Of a DNA stretch of 32,000 bases, positions 1 to 32,000 are shown piece after piece. The translations under genes were made by a program, and so were the position numbers. Source of the stretch: Promethearchaeum syntrophicum. Its GTDB lineage: Archaea > Asgardarchaeota > Lokiarchaeia > Sigyniarchaeales > Promethearchaeaceae. Every line of letters starts with the position of its first letter. Positions within the stretch are counted from its first letter, which is position 1. The stretch spans positions 2,040,001 through 2,072,000 of the forward strand of contig NZ_CP042905.2 of NCBI RefSeq assembly GCF_008000775.2, given 5' to 3'. The notes beneath the pieces were generated by a model. That model was not told the origin of the DNA, did no database searches, and was given only the letters and a program-made list of their open reading frames with translations.

Positions 1-485
1 TTTATGCCTCTGGTAAGAGAGAGCTCTTTTGAGTTTCCAATTATATCATTCTTAAGAAATTCAAATGCGTCGTCATTATCTAAAATATTTATATATTCCA
101 CTGGAGGTAATGAATTTTCCTCACGGGTGATTTTATACGCAGATTTCATATCAACAAATGATTTTTCACATTTGTCAATTTTTAAATCACCTTCTGACCT
201 AATACTGGTAATTTTCTCCGAAAGTAATTTTTCCCAAGCTGAAATAGGTTCATTGATCGTAATTTTCATTGGGCGATCATATACTTGAATTAAACCCAAT
301 TGTTTTAATAGACTGAAAATCTTATAGATTCTCTTAATTGATAAATCCAAATTATTTGCTAATTCTTTTGGATTGTCAATTGATTGGTTTTTCAGAAGAT
401 AATCATAGACGATTTCAACTCCTTTTTCTTTCACTTCAATTGAGCTGAAAATTTCAATCAAACTTGAAAATGAATTCTTCTCCAT
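1..485 (-). CDS. TrmB-like winged-helix transcriptional regulator. The 3' end runs off the window and the ORF is absent from the supplied track.
   Basis: Manual reverse-complement translation from the ATG at 485-483 stays open to position 3. It reads MEKNSFSSLIEIFSSIEVKEKGVEIVYDYLLKNQSIDNPKELANNLDLSIKRIYKIFSLLKQLGLIQVYDRPMKITINEPISAWEKLLSEK... The HTH-wing pattern resembles the TrmB N-terminal domain. A 21-nt purine-rich spacer (AGGATAGAAGGGATAATATAT) separates it from the stop of the upstream GTPase gene. Confidence 0.6.
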   Translation of the reverse strand, partial: MEKNSFSSLIEIFSSIEVKEKGVEIVYDYLLKNQSIDNPKELANNLDLSIKRIYKIFSLLKQLGLIQVYDRPMKITINEPISAWEKLLSEKITSIRSEGDLKIDKCEKSFVDMKSAYKITREENSLPPVEYINILDNDDAFEFLKNDIIGNSKELSLTRGI

Positions 486-506
486 ATATATTATCCCTTC
501 TATCCT

Positions 507-1046
507 CTATAAGCAATTACTTAACATTATATCTGTAAGTTCTTGGAAAACTTTCTCTACATTATCTCCCCTTTTAGCACTAACTTCAATATGACCAACG
601 AGATTGTTCATATTAGCTGTTTGTTCACCGTGTTCATGAGGGATTTTTCGTGCATCTTCTAAATCAATTTTATTCCCTACAAGGTAAATTGGGATATCAT
701 TATTTTTTTCCCTAATAATTTGAATCCAACTATCAAGAGCATCGAGTGTCTCAGGTCTGGTTATATCATATAAAAAGAACACACCACTACTACCTAAGCA
801 ATACGTCGGAAGTAAAAACCGGAAACGTTTTTCACCTCCAAGATCCCAAATCTGGAGTTTTACTACTTTTTTTCCTTTTCCTTCTTTTGTATCGACTTCG
901 ACGGTTTTTACATAAAATTCTACTCCAACTGTTAATCTAATATCAGGATTAAAGACCCCGGTAATATATCTTTCAGATAAGCTTGTCTTTCCCGTGGATT
1001 CAGAGCCTAACATTAAAATTTTAAACGTGAAATCAATTTTTGACAT
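507..1046 (-). CDS. Ras-superfamily small GTPase, Rab/Ras-like
   Basis: G1 is GSESTGKTS. The switch I region LTVGVEF resembles Rab TIGVEF. G3 is WDLGGEKRF, G4 is GNKIDL and G5 is SAK. At 179 aa it has the typical size. Confidence 0.85.
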   Translation of the reverse strand: MSKIDFTFKILMLGSESTGKTSLSERYITGVFNPDIRLTVGVEFYVKTVEVDTKEGKGKKVVKLQIWDLGGEKRFRFLLPTYCLGSSGVFFLYDITRPETLDALDSWIQIIREKNNDIPIYLVGNKIDLEDARKIPHEHGEQTANMNNLVGHIEVSAKRGDNVEKVFQELTDIMLSNCL

Positions 1047-1214
1047 TTTAGTTTCCTTCTGATATGATATTGATAAAAAACTTGAGTTTTGCTTGTATGA
1101 TTATTTATGATTCCATAATATAAATTCGAGTTTATTTTTTTTTCTCTATATTGAAAAATTGTAAATTTTTAATATATATATTTTTAGAATTAAGTTAGAT
1201 AGTGAAAAAAATTC

Positions 1215-1820
1215 ATGGTAGAAGTAAAATTTGGACTAAAAAACCCTTATAAAGTATACATAGTGAGAAATTGGCGGGATCTTATAGATCAAATCAGAAT
1301 ATCATCAATATTTACTATTGGTTTATTAATTGTTGCAATTTATCAAAATATAATTCATAATAATACTAGAATTTATTTTTATATTTGGCCATTAATTAGT
1401 TTGATATTGTTAATCTATTTTTTAATTCCAACTTCTAAAATCACTTTTGATTTGGAAAAAAATTTCTGGAAGATACAATATTACGCAATTGTGCCGATTA
1501 AAAAGTTTGAAGGGACAATCTCATCGTTAACTAAAATAATATCAACTGAAAATATAGATGAGAGAAAAAAATATAAATATTCTTTAAAAAATTCGAAATT
1601 ATATTCTGATTTAAGTGTTTTAGAGTCGAATAATGAAGGTGAATATAAAAAAAAGATTATTTATTCCAATAAAACGTATAGTTATCAATCTCATAAATAT
1701 AATGTAAAGCAGAATGAAAAAATCGGAATAGTGCTCGAAAATTTTTTCCAAAATTTAAATATACAAATTGAATTTGAGAAATTATTTAATCATTTCCCAA
1801 ATACGAACATAAAAAAATAA
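1215..1820 (+). CDS. Hypothetical membrane protein with two predicted TM helices and a Lys/Asn-rich tail
   Basis: ORF of 201 aa. Hydrophobic segments are IFTIGLLIVAIYQNII and YFYIWPLISLILLIYFLI. I recognise no family. Confidence 0.4.
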   Translation: MVEVKFGLKNPYKVYIVRNWRDLIDQIRISSIFTIGLLIVAIYQNIIHNNTRIYFYIWPLISLILLIYFLIPTSKITFDLEKNFWKIQYYAIVPIKKFEGTISSLTKIISTENIDERKKYKYSLKNSKLYSDLSVLESNNEGEYKKKIIYSNKTYSYQSHKYNVKQNEKIGIVLENFFQNLNIQIEFEKLFNHFPNTNIKK

Positions 1821-1841
1821 TAAAAATATTAAATAATTATA

Positions 1842-2861
1842 GTGTCAAAAACAAAATCAACTAAAAAAACTAATATCGTATCTACTTCTTATGTTAGAAA
1901 TCAAGCTCGAAGGAAAGTACTACAAACAGAAGCAAAAAGAGAAAGAGAAGGTCGAAAATTAGGATTTTTTTTACTAAAAAACCAATTTAGAGAAAATTAT
2001 GGACTACTTAAATGGGATTTATTACTTACGATTCTTTTATTAGCTGCATTTTTCTGGGGTCGAGGGCTTACATTTTTAGCCATTATAGTATATTTACAAA
2101 TTTACGTTGCTTCATACTTTATATTTAATTATAGAAAATATAGATTGGCACCTTTCATAATGAGTTTTTCAATTTTACCATTCATTATTTATATAATGAG
2201 TCCAAATTTTGAAAGATATCTCGATCCTGATTTAATGGAACTTTTCAAAAGTTCTTTTCTATTTAGCACTTGGGCAATTTTATCATATGGCGCTTTTTGG
2301 TTTATAATTATTTATAAAAATAGGAGAGAATATCAAAATGCCCAAGAAAAAGAATTGTGTCTGGTGTGTGGTAAGCAAAAAGAAGATTTCGTAATACATA
2401 TGGGGCACTTTTTATGTAAAGAATGCTATTTAGAACAAGCATATAAGCTAAAAAATTTCAACGGGATCGATATTTATATGTGGGATTATGAAGTATTATC
2501 TTATCTAGAACACCAAATTGGGGAAAAAATTCCAAATTATAATTTAACTGAAGAAAATAATATTTTCAAACCTGAATTTGAAAACAAATTATTTTTTAGT
2601 GTTGAAGAAAATAGTGTAACAGCCATTTCAATCCCTAATAAAAGAATAAAACTAAATTTGCCAGAAGAAATTGGATTGCTTCACACTCTCAGATTTTTGA
2701 ATTTTCCAGGGAACCAAATATCAAAACTGCCTTACTCTATGAGAACTTTATTCCAATTAAAATTTCTAAATTTAAAAAACAATCCTCTTGAGTATCTTCC
2801 TGGTCACAGTTTAAAATCTCTAACTCTTTTAAAAAGAAGAGGATGTAATATATTAAGATAA
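1842..2861 (+). CDS. Membrane protein with a central zinc-ribbon-like CxxC...CxxC and C-terminal leucine-rich repeats
   Basis: GTG start. The N-terminus is basic and is followed by several TM helices. The Cys motif is CLVCGK...CKEC. The LRR consensus is seen in LPEEIGLLHTLRFLNFPGNQISKLPYSMRTLFQLKFLNLKNNPLEYLP. Confidence 0.55.
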   Translation: MSKTKSTKKTNIVSTSYVRNQARRKVLQTEAKREREGRKLGFFLLKNQFRENYGLLKWDLLLTILLLAAFFWGRGLTFLAIIVYLQIYVASYFIFNYRKYRLAPFIMSFSILPFIIYIMSPNFERYLDPDLMELFKSSFLFSTWAILSYGAFWFIIIYKNRREYQNAQEKELCLVCGKQKEDFVIHMGHFLCKECYLEQAYKLKNFNGIDIYMWDYEVLSYLEHQIGEKIPNYNLTEENNIFKPEFENKLFFSVEENSVTAISIPNKRIKLNLPEEIGLLHTLRFLNFPGNQISKLPYSMRTLFQLKFLNLKNNPLEYLPGHSLKSLTLLKRRGCNILR

Positions 2862-2868
2862 TACTTCT

Positions 2869-3678
2869 CTATTTATTTTTTAATATTTGAATTGAGTTAT
2901 AGATTAAATTTCTCATTGGGGTAAAATCTTCATTTTCAAGAGAAATTTCAAGAATTTTTTCAGCTTTTTTACCACCAAGCGAAGTTATTCCTTCAAATAT
3001 CGCTTTTCTAACTGCTAAATCCTTCTCATTTTCTAGCATTTTTTGAAAAGTTTTTTTAATCCATTTACGATTCCCTGTTTCAGAAATAATTTTTATTCCC
3101 TCAATACGTTCTAAAAAATCTTCAGAATTAATCATAATTTGCGCTAATTTGACATTATCTGGATTGATTTCTTTCATTAAGCGGGCAGCTAACTCTTTTC
3201 GTTGAGGAGATCTATCTTGGAGATATTGTTCTAAAATTTCTTCTCTATTTCCCGGTGTTTTTAAAAGTGTTCGAATTGCTTGCTGTTGTAAAGGTTTATG
3301 AGATGAAAATATTAAATTGATGATGAATGGAGTAAAGATCGAATTTTTCAAAGATGAAACAAGCTGCAATCCTTTTATTTGATATATTGGGCGACTTTCA
3401 GCTTTAATTAAATACATTGCAATTTTGTGACCCGATTTCGAGGGAACTGAAATCATCGTTAGTTGATTTAGAAAGTATGGGATTAAATTTGAATTCAAAT
3501 GAGAAATTAAATAATTTAATATCTGATCCGTATACTGATATGTCTTATCAAGAATTTCTTCTAATAATTTTTCTATTACTAAATCTATTTTCTTGAATTT
3601 AACTATATTTTGAGAATTTTCGGTTATGTCTTTCAAAAAATTTATAGTCTCACTGTTTTCCTCACAAAAATATGACAT
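2869..3678 (-). CDS. Hypothetical alpha-helical repeat protein, possibly HEAT/PBS-lyase-like
   Basis: ORF of 269 aa. The segment DLAVRKAIFEGITSLGGKKAEKIL resembles a HEAT-like repeat. The family assignment is weak. Confidence 0.4.
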   Translation of the reverse strand: MSYFCEENSETINFLKDITENSQNIVKFKKIDLVIEKLLEEILDKTYQYTDQILNYLISHLNSNLIPYFLNQLTMISVPSKSGHKIAMYLIKAESRPIYQIKGLQLVSSLKNSIFTPFIINLIFSSHKPLQQQAIRTLLKTPGNREEILEQYLQDRSPQRKELAARLMKEINPDNVKLAQIMINSEDFLERIEGIKIISETGNRKWIKKTFQKMLENEKDLAVRKAIFEGITSLGGKKAEKILEISLENEDFTPMRNLIYNSIQILKNK

Positions 3679-3878
3679 ATATTAATCTAAAAAAGGATTT
3701 AGATTATTAAAAGTATTTTTATTAAATAGTAATTAAAACAATAGCAATATTGGCGATTATAAAATAATAGGGAAACATTTTTTTACACAAACGTTTTATC
3801 AATAACTATAATAATTATTATTATTAAATAGCTAAAATAAAATAAAGAGATTTTAGAAATTCAGTTGATGATCTAATT

Positions 3879-5267
3879 ATGGAATTTGATGCAACTTTAG
3901 AGAAGGAAGCAATGGAAATTATATTTAATTTGATTCAAAGAACTTCTGAGATAGTTCTATTTAGAGTTTATTATGATTCAGGTGATCGAAAATCTGTATT
4001 TTTAGATCTCGGGAAAACTGCCAATCAAATTTTAGGGATTCCTCAACGAATTTCTGTTGATGAATTTCTTTCACTTGTTCATCCCGATTATCTCGACGAT
4101 TTAAATTCAACAATTCATGATTTAAGAGAAATAAATCAAGTTTTAGATTATGAAGTTCAGTTTTTTAATCCTAACATTAAAAAATATATTTGGATACATA
4201 TTTTAACGAACTATTTGCCAATAAATGATAAAAATAAGGATAAAAGATGTGTTATTGGAATTATAGAGGATATAACAGATATAAAAAATCGAGAATCGAG
4301 TTTATATTTAAAAGATGAACAGATCCAAAGTTATAAGGTAGTTTCTGTCATCGCTTCTATGCTTATGCATAAAAATGAAGAATTAACTGAAAACATCTCT
4401 GAAATATTAAAAACTATGGGGAATTCATTAAAAGCTACATGTATCGCAGTATACCGAGATACTAATGAAATTAGTAATAAAGAATCAGAAAATCAAACTT
4501 CTTATGTTTTATCAGATAAATGGTGTATCCAACAAGAAGATAAATTTTGTAAAGAATTTGATAATTTATTTGTTAATGAATTATTATATGAGTTAGAATG
4601 TTCTTCGATGAAGATGTATACAGAAAGAAATTCTGATGAATATCCAAGTGAGTTAATTCCATTATTAGAACGAGCAAAAATTGGTTCATTTTTACGCGTT
4701 CCCATTTTTATTGGGAAAGAACGTTATGGAACTCTGATAGTGAATTATGCAGATAAAAATCGGAAATTCAAACATAATGAAATTGTGTTATGTCTAAATA
4801 TCACCTATTTAATTGGATTAGGATTAAAAATAAATAAGGAAAATGAATCAAAAATAGACCTATTACAATTTTTTGATGATTTACAATTAGGAGTTTTCAT
4901 CATTCAGCAAAATGAGGCAGGAATATATAGATTTGCTTATGTAAACTCCCAAATATGTAAAATATCTGGATATACTAAGGAGGAAATTTACACGGTTCCT
5001 AATTTTACTGATGTGGTTGCAATCAAAGATGAATCTTTCATAAGATCTTTCCAATCAAAAGAATTTGCTGTTAAAAATTTGCCTAAATCGTTTGAAATTA
5101 ACATTAATGTAAAAAATGGTAATTTACCTGTAAAAATCTCCTTAGCTAACGGTGAATTTAATGATCACTATGCAATCTACGGATTAGTTTTCCAATCATT
5201 AAAAGAAAATGATGTTTCGGCCCATTATACTGAAATAATTGAGAAAATCAATCAAAAATCCCATTAG
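3879..5267 (+). CDS. PAS-GAF-PAS sensor protein with no recognisable output domain
   Basis: N-terminal PAS features are VHPDYLDD and GIIEDITDIKNRE. The central GAF-like end is GSFLRVPIFIGKERYGTLIVNYADKNRKFKHNEI. The C-terminal PAS-like start is GVFIIQQNEAGIYRFAYVNSQICKISGYTKEEI. Confidence 0.6.
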   Translation: MEFDATLEKEAMEIIFNLIQRTSEIVLFRVYYDSGDRKSVFLDLGKTANQILGIPQRISVDEFLSLVHPDYLDDLNSTIHDLREINQVLDYEVQFFNPNIKKYIWIHILTNYLPINDKNKDKRCVIGIIEDITDIKNRESSLYLKDEQIQSYKVVSVIASMLMHKNEELTENISEILKTMGNSLKATCIAVYRDTNEISNKESENQTSYVLSDKWCIQQEDKFCKEFDNLFVNELLYELECSSMKMYTERNSDEYPSELIPLLERAKIGSFLRVPIFIGKERYGTLIVNYADKNRKFKHNEIVLCLNITYLIGLGLKINKENESKIDLLQFFDDLQLGVFIIQQNEAGIYRFAYVNSQICKISGYTKEEIYTVPNFTDVVAIKDESFIRSFQSKEFAVKNLPKSFEININVKNGNLPVKISLANGEFNDHYAIYGLVFQSLKENDVSAHYTEIIEKINQKSH

Positions 5268-5429
5268 ATCTATCAATACGGATGAATAAAAAAACCACAA
5301 ATGTAGATGCTACCTTTTTCATTCTTTCTCCGAAATTCCTATAAAAAAGCTTTTTAACACACCGTTTTCAAATTTAAAATAATTAGTGAAATTTATCTCA
5401 TATGTCTATTTAAAGAGAATAAAAATTAG

Positions 5430-6929
5430 TTGAAAATTATGTTATATAATAAAATTGAAGAAAAAGATGTCGAATTCTTTGAATCTGTCGTAGGTAAAAG
5501 GTTTGTTTCGGCCAATCCCGCTATTTGTGCAAGTTATTCAAGTAAATCAATAATGGGTCTTGAATCCCAAATTGCTGAAGCAGTAGTACGACCAAGATAC
5601 ACCAATGAAGTTCGAAATATTCTTATATGGTGTTCAGATCGAAGAATTCCGGTCACACCAGTTTCCGCTGGATTATCCGGTGGTTTTGCATGCCCCGTAT
5701 TTAAACCTGCGGGAGTCCATCTTGATATGAGCAGAATGGATCGAATTATCGAGATTGATGAAGACAATAGATACGTTGTAATCGAACCGGGAGTCACAAA
5801 CGGTGAGCTGTGGGCTTATATGAAGAAATATCACCCCGATTACATCCCTCCGATAGCTGACGGAGCACCTCCAGCTGCAACTGTTCTAGGAGACGGTATT
5901 GATAGAGGTTTCTCTTTGGTAACTAGCTCTATGGGGCCACAAGGAGAAATTTTTATGGGTGCTGAAGTTGTAATGCCTACAGGTGATATATTGAATTATG
6001 GTTCAATGGCGCTAAACGGTACTAAGCCGTTTTATAGATGGGGTTTAGGACCTGAATTGTTCTCAACTTTGATGGGTAGCCAAGGAACTATGGGTATCGT
6101 CACCAAAGGTGTAGTTAAAATATTCCCACACCCTCATTTTAAAACCGTTAAAGCATGGGCTATGGGAAATCCACAAGATATGCAAGATTTAACCCTTCAG
6201 ATCGGGAAACTTGAATTTGGGATCGCACATAATACTGTGATGGTTCAAGGTGGAAACTGGCCTCTGGTTATGACTCGCTGGCCAAAAGATAAGGTTCCTA
6301 ATGATTATTCATTTTATGAAAAAATTGGTATTCCTAAATGGTGGATGAATTGGGAGATTTGGGCAAATACACAAGAAGAGTTAGACTTTGTTTGTAAAAC
6401 TATTGATGAATATGCAATTAACTTTAAAAATTCAGACAAATGTCGAGAACCAGATGCTATTCGAGAATGGAAACTTCATCCAAAACAGATCGAATCACGT
6501 ATGAAAAAACCAAATAAAATTGCTGTGCCCTATAGTTGGTGGGAAGCTGGTTTTCTATTCATTACATGGTATACTCCATGGAATGAATGCGCTGAATTTG
6601 CGGAATACTATAACAGCATTCTCAAAAAATATGGGTTTGCCGAAGTTATGTGGATCGCTTCAATCGAACGATGCAGACAAGCTATCTGTATGCCAATCGT
6701 GTGCTTTGATAGTAGCAAACCTGATGATTTCATCAGAGTTCAGGATATGAATCGCGAAACGACGGAATATTGTCTAAAGAAGGGTTGGATAAATTACAGG
6801 CCTGATCCAAACATTCACGCACCATCAACCTACAGCATGGCCGGTACTTACCTTAAATATTTGCGAAAGGTCAAAGAAATGTTCGATCCGAATTATATCA
6901 TGCACCCAGGGAGGCTTATGCTACCATAG
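5430..6929 (+). CDS. FAD-binding (PCMH-type) oxidase/dehydrogenase, GlcD/D-lactate-dehydrogenase-like
   Basis: FAD_binding_4-like N-terminal half with PVTPVSAGLSGGF and GVTNGELW. The length of 499 aa fits. The true start may be the ATG at 5439 rather than the TTG at 5430. Confidence 0.8.
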   Translation: MKIMLYNKIEEKDVEFFESVVGKRFVSANPAICASYSSKSIMGLESQIAEAVVRPRYTNEVRNILIWCSDRRIPVTPVSAGLSGGFACPVFKPAGVHLDMSRMDRIIEIDEDNRYVVIEPGVTNGELWAYMKKYHPDYIPPIADGAPPAATVLGDGIDRGFSLVTSSMGPQGEIFMGAEVVMPTGDILNYGSMALNGTKPFYRWGLGPELFSTLMGSQGTMGIVTKGVVKIFPHPHFKTVKAWAMGNPQDMQDLTLQIGKLEFGIAHNTVMVQGGNWPLVMTRWPKDKVPNDYSFYEKIGIPKWWMNWEIWANTQEELDFVCKTIDEYAINFKNSDKCREPDAIREWKLHPKQIESRMKKPNKIAVPYSWWEAGFLFITWYTPWNECAEFAEYYNSILKKYGFAEVMWIASIERCRQAICMPIVCFDSSKPDDFIRVQDMNRETTEYCLKKGWINYRPDPNIHAPSTYSMAGTYLKYLRKVKEMFDPNYIMHPGRLMLP

Positions 6930-6945
6930 GTAGGGAGTGATTATC

Positions 6946-8373
6946 ATGGAACGATTAAGAGAATTAAAAGGTGATATTTACAAGTGCATTCATTGCAAAG
7001 CTTGTAGATTTTCATATAGTGGAGAACCAGATAAAGAAGGTTTAGGTGTACATGTTGGAACTCAAGGAGATGAAACTTTCTATGAAGGTATGGTTCAATC
7101 TTGCCCTGCTGGAATAGAATATGGCTGGGAAGCATATTGGAATGCAGGAAAAATCTGGATTGCACGTGCAGTATTAGAAGGTGACCTTGATTTAGTGAAA
7201 AATGGTCAAGATATTGCCGATGTAGTATATCCTTGTATTACTTGCGGAATGTGTGCTGCTCAATGTGAAAATCAAATTCGAACTGTTGAAATCATCGAGG
7301 CACTTCGGGCTGCCGTTATCGAAGCTGGCTTCAAACCCCTTGGCAAACATGCTTGGATGACGAATGCATCTAAAACCAAAGGTAATCCCTATGGTGGTGT
7401 GAAAGAAGAGCGAACTAAATGGGCTGTGGATGCTGGCTTTAAAGATATGATCAACAAAACAGGTACGAAAATTGCCTACTATGTCGGCTGTACGGCATCA
7501 TATCGTCAGAAAAACGTAGCAGCAGCGACGGTTGATTTAATGCAGAAACTGGGTTACGATATAACTTTATTAAAAGAGGAGCAATGTTGTGGCAGTCCAT
7601 TCTTCAGAACGGGTATTATGGATGAGGCATTACGATCTATGAATCATAATCTCGAAATTTTCAAAGATTTTGACCTATTAGTGTTTTCCTGCGCTGGTTG
7701 TTATCGTACTTTCACGATTGATTACATGAAGTGGGCTCCTGAAAAAGTTAAATATAAAACCATGCATGCAATGGAATTAATTTCGGAGATGGTACGTATG
7801 GGCAAAATTAAGTTCAAAGAACATCCAGATCTCAAAGGGAAAGTCGCCACATATCATGATCCTTGTCATACAGGAAGACATTATGGACTTTGGTATAAAG
7901 AGCGATTAATTGAGGAATCAAACAACATTATGATGGATATGCGCGCAATTAATAAAATTATTGATGATTGGTATGAAATTCCACGCCGAATTATAAAAGC
8001 TATCCCGGGACTCAAATTCAATGAAATGTACCGAATTAAAATGGATAGTTTTTGTTGTGGTGCAGGTGGTGGTGTTCGAGCCCAATATCCGGAATTCAGC
8101 GTACGAACAGCCCATCTTAGGATGGACGAAGGTGATGCAGTGGGTGCAGATTTTATGTTGACTGAATGTCCATTCTGTTGGCGTAATTTGGATGATGCTA
8201 ACACAGAATATAAACACGGAAAGAAGGTAATGACTATCTTAGAGATGATTTCAACCTACGATCTAATTGAAGATGCCTCAGCGATACGTATTGAAGATGC
8301 CTTGCGTGAGCACCATACCGAAACTCTTTTCCCTTCTGTTCAAAAGAAGAAGAAGAAAACCAAGAAAAAGTAA
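6946..8373 (+). CDS. Fe-S oxidoreductase with 2x[4Fe-4S] motifs and two CCG domains, GlcF/HdrD-like
   Basis: Cluster motifs are CIHCKAC...C and CITCGMCAAQC. CCG motifs are EEQCCGSPF, HDPCH and DSFCCGAGGG. I prefer the ATG at 6946 over the track's GTG at 6937 because GGGAGTGAT lies just upstream. The C-terminal tail is KKKKKTKKK. Confidence 0.8.
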   Translation: MERLRELKGDIYKCIHCKACRFSYSGEPDKEGLGVHVGTQGDETFYEGMVQSCPAGIEYGWEAYWNAGKIWIARAVLEGDLDLVKNGQDIADVVYPCITCGMCAAQCENQIRTVEIIEALRAAVIEAGFKPLGKHAWMTNASKTKGNPYGGVKEERTKWAVDAGFKDMINKTGTKIAYYVGCTASYRQKNVAAATVDLMQKLGYDITLLKEEQCCGSPFFRTGIMDEALRSMNHNLEIFKDFDLLVFSCAGCYRTFTIDYMKWAPEKVKYKTMHAMELISEMVRMGKIKFKEHPDLKGKVATYHDPCHTGRHYGLWYKERLIEESNNIMMDMRAINKIIDDWYEIPRRIIKAIPGLKFNEMYRIKMDSFCCGAGGGVRAQYPEFSVRTAHLRMDEGDAVGADFMLTECPFCWRNLDDANTEYKHGKKVMTILEMISTYDLIEDASAIRIEDALREHHTETLFPSVQKKKKKTKKK

Positions 8374-8409
8374 TTAGAAATTCACCTCAATCGATTTGGT
8401 TAGGTAAAC

Positions 8410-8426
8410 TTTTTTTTCATTTTTTT
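8410..8426 (+). terminator. Oligo-T tract, a putative archaeal intrinsic terminator
   Basis: T8 followed by CAT then T6, about 40 nt after the stop at 8373. Oligo-T termination is established for archaeal RNA polymerase. The AT-rich background lowers specificity. Confidence 0.3.
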
Positions 8427-8540
8427 ATCTCATTAATCTCAAATAAATTTCTTATATTCATTGATTTTAAAAAATGTTTTTTTTTATATTGTGAAAAGTT
8501 CAATTAAAGATGGGGCATATAATTATAACAAGACTGTACG

Positions 8541-9308
8541 ATGATGCTCGGATTGGAAAAAAATAATTATCAGAAAGCAAGCAATTGGATCCTGACCTCA
8601 AAATATACCGTAGTTTTCACAGGAGCGGGTATTTCTGTAGAAAGTGGGATTCCACCGTTTCGAGGTGAAAACGGCTTATGGTCAAAATATAACCCAATAT
8701 TTTTAGAAACAAATTATTTTAGAGCACATCCAAAAAAATCTTGGGAACTTATTAAAGAGATTTTTTATGATTTTTTTGGCCAAGCGAAACCGAATGAATC
8801 TCATCGAATTCTCGCAAAATGGGAGAAAAATAAATTAATTCAAACGATTATTACCCAGAATATCGATAATCTCCATCATGAAGCGGGGAGTAAAAACATT
8901 TTGGAATTCCATGGAACCGCCCAAACTCTTTCATGCATAGATTGTAATATGCAATATTGCAGTAAAAAATTCCTGAATTCGCTTCCACCACACTGTTCTG
9001 ATTGCGGTGGATTATTAAAGCCCGATTTTGTTTTTTTTTCAGAACCGATTCCCACGATAGTTCATCAAGATTCAATAACAAATGCTAAAATAGCGGATTT
9101 ATTCATTCTGGTTGGAACTACTGGAGAAATCATGCCTGCATCAATGATTCCTTATGTAGCTAAGGAGAATGGGGCGAAATTTATTGAGATTAATGTTAAC
9201 CCTTCTAAATATACAAAATCCATTACTGATATATTTCTTCAAGGAAAAGCGACTGATGTTTTCATGAAATTGGATAAAAAAATTTTATCAAAGAAAGAAG
9301 AAAACTAA
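8541..9308 (+). CDS. cobB: NAD-dependent protein deacylase, Sir2 family
   Basis: Signature motifs are GAGISVESGIPPFRG, TQNIDNLH and EFHG. The Zn ribbon is CIDC...CSDCGG. Confidence 0.88.
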   Translation: MMLGLEKNNYQKASNWILTSKYTVVFTGAGISVESGIPPFRGENGLWSKYNPIFLETNYFRAHPKKSWELIKEIFYDFFGQAKPNESHRILAKWEKNKLIQTIITQNIDNLHHEAGSKNILEFHGTAQTLSCIDCNMQYCSKKFLNSLPPHCSDCGGLLKPDFVFFSEPIPTIVHQDSITNAKIADLFILVGTTGEIMPASMIPYVAKENGAKFIEINVNPSKYTKSITDIFLQGKATDVFMKLDKKILSKKEEN

Positions 9309-9502
9309 TCTTTAGCTACTTGATGATTTAGAATTTTTGTCAATCGAAGCAACCTTTCGGATATCAAATTATATAAAACTTTTCTTACCAACAATTTTTT
9401 CATTCTAAATTAGACTCAAAGGATTTTGTATTATAAACATTATTTTTTAATACTCCAAATCGGTCAATTATCTAATAATTATACAAATAAGCAGAGAGAA
9501 AA

Positions 9503-10375
9503 ATGACTAATCAGCAATATCGAAAAATAAAATTAGTGAAAAGAAGCCGTCAAGTAATGGAAGGGGCAGGAGTGCGATTGAAACGTGCTTTCGGTAGTCC
9601 TAACGATGCATTTTTTTTTGATCCGTTTTTATTATTAGACGATTTTCACTCGGACAAGCCGAAAGATTATCTTAAAGGATTTCCGTGGCATCCGCACAGA
9701 GGAATTGAAACAATAACTTATATGTTACATGGCGAAGTAGAACATCAAGATAGCTTAGGGAATAAGGGAATGATCTGTCAAGATGAAGTTCAGTGGATGA
9801 CAGCTGGAAGTGGAATAATCCATTCAGAAATGCCTAAACAACAAGAAGGTATACTTTGGGGGTTTCAACTTTGGGCAAATTTACCCGCTGTTGATAAGAT
9901 GATGAAACCTCGTTATAGGGATATAAGCAGTGATCAAATCTGTTTAGTACGGAGGGAGGATGGAACAAAAATTCGAGTGATTGCAGGAGAAGTTGATGGG
10001 TTCAAAGGACCGGTGACAGATGTTATAATCGATCCTCAATATTTAGATGTACAACTCCCTGCTCATTCTGAATTTATACAAAAAGTTCCAAGAAGTCATA
10101 CAGTATTTGCTTATGTTATTGAAGGAGAAGCCAGATTTGACCAATTTCATAATGACCTACTAGGAATAGAACAGATAGTATTATACGAAAAAAATACTGT
10201 AGGTAGAGTAAAAATTCAAACTGATAGTCATCCTGTTAGATTCTTGTTAATATCTGGAAAACCATTAAATGAACCAATTGCTTGGAATGGTCCAATTGTG
10301 ATGAATACGAGGGAAGAACTGAATACCGCTTTTCATGAATATAACAATGGCACATTTTTAAAATACAAGAACTAA
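9503..10375 (+). CDS. Pirin-family bicupin protein
   Basis: HPHRGIETITYMLHGEVEHQDSLGN carries the cupin metal-ligand pattern. Also present are VQWMTAGSGIIHSE and LWANLP. Length is 290 aa. Confidence 0.88.
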   Translation: MTNQQYRKIKLVKRSRQVMEGAGVRLKRAFGSPNDAFFFDPFLLLDDFHSDKPKDYLKGFPWHPHRGIETITYMLHGEVEHQDSLGNKGMICQDEVQWMTAGSGIIHSEMPKQQEGILWGFQLWANLPAVDKMMKPRYRDISSDQICLVRREDGTKIRVIAGEVDGFKGPVTDVIIDPQYLDVQLPAHSEFIQKVPRSHTVFAYVIEGEARFDQFHNDLLGIEQIVLYEKNTVGRVKIQTDSHPVRFLLISGKPLNEPIAWNGPIVMNTREELNTAFHEYNNGTFLKYKN

Positions 10376-10392
10376 TGTTGCTAGAATAGTGG

Positions 10393-10402
10393 TTTTTTTT
10401 TT
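10393..10402 (+). terminator. T10 tract, a putative terminator after the pirin gene
   Basis: A run of 10 T about 18 nt after the stop at 10375. Confidence 0.3.
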
Positions 10403-10503
10403 AATTTTAATGGTTATTTAATTGAATTTACAAATGAAAAGTGATGAAATTCAAAAAATTAGTTAAAAAACATTATAATAGCATTTTGTAGATAATTATT
10501 ATT

Positions 10504-11640
10504 ATGTATAAGGCTATCCCTCAATATCGAAAATTGCAGCAACACTTGGATAAGCTCCCTATTGGATATCCAGAAACGGAATCTGGAGTTGAAATTCGGA
10601 TTTTACAGCATTTATTTACTACAGAAGAAGCCGAAATTGCAATTGACTTAGATCTAATGCCCACTACCGCTGAAAAACTTCATAAACGGATAAAGAACTC
10701 CAATTATTCAGTTGATGATCTAGAAGAAAAACTTGATAAAATGGCTGATAAAGGAGCTATTAACCGACATGTAAAAAAAAATGGTTTGAGACTTTTTAGT
10801 AGTGCTTTATTGGCTATTGGAATGTTTGAATTCCAAGTTGACAGGATGACCAAAGAATTTTATTCCGACTTTTTACAGTACCTGGACGAAGCTTTTCGTG
10901 ATGAAATTTTAAGTACACGAATCCCTCAACTACGAACTATCCCAACTGAAGGTTCTATTGCTCCTGATTTGCCCATTATGACATATGATAACATTAGAGA
11001 TATTATTTCTTCATATAAGGGGCCTATTGCGGTAGCGAATTGTGTTTGTAAGCAAGGAAATGATCTCCTTGGAGAACCCTGTCATCAAACGAAAATGAGA
11101 GAAATTTGTTTTACATTCGGGAGTTCTGCGCGCAAATTTATAAGCGAAGGATTAGGTAGAAGTATCGATAAAGAAGAAACGTTTAAAATCCTTAAACAAG
11201 CTGAAAAAGACGCTTTAGTTCTACAACCTTCAAATACTGAAGTTCCATTCTGTCTGTGTCTATGTTGTGGATGCTGTTGTGAGATTTTAACAAGTGCTAA
11301 ACCACTAGAAAATCCCGTTCAGTATTTTGCGACAAATTATCGGGCAATAATTGATACAGAAACATGTATTGGTTGTGGTGTATGTGAAACGCGATGTCAA
11401 ATGGATGCCATTTCAATTGTAGATGATAAAAGCGTCATTGATTATGAACGATGCATTGGATGTGGACTGTGTATTACTTCATGCCCTGAAGAAGCGATGA
11501 AATTAGAACATGTAGAACATACAAAAAAGCCACCAAAAAATGGTGTAGAGTTATATATGAATATATTGAGAAAGAAAGTAGGAAATGCAAAATACATCAT
11601 TATGTTAACAAAACAGTGGTTTGGGTCAAAATTTAACTAA
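10504..11640 (+). CDS. Cys-rich Fe-S protein, paralogue 1, with a C-terminal 2x[4Fe-4S] ferredoxin domain
   Basis: Ferredoxin motifs are CIGCGVCETRC and CIGCGLCITSCP. Additional Cys motifs are CVCKQG...C and FCLCLCCGCCCE. By eye it is roughly three-quarters identical to the ORF at 14855-15994. Confidence 0.7.
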   Translation: MYKAIPQYRKLQQHLDKLPIGYPETESGVEIRILQHLFTTEEAEIAIDLDLMPTTAEKLHKRIKNSNYSVDDLEEKLDKMADKGAINRHVKKNGLRLFSSALLAIGMFEFQVDRMTKEFYSDFLQYLDEAFRDEILSTRIPQLRTIPTEGSIAPDLPIMTYDNIRDIISSYKGPIAVANCVCKQGNDLLGEPCHQTKMREICFTFGSSARKFISEGLGRSIDKEETFKILKQAEKDALVLQPSNTEVPFCLCLCCGCCCEILTSAKPLENPVQYFATNYRAIIDTETCIGCGVCETRCQMDAISIVDDKSVIDYERCIGCGLCITSCPEEAMKLEHVEHTKKPPKNGVELYMNILRKKVGNAKYIIMLTKQWFGSKFN

Positions 11641-11689
11641 TTTTTTAAAAATTTGATAAATTATTCATAATAAATTGAATTTGATCAAT

Positions 11690-12487
11690 ATGTATACGGT
11701 TGGAATTGACATTGGAAGCCTAGCAACAAAAATAGTGCTTTTAAGTGAGGGGAAAATTATAGCGATGATACAAAATCGCTCTTTACATAACTTTAGTGCA
11801 ATTGGAACCCAATTATTCAACCAAATTTTAGAAGAAAATAACCTTACTAATGGTGATATTGGAAATATTTACTCTACAGGATATGGAAGACATTCTATTC
11901 CCAATTTAACATCAAATATCGTAACAGAAATTTCTGCACACGCCCGAGGGGCACAATATTTTCATCCCAAAGTCCAAAGTATTATCGATATTGGCGGTCA
12001 AGATAGTAAGGTTATCAAAATAAATCCTAAATCGTTAAAAGTGATCGATTTCCAAATGAACGATAAATGTGCTGCAGGAACAGGTCGATTTTTAGAAGTG
12101 ATGGCAAATGCTTTAGACATCCCCATTGAGGATCTTGGAAATTTAGCTCTGGAAAGTAATTCTCCCGTACAGATCTCTTCAACTTGTACTGTGTTTGCTG
12201 AATCAGAAGTTATTGGACAATTTGCCCAAGGGGCGGCAAAACATGATATTGCAGCAGGAATTCATAATTCTATTGCAAAAAGAATTGCATCTATGGCAAA
12301 ACGGATTCAAGGTGTTGAGCCCATTGTATTTTGTGGAGGTGTCGCTTTAAATCCCGCGGTTAAAATTGCTTTAGAAAATGAATTAAAATTAAAATTAATT
12401 GTCCCCAAATATCCTCAATATACCGGAGCAATTGGAGCAGCTCTTATTGCTAAAGAAAAATTCAAAAATGGGAGTAAAATTCTTTGA
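11690..12487 (+). CDS. BcrAD/BadFG/HgdC-type ATPase, the activase of 2-hydroxyacyl-CoA dehydratase / benzoyl-CoA reductase-type enzymes
   Basis: The ASKHA fold motifs are GIDIGSLATK, DIGGQDSKVI, NDKCAAGTGRFLE and GGVALN. I prefer the ATG at 11690 (MYTVGIDIGS) over the track's TTG at 11675. Confidence 0.85.
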   Translation: MYTVGIDIGSLATKIVLLSEGKIIAMIQNRSLHNFSAIGTQLFNQILEENNLTNGDIGNIYSTGYGRHSIPNLTSNIVTEISAHARGAQYFHPKVQSIIDIGGQDSKVIKINPKSLKVIDFQMNDKCAAGTGRFLEVMANALDIPIEDLGNLALESNSPVQISSTCTVFAESEVIGQFAQGAAKHDIAAGIHNSIAKRIASMAKRIQGVEPIVFCGGVALNPAVKIALENELKLKLIVPKYPQYTGAIGAALIAKEKFKNGSKIL

Positions 12488-13527
12488 AAACATTTGCGTA
12501 TTTTGATAGTTCTCATGAATTTCCAGAAGAAATTATAATTGCCGCTCAAATGAATCCATATAAAATTTTAGGGAAAAATGATTTTTCTACGGAATTAGCA
12601 GATCAATACATTCCACAATTTATGTGTGCAAATGCTAGAAGTTTTTTGAATCAAGCGTTAGAAGAATCCTCTAAATGGGAAGGAATTGCAATTGCACACG
12701 GTTGTGACGCAACGAATCGCCAATTTGATATATGGGAACAGCACGTTCAAACACCTTTTCTTTATTATATCCACAATCCGTTAAGAACAGATAGAATTGC
12801 TCAACGATTTTTTATTCGAGAAATCAAAGCGATGATCAATGCATTAGAATCTAAATATCGCATTAAAATCACTTTAGATCAACTTGAAAAGGCAATCCAA
12901 GTATCGAATAATATTAAGATATTGTTGCAGAGTTTATCCCAATTACGAATAATAAAAGATATTTCTAATTCTGAGTATTTCAATGTAGTTAAATATTGTG
13001 TACAAAATCCAAAAGAAGAAATAATTTCATATCTCAACTCTATTTTGTCAGATTGGAAAACGAGAAATTCATTTCCGATTAATAAGATCCCCATATTTTT
13101 AACGGGATCTGATATAACTCATGCTTTATGGTATGAATTATTAGAAAAAGTAAACCTTAGAGTAGTTAGGGATGATCTTACAATAGGAGAGCGATATTTT
13201 GCAACTTTGATCCCGACTGATAAAGATCCAATATCAAATATCGCGAAATATTATTTGAATATTCCCCGTTCTTCTACAAAGCATCCTACAAATCCCCGTA
13301 TTAATTATATTCTGAAAGCATGCAAAAGCGAGAAAATTCATGGAGTTGTATCCCAAATTATAAAATATTGTGAGACTTTTGCATATGATGTTCCATTCTT
13401 AAAATCTCAATTAGAAGTTATTCACATACCAGTAATTCATGTCGAACGAGAATTTACGGAAAATATTGATCAGCAAATTTCAACTCGATTAGAAGCTTTT
13501 GTAGAACTTTTAGAACAAAACCGTTAA
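12484..13527 (+). CDS. 2-hydroxyacyl-CoA dehydratase / BcrC-BadD-HgdB family subunit (smaller)
   Basis: Its position is immediately after the activase, with a 4-nt TTGA start/stop overlap. The N-terminus AYFDSSHEFPEEIIIAAQMNPYKILG is typical of the family. Conserved Cys are present (HGCDATN, KYCETF). The family assignment is by eye. Confidence 0.65.
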   Translation: MKTFAYFDSSHEFPEEIIIAAQMNPYKILGKNDFSTELADQYIPQFMCANARSFLNQALEESSKWEGIAIAHGCDATNRQFDIWEQHVQTPFLYYIHNPLRTDRIAQRFFIREIKAMINALESKYRIKITLDQLEKAIQVSNNIKILLQSLSQLRIIKDISNSEYFNVVKYCVQNPKEEIISYLNSILSDWKTRNSFPINKIPIFLTGSDITHALWYELLEKVNLRVVRDDLTIGERYFATLIPTDKDPISNIAKYYLNIPRSSTKHPTNPRINYILKACKSEKIHGVVSQIIKYCETFAYDVPFLKSQLEVIHIPVIHVEREFTENIDQQISTRLEAFVELLEQNR

Positions 13528-13544
13528 AATAGGAAAAAACTAAC

Positions 13545-14843
13545 ATGACTGCTAATTCTTCAACTCATCCTCCTCGGAAATTAGTAAAAACTCTCAAGAG
13601 CTCTAAAGATATTGGTAATTTAATAAAATGGTATATGCTAAAAGCTAAAATTGCAGAATTATTACCGTGGAAAAAATCAGCATGGATTACTTCCTCAACA
13701 TCAGTAGAATTACTCTGGGGATTTGACATTTTTCCATTGCACCCGGAAAACAATGCTTGCATTGCCGGAGCAAGGAAAATTTCGCAAGATTTGATTGAAC
13801 ATGCTGAAAGTTTAGGATATTCTCGTGATATTTGCTCGTATATGAAAACTAATGTAGGGGCTTTTGATAAAAAGATAAGTATTCAAATGGGTGGTATCGC
13901 AAAACCTGATTTTGTGGTAACCTCAGGAACTATCTGTGATACTCATGTAAAATGGTTTCAAAATCAAGCGCGAAGAATGGATGTACCAATTTATGTTTTT
14001 GATGTGCCTCATATTGTCAATAATACTTCAAGATCCACAAAAAATCGATATAAGGGATATGTAATTGATCAAATTTATGATTTCTTTGATTTTGTTGAAG
14101 ATACTGTGGGGAAGAAATTAAATGAAAAAAAATTGATAAAAACATGGCAAAATTCTCATCGATTAACCGATCTTTGGCAAAAAATTTATAATTACCGCAA
14201 AAAAGTTCCATCTCCTATCGGATTTGCTGATACTTTAGGAGATATCTTTCCTTTAGTTATATTGCCAGGAATTAAAAAAGGGATCAAGTATTTTGAAAAT
14301 ATTCTTAAAGAAGTAGAAGAAGATGTTGCTTTAGGGAAAGGAATATTACCAAAAGAAGAAGAAAAATACCGATTAATGTTTGAGGGAATACCAATGTGGT
14401 ATAGGATTAAGTTTTTTCATCAACTGATGAATTATGGAGCCGTTGTGACTTATGAACCTTATACTTTTTCTTTTGGGCCTTATCGCCCTTATGTGGATAA
14501 TCTAGAAGATGGGTTAAATGTGATGGCAGAACATTTAATGTATCAACCTTATATCTATAATTTATCAGATCGAATTGCGTATTTTAAAGATGTTATCAAA
14601 CAATATCATATTGATGGTGTGTTATTGCATGAAAATATGAGCTGTCGACCATCGTGTACAGGGCTGTACGATCTTAAACAAAAAATTCAACAAGATTTAG
14701 GAATTCCCGTTTTATTGTTTACTTGTGATATGAATGATCCCCGTGCTTATGCAGCGGAACAAATGCAAACTCGTATCGAAGGTTTTATGGAAGTTTTAGC
14801 GCAAAACAAAAAATATTCAAAAATTCAAAAAGCTTTAGATTGA
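13545..14843 (+). CDS. 2-hydroxyacyl-CoA dehydratase / HgdA-BcrB family subunit (larger)
   Basis: 432 aa. Family-like segments are FDIFPLHPENNACIAGA, DICSYMK and GTICDTHVKW. It lies in the same operon. Confidence 0.65.
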   Translation: MTANSSTHPPRKLVKTLKSSKDIGNLIKWYMLKAKIAELLPWKKSAWITSSTSVELLWGFDIFPLHPENNACIAGARKISQDLIEHAESLGYSRDICSYMKTNVGAFDKKISIQMGGIAKPDFVVTSGTICDTHVKWFQNQARRMDVPIYVFDVPHIVNNTSRSTKNRYKGYVIDQIYDFFDFVEDTVGKKLNEKKLIKTWQNSHRLTDLWQKIYNYRKKVPSPIGFADTLGDIFPLVILPGIKKGIKYFENILKEVEEDVALGKGILPKEEEKYRLMFEGIPMWYRIKFFHQLMNYGAVVTYEPYTFSFGPYRPYVDNLEDGLNVMAEHLMYQPYIYNLSDRIAYFKDVIKQYHIDGVLLHENMSCRPSCTGLYDLKQKIQQDLGIPVLLFTCDMNDPRAYAAEQMQTRIEGFMEVLAQNKKYSKIQKALD

Positions 14844-14854
14844 TTAATATTATA

Positions 14855-15994
14855 ATGCAAACTACAACTTCCCAATATCGAAAATTACAGCAACATCTTG
14901 ATAGACTCCCAATAGGATTCCCAGAAACGGAATCAGGAGTCGAAATACGAATTTTACAACATTTATTTACTCCAGAAGAAGCAGAAATTGCCGTTTTCCT
15001 TAATCTACTCCCTGAAAAAATACAAAAAATCAATAAACGATTAAAAAAGAAAAAAAAAAATCTGACAGAATCTGAACTTGAAAAAGTCTTAGATAACCTT
15101 AATGAAAAGGGAGCCATAAGTCGACATATAACACAAGACGGGACTAAATATTTTAGTATTGCCATGTTAGCTATTGGAATGTTTGAATTTCAAGTTAACC
15201 GTATGACCAAAGAATTTTATACAGATTTCGCGCAATATTTAGAAGAAGCATTCCGAGATGAATTTTTAAGCACCCGAATCCCCCAATTAAGGACTATTCC
15301 AACCGAAGGAAGCATTACCCCAGAATTACCTATTATGACATATGATAACATTCGCCATATAGTTACAAATTATAATGGTCCAATTGCTGTAACAAATTGT
15401 GTTTGTAAACAAGGTCAGGATATGCTTAATAATCCATGTAAACAAACGAAAATGAGAGAAATTTGTTTTATTTTTGGCAGTGCCGCTCGCAAATATGCAG
15501 AATCCGATTGGGGCAAAGTATTAACCAAGGATGAAGCATTTGAAATTCTCAAACAAGCCGAAAAGGATGGATTAGTTTTACAACCTTCAAATACTGAAAA
15601 AATTTTTTGCTTATGTCTATGCTGTGGGTGCTGTTGTGAAATTTTAACAAGCGCTAAACCACTAGAAAATCCCGTTCAGTATTTTGCAACCAATTATCGG
15701 GCAATAGTAAATATAGAAACATGTATAGGCTGCGGTATTTGTGAAAATCGATGTCAAATGGATGCAATTTCAATTGAGGATGGAAAAAGTGTTATTGATT
15801 ATAGTCATTGTATTGGTTGTGGGCTATGTGTAACTTCATGCCCTCAAGAAGCCATGAAATTGGAACATGTGGGGCATCAAAGAAAACCACCAAAAAACAC
15901 CGGATTACTTTATATGAGTATCCTCAGGAAAAAAATTGGAAATGCGAAATTTATTATTATGCTCACAAAACAATTGTTTGGAAAAACTTTTTAA
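14855..15994 (+). CDS. Cys-rich Fe-S protein, paralogue 2
   Basis: Collinear with 10504-11640 and with the same motifs (CVCKQG, FCLCLCCGCCCE, CIGCGICENRC, CIGCGLCVTSCP). An identical DNA run, aaaccactagaaaatcccgttcagtattttgc, occurs in both copies. I prefer the ATG at 14855 because it aligns with the paralogue's start; the track's TTG is at 14840. Confidence 0.7.
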   Translation: MQTTTSQYRKLQQHLDRLPIGFPETESGVEIRILQHLFTPEEAEIAVFLNLLPEKIQKINKRLKKKKKNLTESELEKVLDNLNEKGAISRHITQDGTKYFSIAMLAIGMFEFQVNRMTKEFYTDFAQYLEEAFRDEFLSTRIPQLRTIPTEGSITPELPIMTYDNIRHIVTNYNGPIAVTNCVCKQGQDMLNNPCKQTKMREICFIFGSAARKYAESDWGKVLTKDEAFEILKQAEKDGLVLQPSNTEKIFCLCLCCGCCCEILTSAKPLENPVQYFATNYRAIVNIETCIGCGICENRCQMDAISIEDGKSVIDYSHCIGCGLCVTSCPQEAMKLEHVGHQRKPPKNTGLLYMSILRKKIGNAKFIIMLTKQLFGKTF

Positions 15995-16002
15995 CATTTT
16001 TT
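15969..16002 (+). repeat. Copy 1 of a 34-bp direct repeat, at the native 3' end of Fe-S paralogue 2
   Basis: aacaattgtttggaaaaactttttaaCatttttt recurs at 16929-16962 with a single C/T difference. Confidence 0.85.
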
Positions 16003-16005
16003 TTT
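15997..16005 (+). terminator. T9 tract, a putative terminator after Fe-S paralogue 2
   Basis: A run of 9 T starting 3 nt after the stop codon at 15992-15994. Confidence 0.3.
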
Positions 16006-16042
16006 AGGAATTTTTTTAGCAATGAATATTTAACACTAAATT

Positions 16043-16747
16043 ATGATTGAATATTTCGTTTATTTCTTCCAATTGTTGCTTGTCTGTGGTGCATTTTTTA
16101 TTTCATTTACTCTTCTAAAACAGAATAAAAAATACCTTGGGAATCAATTGTTATCTGCTTCTCTAGGACTTGTTGGCATATATGCACTCTTGCTATTCAT
16201 CTATAAAGTTCTAAACAGTGCCACTCTTCTTCAAATTTGCATTAGAATTGGATTTTCTGCTTTATTATTCTCAGTATTTCTTCTATTTTGTACAATTCAA
16301 GTTCTTATGTATTCTTCTGTTATATTTAAAACAAAAAAAATGAAATTAATAATTTTCTTCTTGTTAGCACTAAGCATCTCAATAATTCTATTTGTTTCGG
16401 ATTGGATTTTAGTACAAAATGAGGATATCACAACTATGGAATATTATATGCCTGTATTTATAGCTTTCGCAGGATATATTGCATTTATGCTGATCTATTC
16501 ATCGATTACTCTTTATATATTTGGAATAAGAAAAAATACCGGTAAATCCAAACAATATATGTGGTTTTTCTTTATAGGGCTTGTATTTATGATTTTAGGT
16601 TTGGTAACAGAAGGTTTGGGTTCTGCAATTGAAGGTTTGGCTGGATTATTCGATATGCTGTTGTTTATTTGTTTATCTATCGGTGTGATTTTCATGGCAT
16701 TATCTTTATTGAGAAAAAAAGAGAAGAGTAATTTAGCTTCTAACTGA
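16043..16747 (+). CDS. Seven-TM membrane protein, paralogue of 25015-25713
   Basis: Seven hydrophobic helices by eye. Landmarks shared with the other copy include LLKQNKKYLGNQ versus ILKRDSSYKGNQ and VLMYSSVIFKTKKMKLIIF versus IFIYSTTWLKFKTQKIIF. Confidence 0.55.
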   Translation: MIEYFVYFFQLLLVCGAFFISFTLLKQNKKYLGNQLLSASLGLVGIYALLLFIYKVLNSATLLQICIRIGFSALLFSVFLLFCTIQVLMYSSVIFKTKKMKLIIFFLLALSISIILFVSDWILVQNEDITTMEYYMPVFIAFAGYIAFMLIYSSITLYIFGIRKNTGKSKQYMWFFFIGLVFMILGLVTEGLGSAIEGLAGLFDMLLFICLSIGVIFMALSLLRKKEKSNLASN

Positions 16748-16778
16748 AAAAAATAAATAAATCAATAAAAAAACGGCG

Positions 16779-16930
16779 AGATTTGGGTAACTTTTTGCAT
16801 AAGTAATCATGAAATTCCCATGTTTACGAAATTCCGTCATTTTTCCCAAATATTCAATTCTTGGCTAACCCAATAAGCCTTAATTTTTTAAACATACCTA
16901 TTTTTTCCATCTCTACGCTCGAATTCAGAA
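16779..16930 (-). pseudogene. Truncated relic covering the last ~17 codons plus 3' UTR of the HesB/IscA-like gene; it is copy A of a ~150-bp repeat
   Basis: Aligns with 18686-18836 with a few substitutions and indels. The stop TAA has become TTA. The copy ends abruptly at ...gaattcagaa, where the 34-bp repeat begins. Confidence 0.65.
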
Positions 16931-16962
16931 CAATTGTTTGGAAAAACTTTTTAATATTTTTT
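16929..16962 (+). repeat. Copy 2 of the 34-bp direct repeat, an ectopic duplicate of the 3' end of Fe-S paralogue 2
   Basis: aacaattgtttggaaaaactttttaaTatttttt, compare 15969-16002. Confidence 0.85.
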
Positions 16963-17195
16963 AAAAAAAATTGAATAGATAGCTAAGCTAAGAAAAATAA
17001 AATTATCATTAAAAAAGATAAAATTAAGGATGCTTCTTGAACAAATATCATAAATTTCCTAGGCATTTAGAACGATTAAGTGACTATTATCAATTGATTT
17101 GATGAATAATGTTCTTTTAGAAGATAATTTATAAAAAGTTTAAATATTAAATGAAACAAAGGAAAAATATTACAGTAATCCAAATGTGATAAAAA

Positions 17196-18569
17196 ATGAT
17201 AAATACTATCCAAAAAAAATTCCATCCAATCGCAAGAAATTTAACCATTTTAATTATTATTATCCAAATTTTATCGATAAGTCAAATAATATTTTGGTTT
17301 CAATTAAAGCAAGAATTAACTGAATTACCAATTCTTATTTTTACTATACCCTTTCTTCTACATCTGATTTTTCTTTTCATTTCAATCTCCTCTTTAAAAA
17401 AGAATCCTTTGGATTTTCCAAAATTTTCATTAATAATATTTTTGATTGCTTTAAGTATTTCATTAATATTTAGTAGATATGGCTTTTTTGAAACGGATCC
17501 TGACATTCGGCTACATAATCTCCTAATTATAATCTTTATTTTTTATATCATTTGCATTATTGTCTATTTAATTATTTTATTCGTAAATCTGATAGAAAAG
17601 AACCAATTAATTGAGACTTTTCTTGAAGATCAAGTAGAAATGAACATAAATTCACACAAATCGATAGATTTCAATAATGCAGAAAAAATTTTAGCTATTA
17701 ACATTATAAAAATAATTAATCGAATTTTCGAGCAAAAAAGAATTAAAATATGGTGGATAAATAAAGTATATTCTGATTCTCTTTATGATTTTAATTCCAA
17801 TCACTCAAAAATATTTATAATAATCCCTAATGTGGTCAAATACTTTGCGGAAAAAGCCAAAATTGATGAAAAAATTAAATTTGATGATGTTTCTTCAGAA
17901 TTAAATCTAAGTTCTTACGCACTCAAGAAGCTTCTCCAATATTTACGTGATAAATCAATATGTAATTTAAATTTAAGCCAAGATAATATGTACATTGATT
18001 TCGGTCGTTTTGTAAAAGATCAAATTGTAGATTTATCAATTCAAAATCTGGCTTCTTCTTCACCAATTCCTAATGATAATAATATTAGTAATCCAATATA
18101 TAAACAGAAAGAAGTTCAACAAAAAAGCAAAATTACTGCAGGTCTTTTTGGTATATTCCTTGGTGATTTTGGAATCCATCATTTCTATCTAGGAAACATC
18201 AGCAAAGGAATTCTTATGCTTGTTTTTTGCTGGACAGGAATCCCCGGTATTATAGGTTTAATTGAAGGAATTATGATTTTAGGCTCGTCAGATCAAGAAT
18301 TTGAAAATAAATATATTATTCTTTCTTCAAGTGCGAACTATTCTCAGAAAATTACGAATTATCATAATAATCGATCTCAATCCTCATCAAATTCAAATCT
18401 AATAAATACAGCTACTATACCATCCTCAGAGAATTTGAACCAAGATAAAAATTCAAGAGTTTCTCCTACTCTTTCAATTAAAAACTCTTTTTGTCCAAAA
18501 TGTGGAAGGAAATTAGATGGATGGTTTGAATTCTGCCCACAGTGCGGATTAAAACTACCGAATAATTAA
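17196..18569 (+). CDS. Multi-pass membrane protein with a TM2 domain and a C-terminal zinc ribbon
   Basis: The TM2-domain signature is GLFGIFLGDFGIHHFYLGNISKGILMLVFCWTGIPGIIGLIEG. The C-terminus is CPKCGRKLDGWFEFCPQCG. The N-terminal third is strongly hydrophobic. Confidence 0.6.
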   Translation: MINTIQKKFHPIARNLTILIIIIQILSISQIIFWFQLKQELTELPILIFTIPFLLHLIFLFISISSLKKNPLDFPKFSLIIFLIALSISLIFSRYGFFETDPDIRLHNLLIIIFIFYIICIIVYLIILFVNLIEKNQLIETFLEDQVEMNINSHKSIDFNNAEKILAINIIKIINRIFEQKRIKIWWINKVYSDSLYDFNSNHSKIFIIIPNVVKYFAEKAKIDEKIKFDDVSSELNLSSYALKKLLQYLRDKSICNLNLSQDNMYIDFGRFVKDQIVDLSIQNLASSSPIPNDNNISNPIYKQKEVQQKSKITAGLFGIFLGDFGIHHFYLGNISKGILMLVFCWTGIPGIIGLIEGIMILGSSDQEFENKYIILSSSANYSQKITNYHNNRSQSSSNSNLINTATIPSSENLNQDKNSRVSPTLSIKNSFCPKCGRKLDGWFEFCPQCGLKLPNN

Positions 18570-18685
18570 TTTTTTAATTATTCTGATGTACACGAGAAAT
18601 ATAAATTAATTTTAAATTAAATCTTTTTTAATAGAAATTAAAAGAATAAAAAAGGTAAAACATTGTGAGTTATTAAAGAAATGTT

Positions 18686-18836
18686 AGATTTGGGTTACTT
18701 TTTGCAAAGTAATCGGGAATTCCCCATGTTTACGAAACTCCGTCATTTTTCCAAATATTCAATTCTTGGCTTACCCAATAAGCCTTAATTTTTTAAACAT
18801 ACCTATTTTTTCCATCTCTACGCTCGAATTCAGAAC
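18686..18836 (-). repeat. Copy B of the ~150-bp repeat, covering the intact gene's 3' end and 3' UTR
   Basis: See 16779-16930. Confidence 0.8.
18712..18746 (-). promoter_or_regulatory. Candidate SECIS-like hairpin in the 3' UTR
   Basis: The minus-strand RNA is AUGAC-GGAGUUUC-GUAAACAUGG-GGAAUUCC-CGAU. It forms an 8-bp helix that includes two G-U pairs. UGAC and CGAU can form tandem sheared G.A pairs. The apical loop is A-rich. The element starts about 25 nt after the stop codon. Confidence 0.4.
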
Positions 18837-19082
18837 TAAATCATCCATTTCCTTATCTATGTATACCGGACAAGGAGTATCTTTTATCTCTATTTTTCTG
18901 AATTCACATTTCCCGTGAACTAAATCTTTTCCCGTAAAAGGATTTTCTTCAATTTTTAACTGAACATCGTACACAATTCCTCATCATCCATGAGTTTTTG
19001 AATAAAATATTAAAAAAACCGGAGATTTTAATTCACTAGCGCGACGAGAGATGAATCCCAATGCATCTGCGGCTATTTTCAT
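18771..19082 (-). CDS. HesB/IscA-like protein with tandem in-frame UGA-UGA, a candidate selenoprotein (alternatively a pseudogene)
   Basis: The ATG at 19082-19080 is preceded by AGGTGA (19094-19089) with a 6-nt spacer. There follow 32 codons (MKIAADALGFISRRASELKSPVFLIFYSKTHG), then TGA TGA at 18986-18981. The same frame continues GI plus the 67-aa track ORF. The total is 104 codons including the stop. Confidence 0.5.
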
Positions 19083-19564
19083 TGTAATTCACCTATAATT
19101 TCCTTTAGTATAAGTAATTTTAATTTTTATCCTTTTTAATCCGTTCTTTGTTTTTTCTAAGTTTTCTAAATTGACTTTTTTCATTCCTTTTTTTGGTCCA
19201 ATTTTGTAGAATAAATATGGGTGCTAGCATTTGTATAGACACTTATCAAGGTTTAGCATAAAGCTTTTAGATTCTCCATACTTTATTTTAGGTAATATAA
19301 CGTTTTCATTAACGCCAGTAAATGAGTCATTTCGGCTTCTATTATTCAAATCGTTGGAATAACACCCCAAAATTCCCATTTTTGAATAAGAATGAATATA
19401 AAAATAACCGAAATGATTAACAATTAATAGAATATTTACGAGTAATTAATGAAAAATTCTTAAGAATATAAGAAAAAATATAATATAATACTAATAAAAG
19501 TTATAAAAATTGTATATAAAAAAATTACAGATATGCAAATATAATAACAAATACGTGAAAAATC

Positions 19565-20383
19565 ATGATAGAATGGAATAAAGTCACAGAAAAGCCCGAT
19601 AAAATGTATAAAATACTGGGTCAAAATTTATTGGATCAACGCAACAAAATAAACGATTTGGAAAGCAATCTACAAACCACATCATCCGAACTTAATGCTG
19701 CACGAACCCGACAAGATCAAGCAAACTCAAAGATCGCAGGATATGAAAAAGACATTGAAGCTCTTGAAGAAAAACTAGTCCAATTCGAAGCCCTGACGAA
19801 AGAACATGCTACATTACAGCAACAATATGCACAGACTTCTGAAGAACTCTCTCAAGTTAAAGGCCAAATTGCTCAAATAACTCAAACTGTTGAAGATACT
19901 ACAGGTAAAATCACAGAACTAAGTAATACTAACATTGATCTTACAAAAAAACTCGAATTCAGTAATGCCCAAGCGGGTGAATTCAATACTAAAATGCTTG
20001 AAGCGCAAAAACAAGTTGAAGAACTAAGTAAACAAAATAGTGGATTAAAAGAACTTAATACTCAATATACTGCTCAAATTGCTGAACTCGAACAATCTGC
20101 ATCCAAAGTTAATGAACTCGAACAAAAAATTACTCAACAAGAAACTGTTCTCAAAGAAAAAACCTTGGCTGCCGATGAATTTGAAGCGAAACTCAAAGAG
20201 CTCGAACCGCCTGTGCCTGATGTATCGTCCTACGAACTTGATTCTCGAGTTACCTGCCCGATGTGTAATGGTACGGAGATTAAAGACATTGAAGATAAAT
20301 CAAAGGTGCTCTCCTATGTCGGGCACATGCCAATGTATGCACGCAAACATCAGTGTAAAAAATGCGGTTATGAATGGCAATAA
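19565..20383 (+). CDS. Coiled-coil protein with a C-terminal zinc ribbon
   Basis: About 200 aa of Q/E/K/L/T-rich heptad-like sequence, followed by CPMCNG...CKKCG. Confidence 0.6.
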   Translation: MIEWNKVTEKPDKMYKILGQNLLDQRNKINDLESNLQTTSSELNAARTRQDQANSKIAGYEKDIEALEEKLVQFEALTKEHATLQQQYAQTSEELSQVKGQIAQITQTVEDTTGKITELSNTNIDLTKKLEFSNAQAGEFNTKMLEAQKQVEELSKQNSGLKELNTQYTAQIAELEQSASKVNELEQKITQQETVLKEKTLAADEFEAKLKELEPPVPDVSSYELDSRVTCPMCNGTEIKDIEDKSKVLSYVGHMPMYARKHQCKKCGYEWQ

Positions 20384-20442
20384 TAATTGAAAAAGAACCT
20401 ATATTGCCGAACTTACAATAACATTTGCTGAAGAATTCTTAC

Positions 20443-20450
20443 TTTTTTTT
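20443..20450 (+). terminator. T8 tract, a putative terminator after the coiled-coil gene
   Basis: A run of 8 T about 60 nt after the stop at 20383. Confidence 0.25.
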
Positions 20451-20467
20451 CTTAAATTTTTTTTAAT

Positions 20468-20549
20468 GTAGGTCATATGCCGATATATACAAGTGCAATA
20501 AGAGTGAGATTAATTTTCCTGCCCAATGTGTAATGGCACAGAAATTTGA
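20468..20549 (+). pseudogene. Degenerate, reordered fragments of the upstream zinc-ribbon coding sequence
   Basis: gtaggtcatatgccgatatat (VGHMPIY) resembles gtcgggcacatgccaatgtat (VGHMPMY). ctgcccaatgtgtaatggcacagaaatt (CPMCNGTEI) resembles ctgcccgatgtgtaatggtacggagatt. The two fragments are in different frames and in inverted order relative to the gene. Confidence 0.45.
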
Positions 20550-20614
20550 TTTTTTTCTCAATATCATTCCAATAAACCAAAAATTTTTTTTCTCATAAAG
20601 CAGTAGGATTCAAT

Positions 20615-21394
20615 GTGGATAAAAAACTTAGCGATGATTATCGACCAATAATATCATATAACATGAACAAGAAAGGCGCTCAAGTAATCATTATTTTGGA
20701 GTTTTGTATAACTATAATCGCCATGCGCTACATTAACGGACCTTATTATCTTTTCATGTTTAATAATCCATGGATGTATTTTTTTTTACCGATTTCTATT
20801 TACGGGCTTATTTGGCAATTTAATGGTCTAACTTTAGTGCTTTCGTGGATAATTTATCAAATTTTTAAGTTGATTGAACCACCGAAGGAAGGTGAATTTC
20901 CGATTGATAGTCGTGAATATCGGTTCTATTGTTATAGATTTTGGATAATTTACTACATGACGTATGTTGCCCGTGCTATGCCTCTGCCTTGGGTAGATTA
21001 TTTAGCCTATCGTATCTTTAGTTTAAAGACAGGAGGGAATAATGTTCTATACGATAGTTGGATAGATCCCGAATTTTTGGAAATAGGGGAAAATTGCATG
21101 ATTTCACTTAACACACAACTGTTCTCCCATTGTATTTATCGGGATAAATTCGTGGTTAAGAGGATTGTTATTGAGGATAGCGGCATAGCAGGAGCGGGTG
21201 CAATTGTTGCACCAGGTACTGTTATTGGACAAGGGGCAGTGTTAGGGGCTTCAAGTAGTACAAAGATGGATCAAAATTTGAAGCAATTTTGCATACATGT
21301 GGGAACACCCGTTAAATTAGCCTTACCTATAAAAGTTATTGATGAAAGAGAAGAGACTCAATCAGAAAAACAAGAAGGAGACGAGAGTTCATGA
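20615..21394 (+). CDS. Membrane-anchored hexapeptide-repeat (left-handed beta-helix) transferase-like protein, paralogue A
   Basis: N-terminal TM helices are followed by SWIDPEFLEIGENCMISLNTQLFSH...IEDSGIAGAGAIVAPGTVIGQGAVLGASS. The start is a GTG at 20615, with an alternative ATG at 20660. Confidence 0.65.
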   Translation: MDKKLSDDYRPIISYNMNKKGAQVIIILEFCITIIAMRYINGPYYLFMFNNPWMYFFLPISIYGLIWQFNGLTLVLSWIIYQIFKLIEPPKEGEFPIDSREYRFYCYRFWIIYYMTYVARAMPLPWVDYLAYRIFSLKTGGNNVLYDSWIDPEFLEIGENCMISLNTQLFSHCIYRDKFVVKRIVIEDSGIAGAGAIVAPGTVIGQGAVLGASSSTKMDQNLKQFCIHVGTPVKLALPIKVIDEREETQSEKQEGDESS

Positions 21395-22239
21395 GCAGTC
21401 CAACATCAGTTAAATTAGCACCTCCCGCTTATATTGATCCACGAATTAGGCGTAAATATATCATACCCTATATAATTCAGATTTGGCTTTCCTGCTTACC
21501 CGCTGCATTTTTATTATACTGGTTTTATTATGCGGAGCTTGAAGTATTTATACAAAATATATTTTCTTCACATACCATCCTTGCAGATTCATTTTCATTT
21601 AGAGGAATGTTATTAAGTTGGGGTTGGGATATGCCTGGTTGGGTTTTTTCGATTTTAATTCCTATTAATTTCTTATTAATTTACTTAATAACTGTAATAT
21701 GGAGCGCAACAGTAACAAAAATTTACATAGGGCTTTTAAATTTAAGACACAAGCCGATCGAAGGTGTTTTCCTCCGAAGTGAGAAGGATAAAGATTATGT
21801 ATATTGGAATCGGCGTAATTTGAGTCGAATTTTTCTAAATTGGATATTATTTTCAGTTCCTTTTACCTTTTTAAAGAAAGCATTTGCTTACCAATTTTTT
21901 GGAGTTCCAATCGGGAAAAATGTTGCGATGAATCATTGTTGGGTGAGTCCAGAATTCATTGAAATCGGTAATAACGTTAAAATTGGTCAAGCTGCAGGAG
22001 TTTATTCATTTCAATTTGAAGGAGATAAATTACTTGTTGCAAAAGTGATAATCAAGGATGATGTATTAATCGGACCTCAAGCTGTAATATATCCAGGAAC
22101 TCTAGTTAATGAAGGGGTGACTCTTGATGGAGGGTGTTTTTCGGATCCTTTTACCGAGTACAAGGCAAATAGCGTATATCACGGAACACCTGCGAAATTA
22201 ATCGATTCTGCAGAATCTAAGGATTCTAACTCAACCTAA
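21391..22239 (+). CDS. Membrane-anchored hexapeptide-repeat transferase-like protein, paralogue B
   Basis: ATGA start/stop overlap with the previous gene. The architecture is the same: CWVSPEFIEIGNNVKIGQAAGVYSFQ...IKDDVLIGPQAVIYPGTLVNEGVTLDGG. Confidence 0.65.
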   Translation: MSSPTSVKLAPPAYIDPRIRRKYIIPYIIQIWLSCLPAAFLLYWFYYAELEVFIQNIFSSHTILADSFSFRGMLLSWGWDMPGWVFSILIPINFLLIYLITVIWSATVTKIYIGLLNLRHKPIEGVFLRSEKDKDYVYWNRRNLSRIFLNWILFSVPFTFLKKAFAYQFFGVPIGKNVAMNHCWVSPEFIEIGNNVKIGQAAGVYSFQFEGDKLLVAKVIIKDDVLIGPQAVIYPGTLVNEGVTLDGGCFSDPFTEYKANSVYHGTPAKLIDSAESKDSNST

Positions 22240-22379
22240 TACTCAGAAACTTAATTCCCGTAATTTTGCTTTGATAAATTTTGGAAAAAAAAATTTCCTA
22301 TTTCATCATTTTTACTAAGTTTTTATCTTAATATTGTAGAGTCGAAGAGCTTTTAATATATGATTCGCTATTTAACGCA

Positions 22380-23174
22380 ATGTTGGAAAAACTGCGAGAA
22401 AAATGGAATGAAGTTGATAAACCAAAGAAAGAGAAGATATTTGAACCAAGGAATAATTTGCAAGTAATTATCTTTTTTTTGGTAAGTTTTGGCTTGGGAT
22501 GGTTATTATTATTCGGTTTAGTCAAGTGGGAAAGTGTTTTACCACGCGATTATGAGGGATTTTATACATTTATTGCGTGGTCGCAATCATATTTTATTTA
22601 TATGTTTCTTATGGTTGTGCCCTTATTGATTGCAAACCAGATTTACAATCTTAAGAAAAAACATAACCCAGCAAATGGATTTGCTTCAATTACTGGATTT
22701 ATGCTATCAGGTCTCACTTACATGTTTGTTGATCCGTGGTTTGGAGGATATATGGCTTTTGCTGTTTCCTTAGCGGTATTGGGCAATTTCATGAGTCAAG
22801 GTGATTTTACATTAAAGAAGGGTCATTTATTCTTTTATTTCATAGTCGGTATTTATGCTGTAGCAATTAATACGATTTATATGAATTGGAGTCTGGATGT
22901 ATGGGTTTTTCTGCAATTTATTCATTTGCATTTATTTACAACCTTAATTGCTGCAATGAAAATTCGACAGTGGAGTTATATGTATATGATAGGATGGGCT
23001 TTTGGGGCTATAGTCATAATATTCCTTGGAGCTGTTGGGGTTTTAAGTGAAACTATATTGCTTTTAGGTTTATATAGTCTGGTAGTTCCACCACTGTTAG
23101 CCCTAACTATTTTAACTTATTTCTTTAAAATTCAAAGAAAAGTAAAAGCAAAATATATTGGTATGGATAAATAG
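22380..23174 (+). CDS. Polytopic membrane protein, hypothetical
   Basis: 264 aa with at least 6 hydrophobic helices. I recognise no family. Confidence 0.45.
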   Translation: MLEKLREKWNEVDKPKKEKIFEPRNNLQVIIFFLVSFGLGWLLLFGLVKWESVLPRDYEGFYTFIAWSQSYFIYMFLMVVPLLIANQIYNLKKKHNPANGFASITGFMLSGLTYMFVDPWFGGYMAFAVSLAVLGNFMSQGDFTLKKGHLFFYFIVGIYAVAINTIYMNWSLDVWVFLQFIHLHLFTTLIAAMKIRQWSYMYMIGWAFGAIVIIFLGAVGVLSETILLLGLYSLVVPPLLALTILTYFFKIQRKVKAKYIGMDK

Positions 23175-23220
23175 GATGATTTTTTATTTTCAAAAATTAT
23201 TATATCAATAGTGAATTATC

Positions 23221-23451
23221 ATGAAATTTGATCGTATTGAAATTAATCCAAAAATCCTTGGAGGAAAACCTGTTTTCAAAAATACTCGTATTCCATTATA
23301 TATTATTTTGCAAATGATACGAGACAACATTTCATTTGATCAAATAATTTTGGAATATCCACGCCTGGTTATTGAAGATATAAAAGCGGCTTTAGATTAC
23401 TCAATGTATCTACTCGATCATCCAGATGAAGAAACAATCTCGTTGATTTAA
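23221..23451 (+). CDS. DUF433-family small protein, a putative antitoxin
   Basis: INPKILGGKPVFKNTRIPLYIILQMIRDNISFDQIILEYPRLVIEDIKAALDY matches the DUF433 consensus pattern. Confidence 0.7.
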   Translation: MKFDRIEINPKILGGKPVFKNTRIPLYIILQMIRDNISFDQIILEYPRLVIEDIKAALDYSMYLLDHPDEETISLI

Positions 23452-23470
23452 TCCAAGGGAGATTTTTTTT

Positions 23471-23836
23471 ATGAAATTAATTGTAGATGAGTGTTTAGCA
23501 AAATCATCAATTTTAGTTCTTGAAAAATTGGGAATTGAAATTCTAACAATTATTGATATTTTAAATTTTGGAAGCGAAGATGAGAAAATTTACGAATACG
23601 CTTCACTCAATCAAATTCCTTTAATAACACATGATCGACGGTTTGGGCAGATTTATTTTGAATCCTATCTTGCACCACCTTTAACTATTGTTTTGCAAAT
23701 AGTTTTTCCTTATCCAAAAGGCACAAATGAGTTGATTAAGAAATTTTTTTTAAGAATAGGAAATTCTTTCGATTTGTTTAAAGGAAAATTAGTAATTATA
23801 TCTAATAAAAAAATCCGTATTAGATCTAAAAATTAA
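23471..23836 (+). CDS. DUF5615-family PIN-like protein, a putative toxin
   Basis: MKLIVDECL...GSEDEKIYEYASLNQIPLITHDRRFG fits the DUF5615 pattern, with acidic residues at the start and the T-x-D motif. It lies 19 nt downstream of the DUF433 gene. Confidence 0.6.
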   Translation: MKLIVDECLAKSSILVLEKLGIEILTIIDILNFGSEDEKIYEYASLNQIPLITHDRRFGQIYFESYLAPPLTIVLQIVFPYPKGTNELIKKFFLRIGNSFDLFKGKLVIISNKKIRIRSKN

Positions 23837-23868
23837 TTACTTTCTATTTAATACTTAAGGCTGAAAAG

Positions 23869-25014
23869 ATGAAGAAACTCCCAAAAATATATTTAACTTC
23901 TCCTGTATTTCGCGAAATAGCCAATCATGAAAAGGTTTCGCATAAAAAAAAAGTACAAATAGAACGATTATGGCTTGAATTAAACGAAATCGCTGAAATA
24001 TATGTTGATAGTAGTAGATTTTCTTCGGAACAAAGAATATATGATGTAGTAAAGCAAAATAACATCGATTTTATTGGGTGTCATATCAGTCATCCCATCA
24101 CGAAATCGATTTTGGAGATTCCTTCTTTGAAGGCTGTGTGCACGTCGAGTATGGGATTCAACCATATTTTTCCCCATCCTGAAATTCTAATTACCCATAC
24201 TCCCTCGATTATGGATAAAACTGTTGCAGAATTAACAATCGGTATAATTATTGCAAATTTAAGAAATATTGTTGGATTACATAATTATTTATGGGGGGGA
24301 AAATGGGATCCCGATCTAAAATGGGATCTGGATGAGAATCTTAACAAATCTTTCGATAATTTGACATTGGGAATCGTAGGGTTAGGGGAAATTGGTCGTG
24401 AAGTTGTACGGCGATTAGATCCATGGGGGATAAAAATAATCTATTATGATATTGATCGAAATCAAGAATTTGAAGAGAAATTTCCAAAATTAACTTTTAA
24501 TGAAAAAATGGAAGATATTTTTAAAATAGCAGATATAATATCTCTACACATTCCATTAAATGATGCAACCTGCGGTATCGTAAATGAACCCTTGCTAAAG
24601 AAGATGAAAAAAAATGCACTTCTAGTTAATACAGCAAGGGGGGCGGTAATAAATTTCCTCGATCTAATAAAATTGTTAAAGTCAAAAGATATTTCAATCA
24701 ATTTAGCTTTTGACGTATTTGAACCCGAACCAATAACATCAGAGATTTTGAATGAATTTAAAACAATTGCAGCAGATAGACCAGAATTACGTTTTGTTTT
24801 CATCCCGCATAGTGGAAGTTCCGATGCGGACACCCGTGCTAAAATGGCTATAGTTCTATTCAAAAATTTGATTAAATTATGTAATTCTGTGAAACCTGAT
24901 GTTCTTAAAGACTTACAATTAATTCCGTCTCAGAAAATGTGTAAAGATCTAAATGAATCTAATTTAGAGAAGCTAAAAGTCTATAGAATTTGGAAATGGT
25001 GGAAATCTCGTTGA
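23869..25014 (+). CDS. D-isomer-specific 2-hydroxyacid dehydrogenase, NAD-binding (glyoxylate/hydroxypyruvate reductase or PGDH-like)
   Basis: The Rossmann motif is GIVGLGEIGREVVRRL. Other family motifs are NTARGAVI, FDVFEPEP and the catalytic IPHSGSS. Confidence 0.85.
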   Translation: MKKLPKIYLTSPVFREIANHEKVSHKKKVQIERLWLELNEIAEIYVDSSRFSSEQRIYDVVKQNNIDFIGCHISHPITKSILEIPSLKAVCTSSMGFNHIFPHPEILITHTPSIMDKTVAELTIGIIIANLRNIVGLHNYLWGGKWDPDLKWDLDENLNKSFDNLTLGIVGLGEIGREVVRRLDPWGIKIIYYDIDRNQEFEEKFPKLTFNEKMEDIFKIADIISLHIPLNDATCGIVNEPLLKKMKKNALLVNTARGAVINFLDLIKLLKSKDISINLAFDVFEPEPITSEILNEFKTIAADRPELRFVFIPHSGSSDADTRAKMAIVLFKNLIKLCNSVKPDVLKDLQLIPSQKMCKDLNESNLEKLKVYRIWKWWKSR

Positions 25015-25713
25015 CTATCCTTCTTCTTTTTTATCAGAACCACCGCCTAAAATAGCTATTGCTACAAAAATAAATGCTAGAGATAAGAAGATATGAATTG
25101 TGGCTACTACCGTATTATTATTCATTATATTCCCAACGACTGATGCTGTTGGAGCAAAGAGTCCAATCAATTGTGCTATCCATAGTGTCCGGATTTTCCT
25201 TTTAACTCCTTTTTGACTAGGATTGATTTTTTTTAAAACTTTTGAAATCCTAACAAGAGAGTAGATTAATAGTGTATATTGCCATATTCCCATAGAAATG
25301 AGCGCAATATAATTTTTATCTGTTATTACTGGATCTAAAGAAATTACATTTATAGTCATTGCTGTAGAAAGGATTGCAATTAATGTAGATCCAATAAAAA
25401 TTATTTTTTGAGTTTTAAATTTTAACCACGTAGTGCTATAAATGAATATTTGCATTGAAATTACAAAAAATGCTGTTCCAAAACTAAGTAACACTAACGA
25501 AGAGTGCGCTAAAATTTTAACGACAAGTTCTGTAATGCCTAACTCATAAACCATCATCACGAGGGAATAAGTCCCATATATGAAGAAACTCACCGCAAAA
25601 TATTGGTTTCCCTTATATGAAGAATCTCTTTTCAAAATTATAATTGCAATTGTATACGCTGTTAGAAATCCAATAATTTCTCCTATTACTGCTAGTTCAT
25701 TGACCATATTCAA
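25015..25713 (-). CDS. Seven-TM membrane protein, paralogue of 16043-16747
   Basis: See 16043-16747. Its stop codon (25015-25017) directly abuts the stop of the convergent dehydrogenase gene (25012-25014). Confidence 0.55.
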   Translation of the reverse strand: MNMVNELAVIGEIIGFLTAYTIAIIILKRDSSYKGNQYFAVSFFIYGTYSLVMMVYELGITELVVKILAHSSLVLLSFGTAFFVISMQIFIYSTTWLKFKTQKIIFIGSTLIAILSTAMTINVISLDPVITDKNYIALISMGIWQYTLLIYSLVRISKVLKKINPSQKGVKRKIRTLWIAQLIGLFAPTASVVGNIMNNNTVVATIHIFLSLAFIFVAIAILGGGSDKKEEG

Positions 25714-25835
25714 TATTATTGTATAAATTAGTATAAAAATGTTTACCTAAGAGAAATCAACAAAGAATACCTATCATAGAGATTTAGGATAATCCAAATT
25801 GAAGTTTATTTTTTAATTTTCTATACAATTAAATA

Positions 25836-26459
25836 ATGCGAATTCAAACTATGAATCATATGTCAAAAATTCGATCCTTCTTTGCGATAGAATTGAAGAG
25901 TAAACTTATTCTGGATAAAATTGAGAGATATCAAAGAAAATTACAAAAATCAATCGGACCTTTGAAATTAGTCAATAGATCTCTTATTCATTTAACACTT
26001 CGGTTTTTAGGTGATATAGATAACGAAACCGCCAAAAAATTGTATAATTTCATGGAGACTGAAATAAATAATAAATATTTTAATCCAGAAGATGAAAAAA
26101 TAGGGATTTTAAAAGGTGTGGGGGATTTTAATAAACGTGTTTTTTTTATCAGAATTCTTGGAGTAAAAGAATTATTACAAGAGATTTATGAGAAAATTAA
26201 TAAAAAAACACAATCTTTTCCAGAAATCAAACTCGAAACAAAACCTTACACACCTCATTTAACAATAGCAAGGAGTAAAAGGCAATCTCACCATCGATCT
26301 CGACAAAATCAGAAATCTAATCCTGGACAATTACCATATCCTCAATTAAAATCTCAATATAAAGAATTTGAATTTGGAAAATGGAACATTGAAAAAGTAG
26401 TTTTAAAAAAATCTGTTCTTACTCCGACAGGACCGATCTATTCGAATTTGGAATATTGA
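25836..26459 (+). CDS. thpR: 2H-phosphoesterase: RNA 2',3'-cyclic phosphodiesterase, LigT/ThpR-like
   Basis: Two H-x-T motifs are present: HLTLRFLG and HLTIARSK. The true start is probably a downstream ATG (25851 or 25860, MSKIRSFFAIEL). Confidence 0.75.
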   Translation: MRIQTMNHMSKIRSFFAIELKSKLILDKIERYQRKLQKSIGPLKLVNRSLIHLTLRFLGDIDNETAKKLYNFMETEINNKYFNPEDEKIGILKGVGDFNKRVFFIRILGVKELLQEIYEKINKKTQSFPEIKLETKPYTPHLTIARSKRQSHHRSRQNQKSNPGQLPYPQLKSQYKEFEFGKWNIEKVVLKKSVLTPTGPIYSNLEY

Positions 26460-26461
26460 TT

Positions 26462-27433
26462 TCAACCGTTCAGTTGTTTAGTCTTCTCTTCATCATCCAC
26501 TAAAATTCCTCTTAGAATTTCGTAAATCTCGTTGTATGATTGCTCAAAGAAATTGAATTGGTCAATTACAACGGCTTCATCGTGTTCCTCGAGTATTAGC
26601 AAAACGAAGAATAACAATCCTTCGATATCAAAAGATTGGATTACTCCCGATACTTTTGTTGCCCAATCAAGTCTATCAGAAAATTCGTAAGAATTCATAT
26701 TACCATCCAAAATTCGTCTCTGAACTATTTCGTAAAGGGTTAAAATCTTCTTCTTCATGGTTAATGTGAGGTTTTCAAGGAAGTAACTACCAATCTCGAT
26801 TCCATTTTGCTCAAACACTAATAAAGCCATCACATTTTCCATTTTATCGACAATATCGAGTAAAAATTTCTGAACAGCTTCATTTTGGGTATATAACATT
26901 GAAATTCCACGACTAAAAGCTTGAATAATGGTATGGATCTCGAATATATTAGATTTGTAAAAACCCATTTTGAATTTTTCTAACCATGGGCGAATACGGT
27001 GCTTTACTATTCCCATATTCTTTAAAATGGTTGGATCTTCACCAATCTTTGGATCACATTTATGGAGACAAACCACAATTGGAGCATCTATCTTATTTTC
27101 TTCAAAGAATTCCAGAACCTCGTCAAGATATGCAATAGCACTATCAAATCGAAGACTATCTTGAATATCAATAACATATATCAATAAATCAATCCCGCTA
27201 AGATAGCGCATTTTATTTTTTAAATATTCATCCATATAGTGCTTTTGTCCACCAAAATCATGTAAATAAATCAAATGGTCCATAAAAGTCACGCTTGAGC
27301 GTTCTATCTTCTTCGTTGGTTTGAGTCCTTTAACCGCTTCCGGGACATCGAATTTTTTTCTCATTGCAGTAAGAATAGATGTTTTTCCAGCATTGTCAAG
27401 CCCTAGTAGAGCAATTTTTTTATCTGAAACCAT
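26462..27433 (-). CDS. Rag/Gtr-like GTPase with a C-terminal roadblock-like domain
   Basis: G1 is GLDNAGKTS and G3 is HDFGGQ. G4 is LHKCD, that is HKxD as in RagA/Gtr1 rather than NKxD. About 140 aa follow with an alpha/beta pattern. The length of 323 aa is similar to eukaryotic Rag proteins. Confidence 0.75.
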   Translation of the reverse strand: MVSDKKIALLGLDNAGKTSILTAMRKKFDVPEAVKGLKPTKKIERSSVTFMDHLIYLHDFGGQKHYMDEYLKNKMRYLSGIDLLIYVIDIQDSLRFDSAIAYLDEVLEFFEENKIDAPIVVCLHKCDPKIGEDPTILKNMGIVKHRIRPWLEKFKMGFYKSNIFEIHTIIQAFSRGISMLYTQNEAVQKFLLDIVDKMENVMALLVFEQNGIEIGSYFLENLTLTMKKKILTLYEIVQRRILDGNMNSYEFSDRLDWATKVSGVIQSFDIEGLLFFVLLILEEHDEAVVIDQFNFFEQSYNEIYEILRGILVDDEEKTKQLNG

Positions 27434-27542
27434 TTTTTTTTTCCATTTTTTAGGTTTTTTTTTTTAACTATAGGTTAGATTAATCTCGTATTACTAAAAT
27501 ATTTTATAATCCTACATAAATTATTTTGCTTTGAACGTAAAA

Positions 27543-28535
27543 ATGTATCACAAATCATTCTCAGATAATCTTATTGATCAAATAAAACAAAAAAAATCAA
27601 TAATCTGCATTGGATTAGATCCTCGAATTGAAGAATCTGGTTCAAAAATTCCGCAGATTATTATGGAACGCGCAAAAAACAATTACAATGATGCAATATG
27701 GGAATTTAATAAGGAAATTATCGACCATACTTGTGAAATTACACCAATTTTTAAACCAAACATCGCATTCTATTCTAAATATAATGCGCTGGATGCCTTA
27801 AAAAAAACAATAGATTATATCCATGAAAAAAAAACTCTTGTTATACTTGATGCTAAACGTAATGATATCGGTTCCACTGCAGAAGCCTATGCTTATGCTA
27901 TTTTTGAGAATTTTAAAGCAGATGCGGTCACTTTTAATGGATATCTTGGTTCTGATGGGATTGCGCCATTTCTGAAATATGTTCCTAAAGGGAAAGGTGT
28001 GATTGTTTTACTTAAAACTTCAAATAAATCTAGTGGCGAATTTCAAGATTTGTTTTCAATATCTATTCCTGAAATTCCTCCAAGTGAAATAGAAACAACA
28101 ATAGAAAAAGGAATATTAATCCGTAATTATATTCAGATGGCCAGGTTGATAAAATTATGGGGAGAAAATCCAAAACTTGTGGGGGAAGGTAATTCTTATG
28201 GAACTTATGGTTATTCTAACATCTTAGGGGTTGTTGGCGCTACTTTTCCTGAGCAAATGAAATTGATTCGGAAAGAAATACCAAAGAATTTCATGCTAGT
28301 ACCTGGATATGGTGCACAAGGGGGAACAGCTAAGGATATAATCAACAGTGTCAATGAGGATGGATTTGGGGCCATAATCAGTGCATCTCGCTCGATTAAT
28401 TTTGCCTATCAGAAATCACCATACAAAGAAGAATTTGACGAAAATAAATTCGGTCCTGCGGCGGGAAAAGCGGCAAAAGACATGCGAGAAGCAATAAATA
28501 ATGCCTTAGAACAATCAGGAAAAATTGGATATTAA
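27543..28535 (+). CDS. pyrF: Orotidine 5'-phosphate decarboxylase, type 2
   Basis: Motifs are IGLDPR, DAKRNDIGSTAEAYA and VPGYGAQGG. I prefer the ATG at 27543 over the track's TTG at 27531. Confidence 0.88.
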   Translation: MYHKSFSDNLIDQIKQKKSIICIGLDPRIEESGSKIPQIIMERAKNNYNDAIWEFNKEIIDHTCEITPIFKPNIAFYSKYNALDALKKTIDYIHEKKTLVILDAKRNDIGSTAEAYAYAIFENFKADAVTFNGYLGSDGIAPFLKYVPKGKGVIVLLKTSNKSSGEFQDLFSISIPEIPPSEIETTIEKGILIRNYIQMARLIKLWGENPKLVGEGNSYGTYGYSNILGVVGATFPEQMKLIRKEIPKNFMLVPGYGAQGGTAKDIINSVNEDGFGAIISASRSINFAYQKSPYKEEFDENKFGPAAGKAAKDMREAINNALEQSGKIGY

Positions 28536-29365
28536 TTTAGGAATTTTTCTTCAAGAAAACGAGCAACTCCATCATCTAGATTACTTTGAATTATTTTAGT
28601 GGAGATTTTTTTTAATGAAGAAACGGCATTCTCAACCGCATATTTTTCATCCGCAATTTCAAACATCGGGATATCATTATTGGCATCCCCAAAACAAATT
28701 AAATTATGAAACTTTAATATATCTTTAAGATAGTTTAGAGCATTTTTCTTGTTTGCTGAGGGATGAGTAATTTCAAGTCGATAAAATCCAGGAGCATAAA
28801 TATCTTCTGAATAATGGATTCCATATTCTTCTTTCTTCATCAATTTTCGTGCAATGGGAAAAATCTCTGATTTTAAACCAAGAACATTAATCTCATGTAT
28901 TTTTATGTCTTTCCAAGGAAGTGTTTTGACCTTCTGGAATCGTGGATCGTTCCTTAAGAGTCGATCCTCTACATAAAATCTTTCAGCATCATTTGTTAAT
29001 TGGGTATAATAAACCTTATTTTCATTTCTCGAATTTATTCCATATAAAAACGGATTCAGATGATTATTATAAAAGATTTCTATAAGATTAGAAATAAGAT
29101 TATTATTAATAAATAAATGTCGTAAATACTTCTCTGAAATTGGGTCCCAAATAGATACACCGTTATGCAAGATGAATGGAATATTAATGTTTAAAGATTG
29201 AACAAGAGGTCTTGCTGATTCTAAGGCACGAGCAGTGGCAACAGAAAATAGATATCCTTTACCAATTAGGCGATTAATAATAGAAATCGTATAAGGATTC
29301 AACTCCCCTATTTCATTAAGTAAAGTTCCGTCTAAATCTGAAATAATTAGAGTTGAATTTTTCAT
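28532..29365 (-). CDS. HAD-superfamily hydrolase, Cof-type (subfamily IIB) sugar-phosphate phosphatase
   Basis: Motif I is IISDLDGTLL and motif IV is GDANNDIPMF. A cap-domain-length insert is present. Confidence 0.85.
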   Translation of the reverse strand: MKNSTLIISDLDGTLLNEIGELNPYTISIINRLIGKGYLFSVATARALESARPLVQSLNINIPFILHNGVSIWDPISEKYLRHLFINNNLISNLIEIFYNNHLNPFLYGINSRNENKVYYTQLTNDAERFYVEDRLLRNDPRFQKVKTLPWKDIKIHEINVLGLKSEIFPIARKLMKKEEYGIHYSEDIYAPGFYRLEITHPSANKKNALNYLKDILKFHNLICFGDANNDIPMFEIADEKYAVENAVSSLKKISTKIIQSNLDDGVARFLEEKFLN

Positions 29366-29425
29366 AATTTAAAAAATAATAGAATAAAGAAAAAATTACT
29401 TAAATTAAAAAATCAAATTTCTAGT

Positions 29426-29983
29426 TCACAAAGCAGTCCAATATTGGCTTCTTCCAATTTTTTGTGTACGGATAACATGATTTGCTTCTTCTAATTGGCT
29501 CATCACACGCCAAATTTCGGAGCTAGTCATTTTGAAATACCGCCTTAATTCAGGTGTGCTTTTTTCCTGCTTTTGCAGTAGATTTACAACAATTCTTTTT
29601 ATTTCATGTTCATCTTGGGACTCCTGAGTTGGTTGTTTTTCTAATTGACGTTCTTCTTGTTCATCCATTTGCAAAATTAACCCGTCTGCAATATTACTTA
29701 ATTTATCGAGTTTCAATCCAACATTTTCTGGACGCATGAATAAGCAACATAATTCAAGACCTCGAGAAAAAGCTACAACATAAAAATCATGATACAAAAT
29801 AGCTAATGGTTGTAGTGTTTCATCTCCTCCTCTGAAACTTAAATAAAAGTTCATTAAGAAACTTTCCATGTCAAATCTAAAGTTTATTTTTTGAAACTCT
29901 TGATAGAATTTCAAAAATGGCCCCTCAACTAGATCGAAACCTATCATTCCCGCAGATAAAATACCCTTCTCATTAAAATCCAT
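29426..29983 (-). CDS. Putative longin/roadblock-like domain fused to a C-terminal winged helix-turn-helix
   Basis: The N-terminal ~105 aa show a beta-beta-alpha-beta-beta-alpha propensity pattern (ILSAGMIGFDL, PFLKFY, MESFLMNFYLSF, LAILYHDFYVVAFS, ELCCLFM). An acidic/Gln linker follows. The C-terminus STPELRRYFKMTSSEIWRVMSQLEEANHVIRTQKIGRSQYWTAL is a typical wHTH. Its start lies 2 nt after the GTPase stop. Confidence 0.5.
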   Translation of the reverse strand: MDFNEKGILSAGMIGFDLVEGPFLKFYQEFQKINFRFDMESFLMNFYLSFRGGDETLQPLAILYHDFYVVAFSRGLELCCLFMRPENVGLKLDKLSNIADGLILQMDEQEERQLEKQPTQESQDEHEIKRIVVNLLQKQEKSTPELRRYFKMTSSEIWRVMSQLEEANHVIRTQKIGRSQYWTAL

Positions 29984-29985
29984 TT

Positions 29986-30519
29986 TTATTTTCCTTGCTC
30001 CGTTAGTATTTTTATTTTTTTTTGAGTATATCTCATTAAAGTCGAAATTAATTCAATCATCAACGCCTGGTTCTTTGGATCGATTGCAACCATAGGATAT
30101 GTTTTTATTTTTAATAGGTCTTCAACACGATCAGGGGTCATATGCCCTTTAAGATCTTGTTTGTTAGCTAGACACACAATTTCACATAGATCATCATCGA
30201 TTAGATTTCTTGCGTGATCGATAATTTCCATCGTCGAAAGAACATTTTTTGGAGTCGAATCAGTAACAATAAAGATCAAATCCGAACCATGGATATATTT
30301 ACTGAGTTGTTGTTTGATGAATGCTTTTTGACCTCCAAAGTCCCAGATCTTGAAAGGATTTATGTTTGGGTCGTTTAAAGTTGCCAAATTAAAACCCATT
30401 GTAGGATTATATCTTCCTGTGATTAATTGCCCACGGATCATTTTAGAGATAGTAGTTTTACCTGTAGCTGGTGCTCCGACAAGACTGATTTTTGCAAATT
30501 TTGCAAATTTTTGATCCAT
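29986..30519 (-). CDS. Arf-like small GTPase
   Basis: G1 is GAPATGKTT. G3 is WDFGGQ, the Arf-type WDxGGQ. G4 is ANKQDL, the Arf-type NKQD. Length is 177 aa. Confidence 0.8.
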   Translation of the reverse strand: MDQKFAKFAKISLVGAPATGKTTISKMIRGQLITGRYNPTMGFNLATLNDPNINPFKIWDFGGQKAFIKQQLSKYIHGSDLIFIVTDSTPKNVLSTMEIIDHARNLIDDDLCEIVCLANKQDLKGHMTPDRVEDLLKIKTYPMVAIDPKNQALMIELISTLMRYTQKKIKILTEQGK

Positions 30520-30614
30520 AATTTTTAACTAGAGTTTACATTCTTTATATTGAGATATCATTGAGATAATATTGTGATAAGAAATAAAAAACAAACAAAC
30601 TGAGAATAACCTAA

Positions 30615-31391
30615 ATGCCGAAAGATATACTTGAATTGGTCCGTGATTTTAATTATTTAGTAAAAGATGCAATTTCTGGCCCAAATTGTATTGATCCTAA
30701 AGTGTGTCATGGAGATTGCTGCTTTATTCACATAGATATTCCAAGAATTTTAGCTCAACATTACATTGAAAAGGGTTGGGCAAGTAAAGAAGATTTCAAA
30801 CGAGGTTCAACTTTTAGCTTTGAAATTAATGTTGATTTAGACATATTAAAGTGTGTGTTCTTTTCCAAAGAGGTAAATGGTTGTTCTCTGCATATAACTG
30901 GAATGAAACCTCCACAGTGTTGGGTATATCCTACTGGTTTAGATCCTGATAAAGTAAATACATCATGTAAAAAAGCAGGTGGTTGGTTTATAAATGATTC
31001 TGTGAGTGTTAGGAACGCTAAAAATATTTTAAGTGATTATGTTTCAATGTGTCAAGCAGAAGCTATAGAAGAAAACTCTCCCGATAAGATAAATCGGAGA
31101 TTACAAGCATTATCTACAGAAAAATTTGATACCCTTACGCCAAGTAGTATTGCCGGAATTGAGGATGATTGGGATAGGTTCAAAATTTTGATAGGCGAGG
31201 GTTATAATTTAGGCGTACGATCTTTTTGTTCAAAAATTGATTGTGGGATTGAATATTTCGAGTGCCCTGTTGTGTGTGAACCTCTGAAGAAAAAATTACT
31301 AAAATTTCTTTCTGAGAAATTATCCCATTTTATTCAACAAAACGGGTTTAAATCTCAATATACATTCATGGAATTAAAAGGACAGAACTGA
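30615..31391 (+). CDS. YkgJ/UPF0153-like Cys-rich (CxxCxxCC-type) metal-binding protein with a C-terminal extension
   Basis: C..VCHGDCCF is followed by KCVFFSKEVNGCSLHITGMKPPQCWVYP. This fits the family pattern C.fl....C.iy..RP..C..yP. Confidence 0.55.
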   Translation: MPKDILELVRDFNYLVKDAISGPNCIDPKVCHGDCCFIHIDIPRILAQHYIEKGWASKEDFKRGSTFSFEINVDLDILKCVFFSKEVNGCSLHITGMKPPQCWVYPTGLDPDKVNTSCKKAGGWFINDSVSVRNAKNILSDYVSMCQAEAIEENSPDKINRRLQALSTEKFDTLTPSSIAGIEDDWDRFKILIGEGYNLGVRSFCSKIDCGIEYFECPVVCEPLKKKLLKFLSEKLSHFIQQNGFKSQYTFMELKGQN

Positions 31392-31625
31392 AATTAATTA
31401 TAAATATGCCGATTTTTGTCGGATCCCACATTGAATAAAATCTTAATTATATTCCAGTCGGACCATCACGATGTTATATCGGATTATATATTATCATCAT
31501 TCTTTTTAACATAACCTTAAATAACTACAATCTTAAAGTTTATTAATGGGTAAATAATTTTTGCTCAAAGTCTACTTTTTGACATAGTTAGAAATGGGAT
31601 TAGGGTTTTGGACGTGCAAAAAAAA

Positions 31626-31976
31626 ATGGAAAATGAATTAAGCTTAACCGAATTGACTAAAAAATTCTTCAGTCGAAAATATGAATATATTATTCCTGAA
31701 AATCCAATCAAAGGTAGATCAGGTCAAAAATGGAAATTCAATGCGTTCGTGATGTATGAGAATCAGAAGTACGGTGTGTTTATCCGAGAGTGGAATAGGA
31801 GTATAGGGGTTAACCAGATTCGACAATTGGAGAAAGCTTGTAGGGATACAAAATGTGCAGGTGGAATCATAGTTGGAGATACATTTTCGTGTAATGCAGA
31901 GATTTTTGGAGAGAATTTAGGTATTCAAGTAGTGGAAAGGAGCACCCTAGTCCAAAAAATGCAGAATGGAATATAG
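31626..31976 (+). CDS. Small restriction-endonuclease-like (Mrr_cat / PD-(D/E)xK-like) protein
   Basis: The pattern GRSGQKWKFNAFV...YGVFIREWNRSIGVNQIRQLEKA...AGGIIVGDTFSCNAEIFGENLGIQVVE resembles the Mrr catalytic-domain layout, but the canonical D...QxK residues are not obvious. I prefer the ATG at 31626 over the track's TTG at 31608. Confidence 0.35.
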   Translation: MENELSLTELTKKFFSRKYEYIIPENPIKGRSGQKWKFNAFVMYENQKYGVFIREWNRSIGVNQIRQLEKACRDTKCAGGIIVGDTFSCNAEIFGENLGIQVVERSTLVQKMQNGI

Positions 31977-32000
31977 AAATTCCATATTGATATTCCAAAT

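Follow-up and report, generated by a model that had tools for sequence, protein, structure and literature searches.

Gene organization of the locus

The locus of the Asgard archaeon Promethearchaeum syntrophicum MK-D1 raises the question of whether two genes for Fe-S proteins (FeS-1 and FeS-2), which flank an activase and two paralogous enzyme subunits, serve that enzyme as electron carriers or are its neighbors through local history. We analyzed a 32-kb stretch of the genome, hereafter the window, in which the five genes (QEE16586 to QEE16590) lie on the plus strand (Table 1). We give an even chance to the reading in which the three central genes form a complete cassette of the 2-hydroxyacyl-CoA dehydratase (HAD) type and the Fe-S paralogs act as a non-conserved, facultative local electron relay.

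Table 1. Genes and candidate transcription signals of the five-gene unit, in window positions.
Feature	Position	Strand	Description
Spacer pirin/FeS-1	10376..10503	+	T10 run at 10393-10402, then A/T-rich stretch ending ...ACATTATAATAGCATTTTGTAGATAATTATTATT-ATG
FeS-1	10504-11640	+	QEE16586.1, 378 aa
Spacer FeS-1/activase	11641..11689	+	49 nt; T6 immediately past the stop; TATA-like TTCATAATAAAT
Activase	11690 (ATG) or 11675 (TTG) to 12487	+	QEE16587, 265 aa from ATG
Small (beta-type) HGD-D subunit	12484-13527	+	347 aa; PF06050
Large (alpha-type, catalytic) HGD-D subunit	13545-14843	+	QEE16589.1, 432 aa; PF06050
FeS-2	14855 (ATG) or 14840 (TTG) to 15994	+	QEE16590.1, 379 aa; paralog of FeS-1
T9 and T7 runs	15997..16017	+	just past the FeS-2 stop

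The gene order given in the preliminary description agrees with these coordinates, and its junctions occur as claimed: the activase and small-subunit genes overlap by TTGA (12484-12487), the two subunit genes are 17 nt apart (13527/13545), and FeS-2 follows after 11 nt (14843/14855). It had also proposed an activase plus a two-subunit radical enzyme, with PF01869 and PF06050 as the expected families. The HMM searches bore this out, since the activase matched PF01869 at 4e-62, and the small and large subunits matched PF06050 at 8e-66 and 2e-74, respectively. No second PF01869 gene was found anywhere in the window. Another Promethearchaeum genome bin (L173) has the five genes in the identical order, so the arrangement in MK-D1 is not due to chance.

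The T10 run upstream of FeS-1 is likely the archaeal terminator of the pirin gene, and the A/T-rich stretch before the ATG is promoter-like and might function as such; this spacer is kept up to the ATG in L173 and in a further relative, L178. The FeS-1/activase spacer, also kept in L173, may combine a weak terminator with a second promoter, which speaks against the relay reading. The T9 and T7 runs after FeS-2 likely mark the transcription end of the unit, and all T-runs other than the T6 fall outside the unit. We infer that the Fe-S genes are co-transcribed with the cassette. The large subunit/FeS-2 gap measures 75-113 nt in L173, L088, and L089 versus 11 nt in MK-D1; hence, the tight coupling at this junction is specific to MK-D1. 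In L178, the upstream spacer of FeS-1 runs straight into the activase. The putative promoter otherwise located 5' of FeS-1 would thus drive the activase directly, which may hint at a local functional link.

Linkage of the Fe-S genes and the cassette across genomes

The preliminary description had expected the Fe-S family to co-occur with activase and dehydratase genes in other genomes, and this expectation was mostly refuted. None of the 81 Fe-S family loci from other genomes has an activase or HGD-D gene within 10 kb, and no conserved neighbor is common to more than six of them. From the side of the cassette, one of 80 related loci has an Fe-S family member nearby, with an opposite-strand ORF between the two. 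The Fe-S family is therefore normally a stand-alone gene, and its linkage to the cassette is limited to Promethearchaeum-level relatives, namely L173, L088, and L089 besides MK-D1; L088 and L089 harbor partial versions of the five-gene arrangement. Because the pairing is confined to the closest relatives, the arrangement is lineage-specific and not a new conserved system. Two further close relatives, L174 and L178 (large subunits 82-84% identical), carry the cassette with no adjacent Fe-S gene. Together with the counts of 0/81 and 1/80, they indicate that cassettes of this kind do not generally have the Fe-S proteins as partners; FeS-1 and FeS-2 may still act as electron donors locally.

FeS-1 and FeS-2 share 275 of 379 amino acids (73%, two gaps) and 73.8% of the nucleotides over 1134 aligned positions. 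The longest identical run is 35 nt, from 11296, and a 32-mer quoted in the preliminary description has exactly two occurrences in the window, at 11299 and 15656. Its estimate of three-quarters identity with runs of at least 30 nt was thus accurate. With a dS of 1.29 and a dN/dS of 0.15, the two genes are old paralogs, both under purifying selection, and both paralog clades are represented in several relatives. The suggestion that the repeats could drive excision or amplification of the cassette fared poorly: no chimeric Fe-S gene was found at 21 diagnostic sites, and no gene-conversion tract was seen between FeS-1 and FeS-2. The locus is rearrangement-prone, with the readable junctions falling outside the FeS repeats.

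Such rearrangements are central to the reading that there is no functional link, which we hold to be a serious possibility, if on the unlikely side. Here, a resident Fe-S gene would have duplicated, a mobile three-gene cassette would have been inserted or rearranged at the locus, and the Fe-S proteins would perform an unrelated housekeeping redox job. The family-level independence of the Fe-S gene agrees with this history, as do several relatives: L082 has FeS-1 without the cassette in a collinear context, the L174 cassette lies in a different genomic context, in L178, FeS-1 was cleanly deleted between two ATGTATA repeats and FeS-2 is missing as well, and the second unit of L089 is decayed. 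However, the linkage survives these rearrangements at four of the six cassette loci of the Promethearchaeum-level clade, the genes share a strand and are tightly spaced in MK-D1, both paralogs are conserved under purifying selection, and, in biochemical terms, pairing an activase with a ferredoxin-domain protein makes sense.

A stronger form of the link is that the family represents a new multi-cluster redox class, recruited as two specialized relay copies dedicated to a HAD-type enzyme, one perhaps supplying the priming electron and the other accepting or buffering it. We consider this rather doubtful. Dehydratases need only a catalytic electron, which is recycled; even in the facultative reading, it is therefore not evident why the enzyme should need a donor of its own, and still less two. 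Stronger still, and very unlikely, is the reading in which these ~380-aa proteins are the obligatory donors of this activase class, replacing the small ferredoxin or flavodoxin. Their position in MK-D1 and L173 and their 2x[4Fe-4S] domain suggested such a role; as a general rule, it is largely refuted by the co-occurrence counts outside the genus, by L174 and L178, and by the approximately 21 of 80 related cassettes with an activase nearby, none of which has an Fe-S gene.

Domain architecture of the Fe-S proteins

FeS-1 starts with a winged helix (residues ~1-100), followed by a Cys-rich domain (~160-275) and a 2x[4Fe-4S] ferredoxin domain (280-335), and ends in a basic helical hairpin. The Cys-rich domain contains nine cysteines (C180, C182, C193, and C202; C252, C254, C255, C258, and C259). 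In the ferredoxin domain, which is covered by Fer4 matches, C288/291/294/298 and C317/320/323/327 are invariant, and the region superimposes on known ferredoxin folds with a Foldseek rmsd of 1-2 A. In total, 17 cysteines are invariant in the family and all are present in FeS-2, so the flanking genes were rightly described as encoding multi-cluster Fe-S proteins.

The family (~375 aa) is large and unannotated and comprises over 2,000 clusters at the 50% identity level; the full-length identity between archaeal and bacterial members is about 50%. The winged helix and the nine-Cys domain had no relative in Pfam, NCBIfam, or PDB searches. The source names "DUF362 domain-containing" and "RnfB", given to FeS-2 or its relatives, were rejected, as PF04015 (DUF362) and PF04060 (the RnfB N-terminal domain) were unmatched at E <= 0.01; RnfB models match the ferredoxin domain only, with 33-38 bits against cutoffs of 69-252. 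Rare family members are fused to an FAD oxidoreductase, an arrangement suggestive of electron transfer.

The modeled winged helix could indicate that the Fe-S proteins are redox-sensing regulators (Rrf2/MarR-like) that control the adjacent cassette, and the absence of conserved neighbors would fit; nonetheless, we regard this as very unlikely. The N-terminal ~100 aa retrieved Fur, MarR, and PadR by Foldseek (E 0.05-0.2, ~80 columns, rmsd 3-4 A), and the best PDB profile match was SlyA (E 0.76), none of these structural and sequence matches being significant. Furthermore, the segment that would serve as recognition helix is acidic (SVDDLEEKLDKMADKG) and shows the lowest conservation in the whole protein, the archaeal-bacterial identity is unusual for a transcription factor, and the bona fide ferredoxin domain, together with the rare oxidoreductase fusion, argues for electron transfer.

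Activase and cluster type of the catalytic subunits

The activase scored 274 bits against TIGR00241 (cutoff 125), and its PDB matches were HadI (224 bits) and HgdC (223 bits). Cys127 (NDKCAAGTG) and Cys166 (SSTCTVFAESE) both align with HadI and are the predicted ligands of a subunit-bridging [4Fe-4S] cluster in the activase homodimer.

The HAD, BzdNO, and DCCP enzymes are told apart by their cluster-ligand sets, and the [8Fe-9S] cluster of BzdN is held by six cysteines, 36/73/100/263/293/327 (PMC11971306). In a census of the clade, the invariant cysteines were Cys48, Cys74, and Cys296, and none other, in 68 small subunits, and Cys97, Cys131, and Cys367, and none other, in 83 large subunits; the two triplets align with the ligands of HadC and HadB, respectively. 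The small subunit keeps equivalents of BzdN Cys73, Cys100, and Cys327 only. At the positions of Cys36, Cys263, and Cys293, no cysteine was found across the 68 small subunits, which have Ser/Thr/Gly, Pro/Ser, or no Cys there, and the extra BzdN/DCCP positions align with Thr or Ser in the MK-D1 protein. Lacking these three residues, the small subunit would be unable to hold an [8Fe-9S] cluster. Hence, the enzyme is predicted to be dehydratase-type and not double-cubane, with one [4Fe-4S]-type cluster on three cysteines in each subunit. The earlier view that a double-cubane reductase was an equally good reading of the catalytic pair is not supported, given the non-cysteine residues at these positions throughout the clade.

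The large subunit scored best in the PDB against HadB (173 bits), followed by BzdO (151), MbdO (121), and DCCP (51), and the small subunit against HadC (89.5 bits), with BzdN second. All equivalog HMMs (HadB, HadC, BzdN, BzdO, BcrB, BcrC, and DCCP) gave scores far under their cutoffs. The NCBIfam HadB and HadC models reached 206 and 126 bits against cutoffs of 750 and 700, and NF040772 (double_cubane) 144 and 92 bits against 350. Due to these low scores, the dehydratase chemistry of the cassette is extrapolated from the ligand pattern alone; we infer a superfamily member of the HAD ligand type that is not an orthologue of any characterized enzyme. That the pair is instead an ATP-dependent BCR/DCCP reductase, whose stoichiometric electron need would explain large Fe-S donors, is barely credible: double_cubane is the top NCBIfam match of the small subunit (the 144 bits, far below cutoff) and BzdO and BzdN are the second-best PDB matches, but half of the six [8Fe-9S] ligand positions are nowhere Cys in the clade, BCRs have two different ATPase genes against the single one here, DCCP is homodimeric against two distinct subunits, and HadB and HadC have the top PDB scores.

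The cassette belongs to an uncharacterized clade from Asgard archaea, Spirochaetota, and Desulfobacterota. The small-then-large pair is kept in all 80 related loci wherever the contig permits a view, and its commonest neighbors are TudS/DUF1722, MgsA, PALP, a deaminase, and an AMP-binding enzyme. HAD systems (HgdABC, HadBCI, FldBCI, and LcdABC) catalyze the syn-elimination of water from (R)-2-hydroxyacyl-CoA through a ketyl radical, and in their gene clusters a CoA-transferase and a 2-hydroxyacid dehydrogenase feed the pathway. No such feeding pathway is clustered with the MK-D1 cassette and no CoA-transferase was found in the window; the neighborhood survey revealed neither CoA-transferase nor acyl-CoA-metabolism genes alongside members of the clade. 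A 2-Hacid_dh gene is located 9 kb downstream but is syntenic in L082, a genome without the cassette.

Proposed mechanism and significance

In the facultative-relay reading, the activase would act as a homodimeric ATPase, joined by a [4Fe-4S] cluster on Cys127 and Cys166, that receives one low-potential electron. Upon ATP hydrolysis, it would inject this electron into the heterodimer of the two paralogous subunits, each carrying one cluster on three cysteines. The large-subunit cluster would offer a free iron site for substrate binding, where the ketyl-radical chemistry could start, and the electron would be recycled. In the Promethearchaeum lineage, the stand-alone Fe-S paralogs would have come into the transcription unit of the cassette and would hand the activase electrons drawn from the ferredoxin pool, which is plausibly their likeliest local role. 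Since the cassette persists in close relatives that have no Fe-S gene beside it, such a role would be dispensable or replaceable.

The cassette adds an uncharacterized, Asgard-rich clade to the HAD/BCR radical-enzyme superfamily, with its cluster type settled at the level of sequence. The flanking genes are of wider interest because they expose a very large, well-conserved, unannotated Fe-S family, and since MK-D1 is cultured, the one lineage in which this family shares an operon-like unit with a known electron-consuming enzyme can be studied by experiment. A true local link could be used to work out what the family as a whole does. Dedicated relays would be the first case in which such an activase has a large redox partner of its own, and would give a first clue to the function of a family found in thousands of anaerobes. 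If there is no link, the locus would be a clear example of misleading tight gene adjacency in a single genome.

Comparison with known systems

The closest known systems are HadBC/HadI of C. difficile (PDB 3o3m and 4eht) and HgdAB/HgdC, which gave the best PDB matches for all three cassette proteins. They likewise have one PF01869 activase with two bridging-cluster cysteines and two adjacent PF06050 paralogs with three cysteines each at identical positions. In contrast to HadBC, the MK-D1 order is activase-small-large, the cluster has no CoA-transferase, and the subunits reach only the 173 and 89.5 bits given above; HadBC acts on (R)-2-hydroxyisocaproyl-CoA, and the MK-D1 clade has its own Asgard, Spirochaetota, and Desulfobacterota distribution.

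BzdNOPQ/MbdNOPQ (PDB 8s02 and 9g87) share the superfamily, and the cysteines of the large subunit match the [4Fe-4S]-OH2 site of BzdO (Cys95/128/380). Unlike in class I benzoyl-CoA reductase, equivalents of Cys36/263/293 are missing from the small subunit, the scores are lower, and a single ATPase gene replaces the two different ATPase subunits (BzdPQ, BcrAD). As a further parallel, a ferredoxin gene is usually found in BCR clusters. DCCP and its reductase (PDB 6eno and 7yyl) have a PF06050 fold and an archerase-type ATPase partner, as here; however, DCCP is a homodimer with six cysteines per subunit, whereas MK-D1 has two distinct subunits with three each, and it is the weakest PDB match of the large subunit.

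In the cell, archerases are known to be reduced by ferredoxin and flavodoxin (PMC7317905). Residues 280-335 of FeS-1 and FeS-2 correspond to the canonical domain of the small 2x[4Fe-4S] ferredoxins; compared with these, with flavodoxin, and with polyferredoxin/RnfB-type proteins, FeS-1 and FeS-2 are larger and carry an added winged helix and nine-Cys domain.

Organization and annotation of the unit

The unit consists of a three-gene cassette, an activase followed by a small and a large PF06050 subunit, flanked by two ~380-aa Fe-S paralogues, FeS-1 and FeS-2. All five ORFs were found on the forward strand where the preliminary description had placed them, and its tight junctions were all confirmed: the TTGA overlap and the gaps of 17 and 11 nt. 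By exact sequence matches, the window belongs to Promethearchaeum syntrophicum MK-D1, and FeS-2 is identical to P0006. Database names exist for these genes; therefore, the unit is annotated, but only generically. The accessible portions of the description of strain MK-D1, main text and supplements (PMC7015854), do not treat the locus, and a literature search returned no paper on 2-hydroxyacyl-CoA dehydratase (HAD) enzymes in Asgard archaea.

The transcription signals were read by eye. The stop codon of the upstream pirin gene is followed by a T10 run and that of FeS-2 by T9 and T7 runs; between FeS-1 and the activase, the 49-nt spacer opens with a T6 run and includes a TATA-like element. The large subunit and FeS-2 are separated by 11 nt in MK-D1 versus 75-113 nt in relatives. 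Because of this short gap and the placement of the T-runs and the TATA-like element, the activase, small subunit, large subunit, and FeS-2 genes look co-transcribed in MK-D1 as one transcript; FeS-1 may be transcribed together with them or separately. A scan for sigma-70 promoters and intrinsic terminators gave nothing above the shuffled background, these models being unsuited to an archaeon.

Elsewhere in the window, three small GTPases of eukaryote-like families are encoded. Such genes are typical Asgard 'eukaryotic signature' genes.

Features of the window and of related metagenome loci (positions refer to the window, except for L089)
Feature	Position	Strand	Identity	Annotation or gene order
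Small GTPases	507-1046, 26462-27433, 29986-30519	-		Ras/Roc, Gtr1/RagA-like, Arf-like
Dehydrogenase module	5430-8373			FAD_binding_4 and CCG/Fer4_8 proteins
Pirin	9503-10375			
FeS-1	10504-11640	+		QEE16586.1, '4Fe-4S binding protein'
FeS-1, N-terminal ~280 aa	10504-11340	+		Family-defining region
Activase	11675 (TTG) or 11690 (ATG) to 12487	+		QEE16587
Small subunit	12484-13527	+		PF06050
Large subunit	13545-14843	+		QEE16589.1, '2-hydroxyacyl-CoA dehydratase subunit D'
FeS-2	14840 (TTG) or 14855 (ATG) to 15994	+		QEE16590.1, 'DUF362 domain-containing protein'
FeS-2, N-terminal ~280 aa	14855-15690	+		Family-defining region
A+T-rich block	16043-18569			Polytopic membrane ORF; TM2 plus zinc-ribbon protein
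L173 ('Prometheoarchaeum_2')			88% (large subunit)	Pirin, FeS, activase, small, large, FeS; window order exactly
L088				Small, large, FeS-2-type gene, then same downstream genes as window
L089	1740-4230 (FeS-1 to FeS-2)			Small, large, then FeS-1, 110-nt activase remnant, intact FeS-2
L178			84%	Pirin, activase, small, large; Fe-S gene on neither side
L174			82%	Three-gene cassette, context unrelated
L082			78% (Fe-S protein to FeS-1)	20 kb collinear with window; one Fe-S gene; no cassette, no pirin

Linkage between the Fe-S genes and the cassette

The linkage between the cassette and the Fe-S genes is confined to very close relatives; it is genus-specific but real. In the relative L089, the FeS-1 gene keeps its own upstream spacer and carries an internal deletion of ~89 nt, and the activase remnant matches window positions 11782-11890; this stretch is a second, decayed copy of the unit. 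In L178 (5952-6008, compared with window 10474-10530 and 11661-11717), the upstream spacer of FeS-1 is kept up to the ATG and runs into the activase ORF. Both genes open with ATGTATA (Met-Tyr), FeS-1 starting MYKA and the activase MYTV, and the junction is thus what a deletion between two 7-nt repeats would leave. Fe-S relatives farther away in sequence (63-68% identical: P0009, P0010, P0011, and the Lokiarchaeum ossiferum protein) lacked a neighboring cassette.

The surroundings of the unit were also compared. The pirin gene, separated from the unit by the T10 run, is its upstream neighbor in the window, L173, and L178, and is absent from L082. The A+T-rich block downstream (GC 23-28%) is largely missing in L082 and L088 and so represents an indel adjoining the unit. 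Further upstream, the FAD_binding_4 protein and its CCG/Fer4_8 neighbor (TfrB/GlcF-like, with the Lys-rich tail KKKKKTKKK) make up a 2-hydroxyacid dehydrogenase module (GlcD/GlcF-like) whose synteny extends to L082 and L173, with the cassette present or not.

The preliminary description had named a lack of co-occurrence between the Fe-S family and activase/dehydratase genes in other genomes as grounds for refutation, and the neighborhood surveys largely showed such a lack. The first survey comprised 81 loci from Promethearchaeota, Hermodarchaeota, Chloroflexota, Acidobacteriota, Bacteroidota, Spirochaetota, Desulfobacterota, and others, with Fe-S proteins 38-63% identical to FeS-1. None of the 81 had an activase or PF06050 (HGD-D) gene within 10 kb of the Fe-S gene. 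When all ORFs within 3.5 kb were clustered, a conserved neighborhood was rejected, as no gene family was common to more than 6 of the 81 loci. The Fe-S gene is normally stand-alone. From the cassette side, an Fe-S member lay within 10 kb in one of 80 loci, L148, where 950 nt and an opposite-strand ORF separate the gene from the cassette; this proximity is compatible with chance.

We propose a composite, in which an HAD-type cassette was joined by lineage-specific Fe-S genes relaying electrons to the activase, and we hold the proposal to be evenly balanced. The Fe-S genes would be additions from an independent, stand-alone family of redox proteins, and the most plausible role of FeS-1 and FeS-2 would be to pass low-potential electrons locally to the activase. 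The main rival explanation, that the Fe-S genes and the cassette have no functional link and that their adjacency is purely historical, is a real if somewhat doubtful possibility, with the survey counts on its side and the gene order kept in L173 on the other. Under the composite reading, the relay role is evidently dispensable or replaceable. That the FeS proteins are obligatory dedicated donors, as the compact unit of MK-D1 could suggest, is improbable beside the bare cassette of L178.

The Fe-S protein family

Matches of the FeS proteins to known families were limited to residues 280-335, a 2x[4Fe-4S] ferredoxin domain. The family is defined by the N-terminal ~280 aa, a predicted winged helix plus a 9-Cys domain, for which no Pfam, NCBIfam, or PDB relative was found. 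The names 'RnfB' and 'DUF362' given by the sources have no HMM hits behind them. A word-indexed search resulted in 4,331 hits. With the N-terminal 275 aa as query, 2,384 representative clusters at 50% identity were matched (989 at E <= 1e-10), almost all of 350-400 aa with identical architecture. Archaeal and bacterial members share about 50% sequence identity. Seventeen Cys are fully or almost fully invariant: C180, C182, C193, and C202; C252, C254, C255, (C257), C258, and C259; and eight in the ferredoxin domain. The 9-Cys domain follows the pattern CxC-x10-C-x8-C ... CxCCxxCC.

The AlphaFold model, based on 73 sequences, was confident (pLDDT 92.8, pTM 0.89). In a Foldseek search of the PDB, the whole-protein model matched through the ferredoxin domain alone. 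The model of the N-terminal part gave weak winged-helix matches (Fur, MarR, PadR, RPC62) over residues ~1-100 and no structural match for the Cys-rich domain, and an N-terminal profile searched against all PDB sequences yielded nothing significant (top, SlyA, E 0.76). These weak structural matches hint that residues ~1-100 may form a MarR-like winged helix. Additionally, one rare domain fusion was found in the top 150 representatives: P0286 (817 aa), in which a FAD amine-oxidase/NAD_binding_8 domain is joined to a complete Fe-S module. This fusion hints at the module as an electron-transfer unit for flavoenzymes. The predicted winged helix speaks for redox regulators and the fusion for electron transfer; we consider it unlikely, to the same degree as obligatory donors, that the FeS proteins are such regulators.

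The family is large, conserved, and unannotated, and its Cys-rich domain has no known relatives; among the by-products of the locus, this family is of greatest interest. The relay role, if true, would matter more, since strain MK-D1 can be grown in culture and nothing else gives a functional handle on the family.

History of the paralogues

The flanking genes had been estimated by eye as roughly three-quarters identical. The alignment agrees, with 275 of 379 aa identical (73%, two gaps) and 73.8% identity in DNA. The expected identical runs of at least 30 nt were also recovered; the longest is 35 nt, and a 32-mer quoted in the preliminary description occurs exactly twice in the window. In a neighbor-joining tree, the paralogues fall in two clades, one with window FeS-1, the upstream L173 gene, P0001, L089_a, L082, and P0002, and the other with window FeS-2, the downstream L173 gene, L088, L089_b, P0005, and P0008. 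The synonymous divergence between FeS-1 and FeS-2 is high (dS 1.29, dN/dS 0.15). The split is old and predates the species sampled, and purifying selection acts on both copies.

P0009 and P0010 group with the FeS-2 clade as the closest outgroup of its archaeal members (72-75% identity, neighbor-joining), and their contigs (L084/L085, L090-L092) look bacterial, with LolA, lipid-A acyltransferase, MMPL, and GntR genes. Therefore, on the neighbor-joining tree, FeS-2 may have been acquired by inter-domain transfer rather than by tandem duplication in place.

The locus is dynamic. The idea that the direct repeats drive excision or amplification of the cassette found no support. Chimeric Fe-S genes, the footprints of such events, were sought in L082, P0002, and L089_a, none of which has a block pattern at 21 diagnostic sites; this also ruled out L089_a as an FeS-2/FeS-1 chimera. 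Gene conversion was likewise rejected, as there is no conversion tract or long identical stretch. Synonymous divergence is lowest (pS 0.36-0.38) at codons 256-300, a protein-invariant stretch that holds the 35-nt run. All readable rearrangement junctions are outside the repeats, which are poor substrates for homologous recombination because of their 74% identity and perfect match of at most 35 nt.

Enzyme type of the central cassette

The proposed domain assignments held in HMM searches: the activase matched PF01869 (4e-62), and the small and large subunits matched PF06050 (8e-66 and 2e-74). The activase scored 274 bits against TIGR00241 ('acyl-CoA dehydratase activase', cutoff 125), and among solved structures it is closest to HadI (224 bits) and HgdC (223 bits). 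It conserves Cys127 and Cys166, which ligate the cluster bridging the two subunits. In the PDB, the large subunit matched HadB (173 bits), BzdO (151), MbdO (121), and the double-cubane cluster protein DCCP (51), and the small subunit HadC (89.5), BzdN (84), and DCCP (70).

The branches of the superfamily are told apart by their clusters. BzdN and DCCP hold an [8Fe-9S] double cubane on six Cys (Cys36/73/100/263/293/327 in BzdN), BzdO and HAD alpha subunits hold a [4Fe-4S] cluster on three Cys, and three Cys are kept in HAD beta subunits (PMC11971306). In an alignment of cassette-clade members (68 small and 83 large subunits), the only invariant Cys were C48/C74/C296 and C97/C131/C367, respectively. 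The small subunits have Ser/Thr/Gly and Pro/Ser at the positions of BzdN Cys263 and Cys293, and none of the 68 has a Cys before residue 48. With three Cys per subunit and the extra BzdN/DCCP Cys absent, the cassette is therefore very probably an ATP-driven, one-electron-primed radical enzyme of HAD type; that it acts as a dehydratase is an extrapolation from the ligand pattern. The suggestion that the subunits could equally form a double-cubane reductase is unsupported, since the extra ligands are missing across the clade, and a DCCP-type or benzoyl-CoA reductase (BCR) pair, despite the BzdN and BzdO scores, is rejected on the same census as highly improbable.

Large-subunit homologues (43-61% identity) occur in Lokiarchaeia, Sigyn-, Hod-, and Thorarchaeota, Spirochaetota, and Desulfobacterota. 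The small-then-large pair was retained in all 80 metagenome loci, as far as their contigs extend, and 21 of these loci have an activase within 10 kb of it. The commonest neighbors are TudS/DUF1722, MgsA, a PALP enzyme, a deaminase, and an AMP-binding enzyme, and no recurrent CoA-transferase or acyl-CoA dehydrogenase was found among the neighbors at the 80 loci. Deducing the substrate from these neighbors was abandoned, there being no genes of these two kinds to build on. In 19 of 82 loci (L113-L147, others in L093-L172), the HAD-like pair lies divergent beside a TudS (2-thiouracil desulfurase, PF04463) and a DUF1722 gene, often also with MgsA, a PALP enzyme, and a TadA-like deaminase. TudS is a one-domain relative of the BCR/HAD fold (PMC11971306). 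The recurrence of the TudS/DUF1722, MgsA, PALP, and deaminase neighbors may, and probably does, reflect synteny inside one bacterial lineage.

The MK-D1 gene table lists other BadF/BcrAD-type ATPase genes (DSAG12_00083, 00446, and 00448; COG1924 plus COG3580), one of them adjoining CoA-transferase and acyl-CoA dehydrogenase genes (PMC7015854 supplement); therefore, the cassette is not the sole archerase-type system of this organism. Under physiological conditions, such activases are known to be reduced by ferredoxin and flavodoxin (PMC7317905), and MK-D1 makes reduced ferredoxin from 2-oxoacids (PMC7015854). Because all equivalog models score far under their cutoffs, the cassette is orthologous to no characterized enzyme; it is an uncharacterized addition to an already known kind of enzyme.

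Follow-up and report, generated by a model that had tools for sequence, protein, structure and literature searches.

The SECIS elements described for Lokiarchaeota (lokiSECIS) have AUGA on the 5′ side and GA on the 3′ side of a 9-bp stem, which carries an 11-nt apical loop with an A-rich start and a G as its last nucleotide (Mariotti 2016, PMC4989117). Loops that begin with the variants G[U/G]AAA are also found among Asgard SECIS (Huang 2024, PMC11227280). One such element can serve more than one UGA, and multi-Sec proteins of Loki such as PrxL, VhuD and HdrA contain several selenocysteine (Sec) residues each, either arranged as UxxU, as in PrxL, or distant from one another. Directly adjacent Sec residues are another matter; among the 119 families of prokaryotic selenoproteins catalogued in 2026, none is listed with a UU or UxU motif.

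Several small proteins invite comparison with the locus described here. The HesB-like selenoprotein (TIGR01911), found in bacteria and in Methanococcus maripaludis, is related to the HesB/IscA fold and has Sec in place of the ligand Cys. Its single Sec lies in a UxGP motif, its Cys homologues are known and its SECIS is of the euryarchaeal or bacterial type. The bacterial family NF041239 (CC/Se motif; hypothetical selenoprotein of Moorella thermoacetica) is about 91 aa long and has a vicinal Cys-Cys motif, while its catalogued Sec is single and belongs to a CxxU motif. The A-type Fe-S carriers (IscA/SufA/ErpA/HesB, PF01521; compared here through PDB 1r94, 1s98, 1x0g, 2d2a, 1nwb and 2apn) are about 100 aa long and hold a reactive residue, the ligand Cys35, in a G-x-x-G turn between β2 and β3. 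In mammalian thioredoxin reductase, a Gly-Cys-Sec-Gly motif is located in a flexible C-terminal tail.

We have analysed a 32,000-nt stretch of the Promethearchaeum syntrophicum genome (NZ_CP042905.2, positions 2,040,001 to 2,072,000; hereafter the window) in which a short minus-strand frame is interrupted by TGA TGA. We conclude, with a probability of roughly 0.86, that this locus is a monocistronic gene for a selenoprotein of about 103 aa and that both codons of its tandem UGA-UGA are decoded as Sec. It is likely that the gene represents a new, apparently Sec-obligate Promethearchaeum/Lokiarchaeal family in which adjacent UGAs and one eukaryote-like 3′UTR SECIS are combined with a G-U-U-G site, a vicinal diselenol or diselenide, carried by a minimal scaffold of the IscA type.

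Results

The minus-strand frame starts with 32 sense codons (MKIAADALGFISRRASELKSPVFLIFYSKTHG) and then meets the TGA pair, after which it continues unchanged for 69 further codons to a TAA (Table 1). TGA TGA is the sole interruption of the 103-codon frame, and the product has 103 aa if TGA is decoded twice. Translation of the minus strand confirmed the layout given in the preliminary description of this DNA, from the Shine-Dalgarno-like sequence and its spacer to the start codon, the TGA pair and the length of the joined product. The plain ORF list shows only a 67-aa GTG ORF (18771-18974) at the locus, as had been remarked. GGTGA or AGTGA is present at the equivalent upstream position in four related loci (L001-L004). 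Frameshifting or bypass was also considered; the reading frame is the same before and after the TGA pair, and this mechanism was rejected because an unchanged frame would require two compensating shifts.

Table 1. Features of the locus and of its partial duplicate (positions in the window)
Feature	Position	Strand	Remarks
Putative selenoprotein CDS, 103 aa	18771..19082	minus	ATG 19082 to TAA 18773-18771; Sec would be residues 33 and 34 (translation)
Shine-Dalgarno-like AGGTGA	19089..19094	minus	6-nt spacer before ATG 19082-19080
Tandem in-frame TGA TGA, putative Sec33-Sec34	18981..18986	minus	Gly codons on either side (G-U-U-G)
Cys71 codon, motif PC[PDES]VY	18870..18872	minus	Alignments of the family
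Putative SECIS element, 3′UTR	18689..18755	minus	RNAalifold recovers the layout
SECIS lower stem	UUUGG 18755-18751 with CCAAA 18693-18689	minus	
SECIS AUGA core	18746-18743	minus	
SECIS upper stem	18741-18734 with 18723-18716	minus	
SECIS apical loop GUAAACAUGG	18733-18724	minus	
SECIS GA	18714-18713	minus	
Second hairpin of the SECIS element	18712-18695	minus	
Partial duplicate, last ~22 codons plus SECIS	16780..16935	minus	Covariance model R1, 50.8 bits

Fourteen related loci were found in Promethearchaeum MAGs and sediment metagenomes. TGA TGA is invariant in all 15 loci, i.e. that of the window and its 14 relatives, which have 29-90% protein identity; on the sequences compared, this conservation is far beyond chance. 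All 14 relatives read GGN TGA TGA GGN, with no other in-frame stop before the family's usual C-terminus. The question raised in the preliminary description, whether orthologues carry Cys or TGA at these two columns, is thereby answered in favor of TGA throughout (Cys in none), and the frameshifts or scattered stops that would have spoken for decay were absent from the 14 loci. TGA is the genuine stop of the family gene in L007, L010, L011 and L016.

Variants with Cys-Cys or Trp (TGG), or truncated ones, did not turn up in protein sets of 5.8 billion and 1.84 billion sequences or in the contigs searched (one genome-contig scan and one metagenome-contig scan). Likewise, no Cys homologue was returned by an exhaustive HMMER search (6 matches, all of them UGA-UGA forms or fragments), by a profile search or by the contig scans, and TGG, TGY or GGN was found at the Sec columns in no family member. 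Since no Cys homologue was found, the Sec/Cys pair on which selenoprotein prediction classically relies is lacking for this family; such homologues are usual for selenoprotein families, but they are not obligatory.

The dN/dS ratio was 0.07-0.11 upstream of the TGA pair and 0.05-0.15 downstream of it (dS 0.7-1.1), and third codon positions hold most of the variable sites in both parts. These values indicate strong purifying selection on either side of the pair (dN/dS about 0.05-0.15), which the preliminary description had put forward as a check on recoding. Cys71 is the only Cys that is kept across all full-length members in our family alignments and is a candidate third ligand or resolving residue. 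In one C-terminal fragment of 40 aa (P0014), the residue at this column is Val.

Directly after the stop codon, about 240 nt downstream of the TGA pair, is a hairpin of the kink-turn type with the layout AUGA-N-8bp-(RYAAAC..G loop)-8bp-N-GA. A strict SECIS descriptor was satisfied in 11 of 12 loci, at 225-251 nt past the first UGA, and the AUGA...GA hairpin is present in 3 further loci as well; the sole exception is L008, in which descriptor and covariance model searches gave no recognisable AUGA/GA hairpin. AUGA and GA are invariant across a 9-sequence alignment. The stem consists of eight canonical pairs and, separating the core from this 8-bp helix, a single N.N position, which is U.G in three of the nine sequences. 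The apical loop has 10 nt (18 nt in L007) and takes the forms GUAAAC..GG, AUAAAC..G and ACAAAC..G, with AAAC and the terminal G invariant. A separate T-run follows the hairpin.

In the stem, 98.6% of the alignment cells are paired and five of the eight pairs show compensatory changes. Compensated cells numbered 18, compared with 5.4 ± 2.0 in shuffled alignments; none of 500 shuffles was as good, and slid controls collapsed. With a covariance model (R1), family loci scored 56-65 bits; among them were L002 and L015-L017, on which the model had not been trained. The descriptor occurs a single time in the window (64 kb searched), where fewer than 0.004 occurrences were expected. It is these comparative data that make the 3′ structure convincing, as a single-sequence fold of the 3′ flank has a z-score of only -1.1. 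The Rfam models for SECIS and tRNA-Sec gave no match, either at gathering thresholds in the whole window or at E ≤ 10 around the gene. A miss by the SECIS models is expected from the published lokiSECIS description; we still count it as a negative.

Similar to lokiSECIS and eSECIS-like type I elements, the family element is found in the 3′UTR right behind the CDS and would serve more than one UGA. As in lokiSECIS, AUGA precedes the stem, which here has about nine positions (one N.N plus eight Watson-Crick or wobble pairs), and the loop begins with R-Y-A-A-A, comparable to G[U/G]AAA, and ends in G, followed by GA. In contrast to lokiSECIS, the loop has 10 nt instead of the 11 nt reported, the element forms part of a three-way junction, itself conserved, that includes another small hairpin (loop ..GC[CA]..), and the two UGAs that it would serve are directly adjacent. 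Genes of the lineage for PrxL, a bona fide selenoprotein, have the same three-way architecture in their 3′UTRs and share the loop sequence with the family SECIS, and their elements are without the adjacent AUGA...GA. They are not cross-detected by the family-specific covariance model, which on the 3′UTRs of three such genes scored at most 13 bits, and that at a site of no relevance. The comparative evidence strongly supports the view that the 3′UTR hairpin is a SECIS of the Lokiarchaeal/eukaryote-like type, which fits most of the published lokiSECIS description.

A partial duplicate of the 3′ end of the gene lies on the same strand; some 150 nt can be aligned, at about 94% identity. Its stop is changed from TAA to TTA and the 3′ arm of its stem is degraded. 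It is probably a remnant and not functional.

Use of Sec by this host is documented. Sec-containing SelD, FrhA, FrhD, HdrA and PrxL have been listed for GCA_008000775 (Huang 2024, PMC11227280), which speaks against the possibility, allowed for in the preliminary description, that the genome might have no Sec machinery. A protein match of 100% links this assembly to P. syntrophicum. The species has three Sec-containing PrxL, and we viewed the in-frame TGA of one PrxL gene directly. No Sec machinery genes and, by ARAGORN, no tRNA were found within the window. TGA is also an ordinary stop codon in this host, since 9 of the 27 long frames in the window end on it.

A template-free AlphaFold model based on the 14-sequence alignment reached a pLDDT of 84.3 and a pTM of 0.74. 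Two of the five AF2 models were above pLDDT 50 (84.3 and 69.7; Sec positions were entered as Trp), and with 2 sequences the pLDDT was 46. In a Foldseek search against the PDB, the top eight matches were all to IscA/SufA/HesB-family proteins (TM 0.55-0.62), the best with an E-value of 6.6e-4, a probability of 1.00 and TM 0.59/0.62. Alignment to IscA with hhalign was not significant (probability 7.6% with Cys at the Sec columns and 0.7% with Trp). With Cys or Trp alike, it placed G-U-U-G on the G-C35-S-G of IscA, which is the register in which THG-U-U-GIVYDVQL had been aligned by eye with the G-C-S-G motif.

Sequence-level searches gave a different picture. The full 103-aa product, its Sec residues written as CC or as XX, had no match at E ≤ 10 in Pfam, including PF01521. 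TIGR01911 likewise had no match at E ≤ 10, the NCBIfam IscA/SufA/ErpA models did not match the family, and a PDB sequence search yielded no IscA-like match; a match to S24e in that search was dismissed as chance. NF041239 gave a weak, colinear, full-length match with Sec written as Cys (15.8-21.2 bits, E 2e-4 to 1e-2). Membership in that family is not supported, as the scores are below its curated cutoff of 40 bits and the match is lost once the Sec columns are masked. Membership among the HesB-like selenoproteins was rejected for want of an HMM match and on the motif, U-U-G-[ILM] with two Sec versus UxGP.

The likeness to IscA/HesB claimed in the preliminary description is therefore borne out by the predicted fold (the AF2 model and all eight top Foldseek matches) and not by HMM or sequence comparison (PF01521, TIGR01911, PDB). 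The PF01521 search of the joined translation had been named in advance as a check, and its failure to support an IscA/HesB fold across the TGA junction formally counts against that part of the claim. In our judgment the predicted fold overrides the absent HMM support; an A-type carrier fold is thus supported at the fold level only, as a prediction from a shallow alignment of 14 sequences.

Discussion

Several other readings of the locus were weighed against decoding of both UGAs as Sec. The gene could be a decayed small ORF in which two stops came to be adjacent by accident. The split of the locus in annotation into a 32-aa 'uncharacterized protein' (P0015) and the 67-aa GTG ORF, together with the truncated 3′-end duplicate nearby, gives this some color. 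However, decay is hard to reconcile with a TGA TGA that is identical in every locus, even where protein identity has fallen to about 30%, and is accompanied by no other lesion, with strong selection on either side of it, or with an RBS, a 3′UTR structure and a terminator that are all conserved. The pseudogene reading appears essentially refuted by these comparative data, and we consider it barely conceivable. Alternatively, the locus might make two products, a 32-aa peptide and a re-initiated one of 67-69 codons, with the 3′ hairpin acting as a terminator or stability element. A GTG does stand three codons past the TGA pair and opens the 67-aa ORF, but it is not conserved (ATA GTT in L001 and L002; ATC GAA, CTA GAG and similar in others) and has no RBS ahead of it. 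Frame continuity is kept in every member, and the one compact predicted domain would need both halves, with UU at a hairpin tip between paired strands. Moreover, in its conserved unpaired AUGA/GA and its loop motifs the 3′ hairpin is like a typical SECIS that binds protein, and the T-run is separate from it. Re-initiation is thus extremely improbable. It is also very improbable that codon reassignment or near-cognate read-through puts a standard amino acid (Trp, Gly, Cys or Arg) at the UGAs. Public gene callers did render the pair as Trp in P0001-P0010, and read-through of tandem stops is known in some systems. Against this, TGA terminates long frames in the window and the gene itself in some members, TGG, TGY and GGN do not occur at the Sec columns, the SECIS-type hairpin keeps its AUGA/GA and a fixed distance, and the host has the Sec trait.

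Decoding of both UGAs as Sec, as the preliminary description had proposed in place of decay, is strongly supported by the invariant TGA TGA, the selection around it, the covarying SECIS and the Sec-using host. A further alternative accepts a true UU selenoprotein and holds that the IscA/HesB-like fold is wrong, so that the protein would belong to an unrelated family or to NF041239. The failure of Pfam, TIGR01911 and PDB sequence searches, an hhalign probability of at most 7.6%, the small number of confident AF2 models (two of five) and the weak full-length match to NF041239 all point this way. On the other hand, the leading Foldseek matches are exclusively A-type carriers at a TM of about 0.6 over the whole chain, the hhalign register agrees however the Sec columns are written, and the NF041239 match vanishes with the Sec positions masked. 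NF041239 may itself share an IscA-like fold. We regard a different fold as unlikely, and below we continue with the IscA-like prediction.

Based on these observations, we propose that an archaeal/eukaryote-like SelB/EFsec with Sec-tRNASec would be recruited by the 3′UTR SECIS and would act at both UGAs in succession. A UGA within about 30 nt of the SECIS would terminate translation, and such a UGA would be the true stop in some members. The protein is predicted to adopt the β-sandwich of A-type Fe-S carriers (IscA/HesB), in which the model would place the Sec-Sec pair at the tip of the β2-β3 hairpin, where the ligand Cys35 is found in IscA. The pair and Cys71 may together, possibly across a dimer, make up a redox centre of low potential or a site that binds soft metals or Fe-S(e). 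Redox activity or metal/cluster binding would be a possible function. To our knowledge, no archaeon has been shown to decode two UGAs in direct succession efficiently.

By its predicted fold and topology, its length and the placement of its reactive residues in a G-x-x-G turn, the protein resembles the A-type carriers. It differs from them in the absence of HMM-level similarity, of the NPN motif and of the C-terminal Cys-x-Cys. Only the first member of the ligand set of E. coli IscA (Cys35 and Cys99-x-Cys101) is occupied, by Sec33 with Sec34 beside it; the protein ends ahead of the Cys-x-Cys tail, and its conserved Cys is another one, Cys71. With the HesB-like selenoprotein it shares small size, a relation to the HesB/IscA fold and Sec for the ligand Cys; with NF041239, an approximate length and the alignment of UU on the vicinal Cys-Cys motif. 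G-U-U-G can be viewed as the all-selenium analogue of the Gly-Cys-Sec-Gly of thioredoxin reductase, from which it differs in being internal and, in the model, at a hairpin tip. Vicinal Sec-Sec is chemically unusual, with an eight-membered diselenide ring, a very low potential and a strong affinity for soft metals. In an obligate syntroph, such a pair could stand for a function in redox chemistry or in metal/cluster handling that would be new.

The G-U-U-G motif is absent among the 8 catalogued Asgard selenoprotein families, and our literature search returned nothing relevant on natural adjacent Sec-Sec or on this family. The family is very probably new and missing from the published Asgard and prokaryotic selenoproteome catalogues. 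Published Asgard selenoproteomes relied on homology to known families and on Sec/Cys pairing, both of which miss a family that has no Cys homologues; the Asgard catalogue would thus be incomplete. Adjacent UGAs with one SECIS, of a type regarded as ancestral to its eukaryotic counterpart, offer a natural test case for back-to-back Sec insertion, and insertion at successive codons is relevant to the recycling of SelB/EFsec on the ribosome. Since the cultured strain MK-D1 carries the gene, these claims are open to testing. In public databases the family is represented as a 32-aa fragment, as fragments of 40-74 aa or as wrong-code proteins in which the TGA pair appears as 'WW' (TGA=Trp code), and UniRef A0A5B9DBS2, from Promethearchaeum syntrophicum, has exactly the sequence of the N-terminal 32 aa encoded by the gene described here.

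Conservation and translation of the gene

Our analysis has shown that the tandem UGA of the minus-strand gene is a constant feature of a divergent family. After all searches this family comprised 15 loci (14 distinct). Two Promethearchaeum sp. MAG loci came from a genome-contig scan, and exhaustive HMMER (1.84 billion representatives), a profile search and a metagenome scan gave members at only 29-47% identity. The preliminary description had asked whether orthologues carry Cys or TGA at the two columns, and whether they show scattered stops, which would speak against recoding. GGN TGA TGA GGN was present at the homologous position in every locus, with no other premature stop. TGG, TGY or any other sense codon at the pair was absent among family members, and no Cys homologue was found in a 5.8 billion-protein search, the 1.84 billion-representative HMMER search, or the profile, genome-contig and metagenome scans. 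Two full-length 103-aa relatives from the word-indexed search of 5.8 billion proteins read 'WW' at both Sec columns; the DNA of both is TGA TGA, on short contigs called with a TGA=Trp table.

Every element of the layout first described (AGGTGA, ATG and TGA TGA) was confirmed on the minus strand (see table), as was the 67-aa GTG ORF as the sole entry at the gene in the mechanical ORF list. Public annotation splits the gene in two. Its first 32 aa are identical to a P. syntrophicum entry named 'uncharacterized protein' (UniRef A0A5B9DBS2), and C-terminal fragments of relatives (40-74 aa; P0004, P0008, P0011-P0014) are deposited as hypothetical proteins.

Features of the gene and its surroundings (window positions unless a locus is named)
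Feature	Position	Strand	Remarks
Shine-Dalgarno-like AGGTGA	19094-19089	-	6-nt spacer, then ATG 19082
Opening 32 sense codons, MKIAADALGFISRRASELKSPVFLIFYSKTHG	from ATG 19082	-
Tandem in-frame TGA TGA	18986-18981	-
69 further codons, same frame	TAA 18773-18771	-	ends in TAA
Annotated pieces of the gene	18987-19082; 18771-18974	-
3′ UTR layout			RNAalifold prediction: lower stem, unpaired AUGA, 8-bp upper stem, 10-nt loop GUAAACAUGG, GA, second small hairpin
Second hairpin	18695-18712	-	L005 ~470-490; L010 ~612-630; L009, L011, L016 just 3′ of GA
PrxL 3′ UTR fold	L012 2806-2890		lower stem, 9-bp hairpin, second hairpin; apical loop GUAAACCUAUGG
PrxL 3′ UTR fold	L013 2809-2890		same parts; apical loop GUAAACCCUUGG
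PrxL 3′ UTR fold	L014 2821-2905		same parts; apical loop AAAAAAUGCUGG
True stop UGA in relatives	L007 504-542; L010 565-720; L011 590-593; L016/L017 ~1507-1512		at most ~30 nt from SECIS core, or overlapping it
Direct duplicate, ~150 nt	16780-16935	-	~94% identical; last ~22 codons and SECIS of the gene
TM2-domain/zinc-ribbon gene	17196-18569	+	convergent
Gene cluster	10504-15994	+	Fer4, BcrAD/BadFG-type activator ATPase, two HGD-D, another Fer4
Small GTPase genes	507-1046; 26462-27433; 29986-30519	-	eukaryote-like

The proposed test for selection on either side of the pair revealed purifying selection on both. Comparison of the window with closer relatives (Nei-Gojobori; dS 0.7-1.1) gave dN/dS of 0.07-0.11 upstream of the pair (codons 2-32) and 0.05-0.15 downstream of it (codons 35-103), and variable columns fell at first, second and third codon positions as 4/2/15 and 9/11/37, respectively. 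Low dN/dS together with third-position bias on both sides indicates that both halves are translated in this frame, and the same patterns exclude decay of the gene. Re-initiation at the GTG of the 67-aa ORF is disfavored, since this GTG is not kept as a start codon in relatives. Reassignment of TGA was rejected because, of 27 long open frames that the window contains, 9 end in TGA. The same gene is truly terminated by TGA in the related loci L007, L010, L011 and L016/17; in L011 the UGA of the stop is that of the AUGA core, and L016 ends in a tandem UGA UGA stop. TGA=Trp gene callers ran past true UGA stops in the public proteins P0006 and P0010, leaving artefactual C-terminal tails.

The SECIS-type element

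The 3′ flank is conserved far above synonymous sites. Eleven of 12 loci satisfied the strict descriptor AUGA-N-8bp-loop-8bp-N-GA, each with the element 225-251 nt past the first UGA, and stem sequences differed considerably between subfamilies. Covariation was computed on an ungapped alignment of nine sequences, in which 98.6% of stem cells were paired and five of the eight stem pairs showed double compensatory changes. Compensated cells numbered 18, versus 5.4±2.0 in shuffles (0/500 as good), and the pairing signal was destroyed when the partner strand was slid. A family covariance model trained on the aligned sequences gave family loci 56-65 bits, and L002 and L015-L017, all outside the training set, were among these. 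The descriptor occurred once in 64 kb of window sequence, where chance would give <0.004 matches at 8/8 pairs and 0.06 at at least 7/8.

Lokiarchaeal SECIS elements are defined by AUGA ahead of a stem of ~9 bp, a loop that opens A-rich and closes with G, a following GA and a position near the CDS end (Mariotti 2016, PMC4989117). Our element agrees with most of this description, its stem having eight pairs plus one N.N position, and its loop fits the G[U/G]AAA variants that Asgard eSECIS-like elements of type I are reported to have (Huang 2024, PMC11227280). In contrast, its loop is 10 nt rather than the published 11, and it has a conserved second hairpin. Rfam gave no SECIS match on the gene or window; existing SECIS tools were likewise reported to miss Lokiarchaeal SECIS (Mariotti et al., PMC4989117). 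The AUGA/GA hairpin was absent from L008 by descriptor and by covariance model. This locus encodes P0007, the most divergent full-length member (31% identity, TGA TGA present), and contains (708-830) a putative AGGA-(7 bp)-20-nt loop-(7 bp)-GA hairpin.

The second small hairpin lies directly 3′ of the SECIS GA and is kept in all subfamilies with unrelated stem sequences. Its loop recurrently holds [UA]GC[CA] (UGCAA, UGCAG, AGCAA, AGCCC, UGCCC), a motif also seen in the second hairpin of PrxL 3′ UTRs. This hairpin may act as an accessory determinant of the SECIS. Independent MFE folds gave the three-way layout in most family members and also in the 3′ UTRs of three PrxL genes, bona fide selenoprotein genes from P. 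syntrophicum and relatives; the apical loop of P. syntrophicum PrxL is nearly identical to that of the family SECIS. Unlike the latter, the PrxL elements lack AUGA...GA adjoining the hairpin and so depart from the core rule published for lokiSECIS. The family-specific covariance model left all three genes unscored, a cross-check that is negative or uninformative.

Selenocysteine in the host and proposed decoding

Identity of the 32-aa piece with the UniRef entry places the window in the Asgard strain in culture or in one almost identical to it. Assembly GCA_008000775 is reported to encode Sec-containing SelD, FrhA, FrhD and HdrA and three PrxL (Huang et al. 2024, PMC11227280). For one of these PrxL, UniRef has a P. 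syntrophicum protein with 100% identity, and the in-frame TGA is directly visible in its gene. These observations indicate that the Sec trait is present in the host; no Sec machinery gene or tRNA-Sec lies within the window.

Taken together, the conserved frame, the UGA pair, the covarying SECIS-type 3′ UTR element and the Sec-using host bear out the recoding originally proposed. Computational support for Sec-Sec is strong, and we place its probability at roughly 0.86. The single 3′ UTR element would recruit SelB/EFsec with Sec-tRNASec, which would decode both UGAs in succession, and UGAs within ~30 nt of the element would act as stops, as they do in four family members. Experimental confirmation is feasible in MK-D1, the cultured P. 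syntrophicum strain.

Protein family, fold and possible function

The preliminary description had aligned the product with IscA/HesB proteins. Sequence methods did not bear this out: the 103-aa product matched no Pfam family (PF01521 included) even at E≤10, nor TIGR01911 (the known HesB-like selenoprotein), IscA/SufA/ErpA models or any PDB sequence. With Sec written as Cys, five of six members gave weak full-length matches to NF041239, the 'CC/Se motif family (seleno)protein' (E 2e-4 to 1e-2; 16-21 bits versus a cutoff of 40). These disappeared once the two Sec columns were masked and show little more than the UU pair falling on that family's vicinal Cys pair. Membership of the product in PF01521, TIGR01911 or NF041239 is not supported.

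The predicted fold, in contrast, favors the original assignment. AlphaFold modeling without templates, on 14 sequences of the family, reached pLDDT 84.3 and pTM 0.74 at best (only two of five models exceeded pLDDT 50). In the best model a long beta hairpin carries residues 33-34 at its tip. The top eight Foldseek matches in the PDB were IscA (1r94, 1s98, 1x0g), SufA (2d2a) and the HesB-family AQ_1857 and HI1723 (best match E 6.6e-4, prob 1.00, TM 0.55-0.62, ~100 columns). The proposed register of G-U-U-G on G-C-S-G was reproduced by hhalign against an IscA/SufA/ErpA alignment, colinear and full-length with G-U-U-G on G-Cys35-Ser-Gly whether Sec was written as Cys or Trp, in an alignment that was not significant. 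The modeling supports an IscA-like assignment at the fold level only. Unlike A-type carriers, the family lacks the C-terminal Cys-x-Cys. A conserved Cys71, in PC[PDES]VY and often CPC, is present in all full-length members; PV.LI[FY], E.PF and GM[FY]..L are further conserved motifs of the family.

The product would be a small IscA-fold protein with a vicinal diselenol/diselenide as its reactive center, probably working with Cys71. By analogy with the ligand position of A-type carriers and with the G-C-U-G center of thioredoxin reductase, we speculate that it serves in redox or soft-metal/Fe-S(e) handling. Gene neighborhoods (window, L004, L009, L011) were uninformative on function: a divergent 272-aa gene, in the window a coiled-coil/zinc-ribbon protein, is common to the window and L004, and neighbors differ at L009 and L011.

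Asgard selenoproteome papers list SelD, FrhA/VhuU, HdrA, FrhD/VhuD, PrxL, an AhpF-N homologue and DsbA-like proteins. The family motifs are missing from Huang's supplementary sequence sets (PMC11227280), a 2026 review of 119 prokaryotic selenoprotein families holds no UU or UxU motif, and the papers searched contain no description of the family. Based on these absences, the family is new among selenoproteins. Its general kind is known, its vicinal di-Sec motif is unusual, and it has no detectable Cys homologues.

Other features of the window

In the partial duplicate of the gene the stop has mutated from TAA to TTA, and the 3′ arm of the SECIS stem holds most of the changes; the T-run terminator of this copy is closer to those of the orthologues than that of the functional copy is. 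Both copies flank the TM2-domain/zinc-ribbon gene, which L003 and L004 lack at this position, and the arrangement may have been left by an insertion or duplication. The cluster of Fer4 (4Fe-4S ferredoxin-domain) and HGD-D (2-hydroxyacyl-CoA dehydratase D-component) genes resembles a module for amino-acid fermentation (2-hydroxyacyl-CoA dehydratase) and has no obvious connection with the selenoprotein gene. The three small GTPase genes match Ras/Roc/Arf and Gtr1/RagA in Pfam, typical Asgard 'eukaryotic signature' content that is consistent with the taxonomic assignment.

Follow-up and report, generated by a model that had tools for sequence, protein, structure and literature searches.

A probable SECIS element downstream of a gene with two adjacent in-frame UGA codons in Promethearchaeum syntrophicum

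The RNA element at positions 18755-18689 (minus strand) is very probably the SECIS element of a small selenoprotein mRNA in Promethearchaeum syntrophicum, as judged from its sequence, its predicted fold and its covariation among relatives. It is located in a 32,000-nt stretch of the P. syntrophicum MK-D1 genome (NZ_CP042905.2:2040001-2072000), which is referred to here as the window and from whose first letter all positions are counted. The element follows a gene with two directly adjacent in-frame UGA codons, and both codons are probably recoded by it. This means, one SECIS element would have to decode two neighbouring UGA codons. Asgard SECIS elements have been proposed to connect the decoding of selenocysteine in archaea with that in eukaryotes. 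To our knowledge, all of them are bioinformatic predictions and come from a handful of gene families. The element in the window would add an independently covarying Asgard SECIS behind a gene family that is absent from the published lists of the Asgard selenoproteome. Greater novelty lies in the host gene, which is predicted to represent a Sec-Sec selenoprotein family that has apparently not been described before, in an Asgard archaeon available in culture. Since MK-D1 is cultured, the candidate selenoprotein is directly testable.

The hairpin behind the stop codon

On the minus strand, the element reads AUGA-C-GGAGUUUC-GUAAACAUGG-GGAAUUCC-C-GAU (18746-18712). Its AUGA begins 24 nt downstream of the stop codon of the UGA-UGA gene, and the UGA pair lies ~235 nt upstream of the element. 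A first-pass annotation of the window had proposed a eukaryote-like SECIS hairpin ~25 nt past this stop codon. The minus-strand sequence quoted there is exact, and the description of the upper hairpin holds as well. Helix II comprises 8 bp, two of them G-U, and is formed by the 5' arm GGAGUUUC (18741-18734) and the 3' arm GGAAUUCC (18723-18716). Next to these arms, towards the core, are the two N positions, C 18742 and C 18715. The apical loop GUAAACAUGG (18724-18733) has 10 nt and carries the AAA run that the annotation had pointed out. Below the helix, AUGA (18743-18746) forms the 5' side of the core and GA (18714-18713), followed by U 18712, the 3' side. As had been suggested, UGAC and CGAU fit a UGAN/NGAN quartet in which U.U, G.A, A.G and C.C pairs are possible, with GA and U as partners for the sheared G.A/A.G and the U.U pairs. 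This core is conserved in the gene family (see below).

Two of the earlier caveats do not apply. The helix below the core had been expected to consist of weak A-U pairs only. Instead, RNAfold predicts a helix I between UUUGG (18751-18755) and CCAAA (18693-18689) with pair probabilities of 0.97-0.99. It encloses an A-rich internal loop AAAA (18747-18750) located between helix I and the core, the SECIS hairpin itself and, 3' of the latter, a second small hairpin. This hairpin, UACUUU-GCAA-AAAGUA (18695-18711), has a GNRA-type loop and is present in both the MFE and the centroid structure. The other caveat concerned GGGGAAUUCCC, which was thought to fold on itself and thereby to compete with the SECIS helix. 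According to the partition function, this self-hairpin has a probability of 0.03 vs. 0.82-0.95 for the pairs of helix II. In two orthologues, the pairs of helix II have probabilities of 0.84-0.98. The folding energy is not unusual by itself (z = -1.0).

A strict descriptor was composed of AUGA, N, 8 paired positions, a loop of 9-12 nt, N and GA. In the window (64 kb), it finds only this site, while shuffled sequences yield 0.065 sites per 64 kb. For 60 nt of one strand, this corresponds to a chance rate of ~6e-5. A loose descriptor allowing ≤1 mismatch finds 3 sites in the window vs. 2.05 +/- 1.4 in dinucleotide shuffles. Taken alone, the bare loose motif is unremarkable.

The gene with UGA-UGA and its relatives

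The proposed selenoprotein gene (18771-19082, minus strand) comprises 103 codons and a TAA stop codon; it starts with ATG at 19082 and ends with TAA at 18773-18771. Codons 33 and 34 (18981-18986, minus strand) are the two adjacent in-frame UGA codons, for which Sec-Sec in a motif G-U-U-G is proposed. With both UGA decoded, the predicted product reads MKIAADALGFISRRASELKSPVFLIFYSKTHG-U-U-GIVYDV...KKLRLIG. The public annotation contains only a 32-aa N-terminal fragment, UniRef A0A5B9DBS2 ('uncharacterized protein', Promethearchaeum syntrophicum). Its 32 residues are identical to the portion of the gene upstream of the first TGA. The complete gene was missed in the annotation, as the first UGA is taken as a stop by gene callers, and the public record of the fragment is correctable. 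Neither tRNA genes nor genes for the Sec machinery were found in the window. For the same genome (GCA_008000775, MK-D1), Sec-containing SelD, FrhA, FrhD, HdrA and three Prx-like proteins have been listed (PMC11227280 supplement). Therefore, MK-D1 is Sec-competent according to the literature.

A Pfam search with the host protein did not yield a match, and TIGR01911 (HesB-like selenoprotein) does not match it either. NF041239, the CC/Se motif family, aligns over nearly the full length with 18.2 bits (E 0.0019) at a cut-off of 40, so that the host protein might be a distant relative of this family at most. An AlphaFold2 model, for which ten family members served as input, has a pLDDT of 88 and a pTM of 0.77. 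When it was compared with solved structures by Foldseek, the best match was IscA/SufA, with 1r94 (E 3.7e-4, TM 0.60) followed by 2d2a, 1s98 and 1x0g. By this model, the host protein is predicted to have an IscA/SufA-like (A-type carrier) fold. The two Sec positions are located in the beta-hairpin turn that joins the first two long strands of the model. The cluster-ligand cysteine in the G-C-S-G motif of IscA is presumably located at the same turn as G-U-U-G in the host protein. The motif G-U-U-G would form a vicinal diselenide and, in formal terms, has a counterpart in the redox motif G-C-U-G of mammalian thioredoxin reductase. Selenoprotein chemists would be interested in such a motif.

Relatives were sought in two protein collections. 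One, of 5.8 billion proteins, was queried by word-indexed searches, once with the sequence carrying Cys in place of Sec and once with a family profile; the other, of 1.84 billion representatives, was searched exhaustively with phmmer. The three protein searches returned few relatives. Fourteen further loci of the gene family were recovered (15 with the window), whose proteins are 29-90% identical to that of the window. They originate from two Promethearchaeum sp. MAGs, Ca. Harpocratesius repetitus, a Promethearchaeota MAG and marine/sediment metagenomes. At the DNA level, GGN-TGA-TGA-GGN is kept in 15/15 loci, and conservation of the frame extends to either side of UGA-UGA even in relatives of 29% identity. 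Every full-length relative found reads 'GWWG' at the motif, since gene callers applied code 4 on short contigs. Homologues with Cys-Cys or Trp-Trp codons were found neither among the 5.8 billion nor among the 1.84 billion proteins searched.

The host family is not included in the seven Asgard selenoprotein families of Huang et al., 2024 (PMC11227280) and not among the 11 archaeal selenoprotein families in a 2026 review (PMC13188914). In the same review, CC/Se (NF041239) is given without the mark for families that occur in archaea (PMC13188914). A literature search for adjacent Sec-Sec returned noise only and no relevant report. The host protein family appears to be unreported so far.

Covariation of the element and rival explanations

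The 3' UTRs of the orthologues support the element. Twelve of the 14 further loci carry AUGA-N-8 bp-loop (10/11 nt)-8 bp-N-GA with compensatory changes in the helix; the remaining two are long-loop variants. One of these, L013, is type II-like, and its loop of 18 nt contains a CCU/AGG ministem. In the other, L010, the core reads AGGA, the helix has 7 bp and the loop 20 nt. The start of the element in the 14 further loci ranges from 4 nt ahead of the end of the stop codon to 35 nt past it. L005 (Harpocratesius) has an 11-nt loop, AAAAAGUAUGG, and the other regular loci have 10 nt. The 5' and 3' arms of helix II, GGAGUUUC and GGAAUUCC in the window, read GGAAUUUC and GAAAUUCC in L001, GGUGCAUC and GAUGCAUC in L005, CCCACAUC and GAUGUGGG in L007, CCCAUGUC and GAUAUGGG in L011 and CAGAUUUC and GAAAUCUG in L012.

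Ten distinct 50-nt elements were aligned for the analysis of covariation. Although the arm sequences differ completely between clades, 98.8% of the helix II cells are paired, and compensatory double changes are found in 6/8 helix II pairs. The covariation score is 0.753 vs. 0.259 +/- 0.053 for shuffled alignments, and 0/500 shuffles reach it. It does not exceed 0.24 when the partners are slid by 1-3 columns. RNAalifold independently arrives at the eight pairs of helix II. All 10 elements agree in AUGA and GAU, in the AAA and the last G of the loop and in the closing C-G pair. Over all loci, AUGA is present in 14/15, with AGGA in L010. The internal loop below the core is A-rich across the alignment. 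N.N next to the core is unpaired in 7/10, as expected for the fourth position of the quartet. All 15 loci belong to one gene family and, therefore, part of the primary-sequence conservation reflects shared ancestry. In close relatives, the spacer between stop codon and element has diverged with indels, whereas the element differs by two wobble-preserving transitions only; in the four orthologues nearest to the window, similarity is so high that nothing beyond wobble changes can be seen.

The lower part of the structure recurs, too. Outer helices that look analogous to helix I occur in most clades. They have other sequences: AACCA/UGGUU in L005, GAUUC/GAAUC in L009 and L012 and CCCCC/GGGGG in L010. 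A small hairpin is found in the same place in L001-L006 (CUUU/AAAG), with GAUU-GUAA-AAUC in L005, in L007, L011 and L014 (CUCCU/AGGAG) and also in L010. A covariance model built from the family elements (R1) scores the window element with 60 bits. In the window and in ~35 kb of flanks of related loci, nothing else exceeds 13.6 bits except for a duplicate of the element; the model misses the long-loop variants L010 and L013. These comparisons show that selection acts on helix, core and loop throughout a family whose members all keep UGA-UGA.

The duplicate is located at 16779-16931 (minus strand) and repeats the final 63 nt of the coding part together with the stop codon and the complete 3' UTR element. 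Aligned from 16931-16779 to 18836-18686, it shows 9 differences, all after the coding part. The stop codon is changed from TAA to TTA. Three changes affect the 3' arm and the N position and break two pairs of the helix in the orthologous register. The first-pass annotation had correctly noticed this paralogous copy. The pairing that it considered to be retained is, however, only kept in a register shifted by 1 nt, which moves the GA. The helix has a probability of ≤0.11 in the duplicate vs. 0.82-0.95 in the gene-attached copy. Due to the broken pairs and the low helix probability, the second copy is regarded as a decayed duplicate and was rejected as evidence for covariation. The 49.5 bits that it obtains with model R1 reflect sequence similarity. 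Compared to outgroups, the gene-attached copy has undergone A>G transitions only (A-U and U-A to G-U and U-G), and one G of the lower helix was lost. In L001, the element directly adjoins a homologue of the gene at 16043-16747. This indicates that MK-D1 carries a ~1.75-kb insertion containing the gene at 17196-18569. The insertion is flanked by a 151-nt direct repeat, i.e. the duplicate and the gene-attached copy. The repeat extends to just past CCAAA of helix I, so that the rearrangement left the gene with a complete element. Such a retention fits a functional element.

Other roles of the hairpin have to be weighed against these data. It might be a generic kink-turn or L7Ae-binding, mRNA-stability or 3'-end element unrelated to UGA decoding. 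AUGA...GA is able to form a K-turn-like core, an oligo-U run is present just downstream of the element in most orthologues, and no factor binding Asgard SECIS elements is known (PMC4989117). On the other hand, the element accompanies the in-frame UGA-UGA gene in 15/15 loci. A stability or terminator hairpin would need neither the SECIS-specific loop AAA and terminal G nor fixed helix and loop lengths, and a U-run suffices for archaeal termination. Box C (RUGAUGA) and box D (CUGA) are both absent from the 3' UTR, which led to the rejection of a C/D box sRNA, and no snoRNA or K-turn family of Rfam matches over the element. Altogether, such an unrelated element is improbable. Somewhat less probable still is a read-through of UGA by near-cognate Trp or Cys tRNAs or a local change of the code, with the hairpin as a general stimulator of read-through. 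The WW in the orthologues, translated by gene callers with code 4, would be in line with it. By contrast, MK-D1 uses the standard code, and its own annotation ends the gene at the first UGA. In addition, the list for MK-D1 contains SelD in its Sec form besides further selenoproteins, the element agrees with the clade's SECIS consensus, and the two protein collections (1.84 and 5.8 billion) do not contain homologues with Trp or Cys at the motif.

A chance hairpin or phylogenetic inertia downstream of a pseudogene is the least credible reading and can hardly be upheld. It would accommodate the ~2 loose-descriptor sites per 64 kb expected by chance and the closest four orthologues with wobble changes at most. 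The 0.065 sites per 64 kb expected for the strict descriptor argue against it. Furthermore, entirely different helix sequences of distant orthologues still pair, whereas the controls with slid partners collapse, and the frame is kept on both sides of UGA-UGA down to 29% identity.

For the SECIS element favoured here, the following course of events can be envisaged. The AUGA/GA(U) core would form a kink-turn-like motif. This motif might recruit the archaeal Sec elongation factor together with Sec-tRNA(Sec) to the ribosome, either directly or through an adaptor. As archaea do not have SBP2 (PMC4989117, PMC11227280), an adaptor other than SBP2 would be required. Consequently, both UGA codons (18986-18981) would be read as selenocysteine and not as stop. 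The outcome would be a 103-aa protein with an IscA/HesB-like fold and G-U-U-G in a beta-hairpin turn.

Relation to known SECIS elements and selenoproteins

In Rfam 15, which includes the eukaryotic SECIS families, neither a SECIS nor another relevant family matches at the gathering score in the window or at E≤10 in 18500-18900. Covariance models had been suggested as a check in the first-pass annotation. The lack of an Rfam match is uninformative, since the published Lokiarchaeota SECIS elements were not detected by any of the archaeal, bacterial and eukaryotic SECIS tools (PMC4989117) and Rfam has no Asgard family. With eukaryotic SECIS elements (RF00031), the element shares the UGAN/NGAN quartet, the A-rich internal loop, unpaired adenines in the apical loop and the location in the 3' UTR. 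It differs in its helix II, which is shorter with 8-9 positions (PMC4989117), in the missing Rfam match and in the absence of SBP2 from archaea. This means, the label eukaryote-like is appropriate for the core, but the element as a whole resembles Asgard elements and is not a bona fide eukaryotic SECIS.

The SECIS elements of methanogens (Methanococcales/Methanopyrus) are likewise located in the 3' UTR of an archaeal mRNA and contain a kink-turn-like internal motif. With the published eaSECIS-like descriptor, however, no GAA_A bulge with flanking stems was found in the 214 nt after the stop codon, and a methanogen-type GAA_A SECIS was rejected for this reason. A lokiarchaeal SECIS has been reported as non-functional in M. 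maripaludis (PMC11881835).

The host protein can be compared to HesB-like selenoproteins (TIGR01911), the CC/Se family (NF041239) and IscA/SufA. It shares with them the small size of ~100 aa and, in the case of IscA/SufA, the fold match. Its motif G-U-U-G with two adjacent Sec is different from the single Sec in UxGP of HesB-like proteins and from CxxU of CC/Se. In addition, the C-terminal CxC motif of IscA is absent.

Closest to the element are two published Asgard models. The lokiSECIS (Mariotti et al., 2016) is located near the stop codon and consists of AUGA, a 9-bp stem and GA after the stem (PMC4989117). Its apical loop has 11 nt, with adenines at the start and an ultraconserved G at the end (PMC4989117). 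The type I eSECIS-like model (Huang et al., 2024) combines a GA_[G/A]A core with a stem of 7-15 bp, in which ≤2 mismatches are tolerated, and an apical loop of 8-20 nt (PMC11227280). Loops starting with G[U/G]AAA are known in some Asgard lineages (PMC11227280). The element of the UGA-UGA gene shares with these models the location in the 3' UTR near the stop codon of a gene that contains in-frame UGA, a helix of 9 positions (C.C and 8 pairs) that is preceded by AUGA and followed by GA, a loop of 10-11 nt with adenines near the start and an invariant G at the end, and the predicted use of one element for more than one UGA. L005 matches the canonical lokiSECIS exactly, with a 9-position stem and a loop of 11 nt (AAAAA...G). 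The window element deviates in several details: Its loop has 10 nt instead of 11, which is inside the range of Huang et al., and starts with GUAAA instead of AAAAA, corresponding to the G[U/G]AAA variant of other Asgard SECIS elements (PMC11227280). The first helix position is C.C, and the terminal G of the loop is preceded by G and not by A. Moreover, the lower helix encloses an extra small hairpin that is absent from the published model.

The balance tips slightly towards a more far-reaching interpretation. In this case, the gene would define a previously undescribed, Lokiarchaeia-restricted selenoprotein family of ~100 aa with an IscA/HesB fold, obligate Sec-Sec and no detectable Cys homologues, and its SECIS in a three-way arrangement would be a new architectural variant among Asgard elements. 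The RNA itself, judged against the published verbal consensus, most likely belongs to the Asgard lokiSECIS/type I eSECIS-like class.

The repeat-flanked segment in MK-D1

The 3' end of the selenoprotein gene and its SECIS region are present twice on the minus strand, as a 151-nt direct repeat (16779-16931 and 18686-18836). The two copies differ at nine positions, all of which are located past the coding part. They flank a segment of ~1.75 kb (16932-18685) that contains a gene for a 457-aa membrane and zinc-ribbon protein (17196-18569). In the related locus L001, the homologue of gene 16043-16747 immediately adjoins the SECIS region. The segment between the repeats is therefore an insertion in MK-D1.

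Neighbouring frame and public gene calls

The minus strand carries a small reading frame at 19091-19379, upstream of the selenoprotein gene. Its first part (MGILGCYSNDL...LYKC) is cut off by an in-frame TAG at 19226, after which the frame resumes (HPYLFYKIGPKKG...) as far as 19091. Its FYKIG.KK stretch recurs in L001, there too upstream of the selenoprotein gene. The frame could be a disrupted or misassigned small gene.

Public gene calls of the selenoprotein family (P0001-P0010) occur in three forms: code-4 translations showing WW, on short contigs, N-terminal stubs of 32 aa and C-terminal stubs of 40-74 aa. Due to this split, the true abundance of the family is underestimated, and TGA-aware recalling should reveal further members.

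Variation of the SECIS region among family members

An orthologue with an extended reading frame was found in the Promethearchaeota MAG JBQSIJ010000101.1 (L014, 588-602). Its stop codon is the UGA within the SECIS core AUGA; therefore, termination codon and core overlap. L014 belongs to a clade featuring a third small hairpin with the flanks (A/U)UGA...CGAU (L007 1609-1632; L008 2275-2298; L014 648-671; L011 1581-1604). In these four loci, the SECIS is followed by a CUCCU/AGGAG hairpin, the third hairpin and, directly thereafter, an oligo-U run. The geometry of the third hairpin does not match a clean kink-turn.

The most divergent family member, L010 (29% identity), carries a SECIS variant at 735-790 of ENA ERZ23498500 scaffold_429053. 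Here, AGGA replaces AUGA and is followed by a 7-bp stem and a 20-nt loop with AAAA within, the whole element being enclosed by a long outer helix (CCCCC..GGAG/CUCC..GGGGG). This AGGA may represent a core variant beyond the [A/G]UGA consensus.

Follow-up and report, generated by a model that had tools for sequence, protein, structure and literature searches.

A conserved Asgard gene pair probably links an Arf-like GTPase switch to DNA binding

Asgard genomes carry dozens of small GTPases resembling those of eukaryotes, along with longin and roadblock proteins, but their genes tend to be dispersed, so that hardly any of these proteins can be assigned a partner (PMC10933270). In MK-D1, the GTPase genes generally lie outside operons with roadblock or longin genes (Tran et al., PMC10933270). 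One locus in the 32,000-nucleotide stretch of Promethearchaeum syntrophicum DNA analyzed here (the window) raises the question of whether such a GTPase can be assigned a dedicated partner, and what output that partner might give it. At this locus, the gene for an Arf-like GTPase is followed by a gene for a protein of three parts (Table 1). We regard the pair as a variation on the GTPase plus longin/roadblock theme and as one in which a GTPase switch of eukaryotic type is probably connected to DNA binding.

Table 1. Features of the gene pair and its upstream region, in window coordinates.
Feature	Position	Strand	Basis or detail
Arf-like small GTPase gene, 177 aa	29986..30519	minus	ORF list and Pfam Arf
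Partner gene, 185 aa: longin/roadblock-like domain, acidic linker, winged helix	29426..29983	minus	ORF list
Shine-Dalgarno-like purine stretch GGAGCAAGGA	29992..30001	minus	Within the 3' end of the GTPase gene
Partner N-terminal domain, aa 1-104	29672..29983	minus	AlphaFold2 model and conservation
Partner acidic, Gln-rich linker, aa 105-126	29606..29671	minus	Charge and alignment
Partner C-terminal winged helix-turn-helix, aa 127-185	29429..29605	minus	AlphaFold2 and Foldseek
Three direct repeats, 11-bp period	30549..30579	minus	TATCACAAT at 30579, TATCTCAAT at 30568, TATCTCAAT at 30557

The junction between the two genes is as an earlier reading, made from the letters of the window (the sequence-only reading), had described it. 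The ORF list and the sequence agree on a GTPase stop codon, TAA, at 29988-29986, followed by two nucleotides (AA, 29985-29984) and the partner ATG at 29983. The purine stretch GGAGCAAGGA lies 9 to 18 nt upstream of this ATG, and most orthologous junctions have GGAGG some 9 nt ahead of the start codon. In orthologs, the partner start mostly shares bases with the stop codon of the GTPase gene (ATGA) or falls 11 nt within that gene. The Shine-Dalgarno-like stretch and the close spacing of stop and start would be consistent with translational coupling, and the two genes are in all likelihood cotranscribed.

A homolog search identified 306 partner homologs, all of about 185 aa and none of them named, and the partner is encoded in 134 species genomes. 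In all 83 loci fetched, the partner gene is immediately preceded on its strand by a GTPase ortholog. Among the 79 pairs that could be scored, the stop-to-start spacing is -4 in 36, -11 in 19, 0 in 9, and -1 in 5, and it reaches 15 nt or more in just 3; about 90% of the pairs overlap or are spaced by 4 nt or less. Given these counts of homologs and species genomes and adjacency in every fetched locus, the arrangement is not due to chance. The pair is kept together across lineages in which the proteins have diverged to 25 to 45% identity. Divergent members at 25 to 33% identity retain it, with the GTPase upstream (P0127, P0128, and P0144); for two others in that range (P0143 and P0131), the upstream gene is visible as a 3' end alone and runs off the contig. 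The arrangement also persists in two divergent members (P0143 and P0144) whose winged helix has been swapped for another C-terminal domain. Co-conservation of the pair in related genomes, which the sequence-only reading had put forward as something to check, is found both in the fetched loci and in divergent members.

The upstream gene had been called Arf-like from its sequence, and this assignment is borne out by a match to Pfam Arf (E=2e-17, 63.6 bits, cut-off 22.3) and by its nearest PDB relatives: among the PDB sequence matches listed, 60 of 60 are Arf, Arl, or Arf/Sar-superfamily GTPases. The protein also matches Pfam Roc (6.5e-12) and, above its cut-off, NCBIfam small_GTP. Its G1 (GAPATGKT), switch I (PTMGF), G3 (WDFGGQ), and G4 (NKQD) motifs are conserved over 78 orthologs, as judged from an alignment with an approximate human ARF1 reference sequence. 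Eukaryotic Arfs possess an N-terminal amphipathic helix and a myristoylated Gly2, which couple GTP binding to membrane binding. The GTPase encoded here has neither the long amphipathic helix nor Gly2 (N terminus MDQKFAKFAK); about 10 residues precede strand 1, and the N terminus is about 10 residues shorter than that of this ARF1 reference.

The partner alignment (A1) resolves into two conserved blocks with a variable linker between them. From an alignment of 133 sequences that includes remote members (A3), AlphaFold2 modeled residues 1 to 116 at a mean pLDDT of 89.6 and a pTM of 0.75; with 56 sequences alone, the N-terminal domain had a pLDDT of 40 to 58 and spurious helices, which the larger alignment cured. 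The modeled elements are β1 (8-17), β2 (21-29), α1 (39-51), β3 (61-63), β4 (68-74), β5 (77-83), and α2 (88-115), the last of which continues into the linker. This beta-beta-alpha-beta-beta-beta-alpha order, with five strands, is that of the longin/roadblock superfamily; it replaces the beta-beta-alpha-beta-beta-alpha pattern proposed earlier, since the model places three strands after helix 1. Residues F16, D17, G21, P22, Y47, F50, G53, P59, and F67 are invariant.

In a Foldseek search against the PDB, the best 50 matches to the N-terminal domain all belong to the roadblock/longin superfamily (LAMTOR/roadblock/longin), although the matches are weak (E of about 0.01, TM of 0.45 to 0.5). Searching the PDB with the partner, by sequence and by profile, returned nothing for this domain. 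The window protein has no N-domain match in Pfam at E<=1, and none of the 25 families that the 133 members hit most frequently at E<=10 is of longin/roadblock type; these families lie in other regions or are wHTH families. The proposal that the N-terminal 105 or so residues form a longin/roadblock-type domain is largely supported by the modeled fold, with weak structural matches and no match to a longin or roadblock sequence family.

The structural neighbors of the domain bear on whether the two proteins act together at all. They might merely be neighbors that share a promoter, with the N-terminal domain serving as the small-molecule sensor or dimerization domain of a one-component regulator; longin/roadblock-like and profilin/GAF-like small alpha/beta domains can indeed bind ligands. 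We consider this very improbable. The structural neighbors are specifically GTPase platforms, and the unbroken adjacency, the conserved stop/start overlap, and the persistence of the pair at 25 to 33% identity and after the C-terminal swap make a direct functional link hard to avoid.

Both the linker (QMDEQEERQLEKQPTQESQDEHE) and the C-terminal sequence are exactly as previously quoted. The linker had been described as acidic and Gln-rich, and acidity proves to be shared by all orthologs: its net charge is -6 in the window protein and averages -10 (range, -14 to -3) across 56 homologs, in which its length varies from 19 to 27 aa and its sequence is variable, without column conservation. In the model, its first residues form the end of helix α2.

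The C-terminal domain had been called a clear winged helix-turn-helix (wHTH), and the model upholds this with confidence (helices 125-136, 143-150, and 154-166; strands 170-176 and 179-184; pLDDT of 86 to 92). Invariant residues include R130, T143, P144, F150, W158, R172, G177, R178, and W182, and the net charge is +5 in the window protein, with a mean of +5.7 across homologs. Foldseek matched the domain to MarR, ArsR/SqrR, HlyU, and CzrA, as well as to eS25 and ScpB; matches of the ArsR type have an rmsd of 1 to 2 Å over 57 to 59 columns. By sequence, the window domain reaches only E=0.088 and 13.1 bits against Pfam HTH_5, below the cut-off of 22, and its matches to Sta1 and SdpR are weak. 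The divergent members P0127, P0128, and P0131 pass the thresholds of HTH_DeoR, HTH_11, HTH_5, and HTH_24, and across the 133 members the sole families to recur are DNA-binding wHTH families. We are confident that the predicted structure is a basic winged helix resembling prokaryotic transcription factors of the MarR/ArsR type. The wHTH fold occurs in non-DNA-binding settings too, as in eS25, NPRL2/3, and ESCRT-II.

A potential target for such a domain lies just upstream of the operon. The three direct repeats there adjoin a TATA-like ATATAAAG, 30 to 60 nt upstream of the GTPase ATG, and no other such site occurs in the window (0.03 expected; 0 of 100 shuffles reached 2 matches). Related GATATTAY repeats, defined by k-mer enrichment, autocorrelation, and a position weight matrix, occur upstream of orthologous operons across clades, including the divergent operons L085 and L089. 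Of 49 spacings between adjacent repeats, 37 are exactly 11 bp, and an 11-bp repeat pair is present in 48% of 75 upstream regions versus 0 of 1026 GC-matched controls. The matrix was trained and scored on the same upstream regions and many of the loci are phylogenetically related, which inflates the motif statistics; the 11-bp spacing is the sole repeat statistic independent of matrix training. These 11-bp-phased GATAT-type repeats are a candidate operator. In the window, they fall within a 95-bp region that the operon shares with a divergent gene at 30615, which they could serve instead.

Fusion to a winged helix of transcription-factor type, taken with the candidate operator, points to DNA binding, and not membrane traffic, as the output of this switch. 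We propose that the conserved two-gene Asgard operon encodes a small-GTPase switch and its dedicated partner, which would act as a GTPase-gated, autoregulated transcriptional switch, a reading we hold tentatively, at slightly under an even chance. The N-terminal domain, as effector, GAP, or GEF, would engage the Arf-like GTPase at its switch regions through the invariant β1-β2 hairpin (F16-D17...G21-P22) and the F50-R51-G52-G53 loop after helix 1. Longin/roadblock domains bind GTPases in this manner in MglB, Ragulator, SRX, and the FLCN/NPRL2/SMCR8 complexes. The winged helix would bind DNA, most plausibly the GATAT-type repeats before its own operon, and the nucleotide state of the GTPase would decide whether it is free to do so. 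Gating might operate by release from the acidic linker, by sequestration of the protein, or by a change in oligomeric state.

Alternatively, the partner may be of the FLCN/NPRL2/C9orf72 type and do nothing but regulate the GTPase, as a GAP, GEF, or scaffold, with the winged helix as a protein-protein or dimerization module and DNA uninvolved. NPRL2 and NPRL3 join a longin domain to tandem wHTH domains without known DNA binding (PMC3521125), and Thor and Loki genomes are reported to encode NPRL2-like longin families (bioRxiv 10.1101/2020.10.19.343400). A GP motif that lies in the loop or opens strand 2 is reported to be specific to GAP longins (PMC12290439), and G21-P22, at the start of β2 (strand 2 begins at residue 21), is present in 133 of 133 partner sequences, which fits our main proposal as well. 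The eS25 and ScpB matches of the wHTH model also fit this alternative. Against it, hhalign assigned a probability of 0.1% to the N-domain profile versus the NPRL2 longin, both as a single sequence and as an 8-sequence profile, and on that account we rejected membership in the NPRL2 family; there was also no hit to Pfam NPR2 or Folliculin. The winged helix is moreover basic and like bacterial and archaeal transcription factors in sequence, with divergent members above family thresholds, and a phased repeat is conserved in the operon's promoter region. We judge a role in GTPase regulation alone to be rather unlikely. A classical arginine-finger GAP was rejected separately: no invariant arginine was found in the N-terminal domain of the 133 sequences, which argues against this mechanism. 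Position 51 is R in 118, K in 8, and another residue in 7, and position 74 is R in 77, K in 40, N in 5, H in 4, and Q in 3.

A further alternative is a spatial or structural module, in which the partner binds DNA nonspecifically and the GTPase places or anchors the nucleoid, or another structure bound to DNA, for instance at the membrane or a cell pole, much as in MglA/MglB. Pairs of a GTPase with a roadblock/longin protein govern bacterial polarity (PMC4316618), and Asgard Arf-like proteins can associate with membranes (PMC11914678); in addition, the winged helix is replaced in two divergent members by a domain whose GLGxKR motifs look helix-hairpin-helix-like by inspection and would suggest generic DNA binding. 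This GTPase, however, is without the long N-terminal amphipathic helix of Arfs, the putative helix-hairpin-helix domain has no database support, and a conserved, operon-specific repeat fits a sequence-specific regulator better. We therefore view a spatial module as unlikely.

Beyond these alternatives, how novel is a GTPase-gated transcriptional switch of this design? The arrangement had been thought uncharacterized, and our literature search likewise found no paper describing the GTPase/longin-wHTH family, but the idea itself has precedents in NPRL2/NPRL3 (PMC3521125) and Group 3 MglA (PMC4316618). In bacterial and archaeal MglA/MglB, a small GTPase gene likewise sits beside a gene for a roadblock/longin-fold protein (about 100 to 120 aa) in a conserved operon. 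Here, in contrast, the GTPase is Arf-like (WDxGGQ, with the catalytic Gln) rather than MglA-like, and the partner has neither a Pfam Robl_LC7 match nor the roadblock N-terminal helix and adds an acidic linker and a wHTH. The Group 3 MglA systems of beta- and gammaproteobacteria place the GTPase in an operon with a protein of sensor-like domain, variable linker, and wHTH, and were predicted to link the GTPase to transcription (PMC4316618). Common to these systems (Wuichet and Søgaard-Andersen) and the present pair is a conserved operon of a small GTPase and a protein with a conserved N-terminal domain, variable linker, and wHTH. Their N-terminal domain is predicted to be receiver-like, however, and separate MglB proteins are present, whereas the present pair, from Asgard archaea, has an Arf-like GTPase and a single polypeptide that carries both the GTPase-platform fold and the wHTH.

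Among eukaryotic complexes, GATOR1 NPRL2/NPRL3, FLCN-FNIP, and C9orf72-SMCR8 likewise combine a longin-type fold, Arf/Rag-type GTPases, and an invariant GP where strand 2 begins, and NPRL2/3 also unite longin with winged-helix domains. The partner differs from these longin GAP complexes in having no NPRL2 profile similarity, no invariant arginine finger, and no DENN or NPRL C-terminal domain; its wHTH is of the prokaryotic transcription-factor type, and it is a single small polypeptide rather than a large heterodimer. The best structural matches of the N-terminal domain, Ragulator LAMTOR2/3 and the Asgard MK-D1 Roadblock proteins (5Y3A, 6EHR, 9JQ8, and 7YH1), are GTPase platforms, but these matches are weak (E of about 0.01, TM of about 0.5) and the proteins are stand-alone dimers without DNA-binding domains. 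With the Asgard ArfR/AArf GTPases (bioRxiv 10.1101/2024.02.28.582541 and PMC11914678), the GTPase shares an Arf-family core, eukaryote-like G motifs, and an Asgard host, and it differs from them in lacking the N-terminal amphipathic helix; the passages searched in those papers mention no neighboring longin-wHTH gene.

The locus is thus a rare case of one Arf-like GTPase locked to one longin-type partner, in more than 100 Asgard species. It offers a defined, small, and soluble target for biochemistry that is present in cultured Lokiarchaeum ossiferum and close relatives of Promethearchaeum. If a GTPase-gated switch is indeed what the pair encodes, it would reveal the actual role of at least one "eukaryotic signature" GTPase in an archaeon and would provide a simple model of how a longin domain reads or sets the state of a GTPase. 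In the most far-reaching version, the pair would be a GTPase-gated Asgard transcription factor in which a longin domain with a GP motif reads the Arf-like switch, the wHTH binds the GATAT repeats, and the architecture is continuous with NPRL2/NPRL3 of GATOR1. This combination we find quite doubtful; were the continuity real, longin-regulated coupling of GTPases to gene expression would predate eukaryogenesis.

Three minor observations complete the analysis. A defense system was considered and rejected, PADLOC having given nothing meaningful. The replacement C-terminal domain of P0143 and P0144, for which searches gave no match in Pfam or the PDB and no homolog, carries GLGxKR motifs and appears by inspection to be helix-hairpin-helix-like. 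Finally, an F-x4-G-P hairpin pattern is common to the N-terminal domain and NPRL2, which we record as a lead only.

The Arf-like GTPase gene in the window is followed on the same strand by a gene for a 185-aa partner protein, in which an N-terminal domain (N-domain, residues 1 to 104) is joined by an acidic linker (105 to 126) to a C-terminal winged helix (wHTH, 127 to 185). The sequence-only reading had proposed that this pair couples a GTPase to a fusion of a GTPase regulator and a DNA-binding protein. Both open reading frames, the TAA that ends the first and the two-base gap bear out the gene arrangement, and the linker and C-terminal sequences quoted there match the partner exactly.

Features of the GTPase-partner operon and of other genes in the window
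Feature	Position	Strand	Remarks
Arf-like GTPase ORF, 177 aa	29986-30519	-	stop TAA at 29988-29986
Partner ORF, 185 aa	29426-29983	-	start two bases after GTPase stop
Purine-rich Shine-Dalgarno-like stretch GGAGCAAGGA	29992-30001	-	within 3' end of GTPase gene
Three 9-mers, 11-bp period: TATCACAAT, TATCTCAAT, TATCTCAAT	starts 30579, 30568, 30557		upstream of the operon
Cys-rich protein, 258 aa	30615-31391	+	weak Pfam CxxCxxCC match (E=0.01); divergent from GTPase operon
Gtr1/RagA-like GTPase, 323 aa	26462-27433	-	Pfam Gtr1_RagA (2e-25); ~2 kb from operon
OMP-decarboxylase-like gene	27531-28535		adjoins RagA-like gene
Small protein, 122 aa	31608-31976	+	Mrr_cat / NACHT-associated inactive restriction-endonuclease domain
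DUF5615 protein	23471-23836	+	E=1e-13; separate from the GTPase-partner finding
457-aa protein	17196-18569	+	TM2 domain and C-terminal zinc ribbon; separate from the GTPase-partner finding

A survey of related genomes for conservation of the pair, as the same reading had suggested, found the two genes side by side throughout. A scan with one genome per species yielded 134 genomes with a partner relative; 80 loci were fetched and three more came from an exact look-up. An ortholog of the window GTPase lies directly upstream on the same strand in 83/83 loci (37 to 93% identity). Among the 79 complete pairs, the stop-to-start distance is -4 in 36, -11 in 19, 0 in 9, -1 in 5, +1 to +4 in 6 and at least 15 nt in 3, and GGAGG-like sequences precede the partner start by about 9 nt at the orthologous junctions. 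A rival reading would make the partner a plain one-component regulator whose only tie to the GTPase gene is a common promoter. The genes flanking the operon are kept within clades only. A DUF2070 membrane protein is encoded upstream in 44 loci. In 55 of 77 loci (e.g., L003 5594-6409) the opposite strand downstream carries the gene of a conserved, roughly 271-aa protein for which no Pfam match is recorded; it is the first, convergent gene in 53 and is followed by an RsmB/NOL1-type methyltransferase gene in 42. This clade-level synteny differs from the neighborhood in the window's clade.

The pairing extends to the most divergent family members. An Arf/Roc GTPase gene precedes the partner gene of P0127, P0128 and P0144; at P0143 and P0131 the contig breaks off within the upstream gene and keeps just its 3' end, and the P0143 fragment translates into a sequence similar to the window GTPase at its C-terminus. 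P0143 (locus L084) and P0144 (L086 3480-4061) keep the family N-domain, and a different C-terminal domain of about 80 aa, with no match in Pfam, the PDB or the protein database, replaces the wHTH. By eye, it appears to contain GLGxKR helix-hairpin-helix-like motifs.

The GTPase was correctly recognized as Arf-like: it scores 63.6 bits against Pfam Arf (cut-off 22.3), also matches Roc, exceeds the NCBIfam small_GTP cut-off, and all 60 PDB matches listed are Arf, Arl or Arf/Sar-superfamily GTPases. We aligned it with 77 orthologs and human ARF1. The motifs GxPAxGKT, switch-I PTxG, WDxGGQ (with its catalytic Gln) and NKQD are kept; the GTPase has neither Gly2 nor a long amphipathic helix at its N-terminus. 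The protein thus has an Arf-like core but lacks the part by which eukaryotic Arfs anchor to membranes.

AlphaFold2 modeled the N-domain at a pLDDT of only 40 to 58 with 56 sequences, and confidently (mean pLDDT 89.6, pTM 0.75) with a 133-sequence alignment that took in members at 25 to 33% identity. The modeled order is b1 8-17, b2 21-29, a1 39-51, b3 61-63, b4 68-74, b5 77-83 and a2 88-115. The best 50 Foldseek matches in the PDB belong exclusively to the roadblock/longin superfamily, including LAMTOR2/3 of Ragulator, the MK-D1 Roadblock structures 9JQ8 and 7YH1, the AP-3 and COPI small-subunit longins, Ykt6, TRAPP, CPLANE and BLOC-3; their scores are weak (E 0.01 to 0.09, TM 0.4 to 0.5), which the long terminal helix explains in part. 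The structural half of the earlier proposal thus largely stands, with the predicted roadblock/longin fold well supported, but sequence places the N-domain in no defined family: in the window protein it matched none, the 25 families that the 133 members hit most frequently include none for it, and PDB sequence and profile searches were empty for this domain.

In the model, the invariant residues F16, D17, G21, P22, Y47, F50, G53, P59 and F67 lie in the b1-b2 hairpin, at the end of helix 1 and in the loop after it. A 2025 survey describes a "GP motif" at the loop or start of strand 2, beside the catalytic arginine, as specific to the GAP-active longins FLCN, NPRL2, SMCR8 and C9orf72 and some Asgard longins (PMC12290439). 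GP is present in 133/133 family sequences, at exactly the place reported for those proteins. No arginine of the N-domain is invariant across the 133 sequences (position 51 is Arg in 118; position 74 is Arg in 77, Lys in 40 and otherwise variable), and comparison with a profile of homologs of human NPRL2, whose sequence was checked against PDB 6CES, gave a probability of 0.1%. For these reasons the resemblance to GAP longins is one of motif and architecture, with homology not demonstrable.

The partner family is narrow: when 1.8 billion representatives were searched exhaustively with its profile, only 31 clusters (50% identity) came up, and two of these, P0142 and P0150, are repetitive false positives. 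All 306 homologs at E<=1e-3 are about 185 aa and unnamed, carry no precomputed Pfam domain, and come from records labeled Loki-, Thor-, Hel-, Hod- or Promethearchaeota. A complete Asgard-type pair also occurs on DATKTW010000082.1, deposited as "Candidatus Nanopelagicaceae bacterium" (Actinomycetota) and most likely a mis-binned Asgard contig.

Across the family, residues 1 to 104 and 127 to 185 form strongly conserved blocks around a variable linker. The linker is acidic in every member, as had been noted for the window protein, with a net charge of -6 in the window protein and a mean of -10 over about 23 residues in the family; the C-terminal domain is basic (+5 and a mean of +5.7, respectively). 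The proposed wHTH was recovered as a winged-helix model (pLDDT 86 to 92) matching MarR, ArsR/SqrR, CzrA and HlyU, and also eS25 and ScpB. By analogy with NPRL2/3, where a longin domain and winged helices are already combined (PMC3521125), the partner might be a pure GTPase regulator whose wHTH does not serve DNA. In this domain the window protein's own matches are below threshold (Pfam HTH_5, E=0.088; NCBIfam Sta1 and SdpR). Divergent members pass the curated thresholds of HTH_DeoR, HTH_11, HTH_5 and HTH_24, and DNA-binding wHTH families recur most frequently over the 133 members, which favors, short of proof, a role in binding DNA rather than proteins alone. In P0139 (182 aa) the family winged helix (E=9e-18) is embedded in an otherwise different protein with a hydrophobic N-terminal segment and several Cys-x2-Cys pairs, suggesting reuse of the module outside the family.

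The three phased 9-mers upstream of the operon adjoin a TATA-like ATATAAAG, and the window has no second element of this kind (0.03 matches expected; 0/100 shuffles reached 2). In orthologous upstream regions 8-mers including GATTCATA (31/76 versus 6/1278 GC-matched controls) and ATATTATC (23 of 76 versus 20 of 1278) are enriched, and self-similarity peaks at offset 11. A weight matrix (consensus GATATTAY), trained and scored on one set of mutually related loci, gives 1.6 matches per upstream region versus 0.14 in controls, clustered 70 to 90 nt ahead of the start codon. The strongest part of this evidence is the 11-bp spacing, which matrix training did not impose: neighboring matches are exactly 11 bp apart in 37/49 cases, and an 11-bp pair occurs in 48% of 75 upstream regions versus 0/1026 controls. 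The divergent operons at L085 and L089 have similar phased GATAT or ATATCAC units. On the simplest reading, the winged helix encoded by the operon itself would bind the repeats as its operator. Since the repeats lie in a 95-bp region shared with the divergent Cys-rich gene, they could regulate that gene too. Relatives of that gene accompany the operon in 9 loci, for the most part upstream and on the other strand; the two placed are in Promethearchaeum (L004) and Lokiarchaeum ossiferum (L001 and L002).

Pairs of GTPases with roadblock or longin proteins are well known, as in MglA/MglB, Rag-Ragulator and the longin GAPs. In the best-supported picture of the present pair, the GTPase switch would be read by, or regulated through, the longin-type N-domain, which the acidic linker would tether to a DNA-binding winged helix, and the phased repeats would make the operon autoregulated. 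The two proteins would form a physical complex, the partner acting as effector, GAP or GEF, and the nucleotide state of the GTPase would control DNA binding. What the analysis shows is the gene arrangement with its conservation, the folds, the charges and the cis-element. A rival reading would make the pair a nucleoid- or DNA-positioning module. The functional hypothesis of the sequence-only reading, now with a candidate cis-element, is plausible if unproven. That reading knew of no characterized case; full-text search likewise found no published description of this family or of its particular fusion, which is not proof of absence, but the idea has precedents in NPRL2/3 and in a transcription-linked GTPase system predicted in proteobacteria by Wuichet and Sogaard-Andersen, where a protein with a receiver-like domain, variable linker and wHTH is encoded beside MglA and MglB (PMC4316618). 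In Asgard genomes, Liu et al. describe NPRL2-like longins alongside numerous families of the roadblock/longin type, and Tran et al. report that MK-D1 GTPase genes generally lie outside operons with roadblock or longin genes (PMC10933270). A GTPase and regulator so cleanly paired are rare in Asgard archaea; the output of this module is likely on DNA, and it occurs in cultured or near-cultured lineages.

The nearby RagA-like GTPase is extended at its C-terminus by about 120 aa that likely form the roadblock-type domain known from Rag GTPases. In L. ossiferum (L002) RagA-like and OMP-decarboxylase-like genes are paired in the same way, about 4 kb away from the ortholog of the operon, and the same neighborhood (L001 1531-1914) holds a gene similar to the 122-aa Mrr_cat-type gene.
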